NCBI RefSeq assembly: GCF_030537745.1
Contig: NZ_JAUNVI010000007.1
Location: forward strand, 10,267 to 74,266
Length of the DNA: 64,000 bases
Direction of reading: 5' to 3'
Source: Ornithinimicrobium sp.
GTDB taxonomy: Bacteria; Actinomycetota; Actinomycetes; Actinomycetales; Dermatophilaceae
Position 1 is the first letter of the stretch. Every line of letters starts with the position of its first letter. This document shows, piece by piece, positions 1-64,000 of the stretch. The position numbers were made by a program, and so were the translations under genes. The notes beneath the pieces are model-generated. The model did no database searches. It was not told the origin of the DNA and saw only the letters and a program-made list of their open reading frames with translations.

Positions 1-58
1 CTCCTGGTAGTGGTCCAGGACGCGGCAGGTGATGAGGCCAGGGTAGACCTGTGCCCGG

Positions 59-994
59 TCAGGCTAGTTCGGCCCTCGTGGGTGCTGCTGCCCCGGCACG
101 GCCGACCGTGTAGGCGGCGGTGGCGCAGGCTCGCTGCAGCGCCGGCGCGATGTCTTCCAGGTCGGCTCGCTGCAGACGCTCCCGGGCCTGTGGTGAGCCG
201 AGGAGTTCCGCGTCCAGCAGCCCGGACAGCAGCCCTGCCATAAAGGAGTCACCCGCCCCGACGGTGTCCACGACCGACACCGTGGTCGGCTCCAGCTCGA
301 TGGTTACCGCTGCTCTGCTCAGGTGCACCACCGCGCCTTTTTCACCGCGGGTCACGATGACGAGCTCGGGACCGAGCCGCCCCCAGAGGTAGACGACGTC
401 TGCCACCCCGGCATCGCCATACAGCCACTCCACGTCCTCCAGGCTGGCCTTGACCACGTCGCTGCGGCCGATGCAGTCCTCGATCCGCCCACGGCTGTCC
501 TCTGGTCGGCCCATGATCGTGGGCCGGCAGTTGGGATCGTAGGAGACGGTCGCGCAAGCGCGCGCCTGGGCCATCAGATCGACGATGACGCTGCCTCCGG
601 GCTCCAGGGTGGCGGCGATCGAGCCCGTGTGGAGATGGCCGATCCCGCGCAGGTCTTGCGGCCCGACCTCCCAGGCCAGGTCGAAGTCGTAGGTGGCGAT
701 GCCGTCGGCATCCAGGTGCGCTGTCGCCGTCGAGGTGCTCGGGGCCTGGGTGGACCCGGGCGTCAGCACGACGTCGGCATCGAGCAGGTGCTCTCGCACC
801 CGCACCCCGAGCTCGTCCTGCGCGAGGTAGGCCGTGAGGCGGCTGTCGTGGTCCAGCGCGGCCAGCCCGATGGCGACATTGGCGGGGGAGCCGCCGACGT
901 GCGAGGTCGGCTCGCCCTCCCCGTGCGGCACGACGATATCGACGAGCACCTCACCGATCGTCAGGACGGAATGCTGCTCGCTGGGGTGCGTCAT
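59..994 (-). CDS. PfkB family carbohydrate kinase (fructokinase-like)
   Basis: N-terminal GEVLVD and GGSPANVA, C-terminal PfkB signature DTVGAGDSF. Start moved to ATG 994 because the longer ORF overlaps glpX. Confidence 0.9.
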   Translation of the reverse strand: MTHPSEQHSVLTIGEVLVDIVVPHGEGEPTSHVGGSPANVAIGLAALDHDSRLTAYLAQDELGVRVREHLLDADVVLTPGSTQAPSTSTATAHLDADGIATYDFDLAWEVGPQDLRGIGHLHTGSIAATLEPGGSVIVDLMAQARACATVSYDPNCRPTIMGRPEDSRGRIEDCIGRSDVVKASLEDVEWLYGDAGVADVVYLWGRLGPELVIVTRGEKGAVVHLSRAAVTIELEPTTVSVVDTVGAGDSFMAGLLSGLLDAELLGSPQARERLQRADLEDIAPALQRACATAAYTVGRAGAAAPTRAELA

Positions 995-1013
995 GCCAAG
1001 GCTCCTGGGCGCC

Positions 1014-2045
1014 TCAGTGCTGGCCTTCGGGGGAGAGCGCGTCAGCGATCTGCGCCACTTTGTCGAGGCGGTGGTGGGAGGTGATCTCACGGATCGTGCC
1101 GGACTTGGAGCGCATGACCAAGGAGTTGGTGACAGCCGTGCCCGAGCCATAGCGCACGCCGCGCAACAGCTCACCGGTGGTGATGCCAGTCGCCACGAAG
1201 AAGCAGTTGTCGCCGGTGACCAAGTCGTCGGTGGACAACACCCGATCCAGGTCGTGCCCCGCATCGATCGCGCGCTGCCGCTCGTCGTCATCCTTGGGCC
1301 ACAGCTTGCCTTGGATCACGCCGCCCATCGCCTTCATGGCACACGCCGTGATGATCCCCTCGGGGGTGCCGCCGATGCCGATGAGCATGTCGACGGAGGA
1401 CTCTTCGCGCGCCGCCGCGATAGCGCCAGCGATATCACCGTCAGTGATGAAACGCAGCCGCGCCCCCGCCGCGCGCACTTCCTCGGTGTAGGCCTGGTGC
1501 CGCGGGCGGTCCAGCATGATGACCGTGAGGTCCTCGATGTAACGCTTCTTGGCGCGCGCGATGCGGCGGAGGTTCTCTTTGATCGGGAGGCGGATGTCCA
1601 CCCGGTCGGCGACGTCCTGACCCACAACCAACTTGTCCATGTAGAACACGGCGGAAGGGTCATACATGGTGCCGCGCTCCGAGACCGCCATCACGGCGAT
1701 GGAGTTGTCCATGCCCTTGGCAGTCGGGGTGGTGCCATCGATGGGGTCAACCGCCACGTCCACCTGCGGACCGGTGCCGTCACCGACCTGCTCGCCGTTG
1801 TAGAGCATCGGCGCTTCGTCCTTCTCGCCTTCGCCGATGACGACGATGCCGTCCATCGACACCTGGGAGATGACCTTGCGCATCGCCTCGACAGCAGCAT
1901 TGTCCGCGAGGTTCTTGTCTCCACGACCGACCCAACGGCCAGCGGCCAACGCAGCAGCCTCGGTGACGCGGACGAGTTCCATCGCCAAGTTGCGATCGGG
2001 GATGACCTGCTCGGTGCTGGGGCGGGTGGGCCTGTCCGTGGCCAT
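1014..2045 (-). CDS. glpX: class II fructose-1,6-bisphosphatase
   Basis: [37 protein letters not shown] and GIGGTPEG motifs; AAGGAG RBS before ATG 2045. Confidence 0.96.
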
Positions 2046-2137
2046 GCGGGACTCCTTGGTTCGCAGGTAGAAGCGATTGACGGTCAGCCTAGCGGTCAAC
2101 GGAACAGGGAGGTCGGAAGGGATGCGACGATAGAGCG

Positions 2138-2749
2138 GTGACAAGCGCATCTTCGGACCGCATCCCCCCGCCCTCCGCGCCGGAGCCGGTGGAGGACAAG
2201 AGGAGCAAGCGGCTGGCCTCCTACACGGTGCGCAACATGGTCTTCTCCGTTCTCGCCGTCCTGGCCCTCGTTCTCGCGTGGTGGGCGCTGACCTTCAACC
2301 CGGCGGAATCCCAGCGTCGCCCACCGGAGGTGACGCAATCGGCGACCTATGCCGTGGACGAGGCACCCTGGCCCGTGTGGGTTCCGGAGCCAGGGGAGAG
2401 TTGGACGCCCACTGTCGTCTGGTATGAGCCTTTCGAAGGAGCCCAGACGTGGCACATCTCCTACGTTTCCCCAGACGGTGAGTATGTGGCGCTCCACCAG
2501 GCTGCCGACGTCACGTCCGCATGGAAGGGCGAAGTGCTCAAGGGAGCCGAAGAGGTCGGCACGCTGACCATGAGCGGCCCGGACGGCGCGCAGACCTGGA
2601 CGGAGTGGAAGGGTGCACCGCAGAGCAACGCCGAACGCGGCTACGTCCTGGGTCCGCAGGCTACGGGTGGCACGACCGTCGTGCTGCACGGCACGGCATC
2701 GCAGAGTGAGTTCGAGGAGTTCTTGGCGACGGTGCTCGCCCGCGACTGA
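2138..2749 (+). CDS. DUF4245 family membrane-anchored protein
   Basis: One N-terminal TM helix; usual position divergent from glpX and before xseB in actinobacteria. Confidence 0.75.
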
Positions 2750-2773
2750 GCGGCACCTCCTGCCCCCGCCCCC

Positions 2774-3148
2774 TCAGTCCTCGATGTCGCTGGAGCCCTT
2801 CTCCTGCCCAGCTGACCCGGCCGAGTCAGCAACGTCGGCGTCCGAGTCTCCATTGAAGTCCCCGTCCACGTCGTTGACCAAATCGCTGGCTGGGTCCTCC
2901 TCACCCACCGCACGCTCGTCTACCTCCGATTTGGCGCTCACCCGGTCCAAGCGTTGCTGCGCGACGTCGAGTTTGTCCTGGCAGTGCCGGGCGAGTTCCT
3001 CGCCTCTCTCCCACAGGAGCATAGATTCCTCGAGCGGCACCTTTCCAGATTCGATCCGCGCCACGACGGACACCAGTTCATCGCGTGCGGCCTCATAGCT
3101 CAGGTCAGTGACCGGAGTCGGCTGGTCGGTGGGGCTGGTCTGGCTCAT
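2774..3148 (-). CDS. xseB: exodeoxyribonuclease VII small subunit with acidic C-terminal tail
   Basis: LSYEAARDELVSVVARIESG...LEES..LWERGEEL motif; downstream of xseA. Confidence 0.93.
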   Translation of the reverse strand: MSQTSPTDQPTPVTDLSYEAARDELVSVVARIESGKVPLEESMLLWERGEELARHCQDKLDVAQQRLDRVSAKSEVDERAVGEEDPASDLVNDVDGDFNGDSDADVADSAGSAGQEKGSSDIED

Positions 3149-3211
3149 CCGGCCAGCCTAACGGCCAGCTCTCTTCGAGCCGGGTCGCCGGCACGGGGAG
3201 CGGCTGAACGC

Positions 3212-4447
3212 TCAGGCGGAGACGGGGCGGACCGCAAAGTCGCCGCGCGCCACGGTGACGCGCAACAGTTCGGTGGTCTCGACGTCCGCACGGTCCCGCA
3301 CGATGGCGCCATCGGCGTGCCGGATCACGGCGTAGCCGCGCTCCAGCGTGTGCGCAGGAGAGACGGCGCGCAGGTGGCGAAGGAGACCGTCAGTCCGATC
3401 CACCTCACGGAGCACGAGGTCAGCGAGCCGGTCCCGCCCTCGGCGGGACAGGTCGTGCACGTCAGCGCGGTGCTGCGCGACGATCCCGGCGCGGTCGGCC
3501 ATGACAGGGCGACTCATCAGCGCCTGGAGGCGCTCCCGCTCCCTACCGATGCGGCGCGTCAGCGCGACCCGTGCGCGCTGGCCAGCCGTGGCCAGCCCAC
3601 GGAGCTCGGCGGCGATCTCCGGCACGATGGCAGCAGCCGCGTGGGTAGGGGTGGAGGCGCGCAGATCTGCGACGAAGTCGATCAACGGGTTGTCGGTTTC
3701 GTGCCCTATCGCTGAGACCACCGGGGTCTGGGTCGCCGCGACCGCTCGCACGAGGGTTTCGTTACTGAACGGCAGCAGATCCTCAAAGGCGCCACCTCCG
3801 CGGGCGATGACGATGACCTCGACGTGCGGGAGGGCATCGAGCTCGCGAAGGGCGCCGGTGACACCCCGGACGGTGTCGGCTCCCTGCACCGCGACCGCCC
3901 TGATCTCAAAGGCTGCGGCTGGCCAACGTCGGCGGACGCCGGCGAGCACGTCGCGCTCGGCCGCAGTGTTGCGACCGACGATGAGGCCGATGCACCGCGG
4001 CAAGAAGGGCAGCGGGCGTTTGCGGGCAGGGTCAAAGAGACCCTCGCTGCGCAGCACAGACTTTAGGTGCTCCAACCGCGCGAGGAGCTCACCGACGCCG
4101 ACGTGGCGCATCTGGCGGGCCTCGAGCTGGAGACTGCCCCGCTTGGTCCAGAAGGTGGGTTTGGCGTGCACGACCACCCGCGCCCCCGGCGCCGGCGGGC
4201 TGGGCATCGCGTCCAGGGCGCCGACCGGGATCGCCACCGACAGCGACATGTCGACGTCGGTGTCGCGCAGCGTCAAGAATGCGGTGGTCAGCCCCGGTCG
4301 GCGGTTGAGCTGGACGATCTGGCCTTCGACCCACAGCGGTGACATCTTGGCGACATAGTCGCTCATCTTCATCGAGAGCGTACGCACGGGCCAGGGCGAG
4401 GACGCCGTGGTGTCCCGAGCGGTGGGCGGCAACGAGGGCATGGTCAC
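3212..4447 (-). CDS. xseA: exodeoxyribonuclease VII large subunit
   Basis: OB-fold N-terminus (LWVEGQI), IARGGG, VVSAIGHETD, ASTPTHAA, TLERGYA. Confidence 0.96.
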   Translation of the reverse strand: MTMPSLPPTARDTTASSPWPVRTLSMKMSDYVAKMSPLWVEGQIVQLNRRPGLTTAFLTLRDTDVDMSLSVAIPVGALDAMPSPPAPGARVVVHAKPTFWTKRGSLQLEARQMRHVGVGELLARLEHLKSVLRSEGLFDPARKRPLPFLPRCIGLIVGRNTAAERDVLAGVRRRWPAAAFEIRAVAVQGADTVRGVTGALRELDALPHVEVIVIARGGGAFEDLLPFSNETLVRAVAATQTPVVSAIGHETDNPLIDFVADLRASTPTHAAAAIVPEIAAELRGLATAGQRARVALTRRIGRERERLQALMSRPVMADRAGIVAQHRADVHDLSRRGRDRLADLVLREVDRTDGLLRHLRAVSPAHTLERGYAVIRHADGAIVRDRADVETTELLRVTVARGDFAVRPVSA

Positions 4448-4465
4448 CGCACTAGCCTAGGCACG

Positions 4466-5227
4466 GTGAACGACAGCCCTGTGCTACCGCGCCTCGTGCT
4501 GGTCCACGGGACGCGGATGAACAGCGCACAGTGGGACCCTTATCGCACCTTGATGCACGATGCCGAGGTGGTGGCGATAGACCTGCCTGGGCACGGCGTC
4601 AGGGTCGGCGAAGAGTTCACCACAGACGGGGCGGTCGCCGCGATCTCGGCTGCGGTGGACGGGCGGGCACCCGACCAGCCGGTTGTCCTCGCCGGACACA
4701 GCCTCGGCGGCTACATGGCGAGCGTGTATGCCGCGCGCCATCCGGACGTCCTCGACGTGCTCGTGCTGATCGGCGCCACCGCAGACCCGGTCGGACCGCT
4801 GACCGCCGTCTACCGGGGGTTCGCCGCGATCCTGCCCCGCGTTGGCCCCGAGCGCATGGCGCGCGTGGCCAATGCCGTCATGCGTGGCCTAGGAGCCAAG
4901 GGCCAGGCGGCTGACGTGCTGCCGGACGGTTCGGCCTATGCGGCTCTTCCGGCCGCCTGGGAGGCGGTGATCGCAGACTGTGGACCCGGCCTGCTGCAGG
5001 GGGTGCGGTGCCCGGTCTTCCTGGTCAACGGTCAGTGGGACCAGATGCGGGTGCACGTGCGTCGGTATGCCGCCCTCACGCCATACCCGAGGGTGGTGAC
5101 CGTCCCGCATGCCACCCATCTGATGCCCAGCACCCACGCGCCCCAGGTCGCGGCGCTCCTGCAGGAGGCAGTCGGCCTCGCTTCCTTCAGGGGCCGTCCA
5201 GCCCCGCGGCCTACGATGGAGGGGTGA
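4466..5227 (+). CDS. alpha/beta fold hydrolase
   Basis: LVHG oxyanion motif, DLPGHG, nucleophile elbow GHSLGG. Confidence 0.85.
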
Positions 5228-6288
5228 CCACGACAACTCCTGACCACCGTCCGACCGAGATGAGTGCACCCGCTCCCGGCCAGCCGGGAGCCAAAAGAGT
5301 GCTGTTGGCAGCGCCTCGCGGCTACTGCGCCGGGGTCGACCGCGCTGTCATCACCGTCGAGAAGGCGCTCGAGTTGTACGGCCCGCCGGTCTACGTACGC
5401 AAGGAGATTGTGCACAACAAGCATGTCGTGGTGACCCTGGAGAAGCGTGGCGCGATCTTCGTCGACGAGACTGATGAGGTGCCCGAGGGGGCCCGCGTCA
5501 TCTTCTCCGCGCACGGGGTGAGTCCGGCGGTGCACGAGGAGGCCCGTGTGCTCAACTTGCGGACCATCGATGCGACCTGCCCGCTGGTGACCAAGGTGCA
5601 CCGCGAGGCGGTCCGCTTCGCGGACGACGATTACGACATCCTGCTCGTCGGCCACGAGGGCCATGAAGAGGTCGAGGGCACGACGGGTGAAGCGCCGGAG
5701 CACATCACCCTCGTCGAGAGCCCGGCCGACGTCGAGAAGGTCCAGGTGCGGGACCCGGCGAAGGTCGTGTGGCTCTCGCAGACCACGCTGTCCGTCGATG
5801 AGACCATGGAGACTGTCCGCCGGCTGCGGGAGAAGTTCCCGCTGTTGCAGGACCCGCCCAGCGACGACATCTGCTATGCCACTCAGAACCGCCAGGTAGC
5901 CGTGAAGAAGATGGCCGCCGAGTGCGACCTGATGATCGTGGTCGGATCGCAGAATTCCTCCAACTCCAAGCGCCTGGTCGAAGTCGCACTGGAGTACGGC
6001 ACTCGCGAAGGGCACCTCGTGGATTACGCCGACGAGATCGACGCGGCCTGGCTCGACGGGGTGACCACGGTCGGGGTGACGAGCGGGGCGAGCGTGCCGG
6101 AGGTGCTGGTGCGGGACGTGCTCGACTGGCTCGCCGAGCGCGGTTTTGAGGACGTCCAGGCCGTCACGGCCGCCGAGGAGTCCATCATCTTCTCCTTGCC
6201 CAGCGAGCTCCGACGAGACCTCAAGGCTGCGGGGCACGACACCAAGGTGCGCTACGACCCGGGCTCGGTGCCGGCCGCCCTCCACTGA
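5224..6288 (+). CDS. ispH: 4-hydroxy-3-methylbut-2-enyl diphosphate reductase
   Basis: [46 protein letters not shown]; GTG start overlaps the upstream TGA. Confidence 0.97.
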
Positions 6289-6427
6289 GGCGCACCGGAG
6301 CGCCACATGGTCACGATGTGGTCAAGTCACGGTTAGATAACGATCCTGTCTCGCACCTCGATGGACGGCGTCAAACCCAACGCGTGCCCGCGCGTAGCAC
6401 ACGAGCCTGGGTAGGGGTCGCTGCCGC

Positions 6428-6456
6428 TTGATCTCCGTTCGGGGCGTGCCTAAGTT
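6428..6456 (+). promoter_or_regulatory. candidate sigma-A promoter of the amino-acid ABC operon
   Basis: TTGATC-17 nt-TAAGTT upstream of the GGAGG RBS. Confidence 0.4.
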
Positions 6457-6498
6457 CGGCTGGACAGTGAAACCCACATCTCTTTGGGAGGCACGACC

Positions 6499-7329
6499 AT
6501 GCTGACAACGAACCACCGCACCCGCCTCATCGCCGTCATCGCGGCGGCCGGGCTCGCCCTGACTGCGTGCGGCGGCGGCGACGCTGACGCTGATGCCGAC
6601 GGCCTTGGCCTGATCGACGACGACACCCTGGTCGTGGCCATGAGCGGGGAGTTTCAGCCGTTCAGCTACCGCGACGGGAATGACCTGACCGGCTTCGACC
6701 ACGACATCGGCGCTGCCGTTGCCAAGGAGATGGGGCTGGAGTACAAGACCGAGACCGGCGCGTTCGATACTCTGATCGGTGGGCTCAAGGCGCATCGGTA
6801 CGACGTCTTGATCGCCTCGATGACGCCCACCCCGGAGCGATCCGAGCAGGTCGTCTTCACTGACGGCTATTACACCTCAGGCGCGCAGGCCTTCGTGGCG
6901 GAGGGCGTGGAGTGCAGCGCGCCGCAGGACCTGGACTCCCCTTCGATCGGGGTCGCGGCGGGCACGACCTACAACGATTTCCTCGCGGACGAGGACTGGG
7001 TCGGCGAAATTCGCACCTTCTCCTCCGACATCACCGCGTTGCAGGACGTCGCCACCGGCCGGCTGGACCTCGGGATGACCGATCGTCTCGTGGGGCTGCA
7101 CCAGATCAACGAGGCGGGGCTGCCCCTCGTGCAGTGCGGAGACCCGCTCTACACCGAGGAGCCGGCCTTTGCGGTCAACCTCGACCAGGGTGCACTCAAG
7201 GATGAGCTCAACGTCGCGCTGGCCGCGATCAAGGCGGACGGCACTTACGCGGAGATCAGCCAGAAGTACTTCGGCGTCGACATTTCGGGTAAGGCCGACG
7301 CCGACGATGAAGCTGCGACGACGGACTAG
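6499..7329 (+). CDS. polar amino-acid ABC transporter substrate-binding lipoprotein
   Basis: Lipobox LALTAC, family-3 SBP motifs (PFSY, GFDHDI, GLKAHRYD); GGAGG RBS. Confidence 0.9.
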   Translation: MLTTNHRTRLIAVIAAAGLALTACGGGDADADADGLGLIDDDTLVVAMSGEFQPFSYRDGNDLTGFDHDIGAAVAKEMGLEYKTETGAFDTLIGGLKAHRYDVLIASMTPTPERSEQVVFTDGYYTSGAQAFVAEGVECSAPQDLDSPSIGVAAGTTYNDFLADEDWVGEIRTFSSDITALQDVATGRLDLGMTDRLVGLHQINEAGLPLVQCGDPLYTEEPAFAVNLDQGALKDELNVALAAIKADGTYAEISQKYFGVDISGKADADDEAATTD

Positions 7330-7341
7330 GGCAGGTCGGCC

Positions 7342-8010
7342 GTGAGCGACTTCCTGGCCATCTTTACCCAGTACGCACCTTTGTTCCTCGAGGCGTCCTG
7401 GGTGACGCTGCGGCTCAGCGCCGCAGCCATCGTCATGGCGATGTTCCTCGGCTCTCTCATCGCCGCGATGGCGATGGGCCGGGTCCGGGCGCTGCGCTGG
7501 ATCGCCACCGCGTATATCGGTCTGGTCCGCGGGACCCCGCTGATCACCCAGATCTTCATCATCTACTTCGGCCTGGTGGCCATCGTGGCGCTGCCCGCGT
7601 TCTGGGCTGGCGCACTGGCCCTGGCGTTCCACAACTCCGCCTATATCGCCGAGATCATCAGGTCTGGCTTCCAGGCCGTGCCCAGCGGTCTGACCGAGGC
7701 GGCCCGGTCTTTAGGTATGTCACGGACCAAAACCCTCAAGCGGGTGCAGGCGCCGCTGGCCCTGCGCACCACCTTGCCGGTGCTCGGCAACCAATACATC
7801 ATCGCGATCAAGGACTCCTCGCTGGTGTCATTCATCGGAATGACCGAGCTTTTTCAGACCTCCCGCAATGTGGCGTCCTCCACCTATCAGGAATTGACGG
7901 CATACATCATCGTGGCTCTCTACTACCTGGTCATCGTGCTGGCTCTCACCGCAGTGGTGAACTGGCTCGAACACCGTCTTAGCGCGCACCGGAGGCCGGC
8001 GACATCATGA
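7342..8010 (+). CDS. polar amino-acid ABC transporter permease
   Basis: RGTPL motif, SAYIAEIIRSG, EAA loop (EAARSLGMS). Confidence 0.92.
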   Translation: MSDFLAIFTQYAPLFLEASWVTLRLSAAAIVMAMFLGSLIAAMAMGRVRALRWIATAYIGLVRGTPLITQIFIIYFGLVAIVALPAFWAGALALAFHNSAYIAEIIRSGFQAVPSGLTEAARSLGMSRTKTLKRVQAPLALRTTLPVLGNQYIIAIKDSSLVSFIGMTELFQTSRNVASSTYQELTAYIIVALYYLVIVLALTAVVNWLEHRLSAHRRPATS

Positions 8011-8747
8011 GCGAACCCATCGTGGAAATGCGCGACATCGTCAAGCGCTTCGGCAGCACCGTCGTCCTGGACGGCGTCGACCTGGAGGTCGACGAAGGCG
8101 AGGTGGTGACCCTGATCGGTCCCTCGGGTGCAGGCAAGAGCACGCTCTTGCGCTGCGTGAACGGGCTGGAGCGGATCTCGGAAGGCTCGATCAAGGTCGC
8201 GGGCGAGGAGTTGCGGTATGACGAGCGACACCTCAACCGCGTCCGCTCGAGGATCGGGATGGTCTTCCAGGCGTTCAACCTCTTCCCGCACGTCACCGTC
8301 CAGGAAAATGTCTCGATGGCCCAGCGTGAGGTGCTGGGCCGCGGCAAGGCAGAGGCCCGCGAGCGCACCCAGCAGTTGTTGGAGCGGGTCGGGCTGGGCG
8401 CGAAGGCGAGCAGCTATCCCGGGAACCTATCCGGTGGCCAGCAGCAACGGGTGGCGATCGCGCGGGCACTGGCCATGGACCCCGCGGTGATGCTCTTCGA
8501 CGAGCCCACTTCCGCCCTTGACCCTGAACTCGTGGGGGAGGTGCTTCAGGTCATGCGGCAGCTCGCCGACGAGGGAATGACGATGATGGTCGTCACCCAC
8601 GAGATGAAGTTTGCCCGGCAGGCGGCTGACCGGGTCGTTCTCCTCGCCGATGGAGGAATCGCCGAGCAAGGCCCACCCGCGCAGGTCCTGGACGATCCCA
8701 GCACGGATCGAGGACGTGCCTTCATGGGCCTGCTGGCCGAGAGCTGA
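8007..8747 (+). CDS. polar amino-acid ABC transporter ATP-binding protein (GlnQ-like)
   Basis: Walker [35 protein letters not shown]. Confidence 0.94.
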
Positions 8748-8798
8748 CGCTGGGCGGCAGCATCCGGAGGGCGCGAGGAAGATAATCGTAGGGAGGGC

Positions 8799-8862
8799 TT
8801 GACATCAGCCCGGCTCACCGCCACACTTCTGGCTAGCGGAAGTTCCCTTCCGCATCGTGAAA
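8799..8862 (+). promoter_or_regulatory. promoter with downstream inverted repeat ahead of the purine permease
   Basis: TTGACA (8799)-17 nt-CACACT (8822), then inverted repeat GCGGAAG-ttcc-CTTCCGC (8836-8853). Confidence 0.5.
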
Positions 8863-8890
8863 GATTTACGCAAAGATGCGAAGGAGAACC

Positions 8891-10414
8891 ATGGCAGACG
8901 CACGTGCCGACGTCACGCTTGCCGGGACGCACCCGGTCGACGAGGTCCTACCCCTTACTCAGATGACGGTCTTCGGACTGCAGCACGTCCTGTCGATGTA
9001 TGCGGGCGTGGTCGCCGTCCCGCTCATCGTGGGTGGTGCGCTGGGCCTGGACCTGAAGGACATGACCTATCTGGTCTCGGCTGCACTCTTCCTGGCCGGG
9101 CTCGCCACGCTCCTGCAGAGCATCGGCGTGTGGAAGATCGGTGCCCGCCAGCCGATCGTGCAGGGCACCTCCTTCGTCGCAGTCACCTCGATGATTGCCA
9201 TCGGCCAGGCCGCTGGTGGAGGAGTCGACGGGATGCGCGCCATCTCTGGCGCGATCATCGTGGCTGGCGTGATCTGCTTCTTCCTCGCGCCGGTCTTCAC
9301 CATGCTGCTGCGTTACTTCCCAGAGGTGGTGACGGGCACCGTCATCACGGTGATCGGCCTGGCGCTGCTGCCGGTCGGCATCAACTGGTCCGCTGGAGGC
9401 GTCGGGTCCGATGACTACGGCTCGATGAAGAACATCGGGATGGCTGGCGCCACCCTGCTGATCATCGTGCTCGTCTACCGCTTCCTGCCCGGCTTCTTCT
9501 CCCGGATCGCGATTCTGCTTGGTCTGTTGCTCGGCACGCTGCTGGCGATCCCCTTCGGGATGGTCGACTTCAGCCGACTGACCGGCGCGGGCTTCTTCCA
9601 ACTCACCACGCCGTTCCACTTCGGCCTGCCGACCTTCCAGCTCAGCTCGATCATCGCAATGACCATCGTGATGCTCGTGATCATGACCGAGACGGTTGCC
9701 GACATCCTCGCCATCGGTGAGGTCATCGACAAGCCGGCTGACCGCGACACGGTCACGGGCGGCGTGCGCGCCGACATGCTCTCCAGCGCGGTCGCCGGAG
9801 TCTTCAACGTCTTCCCCATCAGCGCCTTCGCGCAGAATGTCGGCCTGGTGGCCATCACCGGGATCCGCAGCCGCTTCGTGGTCGCCGTCGGCGGTGTCAT
9901 CCTGATCATCCTGGGCCTGGTCCCGGTCTTGGGGGCCGCCGTGGCTGCCGTCCCGCTGTCTGTCCTCGGTGGCGCTGGCATCGCGCTGTTTGGCACCGTC
10001 GCTGCCAGTGGCATCCGGACCTTGGCGAGCGTCGACTACGACGGCAACTCCAACCTGGTCATCGTGGCGGTCTCCATCGCGATGGGCATCATCCCGATCG
10101 CCGTCCCGACCTTCTGGGATGCGTTCCCCGAGTGGTTCGGCACGATCTTCCACTCTGGCATCACCTCCGCGGCGATCGCCGCCGTCGTGCTCAACGCGGT
10201 CTTCAACGTGTGGGGCAACAAGGAGGTTGACCGGGAAGGCCCGATCTTTGCCGAGGCACCGCCGCAGGGCGCGATCAACGTGCGCGATGAGGAGCGCATG
10301 GTGGGGCGTCGCTTCGACAGTGCCGACGGTGGACAGGGACGGGACGTCAACTTCCGCTCACGCCACTCGCACATCGAGCACCCTGACGAGAACGGCGACG
10401 GCCACCAGGGCTGA
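8891..10414 (+). CDS. NCS2 nucleobase:cation symporter, xanthine/uric acid type
   Basis: GLQHVL in TM1; NCS2 signature FAQNVG with Q (xanthine/urate type); AAGGAG RBS. Confidence 0.9.
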   Translation: MADARADVTLAGTHPVDEVLPLTQMTVFGLQHVLSMYAGVVAVPLIVGGALGLDLKDMTYLVSAALFLAGLATLLQSIGVWKIGARQPIVQGTSFVAVTSMIAIGQAAGGGVDGMRAISGAIIVAGVICFFLAPVFTMLLRYFPEVVTGTVITVIGLALLPVGINWSAGGVGSDDYGSMKNIGMAGATLLIIVLVYRFLPGFFSRIAILLGLLLGTLLAIPFGMVDFSRLTGAGFFQLTTPFHFGLPTFQLSSIIAMTIVMLVIMTETVADILAIGEVIDKPADRDTVTGGVRADMLSSAVAGVFNVFPISAFAQNVGLVAITGIRSRFVVAVGGVILIILGLVPVLGAAVAAVPLSVLGGAGIALFGTVAASGIRTLASVDYDGNSNLVIVAVSIAMGIIPIAVPTFWDAFPEWFGTIFHSGITSAAIAAVVLNAVFNVWGNKEVDREGPIFAEAPPQGAINVRDEERMVGRRFDSADGGQGRDVNFRSRHSHIEHPDENGDGHQG

Positions 10415-10476
10415 GGCAGCCCCGCCTACCCTGCTGCTCGCCCCGCACGTGCCGGCTGACCCACCGCCATGGTGGA

Positions 10477-11712
10477 TCAGCCGGCGCGTGCGTCGTTCGG
10501 CGATGGCCTGGCGTCGTCAGCGTCGAGCACGGTCCCGTGCTCGATGGTCGGCAACGGTGAGCGCTGAGGGGTGAGAGAGTCCAGCTCCTCACCCAGGAGC
10601 TCGGCGCTGGTCAGCGGCCGTGGGGTGACGTCGAGGCCAGGCGTCGGGTCGAGGCGGTCCTGGGCGAGGCCGAGCTCTTCCATGCGGCGCGCCGTCACCA
10701 AGACCCTCGACTCGATGCTACCCACCAGCTGGTTGTAAGAATCAACCGAGCGGCGCAGCGCACCGCCCATCGAGCTCAGGTGTCGCCCCACTGTGCCGAG
10801 CCGCTGATGCAGCTCCGAGCCGAGTCGGAGCAGCTCAGCGGCGTTGGTCGAGAGGCTGTCCTGCTGCCAGGTCAACGCGGTGGCCCGGAGCATCGCCAGC
10901 AGAGTGCCGGGAGAGGTCAGCACCACCTTGCGGGACTGCGCATCGTCGTAGAGATCTGGCTCCGCTCGAAGGGCGGCGGCGAGGACGGCGTCACTGGGGA
11001 CGAAGCAGATAACCAGCTCGGGGCAGGCATCAAAGGCGCTCCAGTAGTCCTTGCTCGCCAACCCCTCGACGTGGCCACGCAGTGCCGTTGCGTGTGCGCG
11101 CAACAGCTGGCCAACCTCGTGCGGGGGCAGATCATCACTCTGTGCCCGAAGGAAGGACGTCAGCGGCGCCTTGCTGTCGATGACCAGGCTCTTGCCGCCG
11201 GGGAGGTGGACCACCGCGTCGGGGCGCACTCGGACGTCGTGCCTGCTCACCCCGCTCACCTGCTCGTCGAAGTCACAGTGCTCGAGCATGCCGGGATGCT
11301 CGAGCACCCGGCGCAGCTGCACCTCGCCCCAGGTGCCGCGCACGCCGGAGGAGTTGAGGGCGCCGGAGAGCGCGGCCGTCTGGCGGTGCAGGGCCCGGGT
11401 CTGCTCGGCGACGTCAGCGAGCTGGACCCCGACCTCGCCGAACTGCTGCACCCGGTCACGCTCGAGCGTGCGCACCTGTTCCTCGACCCGGCGCAGGGTC
11501 TGGCCTAGCGGTGCTAGCTGCTGGGCCGCTTGCCGGTCCTCGTCCACAGTGTCGAGGAGGGCCTGCACCTGTTGCTCCAGCCCGTCTCGCTGCGCTTCTG
11601 ACCGGGCTAGGTCGGCGGCCGCCGCCGAGCGCGCGAGCACCCAGCCCAGCGAGATCCCACCGAGGGTCGTGATCAGTGCGAGGGCTGCCGCCTGCCACCA
11701 AAGAAGCTCCAT
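10477..11712 (-). CDS. rmuC: DNA recombination protein RmuC
   Basis: N-terminal TM and coiled coil, RGTWGEVQL, RPDAVVHLPGG, IDSKAP, FVPSD. Confidence 0.93.
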   Translation of the reverse strand: MELLWWQAAALALITTLGGISLGWVLARSAAAADLARSEAQRDGLEQQVQALLDTVDEDRQAAQQLAPLGQTLRRVEEQVRTLERDRVQQFGEVGVQLADVAEQTRALHRQTAALSGALNSSGVRGTWGEVQLRRVLEHPGMLEHCDFDEQVSGVSRHDVRVRPDAVVHLPGGKSLVIDSKAPLTSFLRAQSDDLPPHEVGQLLRAHATALRGHVEGLASKDYWSAFDACPELVICFVPSDAVLAAALRAEPDLYDDAQSRKVVLTSPGTLLAMLRATALTWQQDSLSTNAAELLRLGSELHQRLGTVGRHLSSMGGALRRSVDSYNQLVGSIESRVLVTARRMEELGLAQDRLDPTPGLDVTPRPLTSAELLGEELDSLTPQRSPLPTIEHGTVLDADDARPSPNDARAG

Positions 11713-11834
11713 CACCGCAGCGTGCCAGCACACTCTGACACACCCTGGGGCACCCTCCTGCGCTGCTCGTGCTCGATCCCGTGCACCATCATGCCGCCCA
11801 AGCGATTGCACGCGGCGGGAGGCGGGCGGCCCAA

Positions 11835-11872
11835 CCAGACCGGACGGGCGGTGTGGCCAGACCGGACGGGCG
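11835..11872. repeat. 16-bp direct repeat CCAGACCGGACGGGCG, 2 copies
   Basis: Identical copies at 11835-11850 and 11857-11872 in the rmuC-ychF divergent spacer. Confidence 0.8.
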
Positions 11873-11944
11873 ATGGTGTCCGCAGGAGAGTGACCTGCGC
11901 CCGAGGCGAGAAGCACTCCATACCGCCATTAGACTGTTGACCTC

Positions 11945-13030
11945 GTGGCACTCACCATCGGAATCGTCGGTCTCCCCAATGTCGGCAAGTCGACTCTTTT
12001 CAACGCGCTGACCAAGAACTCTGTGCTCGCTGCGAACTATCCGTTCGCGACGATCGAGCCCAACATCGGCGTGGTCCCGCTGCGCGACGTGCGCCTAGGT
12101 CGGCTGGCGGAGATCTTCGGCAGCACCAAGATCCTGCCCGCGACCGTGAGCTTCGTGGACATCGCCGGGATCGTGCGCGGCGCCAGCGAGGGGGAGGGGC
12201 TGGGCAACAAGTTCCTCGCCACCATCCGTGAGGCGGACGCGATCTGCCAGGTGGTGCGATCCTTCCGCGACGACGACGTGATCCACGTCGAGGGGAAGGT
12301 CAGCCCGCACGACGATATCGAGACCGTTAACACCGAGCTGGTGCTCGCAGATCTGCAGACGCTGGAGAACGCGGTGCCGCGGATGGAGAAGGACCTCAAG
12401 GCCAAGAAGATCGACAAGGCGCTGCTGGACACCGCTCTGGCTGCCCAAGCAGTGCTGGAGGCGGGGGACACCTTGTATGCAGCGGGCGCGGCAGCGGGTG
12501 TGGACCCGACCCTGGTCAAGAATCTCGGACTCCTGACGACAAAGCCCTTCCTCTACGTCTTCAACCTCGACGAGGATGGGCTGACTGACGTGGCGCTGCA
12601 CGAGGAGCTAGCGGCATTGGTCGCACCGGCCGAGGCGATCTATCTCAACGCAAAGCTCGAGTCCGACCTGGCCGACCTCGACGAGGAAGAGGCACGTGAG
12701 CTGCTGGAGTCGGTCGGCGTCGACGAGCCCGGCCTGGATCAGCTGGCCCGGATCGGCTTCCACACGCTCGGCCTGCAGACCTACCTGACGGCTGGCCCCA
12801 AGGAGTCCCGTGCCTGGACGATCCGCAAGGGGTGGACCGCACCACAGGCGGCCGGGGTGATCCATACCGACTTCGAGCGCGGCTTCATCAAGGCCGAGGT
12901 TGTCTCCTTCGCCGACCTGGACGGGCTCGGATCGATGGCCGAGGCTAAGGCCGCCGGCAAGGTGCGGATCGAGGGCAAGGAGTACGTCATGGCCGACGGG
13001 GACGTGGTGGAGTTTCGATTTAACGTCTAG
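11945..13030 (+). CDS. ychF: redox-regulated ATPase YchF
   Basis: GIVGLPNVGKSTLFNALT, NYPFATIEPN, DIAG, TGS domain ending DGDVVEFRFNV. Confidence 0.98.
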   Translation: MALTIGIVGLPNVGKSTLFNALTKNSVLAANYPFATIEPNIGVVPLRDVRLGRLAEIFGSTKILPATVSFVDIAGIVRGASEGEGLGNKFLATIREADAICQVVRSFRDDDVIHVEGKVSPHDDIETVNTELVLADLQTLENAVPRMEKDLKAKKIDKALLDTALAAQAVLEAGDTLYAAGAAAGVDPTLVKNLGLLTTKPFLYVFNLDEDGLTDVALHEELAALVAPAEAIYLNAKLESDLADLDEEEARELLESVGVDEPGLDQLARIGFHTLGLQTYLTAGPKESRAWTIRKGWTAPQAAGVIHTDFERGFIKAEVVSFADLDGLGSMAEAKAAGKVRIEGKEYVMADGDVVEFRFNV

Positions 13031-13055
13031 CGTTAATGATGCGCTCCGTTACACT
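13020..13055 (+). promoter_or_regulatory. probable former higBA promoter/operator
   Basis: Inverted repeat TTAACG-tctag-CGTTAA (13020-13036); -10 TACACT (13050-13055) 6 nt before GTG 13062. Confidence 0.5.
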
Positions 13056-13061
13056 CGCCTC

Positions 13062-13198
13062 GTGATCAGATCGTTCGGCAGCTCGGAAGCTCGGGCTGAT
13101 TCATGCGGCGATGAGTGTCGAGGATCTCCGGATCCCTCCGGGGAACCGCATGGAGCGAGTCATCGGTGATCGCCGCGGACAGCACAGCATCCGAGTGA
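13062..13198 (+). pseudogene. higB: HigB (RelE/ParE family) toxin remnant, internally deleted and frameshifted
   Basis: VIRSFGS in one frame, then RKLGLIHAAMSVEDLRIPPGNRMERVIGDRRGQHSIRV in another (DLRIPPGN..E...GDR.GQHSIR is typical of HigB); C-terminus missing. Confidence 0.8.
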
Positions 13199-13357
13199 AA
13201 GCGGGGCATCCCCGCTGATACGGCGATCCGCTTGGCGCGATACTTCGGGACGTCCGAGGAACTCTGGATGAACCTGCAGTCGAACTACGAGCTGCGGCTC
13301 GAGCGCCGGGTGCTGCGTGACACGGTTGCCGCGATCACTCCGTTACAGGTCGCGTGA
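13199..13357 (+). pseudogene. higA: HigA antitoxin C-terminal remnant
   Basis: KRGIPADTAIRLARYFGTSEELWMNLQSNYEL..., the C-terminal half of HigA/VapI antitoxins; no start codon or N-terminal half. Confidence 0.85.
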
Positions 13358-13691
13358 ATGCCCGAGAGGTCGGGGAGGGCGAACTCCTGGTAGCGTTCGC
13401 CGACGTGATCGTCGGTTGGCCCAACCCCTCGACCGCACACATCGGTCTGTTGATGACAGATGGCGCGCGAGTGGGGCGAGGCCTCGGACGCGCGTTGCAC
13501 ACGGCCGTGGTGGAGAAACTCATCGCTGTCGACGACACTGTTCCGGATTCGGACACCGTCGCGTTCGTATGCACGATCGCCAACGGCGCTGCTTCACCAG
13601 CGGCGACGTAACCCATCTTTATCCAGAAGGGTTCCGCCAAAAATAGGTACCTACCGTACAACCGGGCAGTAACGGGCCCACGCAAGTTCTC
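13354..13691 (+). pseudogene. GNAT acetyltransferase remnant, rearranged
   Basis: + strand: VAFADVIVGWPNPSTAHIGLLM..GRGLGRALH. The expected continuation (LAIVHTNATV, AEPFWIKMGY...GEAAP) is on the - strand at 13554-13637. Confidence 0.7.
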
Positions 13692-13778
13692 CTGGGATCG
13701 GTGGCGGGAAGTCCTCATTTAGGCAATCGTCTGGAGTAAGTTAAATCCAAGCCCCTGATGCAGAAAGACTCGAAGGCT

Positions 13779-14138
13779 ATGCACCACCCCACCCGAGCAA
13801 TCCTTGCCACCGTAGCTATCGCCGCATTCACACTTCCGTTGACCGCCTGCGACAGGTGGAGTTCCAAGTGCGACACGAAGAGCACGTGCTCAATCACGAT
13901 CCAAGGCGATCAATTCCACAACTTCCCACGGCCCTATGACAGCGACCACGGATTGCGCTCGGTGGACCGTATCCGCCTAGTGTCGGCAGTGACGAACGGC
14001 GAGGCGCACTTCCAGGCCGGCGGGGTAGAACCAACCTGCACCCAAGGCAGTAGCTTCACGATCGTCGACACGACGATCACCTGTGACGTAGTAGGAGATG
14101 ACCGGGTCGAACTGACGACAGTTCGCCAGGATAGATAG
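13779..14138 (+). CDS. hypothetical small lipoprotein, Cys-rich, predicted beta-rich
   Basis: Signal peptide with lipobox LTAC, four more Cys, GAAGG before ATG. Confidence 0.65.
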   Translation: MHHPTRAILATVAIAAFTLPLTACDRWSSKCDTKSTCSITIQGDQFHNFPRPYDSDHGLRSVDRIRLVSAVTNGEAHFQAGGVEPTCTQGSSFTIVDTTITCDVVGDDRVELTTVRQDR

Positions 14139-14189
14139 CTACCCTGTGGCTCAGCCTCTTGCAGGAAGTTCTTCGCTTCCACGGGGAGC

Positions 14190-14377
14190 GAACTCCGGCT
14201 TCGAATCCCATGGAGTCGTACATGCCAGCGAACTCGAAGGCTGCTCTGCCATCGTTAGACGGGCAGTCTCTGGCGAAGTCGTGCATCGCGGCGACGCCTT
14301 TCATCACGATCGAAAGCGTCGAACTGCGTCCAGAGTTCGGCCACGGCCGGCTCCCATTGATCGATTGTTGCCGTCAT
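14190..14377 (-). pseudogene. tetratricopeptide repeat protein (TPR_5-like) remnant, frameshifted and truncated
   Basis: AAGGAG RBS + MTATIDQWEPAVAELWTQFDAFDRDE, then a frame change to GVAAMHDFARDCPSNDGRAAFEFAGMYDSMGFEA. Left boundary approximate. Confidence 0.6.
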
Positions 14378-14507
14378 GGCACTCCTTATACCGGGTGGCC
14401 AAGCCTCCTCGAACAGCGTTGAAGCGTGTGAGTTGTGCGTCGCCGTCGCAGGACAGCAAACCGACTCGCGCTGGGCCTCCTGCCCGCACGTGACCTAGGG
14501 TTCATCC

Positions 14508-15161
14508 ATGACGAATCTTCAGGGTGCGGTTGTTTTGGTCGTTGGCGCGACCGGCGGGCTCGGCTCGCGCATCGCCGCTCTGCTGGAGCAGAACGGCGCC
14601 ATCGTTGCCCGATCGTCCAAGTCTGCTGGGCACGATCTGCGCGCCCCCTCTGTGATTGCGGAGGTGCTTGATGCCACGAAGGCGGAGCACGGACGTCTTG
14701 ACGGCCTCGTGGTCGCGTCGGGGGTGGTCGCCTTCGGCGCCGCATCAGATCTTGCCCCCGTCACGGTCGACGAACTCTTCGCGGTGAACGCGACCAGCGC
14801 GATCCAACTCATCGCCCAGAGCGAGCCCTACCTCGCGGCCTCGGCGGTTGCTGGCCGAGAGCCCTTTGTCGTCACTCTGAGCGGCGTGGTCGCTGAGACA
14901 CCCGTCGCCGGTCTGGCAGCCTATTCCGCGTCGAAAGCGGCGCTCGCCGCCTTCGTTGTCGCAGCGGCGCGCGAGTATCGACGCAACGGCATCCGCATCG
15001 TGGATGCTCGCCCAGGCCACACTGCCACCTCGCTGTCAGAGCATCCGATCGCCGGCTCAGCGCCGCGATTCGCAGCGGCGCTGGACCCAGACGTCGTGGC
15101 AGCGCGGATCATCACCGCGATCGTCGATGGGGAGAAGGATCTGCCCAGCACCGCCTTCTAG
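14508..15161 (+). CDS. short-chain dehydrogenase/reductase (SDR)
   Basis: GATGGLG Rossmann motif, YSASK catalytic motif. Confidence 0.9.
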   Translation: MTNLQGAVVLVVGATGGLGSRIAALLEQNGAIVARSSKSAGHDLRAPSVIAEVLDATKAEHGRLDGLVVASGVVAFGAASDLAPVTVDELFAVNATSAIQLIAQSEPYLAASAVAGREPFVVTLSGVVAETPVAGLAAYSASKAALAAFVVAAAREYRRNGIRIVDARPGHTATSLSEHPIAGSAPRFAAALDPDVVAARIITAIVDGEKDLPSTAF

Positions 15162-15182
15162 GCGAGGCCGAGGTGCCGAGAC

Positions 15183-15518
15183 TCACCACCCGAGGGCATG
15201 CAGGCCCGCCTCGGTCATCCTCCCCTCCGCCATGAGCCGCTCCGCGATGACGACGTTGCGAGCCGAAGACGTGCCGCCTTGGCGCCGCGGGGTGAACTTC
15301 TGAAGATACGAGGTGCGGTCGTACGCACGACGAGTGCTCTCGCTCCACCCGTACGCGATGCCGGCCTCAAGGAGGTCGTGAAAAGCCACGGATGGGCGGT
15401 CACTGGAGGCCTTCTCAAGGCGTACCCACGTCCCCGGATGGCGAGCATGGTGCTGCGCGATCCACTCCCACAATTCCGGTACGGTCGCGAAGGCGATCAC
15501 GTCGAATTCGTCTGACAT
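15183..15518 (-). CDS. YdeI/OmpD-associated family protein, N-terminal domain only
   Basis: F....W.W...HH...G.WV...K, AYGWSES, YLQKFTPRR, RN...AERL..EGRMTEAGL; stops at 111 aa. Confidence 0.7.
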   Translation of the reverse strand: MSDEFDVIAFATVPELWEWIAQHHARHPGTWVRLEKASSDRPSVAFHDLLEAGIAYGWSESTRRAYDRTSYLQKFTPRRQGGTSSARNVVIAERLMAEGRMTEAGLHALGW

Positions 15519-15577
15519 GACGTCATCATGTCTGGAGACACCGACACCAGTTCCGCGGCTCTGGTTAGGGTTGTCTC

Positions 15578-16195
15578 GTGGCGACTGATGAAGTCCGGGA
15601 CGCGTACGGCGCACGAGCAGAAGACGTTGCAGGGCTGCTCGGCACCGAGGTGTCTGCCACAGACCCTGACCGCGCCGTCATCGAGCCGTGGGCCGACACG
15701 GTCAAAGGCCGGATCTTGGACGTGGGCTCGGGCACCGGCCGCTGGGCCGGCCACCTGGCGAGTCTGGGCCACGAGGTCGAGGGGCTGGAGCCTGTCGAAC
15801 GGTTCGTCAATATCGCGCGCAAGGCCTACCCGACCGTGGGATTCCGGCTCGGCGCCATCGAGGATCTCACTGACTCAGATGAGCGTTGGGCAGGCATCCT
15901 TGCCTGGTACTCACTCATTCATCTGGGTCCAGACGACCTTCCGCACGCACTGGCAACTCTCCGTTCGTTGCTGAAGGACGACGGCACCATGCTCATGTCC
16001 TTCCTCTCAGGCTCGAGCACCGAGTCGTTTGAGCACCCAGTGGCGACCGCATTTCGATGGCCGTTGCCGGAGATGGCCGCTGCCCTGGACCAAGCGGGAT
16101 TCGTGGTGATTGCCGAACAATGGGACGGACGGACTCCGCACGCCCTCATGCTGGTGCGAGCAGGCCCGCAGCGACCCCTTCGCGCAGGGCGGTGA
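15578..16195 (+). CDS. class I SAM-dependent methyltransferase
   Basis: ILDVGSGTG motif [15 protein letters not shown]. Confidence 0.9.
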
Positions 16196-16959
16196 CCTTG
16201 ATAGCCTCCGCTTCCCAGATCGATGGTCCCAGCTCCGACGTCCAGCCCCGTCGGCGGATGATCGCCTGGGCGCCCGGGACTGACACCCTGATCGCGGTGG
16301 GCACGCTCCTTGGGTTCTGGGGTTGCTATTGGGCCGGGGCAGCCATCAACGAGTGGTTCCTTCTAGTCGGTGTCGTGGTCCTGGGCACAGCCATCCCCGC
16401 GCTGACCGTGCTACGGCAACGAGGAGAAGGCCTGAGAGGTCTCGGCATCCGACGCCGGTTCCTTTTCCTGTCGCTCGTCATCTCGGCGGTGCTCGGGGCG
16501 GGATCTGCCTACCAGCTGATCTACCTGGCTGCGGAGCAAGGCGTGCCGGTCGTGCCGCATCTCATGGCGAACCTCGTGGTCTTGTGGGAGCCATTCTTCG
16601 TCTTTGGCTGGTTGTTCCTCCGCTGGGAGCGCGCTTTCGGTTGGCTGCCGGCGATCCTGCTGTCCGGAATCGGCTTTGCGCTGCAGCACGTCGGTTCGGT
16701 GCCGTTAGAGGTTGCGCTCGGCTTCGGCATGTTTGCGGTGCTGTTTGGGATCCTGTTCGCGCTAGTGCGAAACCTCGCGATCCTGTGGCCGCTGTTTTAT
16801 CCCGTCGCGAGTGGCATCGGGACGCTGCAAGCGGGCTTCGTGATGGGCTGGTCGGACGTTGTCTTGGGCCTCGTGCTGCTCGTGGTGCAGGTCGCGGTGC
16901 TCGCAGTGCTGAGTAAGAGCGCCCGCCCGAGGAGTGCCCACCGAGCACGTCAAGACTGA
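16192..16959 (+). CDS. CPBP (Abi/CAAX protease-like) family membrane protein with degenerate motifs
   Basis: Multi-TM with [16 protein letters not shown] (in place of EExxxRG), FALQH. Start uncertain (GTG 16192 overlapping the upstream stop, or ATG 16258). Confidence 0.6.
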
Positions 16960-18194
16960 GGTCGGTCGACCAGTTCGTCGTCGACGAAGACAGGGCGTGC
17001 GACGCGCAGGCCGATGAGGGCGAGTGCGACGCCGCTGGCCATGAGCAGGGAGAGCACGATCGTCCACCCCCCGGTCGCGCCATAGATCATGCCGACCACC
17101 ATCGGGCCGATGGCCGCCATGATGTAGCCGACCGGCTGCACGAACCCGGACAGTCGAGCAGTCACCTGCGCGTCCCTGGTGCGCGCCGTGATCAGCGCGA
17201 TCGTCGTCGGGAAGGCAAAGCCAGCCAGCCCGAGGAGGACCGCCCACAGCCACGGCAGCGTGGCGGGCGCGAGGAGGAGACCCAGGTAGCCGCTGACGCT
17301 CAGTGCGCCCATGGTCACCAGCCAGGGGCCAAGGTTGTCGGACCGGTCGATCACCGTCGGCATGACCAGCCCGCCGACGATCCCCAAGCTCGTGAGCAGC
17401 GCAACCAGCGCCCCAGCGTGCACTGCGGACAGTCCGGCGTCGCGGTAGATCTGCGGCAGCCAGCCGAACTGCACGTAGGCGTTCATCGACTGGATCCCGA
17501 AGAGCAGCATGAGGGCGACCGCGGTCGGGGAGGCGACCAGTCGTCCGACCTGCGTGGGTCGGGCGCGGGAGAGCCCTCGGCGGGAACGGCGCTCGCCACC
17601 CAGCATCGGCACCCAGGGCAAGAGCGCGATGAGCGCCACCACTCCCCATACCCCCAATGCCGCTCGCCACCCGTAGGACGACGCGTCGCCGATCGGCGCT
17701 GCCAACAGCGAGCCGAGGGCACCGCCCAGGGTCAGCCCCGCGCCATAGAAAGTCATCAGGAGCACACCGCCATCGCGGCTGTGCAGTTTGATCCAGGCGG
17801 GGACGAGGACGTTGCAGACCGCCATCCCGGCGAGCGCCAGCGCAGTGAGGACCAGGAACAGCCCGACTGAACCGGTCAGGACCCGCAAAGAGAGTCCAAG
17901 GATGAGGGCGACGATCGACAGCACGATCCCGGCAGTCAGACCGATACGCCGAGCGAGCCCGACCGCCAACAGGCCGAAGGCCCCGAAGCACAGCCCTGGC
18001 AGTGCGGTGACGACGCCGGCCGTCGCCCCACCCATGCCGAGCGCGGACCGCAGCTCCTCCAGGACCGGGCCGAGGGAAGATGCGCCCGGGCGCAGGTTGA
18101 CCGACAAGATGATGATGGCCAGCACCGCGAGCCACGGAGCGACGACGTGCGAAGGATTCCGAGTGCTACCGGGATCCGACGGGCGAGTGCTCAC
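16950..18194 (-). CDS. MFS transporter, CynX/NimT-like
   Basis: SVNLRP, VCNVLVPAWIK, YVQFGWLPQI, ARLSGFVQPVGY; about 12 TM. Confidence 0.85.
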   Translation of the reverse strand: MSTRPSDPGSTRNPSHVVAPWLAVLAIIILSVNLRPGASSLGPVLEELRSALGMGGATAGVVTALPGLCFGAFGLLAVGLARRIGLTAGIVLSIVALILGLSLRVLTGSVGLFLVLTALALAGMAVCNVLVPAWIKLHSRDGGVLLMTFYGAGLTLGGALGSLLAAPIGDASSYGWRAALGVWGVVALIALLPWVPMLGGERRSRRGLSRARPTQVGRLVASPTAVALMLLFGIQSMNAYVQFGWLPQIYRDAGLSAVHAGALVALLTSLGIVGGLVMPTVIDRSDNLGPWLVTMGALSVSGYLGLLLAPATLPWLWAVLLGLAGFAFPTTIALITARTRDAQVTARLSGFVQPVGYIMAAIGPMVVGMIYGATGGWTIVLSLLMASGVALALIGLRVARPVFVDDELVDRPQS

Positions 18195-18243
18195 CCAGGA
18201 GGTTTATCACGCTTGCTAGCATCGTGGCGAACCCCCCAGGTTT

Positions 18244-18284
18244 CCGGACGAGGGTGGTCGTACCCGGCGAGCGACAAGACGACC
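18244..18284 (+). promoter_or_regulatory. guanidine-III (ykkC-III) riboswitch
   Basis: CCGGACGAGG-GTGGTC-GTACCCGG-CGAGC-GACAAGAC-GACC matches the ykkC-III consensus; P1 CCGG/CCGG and pseudoknot GGTCGT/ACGACC; lies 16 nt before an SMR gene, with TGn-TAGCAT -10 at 18214-18222. Confidence 0.9.
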
Positions 18285-18300
18285 TCGGAAGGGGTATGTC

Positions 18301-18615
18301 ATGTCCTGGCTGATCCTGGTGGTCTCCGCGCTCTTCGAGGCGGTCTGGGCGACCGCGCTCTCACGGCTCACCTCCTGGACCGACTTCGGTGCTATCGCTC
18401 TGCTCGTCGGCGGTATGACCGTCTCGCTCGCCGGGCTCGCCTGGGCGATGCGCGAGATCCCGGTGGGGACCGCGTATGCCGTGTGGGTCGGGATCGGGGC
18501 GGCCACCACCGCAGGTTATGCCTGGCACAGTGGGGCGCAACCGTTCAGCATCGTCCAGGCTTTCCTCATCCTGGGCATCGTCGCCTGCGTGATCGGGCTG
18601 CGCCTCACCCAGTGA
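18301..18615 (+). CDS. gdx: SMR family exporter, Gdx/SugE type (guanidinium exporter)
   Basis: MSWLIL....FEAVWA, IPVGTAYAVWVGIGA; four TM; preceded by the guanidine riboswitch. Confidence 0.85.
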   Translation: MSWLILVVSALFEAVWATALSRLTSWTDFGAIALLVGGMTVSLAGLAWAMREIPVGTAYAVWVGIGAATTAGYAWHSGAQPFSIVQAFLILGIVACVIGLRLTQ

Positions 18616-18643
18616 GTGGGAGCCCGATCATGCAGACGGCTGG

Positions 18644-20923
<2,280 letters not shown>

Positions 20924-20983
20924 TTAGGATGATCCCGACGGATCCTTTGCGCGACCTGCGCAGACGATTGGCTGCTGGGAGGC

Positions 20984-21898
20984 ATGATGGCGACGCACGC
21001 TGGTCCGATCGTGGTGGGGGCCGATGGCGGCCTCACCGACAGTTCCGCGGTCCGCTGGGCCGCTGTGCTTGCCCAACGCACCGGTCTGCCCCTGATCGTG
21101 GTCCACGCGAGCGAGCCAGAAGCGCTCGCTGCCCGGGCAGCAGTGGCTGGCGCCACCGACATCACCCTCTTGCTGGAGGCGGAGGAAGAAGGCAACCAGC
21201 AGTTGTCCGAGCAGGTCGACGCGATGGGTAACAACCTGGGCATCGACGTCACCTATGTCACCAGGCGAGGGTCTGCGGGCAAGGCGCTCCTGGAGTATCA
21301 GCACGAAGCCTCCGTCATCGTCGTCGGCACCGGACGCAAGGGCTTGATCTCCGAATTCGTCCTGGGGACGACCTCGCTCGCGGTCGCTGCGCATGCCCAC
21401 TGCCCCGTCGCGGTGATCAACCCGGAGGTCAAGGTCGAGGCCCTGACCCACCACCGCATCGGGGTGGGGATCGACGGCAGCCGTGACAGTCAGGCGGCGG
21501 CCACGGCCGCCCTGCAGTTCGCCGAGACCGTCGACGCCGGCGTCGTCGCGGTCAGCACGTGGTACATCGAAACTGTCGACGGCTATCTGGTCACCGAGCC
21601 GGACAGCCCCGAGTGGCATCAGCTCCAGGAGAGCAAGCGCTCGACCCTGGAGCGTGCGCTCGCGCCTGCTCGAGAGGCCCACCCGCAGGTTCCGGTAGAG
21701 CTTGAGGTCCGCCGCGGGCCGGTGATCGGCACGCTGCTAGAGATGTCCAAGGACTGGGACCTAGTGGTCGTGGGCAGTCGGGGGCTCGGTGGGATTCAGG
21801 GCCGTCTGCTCGGCTCGGTCAGCCAGCGGCTGATGCGGGCCGCGAGCGTGCCCGTCCTGGTCTGCACGTTGCCGAAAGATGTCGCCGTCGACGCCTAG
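20984..21898 (+). CDS. universal stress protein with two USP domains
   Basis: IVVGADG and IGVGIDGS; VVGTGRKG...LGTTS and VVGSRGLG...LLGSVS. Confidence 0.92.
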   Translation: MMATHAGPIVVGADGGLTDSSAVRWAAVLAQRTGLPLIVVHASEPEALAARAAVAGATDITLLLEAEEEGNQQLSEQVDAMGNNLGIDVTYVTRRGSAGKALLEYQHEASVIVVGTGRKGLISEFVLGTTSLAVAAHAHCPVAVINPEVKVEALTHHRIGVGIDGSRDSQAAATAALQFAETVDAGVVAVSTWYIETVDGYLVTEPDSPEWHQLQESKRSTLERALAPAREAHPQVPVELEVRRGPVIGTLLEMSKDWDLVVVGSRGLGGIQGRLLGSVSQRLMRAASVPVLVCTLPKDVAVDA

Positions 21899-21916
21899 CG
21901 GCAGGGTCACCGATCC

Positions 21917-23506
21917 TTAGTCGCGGTCGGCGAGCGCCTCGGCCGCCTGCTCGGCGATCTTCAGGCCGGCGCCTTCGTAAAGGTGGATGATGACGTCGGC
22001 CCCCATCTGCTGGTACTCCCGCGCGTCGTCGTCGTACTGCGCCACGACGGCGACCACACCCACGTAGTTGCTTTTGCTGAGCTCGGCGAGCGCCAACCGG
22101 TTGGCGCCATGGAAGGGCATGGCCAGGACGACGATATCGACCTGTCCCGTCGACTCCAGACGTGCCCAGAAGTCATCGTCCGCGGCGTCCGCCTCGACGA
22201 TGTCCATCCCTTCTGCGCGCAGGTCCGCGACCCGAGAGGGCAGGTTCTCCACGCCGAGCACCGGGAGCCCGTAGACCCCTGACAGCTCGACGTAGGCGGC
22301 CTTGCCGATCCGTCCCATCCCCATGACGATGGCTCGTGCCGTGCCGAAAGAAAACGGCTTCTCGTGCTCGTGGACGTCGTCCGACGGATGCATCCGCATC
22401 CTGCGTCGCGCCCACGCCAGGATCGCGTCGGAGTTGATGTTGACGACGGCGGCGACGACGAAGCTGCCGGCGACCGCGACCGACATCACTACGAGCCAGT
22501 CTTCCTCGAGCAGCGACGCCGAGACGGCGACGGCTGCGACGATGAGACCGAACTCAGAGAAGTTGCCGAGGATCAGGCCGGCCTTGACCGAGGTCCGCCG
22601 TCGCAGCTTGTGGCGGTCCAGCAGCCAGATGTAGATGATGACCTGCACCGGCAGGAGCAGCAGCAACGTCAGGCCGAGCATGACGGCATCCAGAGTCGGC
22701 CATCCTCCGAAGCCGATCGAGATGAAGAAGCCGACGAGCAGCAGATCCTTGAGCAGGAACAACTGGTGGCTCAGCTCACTGGCAGCCTTGTCGCCGGCGA
22801 GGATCATGCCCATGACGAGTGCGCCCAGGTCGCCCTCCAGCCCAACTGCCTCGAACGCCGCATACCCGGGTCCGAGCGCGAGAGCCAGGCCGAAGAGGCC
22901 CTGCATCTCTCCGTGGGGGACGTGGTCCCACAGTCGTCGGCTCACCCAGCCGAGCGGTGCCAGCGCCGCCAGCAGCGGGACCGCCCAGAGGCTGGGCACT
23001 TGTCCGCCAGCCGCGCTCATGAAGATGACGGCGGCGAGGTCCTGCATGACCAGGATGCCAATGGCGGTCCGGCCGTAGAAGGACTGCAGCTCGGCGTGCT
23101 CCTCGAGCACCTTGATCACGAACACCGTTGAGGAGAACGACAGCGCGAAGCCGATCAGAGCCAGAGAGCCAAGCCCGAGCCCCGCGACGAGGGGGTAGCC
23201 GATCAGCGCGAGCACCCACAGGAAACCGGTCCCGACGGCGACGGACAGCGCGAGGTGGCCGGCGGTGGTGACCCAGACTTCGCGCGCGAGCAGGCTGCGG
23301 ACGTCCAGCTTCAGTCCGATGCCGAAGAGCAGGAGCGCGACACCGAGGTCGGCGATGGAGTCGAGGAAGGGGAGCTCTTGGACCCCGAACCCGTTGAGCA
23401 CGAAACCGATGGCGAGGAAGCCGAGCAGTGCCGGCAGCCGCATCAGGGACATGACAAGGCCGGCCGCGAAGGTGGCCGCGAGGAAGAAGGCCACGTCGCT
23501 CATCAT
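21917..23506 (-). CDS. CPA2 cation:proton antiporter with C-terminal TrkA_N domain (KefC-like)
   Basis: LLLFGIGLKL, SFSSTV, GILVMQD, GMGRIG nucleotide-binding motif. Confidence 0.88.
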   Translation of the reverse strand: MMSDVAFFLAATFAAGLVMSLMRLPALLGFLAIGFVLNGFGVQELPFLDSIADLGVALLLFGIGLKLDVRSLLAREVWVTTAGHLALSVAVGTGFLWVLALIGYPLVAGLGLGSLALIGFALSFSSTVFVIKVLEEHAELQSFYGRTAIGILVMQDLAAVIFMSAAGGQVPSLWAVPLLAALAPLGWVSRRLWDHVPHGEMQGLFGLALALGPGYAAFEAVGLEGDLGALVMGMILAGDKAASELSHQLFLLKDLLLVGFFISIGFGGWPTLDAVMLGLTLLLLLPVQVIIYIWLLDRHKLRRRTSVKAGLILGNFSEFGLIVAAVAVSASLLEEDWLVVMSVAVAGSFVVAAVVNINSDAILAWARRRMRMHPSDDVHEHEKPFSFGTARAIVMGMGRIGKAAYVELSGVYGLPVLGVENLPSRVADLRAEGMDIVEADAADDDFWARLESTGQVDIVVLAMPFHGANRLALAELSKSNYVGVVAVVAQYDDDAREYQQMGADVIIHLYEGAGLKIAEQAAEALADRD

Positions 23507-23570
23507 CGGAAGGGGTCTCCTCTCGATCGCGGCGTAGGTGCTGGTGGGTTGATCCTCCCACCTCCGCGCC

Positions 23571-24275
23571 TCAGTCGGACCGGGCGATCCTGGCGAATCT
23601 GCGGATCAATGATTCCCAGCTGCGGTGCAGCTCGTGCCGCCGGTGCTCAAGCTCGGCGATGACCTTGGCTTCATGCTCGGGATCAGGACCTGGTTGCCAA
23701 CGGGCGACGATGTCTGCATCGACCTCGGGGTGGAACTGCACACCCCAGGCCCGAGGGCCGAAGCGCGCGGCCTGGACGGTCCCGTCCGGGGATTGCGCCA
23801 GGCGTACCGCCCGCGGTGGCAGGGTGGTTACGACGTCGTTGTTCCAGTGCAGCACGGTGGCGTGACGGGGGAGCGCGGACAGAAGGGTGTCGCTCCGTGC
23901 GGCCTGGTCCGGACCGAAAGGGGCCAGTGCTTGGAACGGGCCGTGGCTGTTGCGTTCCACCTGCCCACCGAGGGCGACCGCAGCCAGCTGGTGGCCTAGG
24001 CACACCCCCAGGAACGGCCAGCCCCCAGCGACCGTGATCGCGATCAGTGCCTTGGTCGGGACCAGCCAACGGTGCTGAGCGTCGTCGTTGGCACCCATGC
24101 TGCCACCGAGCACGATCAGGGCGATGTGGTCGCCGAGTGAGGCGGGCAGGGCCCGTCCACGGTGGGCCTGGAGCACGTCGCAATCGATCCCGGCACGATG
24201 CAGCCAAGGCTCGATCATTCCGACCGGGCAGTCGTCCTCGTGCTGGACCACGAGCACGCGCGGTCGGGTTGGCAT
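23571..24275 (-). CDS. class I glutamine amidotransferase (GuaA-like domain)
   Basis: VLVVQH, LGGSMG, GVCLGHQ, VQFHPE triad. Confidence 0.9.
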   Translation of the reverse strand: MPTRPRVLVVQHEDDCPVGMIEPWLHRAGIDCDVLQAHRGRALPASLGDHIALIVLGGSMGANDDAQHRWLVPTKALIAITVAGGWPFLGVCLGHQLAAVALGGQVERNSHGPFQALAPFGPDQAARSDTLLSALPRHATVLHWNNDVVTTLPPRAVRLAQSPDGTVQAARFGPRAWGVQFHPEVDADIVARWQPGPDPEHEAKVIAELEHRRHELHRSWESLIRRFARIARSD

Positions 24276-24331
24276 AGGGGCAGAGTACCCAGGACCACGC
24301 CCGGCGCACCTGTCGGGAGGTCCGAGGACCC

Positions 24332-25507
24332 TCAGCCCGTCGCGTCGGTGACTCCCTTGGCGCCGAGTGCGGCGTCGTCGCTGCCCGACTGGACCAGTGT
24401 CTGGTCGGTGACGTCCTGGGCGACGACCTCGCGCGGCTTCAGCTCGCCGCTGGCAATCTGCTCTGCCCAGTGGCAGGCGACCCGATGCGTGGCTGGAGTG
24501 CCCTCGACCTGGAGGAGTCGCAGCTCGGGGCGCTCGGTGTCGCAGCGCGTCTCCTGCCGCCATGGGCAGCGGGTGTGGAAACGGCACCCGGACGGCGGGT
24601 TGGCGGGGGAGGGCAGGTCTCCGGGCAGCAGGATCTGCTCCCGCGTGTCCTCGATGATGGGGTCAGGGACGGGCACTGCCGACAGCAGTGCTCGCGTGTA
24701 AGGGTGCAACGGCTGCGCGTAGAGGTCGTCGGCGGCGGCCTCCTCGACGAGGGCGCCGAGATACATGACCCCAATCCGGTCGCTGATGTGGCGCACGACG
24801 GCGAGGTCGTGCGCAATGACCAAGTATGTGAGCCCGAACTCGTTCTGCAGGTCCTCAAGCAGGTTGATGACCTGTGCCTGAACCGAGACGTCGAGGGCGC
24901 TGACCGGCTCGTCGGCGACGATCAGCTGCGGATCGACGGAGAGGGCGCGCGCGATCCCTACGCGCTGTCGCTGACCGCCGGAGAACTCGTGCGGATACTT
25001 GGTCAACGCGTTCTTGGGCAGGCCGACAGCGTGGAGAAGCTCCACCAGTCGGGTGTGGGCGGCCTTGGCGTCCTTGGCGAGCCCGTGCGCCCGCATCCCC
25101 TCCAGGAGGAGCTGCTCGACGGTCTGGCGGGGGTCGAGGCTGCCGAGGGGGTCCTGGAAGACCATCTGCATGTGGCGGCGCTGGGTGCGCAGCTTCTCAC
25201 CCTTGAGGGAGGCCAGGTCGAGGCCGCCAAAATGCACCTCGCCCTCGGTGACGTCCTCGAGCTGGAGCAGGGCGCGACCAAAAGTCGACTTGCCGCAGCC
25301 GGACTCGCCGACCAGGCCATAGGTCTCTCCCCGGTTGATCTGCAAGCTCATGCCGTCCACGGCATAGACATAGCCGACCGTCCGGTCGAAAATCACGCCC
25401 TTCTTGATCGGGAAGTGCACCTTCAGGTCCACGACGTCGACGAGGACCTCGCTCTCGCGCTGGCCGGGCGGCTCTGCGGCGGGGGTCGGCTGAGTGACGG
25501 TACTCAT
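24332..25507 (-). CDS. dipeptide/oligopeptide ABC ATP-binding protein (DppF/OppF-like)
   Basis: [30 protein letters not shown]-terminal CRFHTRC...C...C. Confidence 0.94.
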
Positions 25508-25510
25508 ACC

Positions 25511-26644
25511 TCAGGCCTCCTCGGTGGTGTCAATATGGCTGTCGTCTCGGTTGCGGCCGCTGCTGTCGTTGAGCGGGTTGGACTCCAGCGGGTGGTGGCA
25601 GCGCAGCAAGCGGTCTGGGCCGAGCTCGAGACGGTCGGTGACCAGCTCCGGAGGCTGCTCGAAGCACACGTCGGTGGCCGAGGCGCAGCGTGGCGCGAAG
25701 GCGCACCCCTGCGCCCAGTCGATGTTGTCGGCGACCGAGCCGGGCACCGGCGTGAGGCGCCGGCCGCGTTCCTCGGTCAGCCTCGGGATGGAGGACAGCA
25801 GCCCGCCGGTGTAGGGGTGTCGCGGGGTGGCGAAGAGGTCGTGCCGCTGCGCGCGCTCGACGACCTTCCCGGCATACAGCACGTTCACCTCGTCACACAG
25901 CCCGGCGATCACGCCGAGATCATGGGTGATCATGACCAACGCGGTGCCCGAGTCCTGGACGAGCTCGCGCAGCAATGCCAGGATCTGGGCCTGGATGGTC
26001 ACGTCCAGCGCGGTCGTCGGCTCGTCGGCGATGAGCAGCCTCGGCTCGCAGGCCAGCGCCATCGCGATCAACGCGCGCTGCCGCATCCCGCCGGAGAGCT
26101 GGTGGGCATACTCGCGCAGCCGACGTTGTGGGTCGGGGATGCCGACCTTGTTGAGCAACTCGACCGACCTCTCCATGGCTGGTCCACGCTTCATTCCCTT
26201 GTGCCGTTCGAGCACCTCTGCCACCTGGATGCCTAGCGGCACCACGGGGTTGAGGGAGGACAGCGGGTCCTGGAAGATCATCGCGACATCGCTGCCGCGG
26301 CGGTCCCGCATCTGGGTGTCGCTGAGCGTGAGCAGATCCTGGCCGTCGAAGGTCACGCTTCCGGTCACGGTGTTGCCGCGGGAGGGCAGCAGCCGCATGA
26401 TCGCCAGCGAGGTGACCGACTTGCCGCAGCCGGACTCGCCGACCAGGCCGACCGTCTGACCGGGGGCCACGTCGAAGTTGACGTGGTCGACGGCGGTGAA
26501 AGCCTTGTCGCCCCGCCCGAAGGTGACGGTGAGATCCTGGACGGACAGCAGGGGGGCGGTGCGCCCGACAGTGGCAGTCCCGCTCGTGCTGCGCTGGCCG
26601 GTCGAGTCCTGCGGGTATGACGTGGTGCTGGGTTGCTCGGTCAT
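25511..26644 (-). CDS. dipeptide/oligopeptide ABC ATP-binding protein (DppD/OppD-like)
   Basis: [31 protein letters not shown]. Confidence 0.94.
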   Translation of the reverse strand: MTEQPSTTSYPQDSTGQRSTSGTATVGRTAPLLSVQDLTVTFGRGDKAFTAVDHVNFDVAPGQTVGLVGESGCGKSVTSLAIMRLLPSRGNTVTGSVTFDGQDLLTLSDTQMRDRRGSDVAMIFQDPLSSLNPVVPLGIQVAEVLERHKGMKRGPAMERSVELLNKVGIPDPQRRLREYAHQLSGGMRQRALIAMALACEPRLLIADEPTTALDVTIQAQILALLRELVQDSGTALVMITHDLGVIAGLCDEVNVLYAGKVVERAQRHDLFATPRHPYTGGLLSSIPRLTEERGRRLTPVPGSVADNIDWAQGCAFAPRCASATDVCFEQPPELVTDRLELGPDRLLRCHHPLESNPLNDSSGRNRDDSHIDTTEEA

Positions 26645-26654
26645 CCTTGCCTCC

Positions 26655-27641
26655 TCAGCGACGTGACTTGGGATCGAGGGCCTCGCGCAGCGACTCGCCC
26701 ATCAAGGTGAAGCCGAGCGCGACGATGATGATGCAGATCGCGGGGTACACCGCGACTTCGGGATGGGTGTTGAAGTAGACCTGAGCGCGTCCCAGCATCT
26801 GGCCCCATTCGGGCAGGGTGTCGTCGGGGTTGCCCAACCCGAGGAAGGACAGCGCTGCAGCGTCGATGATCGCGACCGCCAGGACGAGCGTGGCCTGGAC
26901 GATGACTGGCCCCAGGGAGTTGGGCAGCATGTGCCGGAAGACGATGGCTGGTCGGCGGACGCCGAGCGCCCGCGCGGCGAGCACATGGTCGCTGTGGCGT
27001 TGGGCCATCATCGACCCGCGCAGCAGCCGGGCGAAGATCGGGATCTGGATGATGCCGATAGCGGCGATCACCGTCCACTGGCTCGGCTTGGAAAACATCG
27101 CGGCGATCGAGAAGGCCATCAGCAGCGACGGGATCGAGAGCAGGACGTCCACGATGCGCATGACACCGGCGTCCACCCAACCGCCGATACCGCCGGCCAG
27201 AGTCCCGAGGAAGAGGCCACCGCTCAGGCCCAGCAAGGTCGCGACCACACCGACGATGAGCGTCTGCCGGGAGCCGGCGATGAGGCGCGACAACATGTCG
27301 CGTCCAGCGTCGTCGGCGCCCAGGGGAAAGCCGGGCTGCGGTCCCGGGATCGGGTTGCTGGGGCTGCGCTGGTCGATGAGGAGGCGCGCAGCCGGGTCGT
27401 GCGGCGTGATCCACTGGGAGGTGAGCGCCACCACGACGAAAACGGCCACGATGGCGAGGCCGATCAGAAACACAGGGTCGCGGCGCAACCGTTGCCAGGC
27501 GCTGCGCCAGAGGCTGATGCCCTCCTCGGAGGACAGGGATCCAGCCTGCGCGAGCTCGTCGATCCGGCGCTTCTTGCGGTCGCCCAGGGCGCCCACCGTG
27601 GCCAGTGATCCCTGCGATGGACCGGAGGTCGGTTGCGACAT
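26655..27641 (-). CDS. dipeptide/oligopeptide ABC permease (DppC/OppC-like)
   Basis: PLGADDAGRD, ARLLRG, HMLPN, LSFLGLG; GAGGAG RBS before ATG 27641. Confidence 0.93.
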   Translation of the reverse strand: MSQPTSGPSQGSLATVGALGDRKKRRIDELAQAGSLSSEEGISLWRSAWQRLRRDPVFLIGLAIVAVFVVVALTSQWITPHDPAARLLIDQRSPSNPIPGPQPGFPLGADDAGRDMLSRLIAGSRQTLIVGVVATLLGLSGGLFLGTLAGGIGGWVDAGVMRIVDVLLSIPSLLMAFSIAAMFSKPSQWTVIAAIGIIQIPIFARLLRGSMMAQRHSDHVLAARALGVRRPAIVFRHMLPNSLGPVIVQATLVLAVAIIDAAALSFLGLGNPDDTLPEWGQMLGRAQVYFNTHPEVAVYPAICIIIVALGFTLMGESLREALDPKSRR

Positions 27642-27651
27642 AGGTGACTCC

Positions 27652-28659
27652 TCAGGTCCGGACACGGGGGTCGATGACGGCGTAGGCGATGTCGACCAAT
27701 AGGTTGACGAAGATGTAGATGAGCGCGGCCATCATGATCAGCACCTGGAGGACCGGGTAGTCGCGCAGGGTGAACCCGATGGCGAGGGCCTCACCGATGC
27801 CCTGGAAGGCGAAGACCTTCTCGGTCAGGATGGCGCCTGCGAGCAGGGCTCCTGTCTGCAGGCCGATGATCGTCACGACCGGGATGAGAGCGTTGCGCAT
27901 GATGTGCCGGGTGCGCACCACTCGGGTGGTGAGCCCCTTGGAGCGGGCGGTCCGCACGTAATCTTCGTCGAGGACCTCTATGACGGCTGCGCGGGTGATC
28001 CGGAAGATGATCGCGAACGGGATCGACGACAGCGCGAGCGCCGGCAGGATGAGGTGCTTGAAGGCGTCCCACGCAGCATCCCACTCCCTGGTGATGATGC
28101 CGTCCACAACGTAGAACCCGGTGATATGGGTCGCGTCGATCCCGACGCTCGACCGTCCTGACGGCGGCAGAATGTGGTATTTCACCGCGAAGTAGTACTT
28201 CAGGACGTAGGCCAGGAAGAAGACCGGGACGGCAACTCCGACCAGGGAGAAGATCACGCTGCCGGTGTCCAAGAATCCTCCGGCGCGACGCGCTGCGACA
28301 TATCCCAGAGGGACCGCGACGAAGACTGCCAGCATGAGGGCCAGCGCGCTCAGCTCCAGCGTCGCCGGAAAACGCTCCAGGAAAACGGAGAAGGCGTCGT
28401 GGCCGCGGTAGACGCCGTTGGAGACGCCAAAGTCGCCGGTCGCCGCGCGCTTGAGGAACTTCCAGTACTGGACATAGAGCGGCTGATCCAGTCCCATCGC
28501 CTTGGCCAGTCGGGCCGCAGACTCAGGGGTCGCGCGTTCGCCCAGGAGGGCGCCGATGGCGCCGCCGGGAAGCGAGCGCAACCACGCAAACAGCAGCAGG
28601 CTGAGCACAAAAAGTGCCAGCACCGCCTGGAAGAGGCGGCGGACGATGAATCTCAGCAC
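27652..28659 (-). CDS. dipeptide/oligopeptide ABC permease (DppB/OppB-like)
   Basis: GLDQPLYVQY, FPATLEL, HLILPA, DYVRTARSKGL, RDYPVLQ. Confidence 0.93.
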   Translation of the reverse strand: MLRFIVRRLFQAVLALFVLSLLLFAWLRSLPGGAIGALLGERATPESAARLAKAMGLDQPLYVQYWKFLKRAATGDFGVSNGVYRGHDAFSVFLERFPATLELSALALMLAVFVAVPLGYVAARRAGGFLDTGSVIFSLVGVAVPVFFLAYVLKYYFAVKYHILPPSGRSSVGIDATHITGFYVVDGIITREWDAAWDAFKHLILPALALSSIPFAIIFRITRAAVIEVLDEDYVRTARSKGLTTRVVRTRHIMRNALIPVVTIIGLQTGALLAGAILTEKVFAFQGIGEALAIGFTLRDYPVLQVLIMMAALIYIFVNLLVDIAYAVIDPRVRT

Positions 28660-28756
28660 TGAGTCCTCCGGTGGGCGAGCAAGGGAATCTGGCGTGATTC
28701 CCGGACGGCTGGTGACAGGGTATGTCGTCGGCGCGGGGGATGGATGACACCGCGCT

Positions 28757-28802
28757 CATGAGTCGGCGGGCCGGACCGCTCGGTCCGACCCGCCGACTCA
28801 TG
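28757..28802 (-). terminator. long stem-loop after the peptide-binding protein gene
   Basis: CATGAGTCGGCGGG-C-CGGACCG-CT-CGGTCCG-A-CCCGCCGACTCATG; the single mismatch is a G-U pair on the transcribed strand. Confidence 0.7.
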
Positions 28803-28854
28803 GTGCGTGCTGGCCTGCAGGGTCAAGTGACCCGACCGTCCAGCACGCCATCAA

Positions 28855-30561
28855 TCACTCCGTGAGCGTGATGGTCGAGAAGTCCTCGGCCGTCAGCGGG
28901 CTGGGGACCAGCCCCTTCACGTTGCCGCCGACCACGATGGCGGGCGGGCTGTGTGACAGCGGCAGACCGGGCAGCCACTCCTCGCTCATGATCTTGGCGT
29001 TGAGGTCCTCGTACAGCGCGATGCGCTTGGCCTCGTCCGGCTCGGCGTCCGCAGCCGTGATCGCCTTCTGCATCTCGTCGTTCCAGTCGTAGGCGACGGT
29101 GCCGAACTGGTTGGTGTCGCCGCAGAAGAAGGCGCAGAGGAAGTTGTCCGCCGAGTTGAGGTCACCGGTCCAACCCAGGAAGTAGGCAGGAGCCTTGGAC
29201 GTGGTGGCGTCGGCGATGTAGCCGCCGTTCCACGGCTTGGTGATCGCGTTGACCGTGATGCCGGCCGCTTCCCAGTCCGCCTTCACCGCGTCGAAGATGC
29301 GCTGCGGGTCCGGCATGTAGGGGCGAGTGACTTCGGTCGGGTACCAGAGGTCGATCTTCAGGTCGGACTTGCCGGCCTCCTCCAGCAGCGCCTTCGTCTT
29401 CTCGACGTCGTAGTCGTAGGCAGCGATGTCGGCGTTCCAGCCGCTCACGGTGTCCGGCATGAACTGCGTCGCCACCGACGCACCCTTGGGCAGCTGGGTC
29501 TTGACCAACTGGTCGCGGTTGATGGCGTGGTAGAGGGCCGCGCGGACGAGCGGGTCCTCGAGCTGGGGGTCGGCGACCGGGTTCAACGCCAGGTAGAGGA
29601 TGTTGAACGGATCGCGGATCAGCACCTGCTGACCGGCGTCGGTGAGAGCCTGCCAGTCGATCGGGTTGGGCAGGTCATAGCCGTTGATGGTGCCTGCCTC
29701 CAGCTCCTGACGGCGGGCGTTCTCGTCCGGGATGATCTTGAAGACCAGGGTGGCAACGCCAGCCTTGTCACCCCAGAAGTCGTCGTTGCGGTTCAACGTC
29801 ACGGTGCCGCCAGCGTTGTCATAGGAATCGAAGACGAACGGGCCGGTGCCGGTCGGGTGCTCGCTGGCGTACTCGGGGTAGACGAACGCCTCGCCGTCGA
29901 GCTTGATGTCGTTGGCCTTGTACTTATCCATCGCGGTCGGCGACTGGATGCCGTAGGAAGCCTGGGACAGCACCATCGGGAACTTACCCGTGGTGCGCGT
30001 GACCTTGACCTGGGCGTTCAGCGCTTCGGTCGCGGTGCACGACTCGAAGAGCGTGTCGTCGCCGAAGCCGAAGTCGTTGCCGTAGTAGTACGCCGCTGCC
30101 TCGCTCTGGCCAGCCTCGTTCTGGTCGGCCCAACGGTCGAAGTTGGCGCAGACCGCCTCCGCGTCGAGGTCGGTCCCATCGTGGAACTTGACACCCTCCT
30201 GGAGCTTGAAGTCCCAGGTCAGGCCGTCCTCGCTCGGGGTCCACTCGGTGGCGAGCTCTGGGACGGCCTCCGTGCCGCCCGCCTCGATCCCGATCAGGTT
30301 CTGGAAGACCTGGCGGCTGATGCGGAAGGTTTCACCATCGCTGGCGTAGAAGGGGTCGAAGGTCGCGGGAGCACCTGCCGCGCCGAAGACGAAGGTGGCA
30401 TCGCTGGCGCCGTCACCAGCGGCGCCCGCGTCTTGGGATCCGGTGGCCTTGTCGCCACTGTCGCCGTCGCTGGGAGTCTCACGGTCCGATTGAGCACAGG
30501 ACGTGAGGAGCAGGGCCAGCGCGGCGGTACTCGCCAACGCTGCGACCGAGCGGTTCTTCAT
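28855..30561 (-). CDS. peptide ABC substrate-binding lipoprotein (family 5, DppA-like)
   Basis: Lipobox LLTSC, TFDP, LATEW, GVKFHDGT, PTGTGPF; GGAGG RBS. Confidence 0.93.
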   Translation of the reverse strand: MKNRSVAALASTAALALLLTSCAQSDRETPSDGDSGDKATGSQDAGAAGDGASDATFVFGAAGAPATFDPFYASDGETFRISRQVFQNLIGIEAGGTEAVPELATEWTPSEDGLTWDFKLQEGVKFHDGTDLDAEAVCANFDRWADQNEAGQSEAAAYYYGNDFGFGDDTLFESCTATEALNAQVKVTRTTGKFPMVLSQASYGIQSPTAMDKYKANDIKLDGEAFVYPEYASEHPTGTGPFVFDSYDNAGGTVTLNRNDDFWGDKAGVATLVFKIIPDENARRQELEAGTINGYDLPNPIDWQALTDAGQQVLIRDPFNILYLALNPVADPQLEDPLVRAALYHAINRDQLVKTQLPKGASVATQFMPDTVSGWNADIAAYDYDVEKTKALLEEAGKSDLKIDLWYPTEVTRPYMPDPQRIFDAVKADWEAAGITVNAITKPWNGGYIADATTSKAPAYFLGWTGDLNSADNFLCAFFCGDTNQFGTVAYDWNDEMQKAITAADAEPDEAKRIALYEDLNAKIMSEEWLPGLPLSHSPPAIVVGGNVKGLVPSPLTAEDFSTITLTE

Positions 30562-30742
30562 CGTGCCTCCTACTAGGGTCTTCCGGACACGACAGTGACC
30601 GGTTCTTGCCGACCTCACCACATCAGTGGGTCCTTTGGGAAGGATGTGCGGCCATTCGTAACGTGACCGTGACCTGTGTCGGGCCCTTGCCTCTTGCTCT
30701 GATCATTGGCTTCACCACTACCCGACGGGATTAGATGAGGGT

Positions 30743-31168
30743 ATGGAGAGCACGTCGCGCGTCATCGTCGCGGCCGTCGCGATCGTCGACGACCTGGACC
30801 GGCCGAGCCGGTTCCTCGCCGCACGTCGCACCGAGCCGCCGGCGCTCGCCGGCTGCTGGGAATTTCCCGGCGGCAAGGCAGAGGTGGGGGAGACCTCCAG
30901 GGAGGCCGCCGTGCGCGAGGTCCGCGAGGAGCTAGGTATGTCGGTGCGACTGGGTGCTCGAATCGGTGGGGACTGGCCGCTCGGCGACACCCATACCCTC
31001 CATCTCTACTGGGCGGTGGCGTTGCCGGGGGAGCCAGCGCCACGGCCCCTGGAGGACCATGACGACCTGCGGTGGCTGACCGGCTCAGACGTCGACGACA
31101 TCCCCTGGTTGGCCAACGACCTCCCGATGGTCGCCCACCTCGCCAGGCTGCTCCATACCCCTGGATGA
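30743..31168 (+). CDS. NUDIX hydrolase, MutT-like
   Basis: Nudix box GGKAEVGETSREAAVREVREELG. Confidence 0.9.
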   Translation: MESTSRVIVAAVAIVDDLDRPSRFLAARRTEPPALAGCWEFPGGKAEVGETSREAAVREVREELGMSVRLGARIGGDWPLGDTHTLHLYWAVALPGEPAPRPLEDHDDLRWLTGSDVDDIPWLANDLPMVAHLARLLHTPG

Positions 31169-31215
31169 GCCGTCCGTGCACGGAGCAGCCTGGAAATGCT
31201 GCGAGAATATGACCT

Positions 31216-33126
31216 ATGCCCTTCACTGACACCGGCTCTGGCGTGCGCGCAGACATCCGTAACGTCGCGATCGTCGCCCACGTCGATCACGGCAAGACCA
31301 CCCTGGTGGACGCCATGCTCACCCAGGGCGGCGCGTTCGCCGCGATGCGCGGCGAGCATGAGGTCCGGGTCATGGATTCCGGTGACCTGGAGCGCGAGAA
31401 GGGGATCACGATCCTCGCCAAGAACACCGCCATCCGCTACACGGGGGCGGCGGCACCCCAGGGCGGGATGACGATCAACATCATCGACACGCCAGGTCAC
31501 GCAGACTTCGGTGGCGAGGTCGAGCGGGGGTTGTCGATGGTTGACGGAGTCGTCCTGCTCGTGGATGCGAGCGAGGGACCCCTGCCGCAGACTCGTTTCG
31601 TGCTGCGCAAGGCCCTGGCCGCACAGCTGCCCGTCGTCCTGTGCATCAACAAGGTGGACCGCCCTGACAGCCGCATCGCCGAGGTCGTCGACGAGGTCTA
31701 TGCCCTCTTCATGGACCTGCTCGACGACACTGACCCGGCGACCGTGGAGCGGGCCCTCGATTTTCCCGTGGTCTACGCCTCCGCCAAGGCCGGCCGCGCC
31801 TCGCTGACTGCGCCTGCCAACGGTCAGATGCCTGACAGCCCAGACCTGGAGCCGCTGTTCGCGACCATCCTGGAGACGGTCCCAGCGCCGACCTACACGC
31901 CGGGTGCACCGCTGCAGGCGCACGTGACCAACCTCGACTCCAGCCAGTTCTTGGGTCGTCTGGCGCTGTGCCGGGTGCATGAAGGCGTGATCCGCAAGGG
32001 CCAGCAGGTGGCCTGGTGCCACCACGACGGCAGCATCGACAAGGTGAAGATCACCGAGTTGCTGCTGACGGATGGACTGGACCGTTTGCCCGCAGACGAG
32101 GCAGGCCCCGGGGACATCATCGCGATCGCTGGCATCCCGGAGATCACCATCGGCGAGACCCTCGCGGACGTCGACAACCCGGTGCCGCTGCCCCTGATCA
32201 CCGTCGATGAGCCGGCGATCTCGATGACGATCGGCACCAACACCAGCCCACTGGCCGGCCGGCTCAAGGGCACCAAGGTCACCGCTCGATTGGTCAAGGA
32301 CCGTCTCGACAAGGAGCTTGTGGGCAACGTTTCACTGCGGATCCTGCCGACCGAGCGCCCGGACACGTGGGAGGTGCAGGGTCGCGGAGAGCTGGCGCTG
32401 GCGATCCTGGTGGAGCAGATGCGCCGCGAGGGCTATGAGCTGACGGTCGGCAAGCCGCAGGTCGTCACGAGGGAGATCGACGGCAAGCTGCACGAGCCGG
32501 TTGAGCGACTGACCATCGACAGCCCCGAAGAGCACCTCGGCACGATCACCCAGCTCATGGCCGCGCGCAAGGGGCGCATGGAGCAGATGACCAACCACGG
32601 CAGCGGTTGGGTCCGGATGGAGTATGTCGTTCCTGCCCGCGGGCTGATCGGCTTCCGGACCGAGTTCCTCACCGAGACCCGTGGCACCGGCATCGCCAAC
32701 CACGTCTTCGAGGGCTACGCCCCGTGGTTCGGGGAGATCCGCACGCGCCAGTCTGGCTCTCTGGTCTCGGACCGCGCGGGCGTCGCGACGACCTACGCGA
32801 TGTTCAACCTCCAGGAGCGCGGGACCATGTTCCTGCCGCCCACCACGGAGGTCTACGAGGGCATGGTCGTCGGGGAGAACTCCCGAGTCGAGGACATGGA
32901 CGTCAACATCACCAAGGAACGCAAGCTGACCAACGTCCGGGCTGCGAGCGCGGACGTCCTGGAGCGGCTTATCCCGCCGCGCGTCCTGTCCCTGGAGCAG
33001 TCGCTGGAGTTCTGCCGCGAAGACGAGTGCGTAGAGGTGACCCCCGAGGCGGTCCGCGTCCGCAAGGTCGTCCTCGACGGCAACCTCCGGGCCCGGTCGG
33101 CGGCGAAGGCCCGGAACCACCCATGA
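31216..33126 (+). CDS. typA: translational GTPase TypA/BipA
   Basis: AHVDHGKTT, EREKGITI, DTPGHADF, NKVD, GRGEL. Confidence 0.98.
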   Translation: MPFTDTGSGVRADIRNVAIVAHVDHGKTTLVDAMLTQGGAFAAMRGEHEVRVMDSGDLEREKGITILAKNTAIRYTGAAAPQGGMTINIIDTPGHADFGGEVERGLSMVDGVVLLVDASEGPLPQTRFVLRKALAAQLPVVLCINKVDRPDSRIAEVVDEVYALFMDLLDDTDPATVERALDFPVVYASAKAGRASLTAPANGQMPDSPDLEPLFATILETVPAPTYTPGAPLQAHVTNLDSSQFLGRLALCRVHEGVIRKGQQVAWCHHDGSIDKVKITELLLTDGLDRLPADEAGPGDIIAIAGIPEITIGETLADVDNPVPLPLITVDEPAISMTIGTNTSPLAGRLKGTKVTARLVKDRLDKELVGNVSLRILPTERPDTWEVQGRGELALAILVEQMRREGYELTVGKPQVVTREIDGKLHEPVERLTIDSPEEHLGTITQLMAARKGRMEQMTNHGSGWVRMEYVVPARGLIGFRTEFLTETRGTGIANHVFEGYAPWFGEIRTRQSGSLVSDRAGVATTYAMFNLQERGTMFLPPTTEVYEGMVVGENSRVEDMDVNITKERKLTNVRAASADVLERLIPPRVLSLEQSLEFCREDECVEVTPEAVRVRKVVLDGNLRARSAAKARNHP

Positions 33127-34016
33127 CAGGGTCGTCGGAGGTCGGGAGCGCTGCTCGGCGTGACCTGCGCGACGGCATCCCCGCCGACCTTCGACGACCG
33201 CTGCGCCTGCTCGCCGTGCACGCGCACCCCGACGACGAGACGCTCGCTACCGGGCTGACCCTGGCCCACCATGCTTCTGCCGGCGACGAGGTGCACGTGC
33301 TTACCTGCACCCTCGGTGAGGAGGGTGAGGTCATCACGCCGGAGCTCTCCGGCCTGGAGGGGACTGAGGAGCTGGGCCCGCACCGCGCTCTCGAGGTTGC
33401 GCGCGCGACCTCGATCCTGGGAGTGACCCACCACTGGCTCGGCGGTGACCCGCCACGCTGGCGCGACTCGGGAATGGCGGGGTCGGCGGCGGCGGCGCAC
33501 CCGCGCGCCTTCGTCAACGCCGACGTCCAGCAGGCGGCCCAGATGATGGCTGAGCAGATCCGGGCGCTCCGCCCCGACGTCGTGGTGACCTACGACCCCG
33601 AGGGCGGCTACGGGCATCCCGACCATATCCACACGCACCGCGTGACAATGGCGGCCGTGGGCTTGCTGTCGGCCCCGGAGCGGCCCGTGACCTATGTGGT
33701 GCTCATCCCGCGCGCGTGGGCCGAGCAGGACCGCGCCTGGCTCGCCGAGCACGTGCCGTCGGGGACCCGCAGCCCGGCCGGGGGAGTGGCCCGAGTACCG
33801 GCCCCGGAGGAGCCCTACGCCGTCGGTGTCGTGGACGATGACAAGGTGACCCATGCCGTGCAGGACCCCGCTGCGGCCGTGATCCAGGCGAGCGCCCTGC
33901 GAGAGCATGGCACGCAGGTGACGGTGCACGAGGGGTGGTACACGCTGAGCAACGATGTTGCGGCCAGGATCTCCGGCCGCGAAGGGTTCGCGAGGTGGGA
34001 GACGGGGCAATGGTGA
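33123..34016 (+). CDS. mshB: PIG-L family deacetylase, mycothiol MshB
   Basis: VHAHPDDE, TCTLGEEGE, RDSGM, GGYGHPDH; follows typA. Confidence 0.8.
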   Translation: MTGSSEVGSAARRDLRDGIPADLRRPLRLLAVHAHPDDETLATGLTLAHHASAGDEVHVLTCTLGEEGEVITPELSGLEGTEELGPHRALEVARATSILGVTHHWLGGDPPRWRDSGMAGSAAAAHPRAFVNADVQQAAQMMAEQIRALRPDVVVTYDPEGGYGHPDHIHTHRVTMAAVGLLSAPERPVTYVVLIPRAWAEQDRAWLAEHVPSGTRSPAGGVARVPAPEEPYAVGVVDDDKVTHAVQDPAAAVIQASALREHGTQVTVHEGWYTLSNDVAARISGREGFARWETGQW

Positions 34017-34540
34017 GCGAGGAGTCAGTGCCACCACCCGTCGAGCCCACCCAGCCGGTCGACTCGGCGCGCTTCCGGCAGGCCATGGGCAGGTTCGCCT
34101 CCGGAGTCAGCGTCGTGACGTCTTCTCACCGGGGACACGACGTGGCGCTGACCGTCGACGCCCTCGCCAGTGTCTCCCTGGACCCGGTGCTGCTCCTGGT
34201 ATGCCTCCACGCGGAGGCGCGGGTGCTCGAGGGGATCGAGGAGGGCGCACCGTTCGGGATCAGTGTGCTGCAGGCCCACCACCGTGGGCTTGCCACCTGG
34301 CTCGGGGAGCCCGGTCGTCCGCTGCACGAGCAACTCACCCGCATCCCGCACAACCGCGGGCGGGCCACCGGCGTAGCCCTGATCGATGGAGCGTCGGCCA
34401 CCTTCGAGTGCCGTACCTTCGCCGTCCATCCGGCCGGCGACCACTCGATCGTGGTCGGTGAGGTCGTCGGTCTGCAGGCGCGTCCAACCGACGAGCCCGC
34501 CCTGGTCCACTACCGTGGGGCGCTGGGAGAGTTGCGCTGA
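34010..34540 (+). CDS. flavin reductase family protein
   Basis: FRQAMGRFASGV, SVSLDP, AGDH. Confidence 0.9.
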   Translation: MVSEESVPPPVEPTQPVDSARFRQAMGRFASGVSVVTSSHRGHDVALTVDALASVSLDPVLLLVCLHAEARVLEGIEEGAPFGISVLQAHHRGLATWLGEPGRPLHEQLTRIPHNRGRATGVALIDGASATFECRTFAVHPAGDHSIVVGEVVGLQARPTDEPALVHYRGALGELR

Positions 34541-34600
34541 GGCTGAGGCTTGGGGGACCTTGGCGTGACACCCCTGCCACCGATCGCGGAAGGACAACTG

Positions 34601-36394
34601 ATGGATGAACGGACTCCGGCCGGCACGGGGCTCCAGGCGGAGGATGAGCGGCGTCCGGGGCAGGAATGGCGTGCCGTTCTGCTGCGCGGACTGGTGGCCG
34701 TCCTCGTCCTTGGCGGCGTCTATGTCGGGGGAGCGCTCTACTTCCAGGACCGCCCACCTGCCGGGCTGAGTGTCGCAGGCGTGGAGATCGGCTCCCTCAC
34801 CCACGACGAGGTCCTCTCCCATCTGCAGCGTCAACTCGCCGATGAAGCGGCTGAGCCGGTCGTGGTCACCGTGCGGACCGACGGCGACCAGGACACTGAG
34901 ACCGAGATCACGCTAGATCCCGCCGAGGCTGGACTGAGCTACGACCTCGAGCGGTCCATCGACGGAGTCACCGGCTTCAGCCTCGACCCCCGCGTCCTGT
35001 GGGCGCACGTGGCGCGGACCGAGCGCCAGCTACCCCTCCTGGGCGCCGTCGATAGCAGTGCCCTGACGACTGCGGTGCAGGCGGCCGCGAAGGACTATGA
35101 CACCGAGGCGGTCGAGGGAGACGTTTCCCTCGAGGACGGCAAGGTCGAGGTCGTCGACGCTGCAGAAGGACGCCAGCTGGACGTGGCGGCCACGGTGGAG
35201 ACCATCGCGGCGGCCTGGCCTGACCAGAAGAAGGTCGAGGGGACCGCGATCACCATCGGCCCCGTGCTGACGCAGGCGAAGATCCAGCAGTTCACCGCAG
35301 AGGAGGTGGAGCCAGTGCTCGCGGCACCGCTGAAAGTCACCGCCAAGCGGGGCAGCGGCGATAAAGCGAAGACCTCGGTGGCGCAGGTCCAGCCGCGAGA
35401 GATCGCAGCAATGCTGTCGATCGATCAGGACAAGGACCACAGTCTGAGCCTGAAGCTGGATGAGAAGGCGATGCTGGGCAGGCTGCGCCAGGACCTGGGA
35501 CAACTCGAACGCGGCCCGGTCGATGCGACCGTCCGCCTGGTCTCGGGCAAGGTCGAGGTGGTGCCGGCCCGGACCGGGGCGAGCCTGGACGAGCCGGCGA
35601 TCATGGAGTCAGTCCGTAAGGCGATCCGCGCCGAGGGCAAGGAGCGCAACTTCACCACGAAACTGAAGGTCCTCGAGCCGCAGATCCCCACCTCGGTGTC
35701 CAAGGAGTGGAAGTTCGCCAAGATGGGGTCCTTCTCTTCGGTCTTCCCCACGGGACGTGACAACGAGGCCCGCACCCACAACCTGCACACGGGCATCGAG
35801 CACGTCAACGGCACCGTCGTCATGCCCGGTGAGCAGTTCTCGTTGGGGGCGGTGCTGTCGCCAATCACCGAAGCCGAGGGTTATCAGCAGGCTCCGATCA
35901 TCATCGAGGGGCGACTGGTGATGGGCATTGGCGGTGGCCTCTCGCAGGTGTCGACGACAGTCTTCAACACGGCGTGGTTCTCCGGCGTCCAGCTCGACGC
36001 GCACACCCCGCATTCCTTCTATATCCCGCGCTATCCCGCGGGGCGCGAGGCGACGATCGCCATCCCTGGCCTCGACAACCTGTGGACCAACGACACGAGC
36101 AACCCGATCGTCATCCGATCCTGGATCACGGGGGACCAGATCTTCATGGAGTTCCTCGGTCAGCGGCAGTACCAGGTCGAGACGGTGGAGGGCCCTCGCA
36201 CCGAGGTGCAGGAGCCCGATCGGATCGTCGATGACTCACCCTCATGCGTCCCACAGCAACCCTCGCCCGGTTTCGTCATCTCTGTCTCGCGCACCCTGAG
36301 CCAGGACGGGGTGGTGGCGCACCGTGACGACTTCACCACTCGTTATGTGCCCGAGGACGAGGTGGTCTGCACTCACCCTGATGCGGGGTACTGA
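34601..36394 (+). CDS. VanW family protein with N-terminal TM and putative peptidoglycan-binding repeats
   Basis: TM anchor, then VanW core (VMPGEQFS, GGGLSQVSTT, PHS, GREATI). Confidence 0.85.
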   Translation: MDERTPAGTGLQAEDERRPGQEWRAVLLRGLVAVLVLGGVYVGGALYFQDRPPAGLSVAGVEIGSLTHDEVLSHLQRQLADEAAEPVVVTVRTDGDQDTETEITLDPAEAGLSYDLERSIDGVTGFSLDPRVLWAHVARTERQLPLLGAVDSSALTTAVQAAAKDYDTEAVEGDVSLEDGKVEVVDAAEGRQLDVAATVETIAAAWPDQKKVEGTAITIGPVLTQAKIQQFTAEEVEPVLAAPLKVTAKRGSGDKAKTSVAQVQPREIAAMLSIDQDKDHSLSLKLDEKAMLGRLRQDLGQLERGPVDATVRLVSGKVEVVPARTGASLDEPAIMESVRKAIRAEGKERNFTTKLKVLEPQIPTSVSKEWKFAKMGSFSSVFPTGRDNEARTHNLHTGIEHVNGTVVMPGEQFSLGAVLSPITEAEGYQQAPIIIEGRLVMGIGGGLSQVSTTVFNTAWFSGVQLDAHTPHSFYIPRYPAGREATIAIPGLDNLWTNDTSNPIVIRSWITGDQIFMEFLGQRQYQVETVEGPRTEVQEPDRIVDDSPSCVPQQPSPGFVISVSRTLSQDGVVAHRDDFTTRYVPEDEVVCTHPDAGY

Positions 36395-36438
36395 CGACCC
36401 GTGCCCTACCTATGCGGCGGACGGATTACCCTGTAGCC

Positions 36439-36765
36439 ATGACGTATGTGATCGCTCAGCCGTGCGTGGACCTCAAGGACAAGTCTTGTGTCGAGGAGTG
36501 TCCCGTCGACTGCATCTATGAGGGCGAACGTTCCCTCTACATTCACCCCGACGAGTGCGTCGACTGTGGTGCCTGCGAGCCGGTCTGTCCGGTGGAGGCG
36601 ATCTACTATGAAGATGATGTCCCGCAAGAGTGGGCGGACTACTACAAGGCGAATGTTGAGTTCTTCGACGACCTTGGCAGTCCTGGTGGGGCAGCCAAGA
36701 TGGGTCTGATCGCCAAAGATCACCCGTTGATCGCTGCTCTGCCGCCGCAGTCGCACGACGAGTGA
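36439..36765 (+). CDS. fdxA: 7Fe ferredoxin FdxA
   Basis: MTYVIAQPCVDLKDKSCVEECPVDC...CVDCGACEPVCP. Confidence 0.97.
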   Translation: MTYVIAQPCVDLKDKSCVEECPVDCIYEGERSLYIHPDECVDCGACEPVCPVEAIYYEDDVPQEWADYYKANVEFFDDLGSPGGAAKMGLIAKDHPLIAALPPQSHDE

Positions 36766-36811
36766 TCTCCTCCGCCCGCGCCCTTTTGTCGACTTACCCC
36801 AGGGAGTACTG

Positions 36812-38110
<1,299 letters not shown>

Positions 38111-38141
38111 GCCGACGCGACAGGCGCAAGACGCTGAAACG

Positions 38142-38179
38142 GACAAAGGGCCCCCACCGCACGGTGGGGGCCCTTTGTC
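38142..38179. terminator. bidirectional intrinsic terminator
   Basis: Perfect 18-bp inverted repeat GACAAAGGGCCCCCACCG/CGGTGGGGGCCCTTTGTC between convergent genes. Confidence 0.9.
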
Positions 38180-38204
38180 GTGGTGTCGGCTGTGGGTGCG
38201 CTGC

Positions 38205-39074
38205 TCAGTTCAGCTCGACCACGACGGTCGTCCTACCTGAGGGCTGTGAGTCTGCGGCATCAGCCGCGGCGTGCTGGGCGGGACGCCAGGTCAGAGGAGA
38301 CCGGTCACGGTCCCAACGTTGGTCGGCGACCTGGACACTGACGACCTGCTCGGCCTCGGCATGGCTGACCAGCCAGGTCGCGACGGCCCAGGCGTGGTCC
38401 CCATCGTCCAGCGCCAAGGTGAGCGTGCCAGCATCCGAGCCCGCGTCCACTATGTCCGCAACCCCAAGCTGTTGCCGGAGCTTGGTGGCAAGGTTTTCTG
38501 CGGAGCCGGCGGCGGTCGGCGCGTCCAGGTCGCAGCCCATCTGGGTCGCAGAGCCCTCCTGCCCGGTGAGCACGGAGGCCAGGACGCGACCTTCCCACTC
38601 GTGATCGGCATACGCGTCGGGAAAAGCGCTGCGTTGCACTTCCTGCGCCACCACGGTGACCACGCCGTCCTGCCAGCCGGGGACGCGCTCCAGCGCGTCG
38701 TAGAAGGCGTTGCTGGCATAGACCGGCTCGGTGACCTGCTCGACGGTGCCCCAGCCCTGGCTCGGACGCTGTTGGAAGAGCCCCTGGCTGTCGGCGTGGC
38801 CGTAGCGCAGGTTGCGCAGCTTGCTCTCCTGGATGGCTGTCGTGAGCCCGATGGTGGCGGCGCGCGGTGGCAGACCGCGTTGCACGCTGACCGCGGCGAT
38901 GGTGGCTGCGTTGGCAGCCTGCTCGGGGGTCAAGGACACTGACTGACCGGCCGCCACGAACACGCACTCGGGGGTGGAGAGCCGATCGACAAGCCACCTG
39001 GCGCCGAACACCCCTGCTAGGGCACATGCAGTGATGACGAGCAGGCCCACGAGGAGGCGTCTGGACCTGAGCAC
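38205..39074 (-). CDS. conserved membrane-anchored protein with a lysozyme-like core
   Basis: N-terminal TM; TAIQESKLRNL..G..DSQGLFQQRPSQGWG motif. Confidence 0.7.
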   Translation of the reverse strand: MLRSRRLLVGLLVITACALAGVFGARWLVDRLSTPECVFVAAGQSVSLTPEQAANAATIAAVSVQRGLPPRAATIGLTTAIQESKLRNLRYGHADSQGLFQQRPSQGWGTVEQVTEPVYASNAFYDALERVPGWQDGVVTVVAQEVQRSAFPDAYADHEWEGRVLASVLTGQEGSATQMGCDLDAPTAAGSAENLATKLRQQLGVADIVDAGSDAGTLTLALDDGDHAWAVATWLVSHAEAEQVVSVQVADQRWDRDRSPLTWRPAQHAAADAADSQPSGRTTVVVELN

Positions 39075-39135
39075 AGACCGATTCTAGATGCCCGGGGCCG
39101 ATGGTCCGGGCACGCCACTGGCGTAGGGTCGGCAC

Positions 39136-39900
39136 GTGACTGCAACTCGAGGGGTGCATGTGAAGGGACCGGTGACGCTGCGCGGGGAACGGGTCCCACA
39201 GACGACGACCGACCAACGGCTCCTCGAGGGTCGTGAGCCGACGGAATGGGTGCACACGGACCCGTGGCGGGTGATGCGGATCCAGGCGGAGTTCGTCGAA
39301 GGTTTCGGAGCGCTCGCCGAGCTGGGGCCCTCCGTTGCGGTCTTCGGCTCGGCGCGAACCGGACCGGGTCACCCTGCCTACGAGCTTGCTGAGAAGATCG
39401 GTGCCGAGCTCGTCCGGGCCGGCTTCGGGGTGATCACCGGGGGAGGGCCGGGGACGATGGAAGGGGCCAACAAGGGTGCGGCTGAGGCGGACGGTACTTC
39501 TGTGGGGCTCGGGATCGAGCTGCCCTGGGAGAGCGGCCTCAACCCGTACGTCAACCTAGGGGTCAACTTCCGCTACTTCTTCGTCCGGAAGACCATGTTT
39601 GTCAAGTACTCCGAGGGGTTCATCGTGCTGCCGGGCGGCGTCGGCACGCTGGACGAGATGTTCGAAGCGCTGACCCTGATCCAGACCGGGAAGGTCACCA
39701 ACTTCCCGATCGTGCTGCTCGGGACCAAGTTTTGGGCGCCTCTGCTGGATTGGCTACGCGACACCGTGGTGGCAGAGAAGATGATCTCGCCGCAAGACCT
39801 GGACCTGCTCCGGCTCACCGATGACGTGGCCCAGGCCGTCGAGTGGATCGTCGAGGCACACCAGGACCGTAGTGGGGCGGAGTTCTCAAGCGGGCGGTGA
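39136..39900 (+). CDS. LOG family protein (TIGR00730-like)
   Basis: VFGSAR, TGGGPG.MEGANKG, FFVRKTMF, PGGVGTLDE. Confidence 0.93.
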   Translation: MTATRGVHVKGPVTLRGERVPQTTTDQRLLEGREPTEWVHTDPWRVMRIQAEFVEGFGALAELGPSVAVFGSARTGPGHPAYELAEKIGAELVRAGFGVITGGGPGTMEGANKGAAEADGTSVGLGIELPWESGLNPYVNLGVNFRYFFVRKTMFVKYSEGFIVLPGGVGTLDEMFEALTLIQTGKVTNFPIVLLGTKFWAPLLDWLRDTVVAEKMISPQDLDLLRLTDDVAQAVEWIVEAHQDRSGAEFSSGR

Positions 39901-39918
39901 CGTGCGAGGATTTATGTC

Positions 39919-40311
39919 GTGATCATTGTCGCGGTCGTTGTCGCGGTCTTCGCGCTCGGTGCGGTCGCGATCTGGGCAATGGCTAGGTTCGACGTCCCTG
40001 GCCTGAGCGAGCCGGTGACGACGGAGAGCGCGACGCCACTGCCGCTGGGGTCGATCGGCGCGGGTGACGTCGCAGACGTACGCTTCGATCAGGCGATCCG
40101 AGGCTACCGGATGGGGCAGGTCGACCTCGCGCTCTCCCGACTGGCCCAGGAGTTGGCGGACCGGGACCAGGAGATCACGCGATTGCGTCTTCGGACCAGC
40201 ACCGCGGGCCAGCCGCAAGGTCCTGACCGGCTGGGGGAAGCCACCGTGCGTCATCTACAGTCTCAGGAAGGCGTGGATCACACCCAGCAGACCGGAGGGC
40301 AGGACCGATGA
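39919..40311 (+). CDS. membrane-anchored DivIVA-domain protein
   Basis: TM helix, then VRFDQAIRGYRMGQVD and a short coiled coil. Confidence 0.8.
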   Translation: MIIVAVVVAVFALGAVAIWAMARFDVPGLSEPVTTESATPLPLGSIGAGDVADVRFDQAIRGYRMGQVDLALSRLAQELADRDQEITRLRLRTSTAGQPQGPDRLGEATVRHLQSQEGVDHTQQTGGQDR

Positions 40312-40949
40312 CCGTCACCGCACCGCACCCCGATCTCGTCGTCGGACCCGATGGGGTCATCCGGTGCGGCTGGCCCGGGATGGGGCACGCCGACTACCGT
40401 GACTACCACGACCGAGAATGGGGCAAGCCGGTTCACGGTGAGACGGCGCTGCTCGAGCGGCTCTGCCTCGAAGGTTTCCAGAGTGGATTGTCCTGGCTGA
40501 CGATCCTGCGCAAGCGGCCTGCCTTCCGCGTCGCCTTCGCCAGCTTCGACGCAGATGCCATCGCTGACTTCTCCGAGGCGGACGTCGAGCGTTTGTTGGC
40601 CGATGAGTCCATCGTCCGCAACCGTCGCAAGATCGAGGCCACGATCACCAACGCCCGGGCCACCGTCGCGCTGCGCGAGACCGGTGGCCTCGAAGAGCTG
40701 CTGTGGACCCATGCGCCGGAGCCGACACCTCGCCCGCGTCGCTTTGTCGATGTCCCGAGCCAGACGTCTGAGTCGGAGCTGTTGACCAAGCGTCTGCGCA
40801 AGGTCGGCTTTGTCCAGCTCGGTCCGACGACGGTCTATGCGGCAATGCAGGCCTGCGGCCTGGTCGACGACCATCTCGTGGGCTGCTTCCGAGCCGGAGC
40901 TTCTCGGTCCGGCTCCCGGCTCACCGGTGGGATGCGCGTCAGCTCATGA
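40308..40949 (+). CDS. tag: DNA-3-methyladenine glycosylase I
   Basis: RC.W, YHDREWG, LEGFQSGLSW, IVRNRRKI, GPTTVYAAMQACG.VDDH..GC. Confidence 0.95.
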   Translation: MTVTAPHPDLVVGPDGVIRCGWPGMGHADYRDYHDREWGKPVHGETALLERLCLEGFQSGLSWLTILRKRPAFRVAFASFDADAIADFSEADVERLLADESIVRNRRKIEATITNARATVALRETGGLEELLWTHAPEPTPRPRRFVDVPSQTSESELLTKRLRKVGFVQLGPTTVYAAMQACGLVDDHLVGCFRAGASRSGSRLTGGMRVSS

Positions 40950-42199
40950 CTGTGGCCGCAGCCCCACTGCGGCGTCTGCTCGACCGGCGGTTCGTGCTGG
41001 CTGTCGTCGTGATCTGGACGTTGTGTCGGGCGATCACCACGGTGATCCTGATCTATCTGGCCGACCAGAGCCAGGACCCGGTCGTCTACGACGACTCGGG
41101 AGTGCCGCGCTACTTCCAGTTCGCCACGCTCTGGGACGGCGCGTGGTACGAAAGGATCGCCACCGACGGTTATCCGCAGGAACTCCCTCGTGCAGCCGAC
41201 GGCATGGTCAGGCAGAACCCCTGGGCGTTCTACCCGATCTTCCCCTTCTTGTCGCGAGGTCTCACGGCGCTGACCGGCCTACCTTTCGCCGTCACGGGCA
41301 CCATCATTGCCACCCTCCTGGGGTATGCCGCAGCGATCGTCGTCGCTGGCCTGCTGCGGGAGAAGGTGGGCCGGGCCGCGGCACTGAGCGCTACGGTGCT
41401 GCTTGGCACCTACCCGAGTGCACCTACCTTCCAGGTCGCCTACACCGAGTCCCTGGCGCTGCTGCTCCTGGCCGCAGTCCTCTGGCTGCTCGTCCGACGA
41501 GCGTGGTGGGCTGCGGCGGCCGTCGCCCTGCTCACCGGGTTGGCGCGCCCCATCGCGCTGCCCCTGGGCCTGGTTGCGCTCGTCGCGGTCATCGTGCGGT
41601 GGCGTCGTCGTCAGGAGCACCCGATCACTCGCGGCGAGTACGCGGGCATGAGCGCTGCGCTCATCGGTTGCGGGCTGGCCGGCCTCATCTGGCCCATGGT
41701 CGCCTGGTGGGGGACCGGTGAACGGGCCGCCTATGCGCTGACGATGTCTTCTTGGCGCGGCGGAGAGGAGATCACGCCGTTCCTGCCGACCCTCGAGCGG
41801 GTGCAGTGGCTCTGGGGAGAGGTGACCGGCTTGGTCATCCTGGCCGCCGGCCTGGCGCTGCTGCTGGTCGCAGTGCTCGGGCCGTGGGCTAAGGGACTGG
41901 GGGTTGAGTTGCGCACCTGGTGCCTCGGCTATGTCCTGTACCTGTTCGCCGCGTTGGATCCGTGGACGAGCATCTTCCGCTACCTGGTGCTGCTCTTCCC
42001 GCTGTTCGTGCTCCTGGTGGGCGGAGGCCGAGGCAGAGATCGTGGCTCAAGCGCATCGCCGACCACGGGCCGGCCGCCGCAACCCACCTGGCTGCTGGTG
42101 GTGCGCTGCGTCGTCATCGCGCTGATCTTCGTGGTGCTTCAGGCGTGGTGGTCCTGGGAGCTCTTCCGCTTCGTCCCGCCTACCGACGACCCGCCGTGA
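40946..42199 (+). CDS. GT-C fold membrane glycosyltransferase (mannosyltransferase-like)
   Basis: WDGAWYERIA...GY, AFYP.FP, YTESL, LARP; multi-TM. Confidence 0.75.
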   Translation: MTVAAAPLRRLLDRRFVLAVVVIWTLCRAITTVILIYLADQSQDPVVYDDSGVPRYFQFATLWDGAWYERIATDGYPQELPRAADGMVRQNPWAFYPIFPFLSRGLTALTGLPFAVTGTIIATLLGYAAAIVVAGLLREKVGRAAALSATVLLGTYPSAPTFQVAYTESLALLLLAAVLWLLVRRAWWAAAAVALLTGLARPIALPLGLVALVAVIVRWRRRQEHPITRGEYAGMSAALIGCGLAGLIWPMVAWWGTGERAAYALTMSSWRGGEEITPFLPTLERVQWLWGEVTGLVILAAGLALLLVAVLGPWAKGLGVELRTWCLGYVLYLFAALDPWTSIFRYLVLLFPLFVLLVGGGRGRDRGSSASPTTGRPPQPTWLLVVRCVVIALIFVVLQAWWSWELFRFVPPTDDPP

Positions 42200-42202
42200 C
42201 TC

Positions 42203-43018
42203 TCAGCGGCCGCTGAAGCGAGGCTTTTCCTTGGCCAGGAAAGCGGCCACTGCGGCGCGGTGGTCCTCGCTGGTGCCGGTCCGGGTCATCTGCTGGTCCT
42301 CGTAGTCCAGGGACTCGGTGAGGGGGTGCCCGGCCGAGAAGTTCACTGCGCGACGGACGGCCCCGTAAGCGAGCGTCGGACCGGCAGCCAGGGTGTGCGC
42401 GACCTCCGCGACCTTGCCCGCCAGCTCCTCGTCCGGGACGACCTCGGTTGCCAGTCCGAGGGCGAGGCACTCCTGCGCGTCGATGGTGCGCGGGAAGTAG
42501 AGCAGCTCCTTGGCCTTGGCAGCGCCCACCAGGCGGGGCAGCGTCCAGGAGGTGCCGGAATCGCACGAGAGCGCGATCCCGGTGAAGGCGAGGTTGAACC
42601 CGGCCGACGCCGCGACATACCGAAGATCGGCGGCGAACGCGAAAGCGGCGCCTGCCCCCGCAGCGACCCCGTTCAGAGCGGCGATCACCGGCTTGTCCAT
42701 GGTGGCCAGCAGCTCGACGACGGGGTTGTAGTGCCGGGCGACCGTGGTCCATAGCTGCTGCGGGTCCTCGGCCAGCAGAGCGACGTGCTCATTGAGGTCC
42801 TGACCCACGCAGAAGGCGCGCCCTGTGCCGGTCAGCACGACGCACCGCACGGACTCGTCCGCCGCAGCACCCTGCAGGGCGCCCAGCAGGGCCTCTTTGG
42901 TGGCCACGTCCAGCGAGTTCATCGCGTCCGGGCGGTTCAGGGTCACGGTGCACACCCCCTCGGAGTGCGTCACCAGGACGGGGCCCTGCGGGGCGGTGGA
43001 AGCATCAGGCTGGCTCAT
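42203..43018 (-). CDS. enoyl-CoA hydratase/isomerase (PaaG-like)
   Basis: LNRPDAMN, AFCVGQDL, NGVAAGAG, CDSG. Confidence 0.92.
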   Translation of the reverse strand: MSQPDASTAPQGPVLVTHSEGVCTVTLNRPDAMNSLDVATKEALLGALQGAAADESVRCVVLTGTGRAFCVGQDLNEHVALLAEDPQQLWTTVARHYNPVVELLATMDKPVIAALNGVAAGAGAAFAFAADLRYVAASAGFNLAFTGIALSCDSGTSWTLPRLVGAAKAKELLYFPRTIDAQECLALGLATEVVPDEELAGKVAEVAHTLAAGPTLAYGAVRRAVNFSAGHPLTESLDYEDQQMTRTGTSEDHRAAVAAFLAKEKPRFSGR

Positions 43019-43023
43019 GAGGA

Positions 43024-43902
43024 TCAATCTACGGCGTCCCTATCCACGGCCCAGAGGGTCTGCGTAAGGAACTGCTCAGCAGCCGGGCGCAGGCCAGCCG
43101 CGATGTCCAGGAAGCGCTCCCGGGCGTGCTGACCCGGCCATGAGCGGGGGAGCACCTCTGCCGGAAGGCCAGGGTCGGCGAAGAGGAACTTGCGCCACTC
43201 GTGCACCAGGTGCGCCCGCACGGGGTAAGCAGCCTTCGGGGGCAGATCACGGACGTCAGCGGGGTGGGGGAGCCCGTCCGCGAAGCTCTGGTATGCCGTG
43301 CCGAGAGCATCGAGGTCCCACACCTTTGCGGCGAGGCGGGCTGCGCGGGTGCTGTCACCAGTGAGTTTTCCGGTGCTTTCCAGAGTGCCGACAGTGTGGT
43401 TGGCGGCGTCGTCGATGCGGCCGCGGGAGTGACCGTCCAGCGGCCCGACGACTCCTGACCAGGTCGCGCCGTGCTCGGCCAGCACCAGCGCCAGCTCCGG
43501 GCTCGGTCTCGGGCTGATCCACGTCGATGCGGCTAGGCGGCCGTAGCCCAGGTAGCCGAGCGAGGCCGCGACGTGGTCACGGCGGCGACGATTGGCGCCG
43601 TGGTCGACGACCACGACGTGCCACGAGCCCGGCCAGGGAGCGGGTCCAGAAGCGTAGATCCGGCGGTAGGCGCGGGCTAGCCGGTTCTGGGCCAGCGGCG
43701 TCGCGGCATACCCGCGAGCTCCGTCGCGGGCCTCCGCGACGAGCCAACCCTCGCGGACGAGTCGGGACACCGCCGTCCGGGTAGCCGCGGGCTGCACACC
43801 GCAGGACTGCGCCAGCGCGACGACCCCGGCGACAGGACCCCACCATCCATGCTCGCGCAGGTGGTCACCGTAGACATCGACGACGGCGGAGCGGGCATGC
43901 AC
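43024..43902 (-). CDS. PaaX family transcriptional regulator
   Basis: ARSAVVDVYGD, RTAVSRL..EGWL, GYG.L, LVHEWRKFLF.DP.LP...LP..WPG. Confidence 0.9.
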   Translation of the reverse strand: MHARSAVVDVYGDHLREHGWWGPVAGVVALAQSCGVQPAATRTAVSRLVREGWLVAEARDGARGYAATPLAQNRLARAYRRIYASGPAPWPGSWHVVVVDHGANRRRRDHVAASLGYLGYGRLAASTWISPRPSPELALVLAEHGATWSGVVGPLDGHSRGRIDDAANHTVGTLESTGKLTGDSTRAARLAAKVWDLDALGTAYQSFADGLPHPADVRDLPPKAAYPVRAHLVHEWRKFLFADPGLPAEVLPRSWPGQHARERFLDIAAGLRPAAEQFLTQTLWAVDRDAVD

Positions 43903-44113
43903 GCTCCCAGTATTCCAGCAACCTGATCGCCAGCACGTCGTCGCAGGTCGGCGCCCTGCCCACGCCGTCGCAGGGGTGTCACCGTCGGGCGCGCCCGAAG
44001 GTCCTTCGATTAGGCGGGTCGAGGAGCAAGGGGGATAATAGGAAGCAGAATTCATACCCGGCGCACCGGCGCCGGGATGCGGTATCTGGCCGCGTCACAA
44101 GGAAGGGCAACCC

Positions 44114-44281
44114 ATGGCAGCAATGAAGCCTCGCACCGGCGACGGCCCCCTGGAAGTCACCAAGGAGGGACGCGGCATCGTCCTGCGGATGCCGCTCGAG
44201 GGCGGTGGACGCCTGGTGGTGGAGATGAACGCTACCGAGGCGACCGCACTGGGCGACGCCATCAAGGAGTGCGTGGGCTGA
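44114..44281 (+). CDS. DUF3117 domain small protein (55 aa, not in the ORF track)
   Basis: Translated by hand: MAAMKPRTGDGPLEVTKEGRGIVLRMPLEGGGRLVVEM..., the conserved actinobacterial DUF3117 sequence. Confidence 0.93.
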   Translation: MAAMKPRTGDGPLEVTKEGRGIVLRMPLEGGGRLVVEMNATEATALGDAIKECVG

Positions 44282-44294
44282 GTCCCCCCTCGCT

Positions 44295-44331
44295 AAGAAG
44301 CCCCCGGATCATCACGCTCCGGGGGCTTCTT
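44295..44331. terminator. bidirectional intrinsic terminator
   Basis: AAGAAGCCCCCGGA-9 nt-TCCGGGGGCTTCTT between convergent genes. Confidence 0.9.
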
Positions 44332-44344
44332 CGTGTGTGGTGGG

Positions 44345-44977
44345 TCAGCGTCGGACGGCCACCAAGAGACCGTCGCCGACGGGCAGGAGCGCCGACAGGA
44401 GCCGATCATCCTGGCGCAGCTTCTTACCGAGATCGCGCAGCAGGGTGGTGACGTCGTCACGGGCCGCCGGGTCAGCGACAAGATCCCCGCCGAGCATGTT
44501 GTTGACCACCAAGACGCCGCCCTGTCGCAGGAGGCGAAGAGCTTCCTCGACGTAGGCCGGGTAGCTGTCGCGGTCGGCGTCGACGAGCACGAGGTCGTAG
44601 GCGCTGTCGGTCAGGCGGCGGAGGACCTGGCCAGCATCCCCACTGATGACCCTTGTGCGCTGTGGGGGGATCCCTGCCTCGGCATAAGCCTCCTTGGCGG
44701 CCTGCTGGTGCTCCGGTTCGTTGTCGATCGAGGTCAGGATGCCGTCGTGCGGCATGCCCTGCAGCAACCACAGGCCGGACGTCCCCGAGCCGGTGCCGAT
44801 CTCCACGACGTGGCGAGCGGCCACCGTGGAGGCCAGGAGACGTAGGGTCGCGCCGGCAGCGGGGGAGATGGGGTCGGTCCCCAGCTCTTCTCCGCGCCGC
44901 TGGGCGCTCTCGAGCACCGGATGCGGGGTGATGAAGTCCTCGGCGTAGACGAGCGAGGCCAGCTTGGGGGATGCCAT
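44345..44977 (-). CDS. O-methyltransferase
   Basis: [24 protein letters not shown]; usual position before sigE. Confidence 0.92.
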
Positions 44978-45040
44978 GCCGCCAGCCTATCTGCCAGCCC
45001 TACCCAGCCTGTTCTCAGCAGGGACTGCCACGGTAGCCCG

Positions 45041-45667
45041 ATGAGCCCGCAGCGCACGGACCTCGCGGCCAGCACCAGCCCACCAGACGACCAGGTCGCC
45101 TGGGTCCCCCCGACGTGGGAGGAGATCGTGCGGCAGCATTCGGCGCGTGTCTACCGTCTCTCCTACCGGCTGACCGGCAACCCCCATGAGGCCGAGGATC
45201 TGACCCAGGACGTCTTCGTTCGGGTCTTCCGATCGCTCGATTCCTATCGGCCGGGCACCTTCGAGGGCTGGTTGCACCGCATCACCACCAACCTCTTCCT
45301 CGACAAGGTCAGACGCAAGCAACGCATCCGCTTCGACGCGCTGAGCGAGGAGCTCAGCGCCAGACTGCCCCTGCGAGCCTCCGGCACCGACCCCGAGGAG
45401 GTCTTCGAAATGACCCACCTCGACGCGGAGATCCAGTCGGCGCTGATGGCGCTCCCTCCGCAGTTCCGGGCGGCCGTGGTGCTCTCCGACATCGAGGGCT
45501 ATTCCTATGACGAGGTGGCCCAGACCCTCGGCATCAAGATGGGCACGGTGCGGTCCCGCATCCACCGGGGCCGGGCGCTGCTGCGGCAGTCGCTGGCGCA
45601 CCGGCGTCCAGCGCCTCGTGGGCAGGCAGTGGCCAGCGCCGTTTTCCCACAGCCAGCGCTCGGTTGA
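45041..45667 (+). CDS. sigE: ECF sigma factor, SigE-like
   Basis: [46 protein letters not shown]. Confidence 0.9.
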
Positions 45668-45746
45668 CCACCCGTCCGAGTTCTGGCAGCGCTTCGTCAG
45701 GGAAGCCGTTGGTGGGTGCTGATCGTGACCTTGACACAATCGCCCC

Positions 45747-46895
45747 ATGACGGACCCGACGGCGCTGATCCCGCAGCCGCAACCGCGCACGGAGGTGCGA
45801 CGACGTCGCGGTGCCCCCATCGTGCTAGCTTCGCTCGTTGCCGGTCTGGTCGGTGGACTCGGGGGCGGGGTCCTCGTGCAGACCGTGGCACCGCAGCCCG
45901 TCTCCTCGCGTGCGCAGGCGCCCCCTCTCACGCCGGCGCAGCCGGTGACCAGCGTGCCTGTCGAGGGCACCATTCCTGCCCTTTCTCGGGCGGCCCTGCC
46001 CAGCGTGGCACTGATCTCGCTCGGCCCTGGTGGGCGTGACGGTCAAGGCTCGGGCTTCGTCATCCGGGAGGACGGATACGTCCTGACCAACCACCATGTC
46101 ATCGCGGCGAGCACCTCCGGGGGCGGCATCACCGTCCAGCTTCCCGGCCTGGAGCCGGCCAGCGCGGAGATCGTCGGCTCCGACTCGATCTATGACATCG
46201 CGGTGCTGCGGGTCGACCTGTCCGGACTGGTGCCGCTAATGTTCGCGGATTCCGAAGTCGTCGAGGTCGGGCAGACGGTGGTGGCAGTAGGAGCGCCGCT
46301 GGGGCTGGACAGCACCGTGACGAGCGGGATCGTCTCCGCCCTCGACCGCCCGGTGGTCACGGGAGGCGTCGCTGATCAGAGTTACATCAGCGCTATCCAG
46401 ACCGACGCCGCGATCAACCCGGGAAACTCAGGGGGTCCCTTGCTCGACCTGGCTGGTCGGGTCGTCGGGGTCAACTCGGCGATTGCCCAGGTCCCGAGCA
46501 CCGTAGGGGTTCCTTCCGGGAGTATCGGGCTCGGGTTTGCGATCCCTGCCGAGCAGGCGGAGCGGACCGCGATCCAGATCATCGAGACGGGCAAGAGCCA
46601 GCACCCCGTGATGGGCGTGCATATCGACCTCCATTACACGGGCGAGGGTGCACGGGTCCTGCCCGAGTCCCGCGACGGGATCGACCCGGTCCTTCCGGAC
46701 GGTCCCGCAGACGTGGCTGGGGTTAAGCCGGGAGACATCATCGTGGCCGTCGACGGCAAACGCATCACCGACTCCACTCACCTCCTCGTGGTGCTGCGCT
46801 CGCACGCCATCGGCGAGAGCGTCGAGATGGTGCTGCGGGGTGCCGACGGCGCAGAGCGGTCGGTGTCCATGCGGCTAGCTGGGTCGGGGGACTAG
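45747..46895 (+). CDS. HtrA family S1C serine protease with PDZ domain
   Basis: TM anchor, GSGF, TNHHV, DIAV, TDAAINPGNSGG, C-terminal PDZ. Confidence 0.93.
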   Translation: MTDPTALIPQPQPRTEVRRRRGAPIVLASLVAGLVGGLGGGVLVQTVAPQPVSSRAQAPPLTPAQPVTSVPVEGTIPALSRAALPSVALISLGPGGRDGQGSGFVIREDGYVLTNHHVIAASTSGGGITVQLPGLEPASAEIVGSDSIYDIAVLRVDLSGLVPLMFADSEVVEVGQTVVAVGAPLGLDSTVTSGIVSALDRPVVTGGVADQSYISAIQTDAAINPGNSGGPLLDLAGRVVGVNSAIAQVPSTVGVPSGSIGLGFAIPAEQAERTAIQIIETGKSQHPVMGVHIDLHYTGEGARVLPESRDGIDPVLPDGPADVAGVKPGDIIVAVDGKRITDSTHLLVVLRSHAIGESVEMVLRGADGAERSVSMRLAGSGD

Positions 46896-46951
46896 GTAGG
46901 CTGTGATGGTCGGTCACCGGGCCGACACCGAGCTGCTTGAGGGGCAACAAC

Positions 46952-47326
46952 GTGCTGAATGTCGGTGGTGGTGAGCTTGTCCTGCTCATCCTCGCTGCCC
47001 TGATCATCCTCGGACCGAGCCGGCTGCCGCACTATGCTGCGAAGTTGGCGCAGGGGGTCCGCACGCTCCGTGATCTGGCCGATGGAGCCAAGGCCCAGAT
47101 CAAGACCGAGATGGGCCCCGCTTTCGAGGATGTCGACTGGCGCCAGCTCGACCCACGTCAGTACGACCCTCGCCGCATCGTGCGTGAGGCGTTGGTGAGG
47201 CCATCAGCTCCCACGTCGAACTCGTCCACGGTGACCCGTCCGGACGACGACGTGGCCTCTTTCGTCGGACCCCTGATCGTCCACGATCCGAAGTGCCCGA
47301 CGCCCTTCGACGTCGAAGCGACCTGA
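46952..47326 (+). CDS. tatB: Tat translocase subunit TatB
   Basis: GGGEL....LIILGP.RLP; DWRQLDPRQYDPRRI; FDVEAT C-terminus. Confidence 0.88.
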   Translation: MLNVGGGELVLLILAALIILGPSRLPHYAAKLAQGVRTLRDLADGAKAQIKTEMGPAFEDVDWRQLDPRQYDPRRIVREALVRPSAPTSNSSTVTRPDDDVASFVGPLIVHDPKCPTPFDVEAT

Positions 47327-47330
47327 TCGA

Positions 47331-48473
47331 CTAGCGGCTCATCGTCGGGGTGATGCCGAGCTTGCGGCCGGCCAGGCCCCGGCCCCGCTTCACCAGCTGC
47401 CGGGCGATCCCGCGCAGGGCGGTGGCTGAGGGCGAGTCGGGGGCCGCAACGACGACTGGCCGACCTTGGTCCCCGCCCTCACGCAGCGTGACGTCCAGGG
47501 GCACCTGGCCCAGTAGCGGCACAGGGGCCCCGATCGAGCGGGACAGTGAGTCTGCGACCGACTGACCGCCGCCGCTGCCGAAGAGCTCCTGCCTCGTGCC
47601 GTCCGGAAGCTCGTACCACGACATGTTCTCGATCACGCCCGCCAGCCGCTGATGGGTCTGCATCGAGATCGCGCCCGCACGCTCGGCCACCTCGGCAGCC
47701 GCGAGCTGCGGTGTCGTGACCACGATCAGCTCGCTGCCCGGCAGCAACTGGGCGACGCTGATGGCGATGTCGCCGGTGCCTGGCGGCAGGTCGAGCAGAA
47801 GGACGTCGAGGTCGCCCCAGTAGACGTCCGCCAGGAACTGCTGCACCGCTCGGTGCAGCATCGGTCCACGCCAGACGACGGGCTGGTTGCTGGGCACGAA
47901 CATCCCGATGGAGATGACCTTGACCCCACTCGGCTCGGCGACCGGCGGCAGAATCATGTCGTCGAGCTGAGTCGGTGCCTGCGTGATCCCCAGCATGCGG
48001 GGCACCGAGAAGCCGTAGATGTCGGCGTCGACGACACCGACGCGCAGTCCTTGCGCCGCCATCGCTACCGCCAGGTTGACCGTCACCGACGACTTTCCGA
48101 CGCCGCCCTTGCCGGAGGCGATCGCATAGATCGTGGTCAGCGAATCAGGTCGCGCAAAGGGGATCTCGCGTTCGGTCCCACCCCCGCGGAGCTGGCTGCG
48201 CAAGGATCCGCGCTGCTCGTCGGTCATCACGCCGAGGTGCACGTCGACTCCGGTGACGCCTTCGACGGCAGACACGGCCGCCGTCACGTCCTTGGTGATG
48301 CGGTCCTTGAGCGGGCAGCCGGGAACCGTCAGCAAGACACTGACGCGAACGTGCCCGTCGTCCGTGACATCCACCGACTCCACCATCCCGAGCTCGGTGA
48401 TCGGCTTGTGGATCTCGGGGTCGTCGACGGTCGCTAGGGCAGCGTGCAGGGCATCGGTGCTGGGAACGGACAT
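47331..48473 (-). CDS. mrp: Mrp/NBP35 (ApbC) ATP-binding Fe-S carrier protein
   Basis: N-terminal DUF59, ASGKGGVGKS, DADIYG, WRGPM, DLPPGTGD. Confidence 0.95.
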   Translation of the reverse strand: MSVPSTDALHAALATVDDPEIHKPITELGMVESVDVTDDGHVRVSVLLTVPGCPLKDRITKDVTAAVSAVEGVTGVDVHLGVMTDEQRGSLRSQLRGGGTEREIPFARPDSLTTIYAIASGKGGVGKSSVTVNLAVAMAAQGLRVGVVDADIYGFSVPRMLGITQAPTQLDDMILPPVAEPSGVKVISIGMFVPSNQPVVWRGPMLHRAVQQFLADVYWGDLDVLLLDLPPGTGDIAISVAQLLPGSELIVVTTPQLAAAEVAERAGAISMQTHQRLAGVIENMSWYELPDGTRQELFGSGGGQSVADSLSRSIGAPVPLLGQVPLDVTLREGGDQGRPVVVAAPDSPSATALRGIARQLVKRGRGLAGRKLGITPTMSR

Positions 48474-48509
48474 GTGTCCATGTTAAGCCGCGGCGGGTCC
48501 GCCTCCGAT

Positions 48510-49151
48510 TCACCCCTCTGCGTCACCTCGGCTCGCCTGGCCAGGACCGGCTGACTCGGCGGGAGGGGAGGGTCGCCATCCACGTTCGTCCATGTCCTCC
48601 AGCAGGGTGCGGAACTCGGAGCGGATGAAGTCACGGGTAGCGACGTCGCGCATCGCGATTCGTAGGGCGGCGACCTCGCGGGTCAGAAACTCGGTATCTG
48701 CCAGATTTCGCTCATTGCTGGACCGGTCCTGCTCCATCTGGACCTTGTCGCGGTCGGCTTGCCGATTCTGCGCGAGCAGGATCAGCGGCGCAGCGTAGGA
48801 CGCCTGCAAGCTGAGCATGAGCGTGAGGAAGATGAAGGCGTACGGGTCGAACCGCACTGACGTCGGCGCCACGGTGTTCCACAGCAGCCAGACGGCCACG
48901 AAGATGGTCATCCACACCAGGAAGCGCGCCGTGCCCATGAACCGCGCGAACCGCTCAGCGAAAGCGCCGAAGATCTCTGGGTCCATCCGGGTGGCAGGCA
49001 TCCAGCCTGGTGTCTTGACCAGCGGCTGATCGAGGCCGGCGGGGCTGCCGCGTCGGGTCGGCGTCGGTCGTCGTGGGGTCCGTCGACCAGCGCGGACGGT
49101 GGTGGCGACCTCGGGTCGGGAGGCGTGCGGACGACGCGTTGGCTCAGACAT
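48510..49151 (-). CDS. DUF1003 membrane protein
   Basis: FDPYAFIFLTLMLSLQASYAAPLILLAQNRQ. Confidence 0.92.
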   Translation of the reverse strand: MSEPTRRPHASRPEVATTVRAGRRTPRRPTPTRRGSPAGLDQPLVKTPGWMPATRMDPEIFGAFAERFARFMGTARFLVWMTIFVAVWLLWNTVAPTSVRFDPYAFIFLTLMLSLQASYAAPLILLAQNRQADRDKVQMEQDRSSNERNLADTEFLTREVAALRIAMRDVATRDFIRSEFRTLLEDMDERGWRPSPPAESAGPGQASRGDAEG

Positions 49152-50433
49152 CGTTCACCTGCTGGAGCAGCGCGGTGCCACGTTCTTCGCGCCAGTCTTC
49201 GGGCAGGATGTGATCGAGGACGTCGTCCACGGTCACGGCACCCAGGAGGCGGCCCTCGGCGTCGGTCACGGGCAGCGCGACGAGGTTGTAGGTCGCCAGC
49301 GCGCGGGTGATCTCGCCCAGCGACGCTTCCGGCGGCATGGGGTCGATGTCGGGGTCGAGGATCGACCCGACGGACTGGTGCGGCGGCTCACGGAGCAGCC
49401 GCTGGATGTGGACGCTGCCGAGCAACCGCCCGGTCGGCGTCTCGTGCGGAGGGCGAGTGACGTAGACCAGGGAGGCCGTGGCGGGGTGCAGTTCCTCGCG
49501 GCGGACCATGGCCAGCGCCTCGGCGATCGTTGCCTCCGGCCCCAGGATCACCGGCTCGGGAGTCATGAGACCACCGGCGGTGTTCTCGTCGTAGGTGAGG
49601 AGCCGCCGGATGTCGGCGGCCTCGTCCGGCTCCATCAGCTGGAGCAACTGCTCCTGGGTCGCGGTGGGCAGGTCGGACAGCAGGTCCGTAGCGTCGTCCG
49701 GCTGCATGACCTCCAGGATGTCGGCGGCTCGCTCGGTCGGCAGATGGGTCAGGATCTCGATCCGGTCGTCGTCACCGAGCTCCTCGAGCACGTCGGCCAA
49801 GACCTCGTCGTCCAGGGCATCGGCCACCTCGGCGCGGCGCTTGGGCGTGAGGTCGTGGATAGCCTCCGCCAGGTCCTGTGGCTTGAGGTCCCGATAGGCC
49901 TCCAGCAGTGCCGTCGCGGCCTGTGGAGGGCCAGCCAGGTGCAGCCCCCCGACCTGGTCGATGTCCAGGATGACGGTCTCGCCGCGGCGGCGCATGCGCA
50001 AGCCGCGCACCGCTGAGCCACCCTCACCCTTGCGCACAAAAAGCTTGGTCAGCCGCCAGTTGCCGCCGCGCTGCTGCTCCATACCTGCGTCCTCGACGAC
50101 GGCGGGGAGGTGGCCATCTAAGATGGTGACCTGTCGGTCGAAGAGCTCGCCCACCACGAGCGTCTCCCCAGGTCGCTGAGCGAAGCGCCGCATGTTGACC
50201 AGCCCAGTCGTGATCACGTGGCCGGCATCGATTGAGGTCACCCGGGTGATCGGGACAAAGACCCGTCGTCTCCCTGGGACCTCCACGACGAGGCCGATCG
50301 CGCGCGGCCCCTGCTGCGCCGCGCGACCGGTCAAACTGACCACCACGTCGCGCACTCGGCCGACCTCGTCACCCAACGGATCGAAGACGCTCAGACCGTT
50401 GAGGCGGGCGACGAAGACACGCGGAATACTCAC
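49144..50433 (-). CDS. MgtE N-terminal/CBS domain protein without a TM domain
   Basis: PRC-barrel-like N-terminus, MgtE_N (MQPDDATDLL), TAGGLMT, CBS pair; TATCCT -10 six nt before GTG. Confidence 0.88.
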   Translation of the reverse strand: MSIPRVFVARLNGLSVFDPLGDEVGRVRDVVVSLTGRAAQQGPRAIGLVVEVPGRRRVFVPITRVTSIDAGHVITTGLVNMRRFAQRPGETLVVGELFDRQVTILDGHLPAVVEDAGMEQQRGGNWRLTKLFVRKGEGGSAVRGLRMRRRGETVILDIDQVGGLHLAGPPQAATALLEAYRDLKPQDLAEAIHDLTPKRRAEVADALDDEVLADVLEELGDDDRIEILTHLPTERAADILEVMQPDDATDLLSDLPTATQEQLLQLMEPDEAADIRRLLTYDENTAGGLMTPEPVILGPEATIAEALAMVRREELHPATASLVYVTRPPHETPTGRLLGSVHIQRLLREPPHQSVGSILDPDIDPMPPEASLGEITRALATYNLVALPVTDAEGRLLGAVTVDDVLDHILPEDWREERGTALLQQVNDV

Positions 50434-50456
50434 CTGCGCAGGATAACCGCACGCGG

Positions 50457-50470
50457 GTGACACAGGTCAC
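50457..50470. promoter_or_regulatory. candidate CRP/GlxR-type site
   Basis: GTGA-CACAGG-TCAC matches the GTGA-N6-TCAC core; lies in the divergent spacer. Confidence 0.45.
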
Positions 50471-50580
50471 TGCGCAACTGGAATATAGCGGGTCACCAGT
50501 ACGTATACCATGTATGAGGGCCACGTGGCCCTTATTTTGGAATCTATCTTCCGTCCCAGAAAGGACATCGCAGCCCCATC

Positions 50581-50694
50581 ATGGGTCCGACCATCATTTA
50601 CGTTCCGTCCGCAGGGCGTTCCTTCCGTCATTCGCTGGCTGAGGATGTCGCCAAGCGACCGGTCCGTCCGCGTCGCCGCTTCTTCCGCCGCTGA
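50581..50694 (+). CDS. putative 37-aa Arg-rich small protein (unannotated)
   Basis: MGPTIIYVPSAGRSFRHSLAEDVAKRPVRPRRRFFRR; upstream TACCAT -10 and AGAAAGGA, downstream hairpin. Confidence 0.45.
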   Translation: MGPTIIYVPSAGRSFRHSLAEDVAKRPVRPRRRFFRR

Positions 50695-50735
50695 ACATTC
50701 GCCGCCTGCTCCCGCTCTGATCGCTGGCTAGCCCC

Positions 50736-50768
50736 GACCCCCGTGACATGTTGTCCGGGGGTCTTGTG
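50736..50768 (+). terminator. intrinsic terminator candidate
   Basis: GACCCCCG-T-GACA-TGT-TGTC-CGGGGGTC followed by TTGTG. Confidence 0.6.
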
Positions 50769-50813
50769 CTGCCCGGGGTCGTCTGTCGGGCGCCGGCGAG
50801 GCAGAATGGGGGC

Positions 50814-51329
50814 GTGACCGCATCTTCATCATCCTGGGGCCGGACGAGCGCAGGGCCGGGACCCGTTATGGCGCTCGCTTATCCGATGAGCCTGGGCGTG
50901 CACGACAAGTACGACGATGCCCAGGCTGCCGTCGACTTCCTCTCCGACCATGAGTTTCCGGTCGAGCACTGCATGATCGTGGGAACCGACCTGAAGCAAC
51001 TGGAGAAGGTGACCGGCCGTCTCACGACCGGCCGAGTGGCGGTCGGTGGCCTGCTCTCCGGGATCTGGCTGGGACTGTTCGTCGGACTCATCTTTGCGCT
51101 GTTCGCGCCTTCTGGCGACGCGTTGGTCGCGGTCATCGGGGCCGTGCTGTTCGGCGCGGTCTTCGGACTCGTCTGGGCGCTTCTGGGATACGCGATGACC
51201 CGAGGCAGGCGCGACTTCGTCTCAGTGACGCAGGTCGTGGCCACGAGATATGAGGTGCTGACCGAGCACAACCTCGTGCAGCAGGCTCGCGACCTCCTGG
51301 ATGGACGCGGAGGGAACGCGCTGACCTGA
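50814..51329 (+). CDS. general stress protein (17M-like domain)
   Basis: Y..AQAAVDFLSDHEFPV...MIVG.DL..LEKVTGRLT, two TM, RRDF.S; CAGAAT -10 before GTG. Confidence 0.8.
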   Translation: MTASSSSWGRTSAGPGPVMALAYPMSLGVHDKYDDAQAAVDFLSDHEFPVEHCMIVGTDLKQLEKVTGRLTTGRVAVGGLLSGIWLGLFVGLIFALFAPSGDALVAVIGAVLFGAVFGLVWALLGYAMTRGRRDFVSVTQVVATRYEVLTEHNLVQQARDLLDGRGGNALT

Positions 51330-51368
51330 GTCCGGTGACCGCACTGTCTGGCTCAGGCCCGTCGGCTC

Positions 51369-52907
51369 TCAGCTCTGGCGGACCCCGCCGGAACGGACCC
51401 AGGACTCGACCTCCTCAGCAGTGCGGGGGAGCATCTGGGAGAGGTTGCGGCAGCCGTCGGCGGTGATCACGACGTCGTCCTCGATCCGCACGCCGATCCC
51501 GCGCAGCTCCTCCGGGACCAGCAGGTCGTCGGACTTGAAGTAGAGGCCTGGCTCGACGGTCAGCACCATGCCCTCCCGCAGCTCGCCCTCGACATAGTCC
51601 TCGCGTAGTGCGAGTGCACAGTCGTGGACGTCGATGCCGAGGTGGTGGCTGGTGCCGTGCACCATCCAGCGCCGGTGGAACTGTCCTTCCTCGGCATCCA
51701 GAGTCTGCTCCAGCGTGACGCCGTCCGGCAGCAGGCCCCACGCAAGCAGGTGCTCGGCGATCACCTTAATCGCGGCGGCGTGGATGTCCTTGAACCGGTT
51801 GCCCGGGCGCGCAGCCGCGAGCCCGGCTTCCTGGGCAGCCAAGACGGCGTCGTAGACCTGGCGCTGGGCCGGCGTGAACGTCCCGTCCACCGGGAGGGTG
51901 CGCGTCACGTCGGCAGTGAACAACGAGTCGGTCTCCACGCCAGCGTCCACCAGGAGCAGGTCGCCGCGAGACAGCTCGCCAGTGTTGCGGTTCCAGTGCA
52001 AGGTGGTGGCGTGCTCCCCGGCGGCGCAGATGGAGTCGTAGCCGACGCCGTTGCCGGTATGCCGCGCGTGCAAGCCGAAGACGCCCTCGACCCACCTCTC
52101 GCCCCGGCCGCGACGCACCGCCTCGGGAAGCTGCTCGACCACGGCATCAAAGGCGGTGGCGGTGGCGGCCACCGCCTCCTCCATCTGTCGCACTTCCCAG
52201 TCGTCCTTGACCAGTCGAAGCGTCGACAGCGCACGAGAGAAGGCCTCGTCGGCGAGCTGGACCGCAGTGGTGGCTTGCTCGTCCTGGGTCAGACCGACCT
52301 GCCCACGGACCTGGTCCACCAGCATGGTGACCTCACGGTCCGCTTCGCGGACCATTCGCACGGAGAGGCCACCGGGTCCAGCGTCCTTGCCGATCGCGTC
52401 AGCGAACTGGTCCAGATGGCGGGTGGCCAGCCCTAGCTCAGCGGCGGCGGACGAGAGCGTCGGCCGGCTGCCCACCCAGAACTCACCGACACGGGAGTCG
52501 GCAAAGAACTCCTCGGAATCGCGGTCGGCGAGCGGCAGGAAGTAGAGCACCGCCTCATGGCCGGCGGGGGTGCCGTCCGCGGCGATCACCGGCTCCAGGA
52601 CGAGGACACTGTCGGGCTCGCGATCCACTCCCAGACCCGTGAGGTGGGCGAAGGCGCTGTGCGGACGGAAGACGTAGTCGGTGTCGTTGCTGCGGATCTT
52701 CAGACCGCCCGCAGGAACGACCAGCCGCTCCCCTGGGAAGGCGGCCGAGACCGCCTCCCGGCGGGTTGCGGCATACCTCGCCGCCTCGGTGAGCTCTGGC
52801 AGCTCAGTGCTGCGCGGCGCCCAGTGGCTACCCATGAAGGTGCGGAAGGCCGCCCCGGTCGGACGGCTGCGGTGGTCGGCCTTGTGTTGCTTCTCGCTGA
52901 CGTTCAC
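51369..52907 (-). CDS. Xaa-Pro aminopeptidase (M24B)
   Basis: RSNDTDYVFRPHS, TLHW, LLVDAG, ADVTRT, HGTSHHLG.DVHD, TVEPG, RIEDD. Confidence 0.93.
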   Translation of the reverse strand: MNVSEKQHKADHRSRPTGAAFRTFMGSHWAPRSTELPELTEAARYAATRREAVSAAFPGERLVVPAGGLKIRSNDTDYVFRPHSAFAHLTGLGVDREPDSVLVLEPVIAADGTPAGHEAVLYFLPLADRDSEEFFADSRVGEFWVGSRPTLSSAAAELGLATRHLDQFADAIGKDAGPGGLSVRMVREADREVTMLVDQVRGQVGLTQDEQATTAVQLADEAFSRALSTLRLVKDDWEVRQMEEAVAATATAFDAVVEQLPEAVRRGRGERWVEGVFGLHARHTGNGVGYDSICAAGEHATTLHWNRNTGELSRGDLLLVDAGVETDSLFTADVTRTLPVDGTFTPAQRQVYDAVLAAQEAGLAAARPGNRFKDIHAAAIKVIAEHLLAWGLLPDGVTLEQTLDAEEGQFHRRWMVHGTSHHLGIDVHDCALALREDYVEGELREGMVLTVEPGLYFKSDDLLVPEELRGIGVRIEDDVVITADGCRNLSQMLPRTAEEVESWVRSGGVRQS

Positions 52908-52970
52908 CCCTCCATCGTAGGTGGACTCCACCACCACGTGCCGGTCAGGTTCGCCGCTTAGGATTGGGCG

Positions 52971-54485
52971 GTGAGTGACCAATTGACCGGCCCGGTCGAG
53001 CAGGGTGAAGTGACTGGGCCCCAGCAGCTGGTGCCCCGGCAGATCACTGCGGCACCGCGGGCGACCCGGCTGTGGCGTGACCGGGCGGCTCAGGTCGTGC
53101 GCAGTGACTCGCCGCCCACGGTGGCGCTGGGGACGCGGACCGGGGGCGATGAGTCGGTCACCCAGCGCCAAGCACGATCTGTCATCGACCTGGCGCTTCG
53201 GGTCGGTGAGGCGATGCTGTCCACCGGCGCCTCCGCGGCAGATGTGGTCGCCACCGTGCTTCGGCTCTTCCACTCCTACGGCGTCACGTCCTCGCATGTG
53301 GACATCACTTTTACCTCGATCAGCATCTCGATCCACCGGGGGATGGACGAGGACCCGCTCTCGGTGATGAGGGTCATCCCCGGACGATCTCTGGATTACA
53401 CCCGGCTGGAGGCGGTGCTGAGGCTCGTCGACGAGGTCGTCGGGGCCGCTCAACGTGGCACGGGGTCGTTGGACGTCGAGACGGCCAGGGAGCGTCTGGC
53501 GGCCCTGGTGACGGCTCCCCACCCTTATCGGCGCTGGGTCGTGACCTTCGGCAGTGCGCTCATGGGTATGGGGATCGTCATGCTCTTCGGCGCGGGCCCC
53601 GGCATGTGGGCGCTCGCCGCACTCTCGGCATTGGTGGTCGACCGCGTGCAGCGGTTGCTCTACCGGGCCGGGGTGGCCGCCTTTTTCGCCCAGGTCGTCA
53701 GCGCGGCGGTGCCCGCGATCGTCGCATTGGGGTTGTTCCGGGCACAGCAGCAAGGCTGGGACGTGCCTGGGGTCGAACGGCCCTCCCTCGTCGTGATCTC
53801 GGGGATCGTCATCCTCCTGGCCGGGCTTGGCCTGATGGGGGCGACCCAGGACGCCCTGGACGGTTACTACGTGACCGCCGGCGCTCGTGGGCTGGAGGTC
53901 GTCCTGATGACGCTAGGCATCGGGGTCGGGGTGGCGCTGGTGATGGGCGTCGCCAAGTGGATGGGCACCTCCATGGAGGTCAACGACGCGACGGTGCTGG
54001 GCGGCAGTCTGTTGCTCAACCTGATCGGGGCCCTGTTGATCGCCATCGGCTTCTGCCTGACCACCTACGCCGGCCTGCGCACGACGGTGCTCGCGGCCCT
54101 GATCGGCGGTCTTGGCTGGGTGATCTTCGAGGGTGGGCTCCAGCTCGGGCTCGGCTCGCCCGCGTCAGCGGCGGCGGCGGCGGTGCCGGTGGGAGCCCTC
54201 GCGCATGCTGCCTACAGCCGACTACGAGTCCCTGAGCAAGCGGTGGCTGCCGCGAGCATCGTGGCCCTCCTGCCCGGTCTGGCGGTCTACCGCGCCATCA
54301 ACCTGATCCTCGAGAACAACCCTGCACTGGTGGGCATGGCCGTGCTGCAGTTCGTCACGGCCGTGTCAATCGGTCTTGGCCTGGCCGCCGGACTGTCCAT
54401 CGGTGGCTTCCTGGCCCGGCGAAGGTTCGGGCTGGATCTGGCCTCCCAACGCGCCAGGCGTCGAGCCCAGGGCAGCACCCTTTAA
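52971..54485 (+). CDS. threonine/serine exporter ThrE family
   Basis: LALRVGEAMLSTGA, DYTRL, LLAGL, LLPGLAVYRA; about 10 TM. Confidence 0.88.
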   Translation: MSDQLTGPVEQGEVTGPQQLVPRQITAAPRATRLWRDRAAQVVRSDSPPTVALGTRTGGDESVTQRQARSVIDLALRVGEAMLSTGASAADVVATVLRLFHSYGVTSSHVDITFTSISISIHRGMDEDPLSVMRVIPGRSLDYTRLEAVLRLVDEVVGAAQRGTGSLDVETARERLAALVTAPHPYRRWVVTFGSALMGMGIVMLFGAGPGMWALAALSALVVDRVQRLLYRAGVAAFFAQVVSAAVPAIVALGLFRAQQQGWDVPGVERPSLVVISGIVILLAGLGLMGATQDALDGYYVTAGARGLEVVLMTLGIGVGVALVMGVAKWMGTSMEVNDATVLGGSLLLNLIGALLIAIGFCLTTYAGLRTTVLAALIGGLGWVIFEGGLQLGLGSPASAAAAAVPVGALAHAAYSRLRVPEQAVAAASIVALLPGLAVYRAINLILENNPALVGMAVLQFVTAVSIGLGLAAGLSIGGFLARRRFGLDLASQRARRRAQGSTL

Positions 54486-54537
54486 CCGTCGGTGCTCTCG
54501 CCGGCTAGGCAGACGAACGGCCGCCGGTGGTCCTGGC

Positions 54538-55227
54538 TCAGTCCTTCCACGTCCAGGACGTGAGCACCGCGTCGAGCAGCGGCGCGGTCTTCTTCGCCTC
54601 GCTCTCCAACGACGAGAGCGTCGCGACGTAGAGCGTCCCGTCGTGACTGACCCAGCGCTGGGTCTGGACGAGCTTCTTGCCGGAGACCTCGCGGGTGATG
54701 ATGTAGCCGGGCGCCTTGTTGCCATCGACCTCGATCGGATCGAGCAGCTCGTAGCTGCCCTTCTTGCCAGCCAGCTCCTTGGCGGTCGCCTCCACTGCTG
54801 AGGTCAGGTTCTTTACGTACTTCTCCTGAGTCACCAAGATGTTGGTGAAGAAGCCGTCGACCTGCTCCGGCACCTTGGCCGCCACCTGCACCCCTGGCGT
54901 GTCGACCAGGTCGATCGCATCGACCCAGCCCTGGGGCAGCTCGACCTCGAACGCACCGTCGGAGGCAGAAAGGACGGTGGGAGCCGCCGTCGAGGAGGAG
55001 CCCTCGGTGCTGGGTGCCGCAGTGGTCGGGGCGGCGTCTGCAGTGCTCGGCGCTACGTCGGCGGACGTCATGGTCGCGCTGTCTTCAGACTGCGTGCTGG
55101 TCGTCGGGCCCTCGTTTGTCGGCTCCTCCTGTGCGCAACCGGCAAGCACGGTCGCGGAGATGACTGCACCGACGGCAGCAGTGACGACTGGCCGACGGAG
55201 CAACGACAGGGACTGCGACAACGACAT
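54538..55227 (-). CDS. lipoprotein with Thr/Ser/Ala-rich linker and LpqN/PsbP-like domain
   Basis: Lipobox VLAGC, low-complexity T/S/A/P linker, F...LP.GW; GAGGAG RBS. Confidence 0.75.
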   Translation of the reverse strand: MSLSQSLSLLRRPVVTAAVGAVISATVLAGCAQEEPTNEGPTTSTQSEDSATMTSADVAPSTADAAPTTAAPSTEGSSSTAAPTVLSASDGAFEVELPQGWVDAIDLVDTPGVQVAAKVPEQVDGFFTNILVTQEKYVKNLTSAVEATAKELAGKKGSYELLDPIEVDGNKAPGYIITREVSGKKLVQTQRWVSHDGTLYVATLSSLESEAKKTAPLLDAVLTSWTWKD

Positions 55228-55320
55228 AGAACTCCTCAGGTCGGGACGGCCGGCAGATCCGGCTCGTCACGTGTTCGAGGGTTAAGTATGCCGTGTCCGG
55301 ACACCGCATACCGTGTCCTC

Positions 55321-56193
55321 ATGGTCACCCTCGCGCCAGCTGCACGCATCGATCTTCATACGCACTCGTGGTGCAGCGACGGGACCGAGGCGCCCGGCGT
55401 GGTCGTGGCGCAGGCGGCGAAGGCCGGTCTGGACGTGATCGGGCTCACCGATCACGACGTCGTGAGCGGGTGGGCGCAAGCCGATGCGGCGGGTCGGGAG
55501 CAGGGTGTCCTGGTGGTGCCGGGCATCGAGGTGTCCTGCAACTGGCGGGGGATCTCCGTGCACCTGCTCGCCTATCTGCCCGATCCCCATGACGAGCCCC
55601 TGCTCGCTGAGCTGAGCGCCAGCCGGTCGAGCCGAGACACGAGGCTGCAGCGGATGGTCAAGCTGCTCGCGGCCGACGGCTACCCGATCACCTACGACGA
55701 GGTGCTGGAGATGGCCGCAGCGCAAGCCTCGCTCGGACGACCGCACATCGCTGACGTGCTCGTGCGGCACGGCGTCTTCCCAAGCCGGGACGAGGCCTTT
55801 GCCGACGTGCTTTCCTCTGACAGCCGCTACTACGTCGCCCACCATGCCCCCGACCCCGTGCACGCCACGGAGATGATCGTCGCCGCCGGAGGAGTGCCGG
55901 TGATCGCGCACCCGTTCGCCAGCAAGAGGGGAAAGGTGGTCAGTGATGACCTCCTCGCAGACATGGCCGATGCGGGGATGGTAGGCGTCGAGGTAGACCA
56001 TCGTGACCACGGCCCCTCGGAGCGTGCCCATGCGGCCGCACTCGCGGATCGGCTCAGGCTCGTACAGACCGGCTCGAGCGACTACCACGGCGCGGGCAAA
56101 CCGAACCGGCTCGGGGAGAATACGACGCGAATCGCGTCGCTGGAGGCGATCCTGGAGCGGGCGACCGGGACGGGTCTGCTGGGCGCACACTGA
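55321..56193 (+). CDS. PHP domain phosphoesterase
   Basis: DLHTHSWCSDG, LTDHD, GIEVS, GRPHIA, AHP, GSSDYHG. Confidence 0.93.
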   Translation: MVTLAPAARIDLHTHSWCSDGTEAPGVVVAQAAKAGLDVIGLTDHDVVSGWAQADAAGREQGVLVVPGIEVSCNWRGISVHLLAYLPDPHDEPLLAELSASRSSRDTRLQRMVKLLAADGYPITYDEVLEMAAAQASLGRPHIADVLVRHGVFPSRDEAFADVLSSDSRYYVAHHAPDPVHATEMIVAAGGVPVIAHPFASKRGKVVSDDLLADMADAGMVGVEVDHRDHGPSERAHAAALADRLRLVQTGSSDYHGAGKPNRLGENTTRIASLEAILERATGTGLLGAH

Positions 56194-56230
56194 CACCGGG
56201 CGGTCGCTGGTGCCGGTCCGGGCGGTCGGT

Positions 56231-57727
56231 CTACTCGGAGGCGGCGGCCCCGCCGGTCTTGGTGATCCTGCGACGACGACGGCGCGGGGCGCTGTCGGTG
56301 CGACGCTCGGCATGCCCGTGGCTCTCGGTGCGATGGTCTCCCTCGCCCCGGCCCCGACGTGGCTCGCTCGAACGCTCGCTGCGACCGGCGTCCCGGGAGC
56401 GGTCGCTGCGATGGCCGTCACGCTGTCCCTGACCGCTCTTGCGCAGGCTCGGTCCACCGAGGTCCTCAAGGCGCTCCGCGCCCAGGCCCTGCTGGGTGCG
56501 TGCCGACTTGGGCAGCGTGCCGCGGGTCCCCTCGGGGATGTCGAGATCGTCGTAGAAGTGCGGGCTTGCCGAGTAGGTCTCGACCGGCTCGGGGATCCCG
56601 AGGTCCAGCGCCTTGTTGATGAGGCTCCAGCGGGGCATGTCGTCCCAGTCGACGAAAGTGACCGCGATGCCGTCGGCGCCCGCGCGGCCGGTCCGGCCGG
56701 TGCGGTGCAGGTACGTCTTCTCGTCCTCGGGGCACTGGTAGTTCACCACGTGCGTGACATTCTCGACGTCGATGCCGCGAGCAGCCACGTCGGTGGCGAC
56801 GAGCACGTCGACCTTCTCGTTGCGGAAGGCGCGCAACGCCTGCTCGCGTGCCCCCTGGCCCAGATCCCCGTGGATGGCCGCCGCCGCGAACCCGCGGTCG
56901 GCCAGGTCGTCCGCGACCTTAGCCGCGGTCCGCTTGGTGCGGGTGAAGATGATGCTGCGTCCACGACCCTCCGCCTGGAGTAGCCGAGCGAGCATCTCCA
57001 CCTTGTCCATGGCGTGCGCCCGGTAGACGAGCTGCCTGGTGTTGGCGACCGTGGCGTGGCCATCATCGCTCATGGCGCGGATGTGCGTGGGCTGCGTCAT
57101 GTACTGACGGGCCAGCGCGACGACCGCACCCGGCATGGTTGCGGAGAACAGCATGGTGTGACGCCCGGCCGGCGTAAGTGCGAGCAACTTTTCGACGTCA
57201 GGCAGGAATCCGAGGTCGAGCATCTCGTCGGCCTCGTCGAGGACTACTGTCCGGACGTGCCCGAGATCGAGGTGACCTTTGGCCGCCAGATCGAGCAACC
57301 GTCCCGGAGTCCCGACGACGACCTCGACACCGCGTGCGAGCTGCTCGATCTGCGGCTCGTAGGCACGACCACCGTAGATGGTGGCGACCCGGATGCCGCG
57401 GTAACGGGCCGCGTTGGACAGGTCTGCGGCGACCTGGACAGCGAGCTCACGAGTGGGAGCGACCGCAAGAGCCTGCGGCGCGCCCGGGCGCGGCAGCTCG
57501 CCGAACCCGGTGTCGTTGGGGGCGAGGACATGCTCGAGGATCGGCAGCCCGAAGCCGAGCGTCTTGCCGGTGCCGGTCTTGGCCTGCCCGATGATGTCGT
57601 GGCGGCTGAGCGCCACAGGGAGGGTCATGGACTGGATCGGAAAGGGGTGAGTGATGCCGCCGTCGGCCAGCGCCCGCACGATGTCGGGGTGAATGCCAAA
57701 GTCGGCAAAGGTGGGATTTTCTTGCAC
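56231..57727 (-). CDS. DEAD-box RNA helicase
   Basis: Q motif PFPIQ, AKTGTGKT, PTRELA, DEAD, SAT, HRTGRTGR; RS-rich tail. Confidence 0.96.
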   Translation of the reverse strand: MQENPTFADFGIHPDIVRALADGGITHPFPIQSMTLPVALSRHDIIGQAKTGTGKTLGFGLPILEHVLAPNDTGFGELPRPGAPQALAVAPTRELAVQVAADLSNAARYRGIRVATIYGGRAYEPQIEQLARGVEVVVGTPGRLLDLAAKGHLDLGHVRTVVLDEADEMLDLGFLPDVEKLLALTPAGRHTMLFSATMPGAVVALARQYMTQPTHIRAMSDDGHATVANTRQLVYRAHAMDKVEMLARLLQAEGRGRSIIFTRTKRTAAKVADDLADRGFAAAAIHGDLGQGAREQALRAFRNEKVDVLVATDVAARGIDVENVTHVVNYQCPEDEKTYLHRTGRTGRAGADGIAVTFVDWDDMPRWSLINKALDLGIPEPVETYSASPHFYDDLDIPEGTRGTLPKSARTQQGLGAERLEDLGGPSLRKSGQGQRDGHRSDRSRDAGRSERSSEPRRGRGEGDHRTESHGHAERRTDSAPRRRRRRITKTGGAAASE

Positions 57728-57929
57728 TGTTGATCTCACGATCGTCTCGAAGGAACCGAGGCAGCGATATGTCGTGCCCCGGGCTCTCGGGCCGATCGGA
57801 AAATATCCGTCAAGATGGCCAGGCGACGCGCCCGACCAGCAGCAACCGCGTTGAGCGCGCGGCCGACCGGTCACCGGTGAACAGGTCAATCCTACCGGAC
57901 AGTTGGTGCTTCGCTGGCCCAGGACAGCG

Positions 57930-57964
57930 CGACGGCGCGCCCCCATGCAGGGAGCGCGCCGTCG
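57930..57964 (-). terminator. hairpin downstream of the GlsB-like gene
   Basis: CGACGGCGCGC-CCCC-ATGCA-GGGA-GCGCGCCGTCG. Confidence 0.6.
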
Positions 57965-57980
57965 TGAGACTGGCGGAAGG

Positions 57981-58253
57981 TCAGTTCACGCGCTTGTTCT
58001 TGCCCGTGACCAGGCCGTAGACAACGACCGCCACGATGGCGAAGATGGTGCCGAGGATGAGGCCGGAGGGGCTCCACTGACCGCCGGAGCGACCGAGGAA
58101 CTCCGCGCCGACGTAAGCGCCGACGAGGGAGCCGACGGCACCCAGGATGACGGTCATCAGAGTCGAGATGTTCTGCCGGCCCGGAAGGATCAGGCGGGCG
58201 AGCGGCCCGACGATACAACCGATCACCAGTGCGATGAGAAGAGTAGTAAGCAT
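57981..58253 (-). CDS. GlsB/YeaQ/YmgE family stress-response membrane protein
   Basis: IG.IVG.LARLILPG, LGAVGSLVG; three TM. Confidence 0.88.
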   Translation of the reverse strand: MLTTLLIALVIGCIVGPLARLILPGRQNISTLMTVILGAVGSLVGAYVGAEFLGRSGGQWSPSGLILGTIFAIVAVVVYGLVTGKNKRVN

Positions 58254-58431
58254 GTGATGCCCTTTCGAAGTCAGTCCAGCAGGAGACTGTTCCTGCTGCC
58301 TGGCGCCGCCCCTGCGGAACGGCACCGTAGTCTGTAACGGCAGTCACAGTAGTGGCATTCCAGCCGGTGTGCGAACCGTAGCGCGCACGGCGCACTAAAC
58401 GGAGCCCCGACGTCCGGGCGGTGGAGTCGGC

Positions 58432-58659
58432 TCAGTGGATGCCGAAGCCGACCGCGCTCTTCTCCTGGACGCCGATCTCGACATACGCCAGCGAGGCCGC
58501 GGCGATGATCACGGTGGCGCCCTTCTCGTCCTCAAACTCCAGCAAGCTGCCCCCGGAGGAGAGCACGTCCGTCACGGTGGCTCTGATGTGCTCGGGGGTC
58601 TGGCTGGACTCGAAGACCACTTCACGAGCGATGTCGCGGATACCGATACGAACCTGCAC
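58432..58659 (-). CDS. DUF3107 protein
   Basis: MQVRIGI....RE..FES...D.KG...II....LAYVEIG.....VGFG. Confidence 0.92.
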   Translation of the reverse strand: MQVRIGIRDIAREVVFESSQTPEHIRATVTDVLSSGGSLLEFEDEKGATVIIAAASLAYVEIGVQEKSAVGFGIH

Positions 58660-58697
58660 GGGGGTGCCTCCTTGATGGCGGGTGCTCTAGGAGGAGG

Positions 58698-59369
58698 TTA
58701 GCCCGACTGGCTGGACCTCCGGGACACCACCTCGGCTGCCGACCCGGTGCCGAGCGGCGGCATATAGCCGATCCCGCGCCAGGCCAGCGTCATGACGAGG
58801 TTCGCAGCCTGCTGCCGGGGGACCGCCGAGCCGCTCTCATACCAATGCCTTGCGGCGGCTTGGACCTGGTTGACGAGCCCGATCCCGAGCAGGACGCACT
58901 CCTCCCAGGTCAGATCGGTCTGTTCTTGAAGCACCCGTCCCACCGCGGCCGCGCAGCCGTGCTGGGCCTCGTCCAGCACCGCCGCCACTGCCGGCTCGCT
59001 GCCCATGTCGGAGGCCAGGATTAAGGGATAGCCCGAGTCGGGACGGTCGATGAACTCGAAGAAGGCGTCGATGGTTGCCGCGATCCGCTCCGCGTTGTCG
59101 GACGTGGAGGCCAACGCCGCCTCGACGGTGCTGATGATGGTGTCGCGAGCCTGGTGGGCTAGGGCCAGATAGAGATCTAACTTGCTGTCGAAGTGCTGGT
59201 AGAGGACCGGTTTGGACACGCCGGCGCGGTTGGCGATGTCGTCCATCGCCGTCGCGTGGTAGCCATTCTCGGAAAACGCCGTCAACGCCGCCTTGAGCAG
59301 GAGCGCCCGTCGTTCGCCGTGAGGCAGTCGGACGCGGCTTGCGGGTGGTGCGAGGTCCTGGCCGGTCAC
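58698..59369 (-). CDS. TetR/AcrR family transcriptional regulator
   Basis: GYHATAMDDIA.RAGVSKPVLYQHF.SK HTH. Confidence 0.93.
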   Translation of the reverse strand: MTGQDLAPPASRVRLPHGERRALLLKAALTAFSENGYHATAMDDIANRAGVSKPVLYQHFDSKLDLYLALAHQARDTIISTVEAALASTSDNAERIAATIDAFFEFIDRPDSGYPLILASDMGSEPAVAAVLDEAQHGCAAAVGRVLQEQTDLTWEECVLLGIGLVNQVQAAARHWYESGSAVPRQQAANLVMTLAWRGIGYMPPLGTGSAAEVVSRRSSQSG

Positions 59370-59482
59370 GTCATCTCCTCGTCGTCCGCCTCCGGGCATC
59401 TTAGAGCCCAGGGCCACACCCGGACGACCGGCCCCGACGGGCACCTGACAGGTGTGTCGTCGGGCGATGGTGTGATGGACGT

Positions 59483-62400
59483 ATGTCGATCGCCGCCGAG
59501 GTCCGTTCCGCGCCCAGCAGGCGATGGCTCAAGGACGCCGAGCAGGACGAGGTCATCGGTCACCACGAGGGGGTGCTCCTCGTCCTCGGCGCACCCGGCA
59601 GCGGCAAGACCTCCACGGTGGTCCGGCACGTGCAGCGGCGCATCCTCGACGACGGTCTGCCGCCCGATGCCTGTCTGGCCCTGGCGCCCACCAGGGCGGC
59701 TGCGGCGCGGCTCCGGACCGCGATTGGCCGCGGACTGGGGAAGACCTTTGCCGAGCCGCTCGCCAGGACTCCCAGCTCGCTGGCGTTCGCCGTCCTGCGG
59801 CTGGCTGCGGCGAGCGCGGGAGAGCCGCTGCCGAGGCTGTTGTCAGGAGCCGAGCAGGATGTGATCCTGCGGGAGTTGCTGGCCGGTCACCAGGAGCAGG
59901 GGACCGGGCCGCAGTGGCCGGCACATCTGGGTGCCGCGCTGCCGACCGCGGGCTTTCGCGCGCAGTTGCGCGACCTGCTCATGCGGGCTGTCGAGCACGG
60001 GTTGGAGCCGCATGACCTCATCCGCCTCGCGCACGAGCACGGTCGGCCGGAGTGGGTGCCTGCGGCAGCGGTGCTGGAAGAGTATGACCAGGTCACGGCA
60101 CTGTCGGAGCCCGGCAGTTTCGACCCGGCGTGGATCTGCACGGCGGCCGCTGATCAGCTCGAGGACGACCCGGCACTGCTGGACACCGTGCGCGCGCGGC
60201 TGCGCCTCGTCGTGGTCGACGATGCGCAGGAGCTCACCGCCTCCGCCGCACGGCTGGTGCGCGTGCTCTCTGCCCGCGGCGTCCCGGTCCTGTTGGTCGG
60301 GGACCCAGACGTCACGGTGCTCGGTTTCCGTGGTGCGGTGCCTGGACTCTTCGTCGAGTTGGCGCAGGATCTGCACGGCGACGGTCCCGTCCGGACGGTC
60401 ACGCTGCGCACCCGCTATCGAGGCAGCACCGAGTTGGTGCACGCCTCGGCACGGGTCGCCGAACGCATCGGCGTCGTGCACGGCACCGCGCACCGCCGTC
60501 CGTTCACGCTCGCTGCCTCGGCGGCCCGCACTGGTCCGGCGCCGATGGATCGCGCTGGCCAACCCCGCCTCTCAGCGGACCCCGGCAGCGTGGAGGTGGC
60601 GGTGGCGCGCAGCCACGGGCAGGAGGCCGCCTATGTGACGCAGTGGATACGTAAGGCGCACTTACTCGGTGGCGTGCCCTGGGACGAGATCGCAGTGATC
60701 GCCCGCTCCGGAGGGCAGCAGGAGACCCTGCGACGGACCCTCAGCGCTGGTGGCGTGCCGGTCCGCGCGGACCGCTCGGGCACTCCGTTGGGGCAGGATC
60801 CGGCGGTGACCCCGCTACTCGTCGCTTTCGACGTCGTGACGCGCAGCAGCGGGGATGACTGGAAACTCAGCGGTGAGGACGCGGTAACCCTCCTGACGAG
60901 CGCCCTGGGCGGGGTGGATCCCGTCCAACTGCGCCGACTGCGGCGCTGGGCCCGGACCCAGGAGCTGACGGCTGGCGGGTCGCGCACTGCGGACGAGGTC
61001 TTGGCCGCACTCGTGCGCGATGACGACCTCGCACTCACTGCCGCCCCAGACCTGCCCGCCGGCCTGGCGCCGGTGGTGCGTGTGGGGACGGTGCTCCGCA
61101 GCGGGCGGGCGTGCTTCGGGCGCACCTCCCCGGGATCCGCGCAGGACATCCTCTGGGCTCTGTGGGAGACCAGCGGTCTGGCTCGCTTGTGGGAGAGCCA
61201 GGCACTGGGCGGTGGCGCCCTCGGCGCGCGCGCGGACCGTGACCTGGACTCGGTCCTGGTCCTGTTCGGCGCTGCGGCAAGTTATGTCGAGCGCCTCCCT
61301 GGCCGGAGCGCCCGCAGCTTCCTCGAGCACGTTCGCAGCGCGGAGGTGGCCGCAGACACCCTGGTGGTCGGGGCGCGCGCCGACAGTGCGGTGGAGGTGC
61401 TGACTCCGCAGGCGGCAGCGGGTCAACAGTGGCGCTTGGTCGCCGTCGTCGGGGTCCAGGAAGGCGTGTGGCCCGATCTCCGGCTCCGCGACACGCTCCT
61501 GGGCGCGGAGGCGCTCGTCGCGGCGGTGCGTGGCCAGGCGGTCGCCGGTCCGGAGGCAGTGCGCTCAGCCCAGGCCCAGGTGCGCGCAGACGAGTTGCGT
61601 CAGTTCCACCTAGCGCTCAGCCGCCCATCGCAGAGCTTGCTGGTCACTGCTGTCGCCAGCACCGCGGAGCAGCCATCGGGCTTCCTCGACCTCATCGACC
61701 CGGGGCATCGGGAGCGCCCAGCGGTCGAGGTCCCGCCGCCTCTCACCTTGCGTGGTCTGGTCGGGCAGCTTCGCCGGGAGGCGGTCCTGCACCAGCGTGA
61801 GAGTCGCTTTGCTGCCCGCGATGCTGCCATCGAGACCCTGCTCGTCCTGGCTGACGCGCAGGTCGTGGGAGCTGATCCTCAGCGCTGGTGGGACGTGCGT
61901 GATGTGTCCACCCAGCGTGACCTCGTCGAGAGCGGCCCGGTCCGCGTCTCGCCCTCTCGTCTCCAGACCTATCTGGACTGCCCGTTGCGGTGGTTCCTGA
62001 CCAGCCGTGGGGCGGACACCGGGGGAGCAGACATCGCGCAGATCGGCACCCTTGTCCATAACATCGTCGCGGAGCAGCCAGAGGCCACCGAGGAGGTCCT
62101 GACGGCCGAGATTGATCGACGATGGTCAGAGCTCGGTCTCCGGCCCAGCTGGGTCGTGGACAAGCAGCAGGCCAAGGCCCAGGACATGGTCCGACGCTAT
62201 GTCGCCTACGTCCGCGAGAGCTCCAGCGAAGGGCGAGCGCTCGTCGGGACCGAGATCGAGCTCAGGGCACGGATCGTTGCGGACGACGCCGAAATGCCGC
62301 CGGTAGACCTCGTCGGTCGGGTCGACCGACTCGAGCGTGACGCGGAGGGCCGCCTCGTGATCCTCGACCTCAAGACGAGCAAGAACAAGCCCACCAAGGA

Positions 62401-62713
62401 CGAGATCGACACCCACGCCCAGCTGGGGTCCTACCAGGTCGCCGTCGAGTCTGGAGCCTTCGACTCGGTCGCGCCGCAGGCCCGCAGCGGGGGCGCTTAC
62501 CTCATCAACCTCGGGACCGTGGGAGGGTCGATCACCCAGGCGCAACCGCCGGTCGCGGATGCGCAGGACCCGCGGTGGGCCCACCGCATGCTGCTGCAAG
62601 CTGGCGCCGAGATGGCCGGGCATCGGTTCGCCGCCAAGGACCTCGGGCGCCGGTGCCGGACCTGCCCGGCACGCTTCAGCTGTCCGCTCCAGCCCGAAGG
62701 ACAAGGCCGATGA
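59483..62713 (+). CDS. adnA: AdnA subunit of the AdnAB helicase-nuclease (UvrD-like motor + RecB-type nuclease with four Cys)
   Basis: GAPGSGKT, DDAQE, GDPD...GFRG; nuclease SPS, GRVDRLE, ILDLKT; DCPL and CRTCPARFSC. Confidence 0.85.
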   Translation: MSIAAEVRSAPSRRWLKDAEQDEVIGHHEGVLLVLGAPGSGKTSTVVRHVQRRILDDGLPPDACLALAPTRAAAARLRTAIGRGLGKTFAEPLARTPSSLAFAVLRLAAASAGEPLPRLLSGAEQDVILRELLAGHQEQGTGPQWPAHLGAALPTAGFRAQLRDLLMRAVEHGLEPHDLIRLAHEHGRPEWVPAAAVLEEYDQVTALSEPGSFDPAWICTAAADQLEDDPALLDTVRARLRLVVVDDAQELTASAARLVRVLSARGVPVLLVGDPDVTVLGFRGAVPGLFVELAQDLHGDGPVRTVTLRTRYRGSTELVHASARVAERIGVVHGTAHRRPFTLAASAARTGPAPMDRAGQPRLSADPGSVEVAVARSHGQEAAYVTQWIRKAHLLGGVPWDEIAVIARSGGQQETLRRTLSAGGVPVRADRSGTPLGQDPAVTPLLVAFDVVTRSSGDDWKLSGEDAVTLLTSALGGVDPVQLRRLRRWARTQELTAGGSRTADEVLAALVRDDDLALTAAPDLPAGLAPVVRVGTVLRSGRACFGRTSPGSAQDILWALWETSGLARLWESQALGGGALGARADRDLDSVLVLFGAAASYVERLPGRSARSFLEHVRSAEVAADTLVVGARADSAVEVLTPQAAAGQQWRLVAVVGVQEGVWPDLRLRDTLLGAEALVAAVRGQAVAGPEAVRSAQAQVRADELRQFHLALSRPSQSLLVTAVASTAEQPSGFLDLIDPGHRERPAVEVPPPLTLRGLVGQLRREAVLHQRESRFAARDAAIETLLVLADAQVVGADPQRWWDVRDVSTQRDLVESGPVRVSPSRLQTYLDCPLRWFLTSRGADTGGADIAQIGTLVHNIVAEQPEATEEVLTAEIDRRWSELGLRPSWVVDKQQAKAQDMVRRYVAYVRESSSEGRALVGTEIELRARIVADDAEMPPVDLVGRVDRLERDAEGRLVILDLKTSKNKPTKDEIDTHAQLGSYQVAVESGAFDSVAPQARSGGAYLINLGTVGGSITQAQPPVADAQDPRWAHRMLLQAGAEMAGHRFAAKDLGRRCRTCPARFSCPLQPEGQGR

Positions 62714-64000
62714 TCGATCTGTCAGAAGGCCAGGTACTGCCCGTGGTTGACGCGCGTTACTCCCCGGCGCAACTCGCTGGGCTCCTGGGGACCCATCTGC
62801 CCACGCCTGAGCAGACAGCCATCATCGGGGCGCCACTGCTACCGACCGTGGTGGTCGCGGGCGCCGGCTCGGGAAAGACCGAGACCATGGCCGCACGGGT
62901 CGTCTGGCTCATCGCAAACGGCTTTGTCCTCCCGCAGGACGTGCTCGGGCTGACCTTCACCCGGAAGGCCGCGCTTGAGTTGTCGGCACGGCTAGCCGAC
63001 AAACTCGGGCTTCTCCGGGCAGCAGGCATCTGGACCGCACCGTCGGAGGTCGACGGGGCTGGGACCGAGCACACCGGTCGGCTCTCGGCGGCGCAGATGG
63101 GTCAGGTCGATGCTTTCGACCTGCCTACTGTCTCGACCTACCACGCTTACGCCGGACGCCTGGTCGCTGAGCATGGGTTGCGGCTAGGGATCGAGCCGGA
63201 CGCCCGGCTGCTCTCGGAAGCAGCGTGTTGGCAACTGGCTCATGAAGTGGTGATTTCTTACGGCGGAGACATGGAGGCGATGGACCGGGCCGAGTCGACA
63301 GTCGTGCGGGCCGTCCTCGGCCTTGCCGGCGAGCTCGGGGAGCACCTGGTCGAGCCCGACGAGGCCGCCCGGTGGATCCGCGAGATCGCGGACCGGTTGC
63401 GCTTCCTCCCCGGTGCCGCCGGTAAGAAACCCAAGGTCATCGCACGTGACCTGGCCAACACCCTGGACATGCAGGCGCTCGTCTACCCCATCGTCGAGGC
63501 CTACCGGAGAGCCAAGACCGCCCAGGGCGCCCTCGACTTCGGGGATCAGATGGCGCTGGCTGCGCGGCTGGCACGTGACGTTCCCGAGGTCGCCAAGGCC
63601 GAGCGCATTCGCTACCGAGCGGTGCTGCTGGACGAGTTCCAGGACACCTCCGAGGCACAGATGGTCCTGATGACCTCCCTGTTCGCGGGTGCTGACCTGC
63701 CCGTGACCGCGGTCGGCGACCCGCACCAGTCGATCTACGGGTGGCGCGGGGCGAGCGCGACGACGCTGACCAGGTTTCCGATGGAGTTCGCCGTCGGCGG
63801 GCAGGCAGCGAAGGTGCTCCACCTGTCGACGTCCTGGCGCAACGACGAGGCGGTCCTTGCCGCCGCCAACGCGGTCGCCGCGCCCTTGCGTGAAACCACC
63901 CGGATCCCCGTGCGCACCCTGCACGCGCGACCAGGTGCAGGCGACGGGGTGGTGGAGGTCGCTCGCCTTTGCGACCATGTCACGGAGGCTGAGCACGTCG
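62710..64000 (+). CDS. adnB: AdnB subunit of the AdnAB helicase-nuclease (partial, runs off the window; not in the ORF track)
   Basis: ATG overlaps the adnA stop (ATGA); translated by hand: PTPEQ, AGAGSGKTETMAARV, GLTFTRKAA, LLDEFQDTS, VGDPHQSIYGWRGA. Confidence 0.88.
   Translation, partial: MIDLSEGQVLPVVDARYSPAQLAGLLGTHLPTPEQTAIIGAPLLPTVVVAGAGSGKTETMAARVVWLIANGFVLPQDVLGLTFTRKAALELSARLADKLGLLRAAGIWTAPSEVDGAGTEHTGRLSAAQMGQVDAFDLPTVSTYHAYAGRLVAEHGLRLGIEPDARLLSEAACWQLAHEVVISYGGDMEAMDRAESTVVRAVLGLAGELGEHLVEPDEAARWIREIADRLRFLPGAAGKKPKVIARDLANTLDMQALVYPIVEAYRRAKTAQGALDFGDQMALAARLARDVPEVAKAERIRYRAVLLDEFQDTSEAQMVLMTSLFAGADLPVTAVGDPHQSIYGWRGASATTLTRFPMEFAVGGQAAKVLHLSTSWRNDEAVLAAANAVAAPLRETTRIPVRTLHARPGAGDGVVEVARLCDHVTEAEHV

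Follow-up and report, generated by a model that had tools for sequence, protein, structure and literature searches.

Reordered inverted blocks in a GNAT gene fragment of Ornithinimicrobium sp., a putative scar of short-range template switching

The GNAT fragment, its neighbours and its family

The genome of Ornithinimicrobium sp., a high-GC actinobacterium, is a draft of 3.03 Mb in 130 contigs, of which one stretch of 64,000 nucleotides (the window, to which positions refer unless another source is named) was analysed. The YchF protein encoded in it is 79% identical to the best relatives listed, and the organism is Micrococcales-like. The ychF gene of the window is followed by a decayed higB-higA toxin-antitoxin pair (Table 1), which was recognised in six-frame translations and resolved by blastn against locus L002 of a same-genus genome into three colinear pieces on the same strand (13020-13091, 13084-13193 and 13199-13357). 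The first deletion has removed ~64 nt from within higB, leaving pieces that overlap by ~8 nt (13084-13091), and the second, of ~216 nt, has taken the 3' end of higB together with the 5' half of higA (13193/13199). Homology to higA stops exactly at the stop codon (13357), and homology to the GNAT family begins 4 nt later, within a + strand frame of 85 codons (13354-13611) that starts right after the higA stop.

The GC content falls to 55-60% between 13500 and 14500, compared with 64-70% in the flanks, and the island of ~1.4 kb around the scrambled GNAT gene is absent from 40 out of 40 relatives searched; low GC content together with absence from these relatives fits an acquired island undergoing erosion. 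The low-GC stretch also contains an ORF of 126 codons (13758-14138) that has a lipoprotein-like start and lacks a Pfam hit, and in which two assemblies of the genome differ by a single nucleotide (13839).

Table 1. Features of the locus, with their positions in the window
Feature	Position	Strand	Basis or remark
ychF	11945-13030		decayed higB-higA pair downstream
Decayed higB-higA toxin-antitoxin remnant	13060-13357	+	six-frame translations; blastn against L002
127-codon open frame	13335-13718	-	ORF listing; runs through B, A and C, then the shadow of block N
Block N (GNAT middle, HMM positions 63-114)	13362-13521	+	phmmer, HMM, blastn against L020
Block C' (SESGTVSSTA, family positions 150/151-159)	13524-13553	-	profile score, blastn against L020
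Block A' (LAIVHTNATV, family positions 122-131)	13554-13583	-	profile score, blastn against L020
Block B' (L-AEPFWIKMGYVAAGEAAP, AEPFW..EAAP, family positions 131/132-149)	13584-13640 (AEPFWIKMGYVAAGEAAP 13637-13584)	-	profile score, blastn
Right flank, with palindrome TAGGTACCTA (13644-13653)	13641-13720	-	probably holds inverted tail block D'

A phmmer search with the + strand GNAT piece against 1.8 billion representative proteins returned 42 matches, down to 1.8e-14. The full-length members are GNATs of ~170-180 aa, in which positions ~61-118 match residues 8-61 of the query; intact relatives pass the Pfam GNAT thresholds (22.6-38.5 bits) and carry no specific NCBIfam name. In the family alignment (A1), the sequence beyond the matched part continues as LR, LAIV.TNA.V, AEPFW..LGY.PTGE.KP, Y..GTV.STA and.VW.RP, in that order, so that the consensus given in the earlier note (LAIV.TNA ahead of AEPFW..LGY) was right. 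A further 68 homologous loci were located in GTDB species genomes, mostly of Micrococcales and Propionibacteriales; each of them is colinear on a single strand, and the normal block order is found in every one of the 42 representatives and 68 loci, none of which places AEPFW before LAIV.

The nearest homologue at the DNA level (79% identity) encodes a 171-aa GNAT of Kocuria sp. cx-455 (locus L020), which ends in TLR, LSIVDTNAAA, AEPFWERMGYSATGEAVP, YESGAVSSTA and RIYVRPTS before the stop codon. No closer relative with an intact or identically scrambled gene was found among 60 relatives (by DNA and protein), GTDB species genomes and metagenome contigs, and a 24-nt probe for the junction of B and A matched no other public genome or metagenome contig searched. 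The Kocuria GNAT gene is followed by an ORF for a Phd/YefM-like antitoxin (L020 3578-3838), and therefore it too lies among toxin-antitoxin genes.

Identity, strand and order of the blocks

The + strand piece (block N) scores 70.6-75 bits with the family HMM and 90 bits in ungapped scoring (HMM positions 63-114/116), and aligns in plus orientation with positions 186-345 of the Kocuria gene at 79% DNA identity (blastn). It contains motif A, the acetyl-CoA motif RVGRGLGRA (13468-13494) being aligned to the invariant G97 and G99 of the family. The gene lacks its first ~62 codons (HMM positions 1-62), for which no N-terminal piece was found genome-wide.

The blocks that follow are on the - strand. 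Minus-orientation blastn matches to the Kocuria gene were obtained for C' (13523-13550 with gene positions 490-463, 89% over 28 nt, E = 1.4e-4), A' (13561-13587 with 398-372, 81% over 27 nt) and B' (13583-13638 with 460-405, 82% over 56 nt), and the similar DNA identity of all blocks to this one gene (79-89%) fits descent from a single ancestral copy and not a mixture of paralogues. When 3000 random 197-nt windows of the same genome were scored in six frames as a control (ungapped, with a profile from alignment A1), their maxima were 13.1, 17.5 and 8.9 bits, compared with 18.6 for block A, 31.0 for block B and 9.2 for block C. The - strand GNAT blocks described in the earlier note are thus real, since their scores exceed the controls and their DNA matches agree in orientation, and the coordinates it gave are correct: the + strand GNAT piece to 13527, the - strand ORF 13335-13718, AEPFWIKMGYVAAGEAAP at 13637-13584, LAIVHTNATV at 13583-13554, ESGTVSST at 13550-13527, TTGGCG as the start of the two main blocks (13640-13635 and 13583-13578) and the palindrome TAGGTACCTA.

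In a six-frame hmmsearch of the whole genome, the - strand frame, by virtue of block B', is the third best match (13.2-15.3 bits), preceded by the + strand piece and by one distant paralogue. This paralogue is the sole other weak match to the family profile (E = 0.0068), and shares contig C45 with a gene for Ku (C45:14230-14775 and C45:32099-32647). Rebuilding the protein by joining N, A, B and C in family order extends the HMM match from 75 to 115 bits and from positions ~63-114 (63-111 in the construct of N alone) to 63-159, the outcome expected if the blocks belong to one gene as the earlier note supposed; the construct in - strand order (B, A, C) scores 88.6 bits and is split into two separate domains.

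Read in the + direction, the blocks follow one another as N (+), C', A', B', corresponding to positions 186-345 of the Kocuria gene in plus orientation and to 460-489 (C), 376-405 (A), 406-459 (B) and probably ~489-507 (D) in minus orientation. Both orientations therefore meet at a single locus, with junctions between N and C' (13521-13524), C' and A' (13553/13554), A' and B' (13583/13584), and B' and the right flank (13640/13641). The match of block N defines a colinear frame in which window position equals gene position plus 13176, and in this frame an intact gene would have A at 13552-13581 and B at 13582-13635, whereas A' and B' are found 2 nt further on, at 13554-13583 and 13584-13637. 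C', of 30 nt, fills the slot of a 30-nt linker that is itself undetectable. The boundaries between A and B and between B and C are exact to ~1 base, with neither loss nor duplication, and the three blocks are single-copy and do not overlap; copy-number gain and templated insertion are both absent.

A single inversion would yield C' B' A' and cannot give C' A' B'. At least 3 signed reversals separate -C -A -B from A B C (5 with D and the linker included), which bears out the earlier view that the order goes beyond one inversion. The description of the blocks as inverted in place holds for A' and B', 2 nt from their colinear positions, but not for C', which is displaced into the linker slot; in a dot plot against the Kocuria gene there are indeed short anti-diagonals, with A' and B' on the main diagonal and C' off it. 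Nor are separate in-place inversions the only reading, because one inversion followed by a swap of A and B predicts identical positions for A' and B'.

The remaining pieces are less certain. To the right of B', the - strand probably contains an inverted tail block, D', with two competing placements: by protein, TARLYGR (13670-13650) resembles TARIYVR of the Kocuria protein (p = 0.019 for the unbiased 9-mer, the lower value of the 7-mer being that of a segment chosen after the data were seen), and by DNA, 13691-13674 matches positions 489-507 of the Kocuria gene at 16 of 19 nt with one gap (P = 0.002, a score just one point above the best chance matches across 56 homologues). The 32-80 nt to the right of B' match no source in the genome or in the family loci, and for 13641-13760 as a whole none was found elsewhere in either. 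A YLF block, proposed earlier, and a reading of ENLR as the linker are at chance level (p = 0.44-0.69), and a match to the linker by DNA was rejected as well (P = 0.56-0.93). A continuation on the + strand (TVAFVCTIANGAA.. and PYNRAVTGPRKFSWDRW; PY..W.R) was considered as the true C-terminus and discarded, since its 7.6-8.7 bits amount to noise and similarity to the Kocuria gene in + orientation is lacking (P = 0.26).

The arrangement is seen identically in two assemblies. An independent Logan contig from run SRR24915820 (SRR24915820_6798, 3743 nt) spans 12869-16611 and has the blocks in the same orientation; it differs from the window by two SNPs only (13839 and 16192), and 13354-13720 is identical. 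An artefact of library preparation, amplification or assembly, in which case the arrangement would be absent from the cell, is consistent with the draft state of the genome and with a sequence known from a single sample, exact-protein look-ups of neighbouring genes having returned no source beyond this one Logan contig. It is nevertheless quite improbable, given that two assemblies by different software agree base for base here while differing elsewhere, that a de Bruijn graph has no reason to flip blocks of 30-57 nt that lack flanking repeats of k-mer length, and that the divergence of the blocks from every homologue is as great as that of the + strand part, which is what old genomic sequence would show.

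Coding status of the fragment

The + strand ORF scores 17.4 bits with PF00583 (Acetyltransf_1), below the Pfam gathering cut-off of 20.7. A complete GNAT fold, colinear on one strand from the N-terminal arm through beta7, is not encoded, because positions 1-62 are absent and positions 122-159 are out of order on the opposite strand. On sequence evidence the window is judged to hold a fragment of a GNAT family member and not a member, and the gene is considered a pseudogene on account of its absent N-terminus, its non-coding codon usage (log-odds over 13528-13718 of -7.1 and -8.5 on the two strands), the deletions in neighbouring higBA and the absence of the island from 40 relatives.

Since A, B and C fall in one open - strand frame with an ATG at 13718, the arrangement might be thought programmed or functional, either as a miniature shufflon or invertible switch or as a new gene made from shuffled GNAT pieces. 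The 127-codon frame shares its wobble phase with the + strand GNAT frame, which makes it an ordinary shadow frame of high-GC DNA and helps to explain why it stays open across the + strand part; it has a negative codon-usage score and no Pfam hit, its exact product is absent from a collection of 15 billion proteins, and it is probably not a gene. No GNAT fold could form from a protein that lacks the N-terminal half and has strand beta5 exchanged with helix alpha4. As for a switch, shufflons and other site-specific invertible segments resemble the scar in having adjacent inverted segments at the 3' end of a gene. The Rci shufflon of R64 and the Hin and Gin systems depend on a recombinase and on repeated sites of ~19-26 bp, and their segments measure hundreds of bp. 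All of these are missing here: no inverted or direct repeat longer than 18 nt at 72-90% identity was found in 13300-13800 or at the block borders, and a Pfam scan found no invertase or integrase among the long ORFs in 6-21 kb, which encode transporters, RmuC, YchF, an SDR, a methyltransferase, an MFS protein and IDH. No unusual DNA fold (hairpin or cruciform) was detected (z = -0.7). The blocks are, moreover, far shorter than the looping of DNA in site-specific inversion allows, by an argument made for micro-inversions (PMC8755829). A programmed or functional origin is thus scarcely credible; the scrambled product is predicted to have no function, and nothing suggests that the arrangement is reversible or programmed.

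The earlier note also suggested that the GNAT blocks and the lesions of higBA may record a common process of local DNA scrambling. Evidence for such a process, local or genome-wide, was not found: the higBA lesions are plain colinear deletions, with no inversion found by blastn against the same-genus locus, and a scan of 4618 ORF proteins against the genome for opposite-strand hits within 400 nt, which sees only genes with paralogues and has low power for blocks below ~30 aa, gave 0 candidates for a second split-strand case.

Possible origins of the rearrangement

We infer the ancestral sequence, the microhomologies and the number of events, one or several, and because a homologue of 79-82% identity stands in for the ancestor, breakpoints and microhomologies are placed approximately. 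Within this limit, short motifs can be read at the breakpoints. TGGCG (5 nt) occurs at the start of A and at the boundary of A and B, with the result that both blocks now start with TTGGCG. A GTCGAC palindrome (13529-13534), possibly extending to 10 nt, lies at the junction of N with C', and the linker of the Kocuria gene also holds GTCGAC (GTC GAC ACG CTG CGG), so that the ancestral linker plausibly shared an inverted homology with the end of C. Block B is bounded by GGCG/CGCC, flanking inverted repeats of 4 nt at best when the ancestral flanks are taken from the ~79-82% homologue, and the other junctions have 1-2 nt of microhomology to the ancestor as derived from that homologue. These motifs fit microhomology-guided switching of templates.

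The scar is probably that of a dead, horizontally acquired GNAT gene whose 3' third was rearranged by one complex event or a tight cascade of template switches. A GNAT gene acquired in a low-GC, strain-specific island beside a decaying higBA pair would have lost its first ~62 codons, and its 3' third would have been rearranged at no fewer than 4 breakpoints within ~170 nt, with disappearance of the 30-nt linker. The first switch may have been a strand-switching U-turn at the GTCGAC palindrome, after which a DNA end would have moved repeatedly from one template to another at short homologies in the course of replication or repair; serial replication slippage in trans, FoSTeS and MMBIR are processes of this kind. 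Both short inversions by template switching and replication models with multiple switches are established (PMC5453318, PMC8755829, PMC2621351, PMC4417113).

Certain features sit uneasily with template switching. The blocks are single-copy and abut precisely, whereas replicative switching more often leaves duplications or deletions; the 32-80 nt to the right of B' are unaccounted for by any source found; and template switching does not explain why A, B and C all share one reading frame (a chance of ~1 in 9), although a three-base periodicity of GCG-rich microhomologies, the gene being high in GC, may lie behind it.

The conservative appearance of the rearrangement is explained at least as well by breakage and rejoining, in which several double-strand breaks within ~170 bp would release fragments that are religated in the wrong order and orientation. 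The precise boundaries shared by conserved, single-copy blocks would follow from such an origin, and Ku is encoded in the genome (172.7 bits), so that NHEJ is likely to be available. It is unlikely, however, that loose pieces of 30-57 bp would be retained for religation, the linker has been lost while a sequence of 32-80 nt without a detected source has been gained, and no precedent of such a scale was found in the literature searched; breakage and rejoining is accordingly rated highly improbable.

Alternatively, at least three separate simple events may have accumulated over time in a gene free of selection, either as an inversion of linker-A-B-C and a later exchange of A with B, or as in-place micro-inversions of A, B and D together with an inverted copy of C that replaced the linker. 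Micro-inversions of 17-33 nt that occur singly and in place are known (PMC5453318, PMC8755829), the in-place type (1-3-2-4) amounts to 45% of events under the four-point template-switch model (PMC5453318), and replacement of the linker by an inverted copy of C is a legal event of that model; A' and B' are offset by 2 nt from where in-place inversion would put them, and the locus bears other independent lesions, namely the two higBA deletions and the 5' truncation of the GNAT gene. Such stepwise decay nevertheless requires independent events to have struck three or four shared breakpoints within 120 nt with a precision of ~1 nt, at flanking inverted repeats of 4 nt at best, in a genome where the low-power scan found no other micro-inversion. 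Because definite micro-inversions are rare (59 on the human-chimpanzee path, PMC8755829), three or more that share breakpoints within 120 nt are hardly to be expected, and an origin by stepwise decay is considered unlikely.

Among known rearrangements, those described by the four-point template-switch model (Loytynoja and Goldman 2017, PMC5453318; Walker et al. 2021, PMC7954356) are alike in that segments of tens of nucleotides are replaced by nearby reverse-complement copies, and the positions of A' and B' are those of an in-place fragment inversion of type 1-3-2-4, with the ancestor taken from the 79-82% homologue. The model, however, comprises a single switch and return, successive rounds being explicitly excluded by its authors, and one such event cannot account for the whole difference here, where at least three reversals are needed and three or four inverted blocks abut with C' displaced; it has been documented in primates, and the GNAT scar is in a bacterial pseudogene. 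Definite micro-inversions, for which MMBIR has been proposed as the mechanism (PMC8755829), are pure inversions of 17-33 nt, a range that includes blocks A and C (30 nt each), but are single events edged by inverted repeats of 3-75 nt, whereas in the GNAT scar, read against the Kocuria homologue, several blocks are involved and only the 4-nt GGCG/CGCC and the 6-nt GTCGAC are seen. FoSTeS, MMBIR and serial replication slippage (Hastings et al. 2009, PMC2621351) produce several junctions per locus in both orientations, as here, at short homologies to which the motifs of the GNAT scar may correspond, although their events usually extend over kb to Mb with a gain in copy number, and the GNAT scar covers ~170 nt and appears conservative. 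The junction of N with C' also resembles the strand-switching U-turn at a short palindromic homology that underlies U-turn-like short-range inversions of organelle genomes (Zampini et al. 2015, PMC4417113), but a U-turn by itself would leave the inverted continuation colinear (C' B' A'), in contrast to the C' A' B' observed.

That all junctions arose in one replication event is rather doubtful. In such an event, the nascent 3' end would have crossed to the opposite template strand at GTCGAC and copied the wrong strand backward in stretches of 30-57 nt, re-priming progressively farther ahead in an Okazaki-like manner, which would leave successive blocks inverted, each almost in place. A scar made in this way would be a bacterial counterpart, of less than 200 nt, of chromoanasynthesis, and would belong to a class outside the single-switch four-point model.

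Short template-switch inversions are well described in primates, where they are single events, and the classic form is known from quasipalindromes of E. coli. The GNAT scar, interpreted as the mark of a rare mutation with multiple breakpoints, as opposed to a functional genetic device, would be an unusual variant of these known short-range rearrangements, seen once, in one sample, and relative to an ancestor that is itself reconstructed. Its three or four abutting blocks of 30-57 nt, each reversed and almost in place, would mean that several switches within ~170 nt are possible in bacterial replication or repair, and would provide a concrete case for taking mutation models past a single switch and return. 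The gene being dead, the case has no bearing on cell function. In practice, such scars defeat homology searches, Pfam having seen only a fragment below threshold, and the long open frames that they leave in antisense may be annotated by gene callers.

An intact gene of the RmuC family (10480-11916, - strand; PF02646, 282.6 bits) is located 1.4 kb upstream of the scrambled GNAT gene. In E. coli, rmuC mutants undergo increased inversions at short inverted repeats; the proximity of the two genes in this genome is probably a coincidence.
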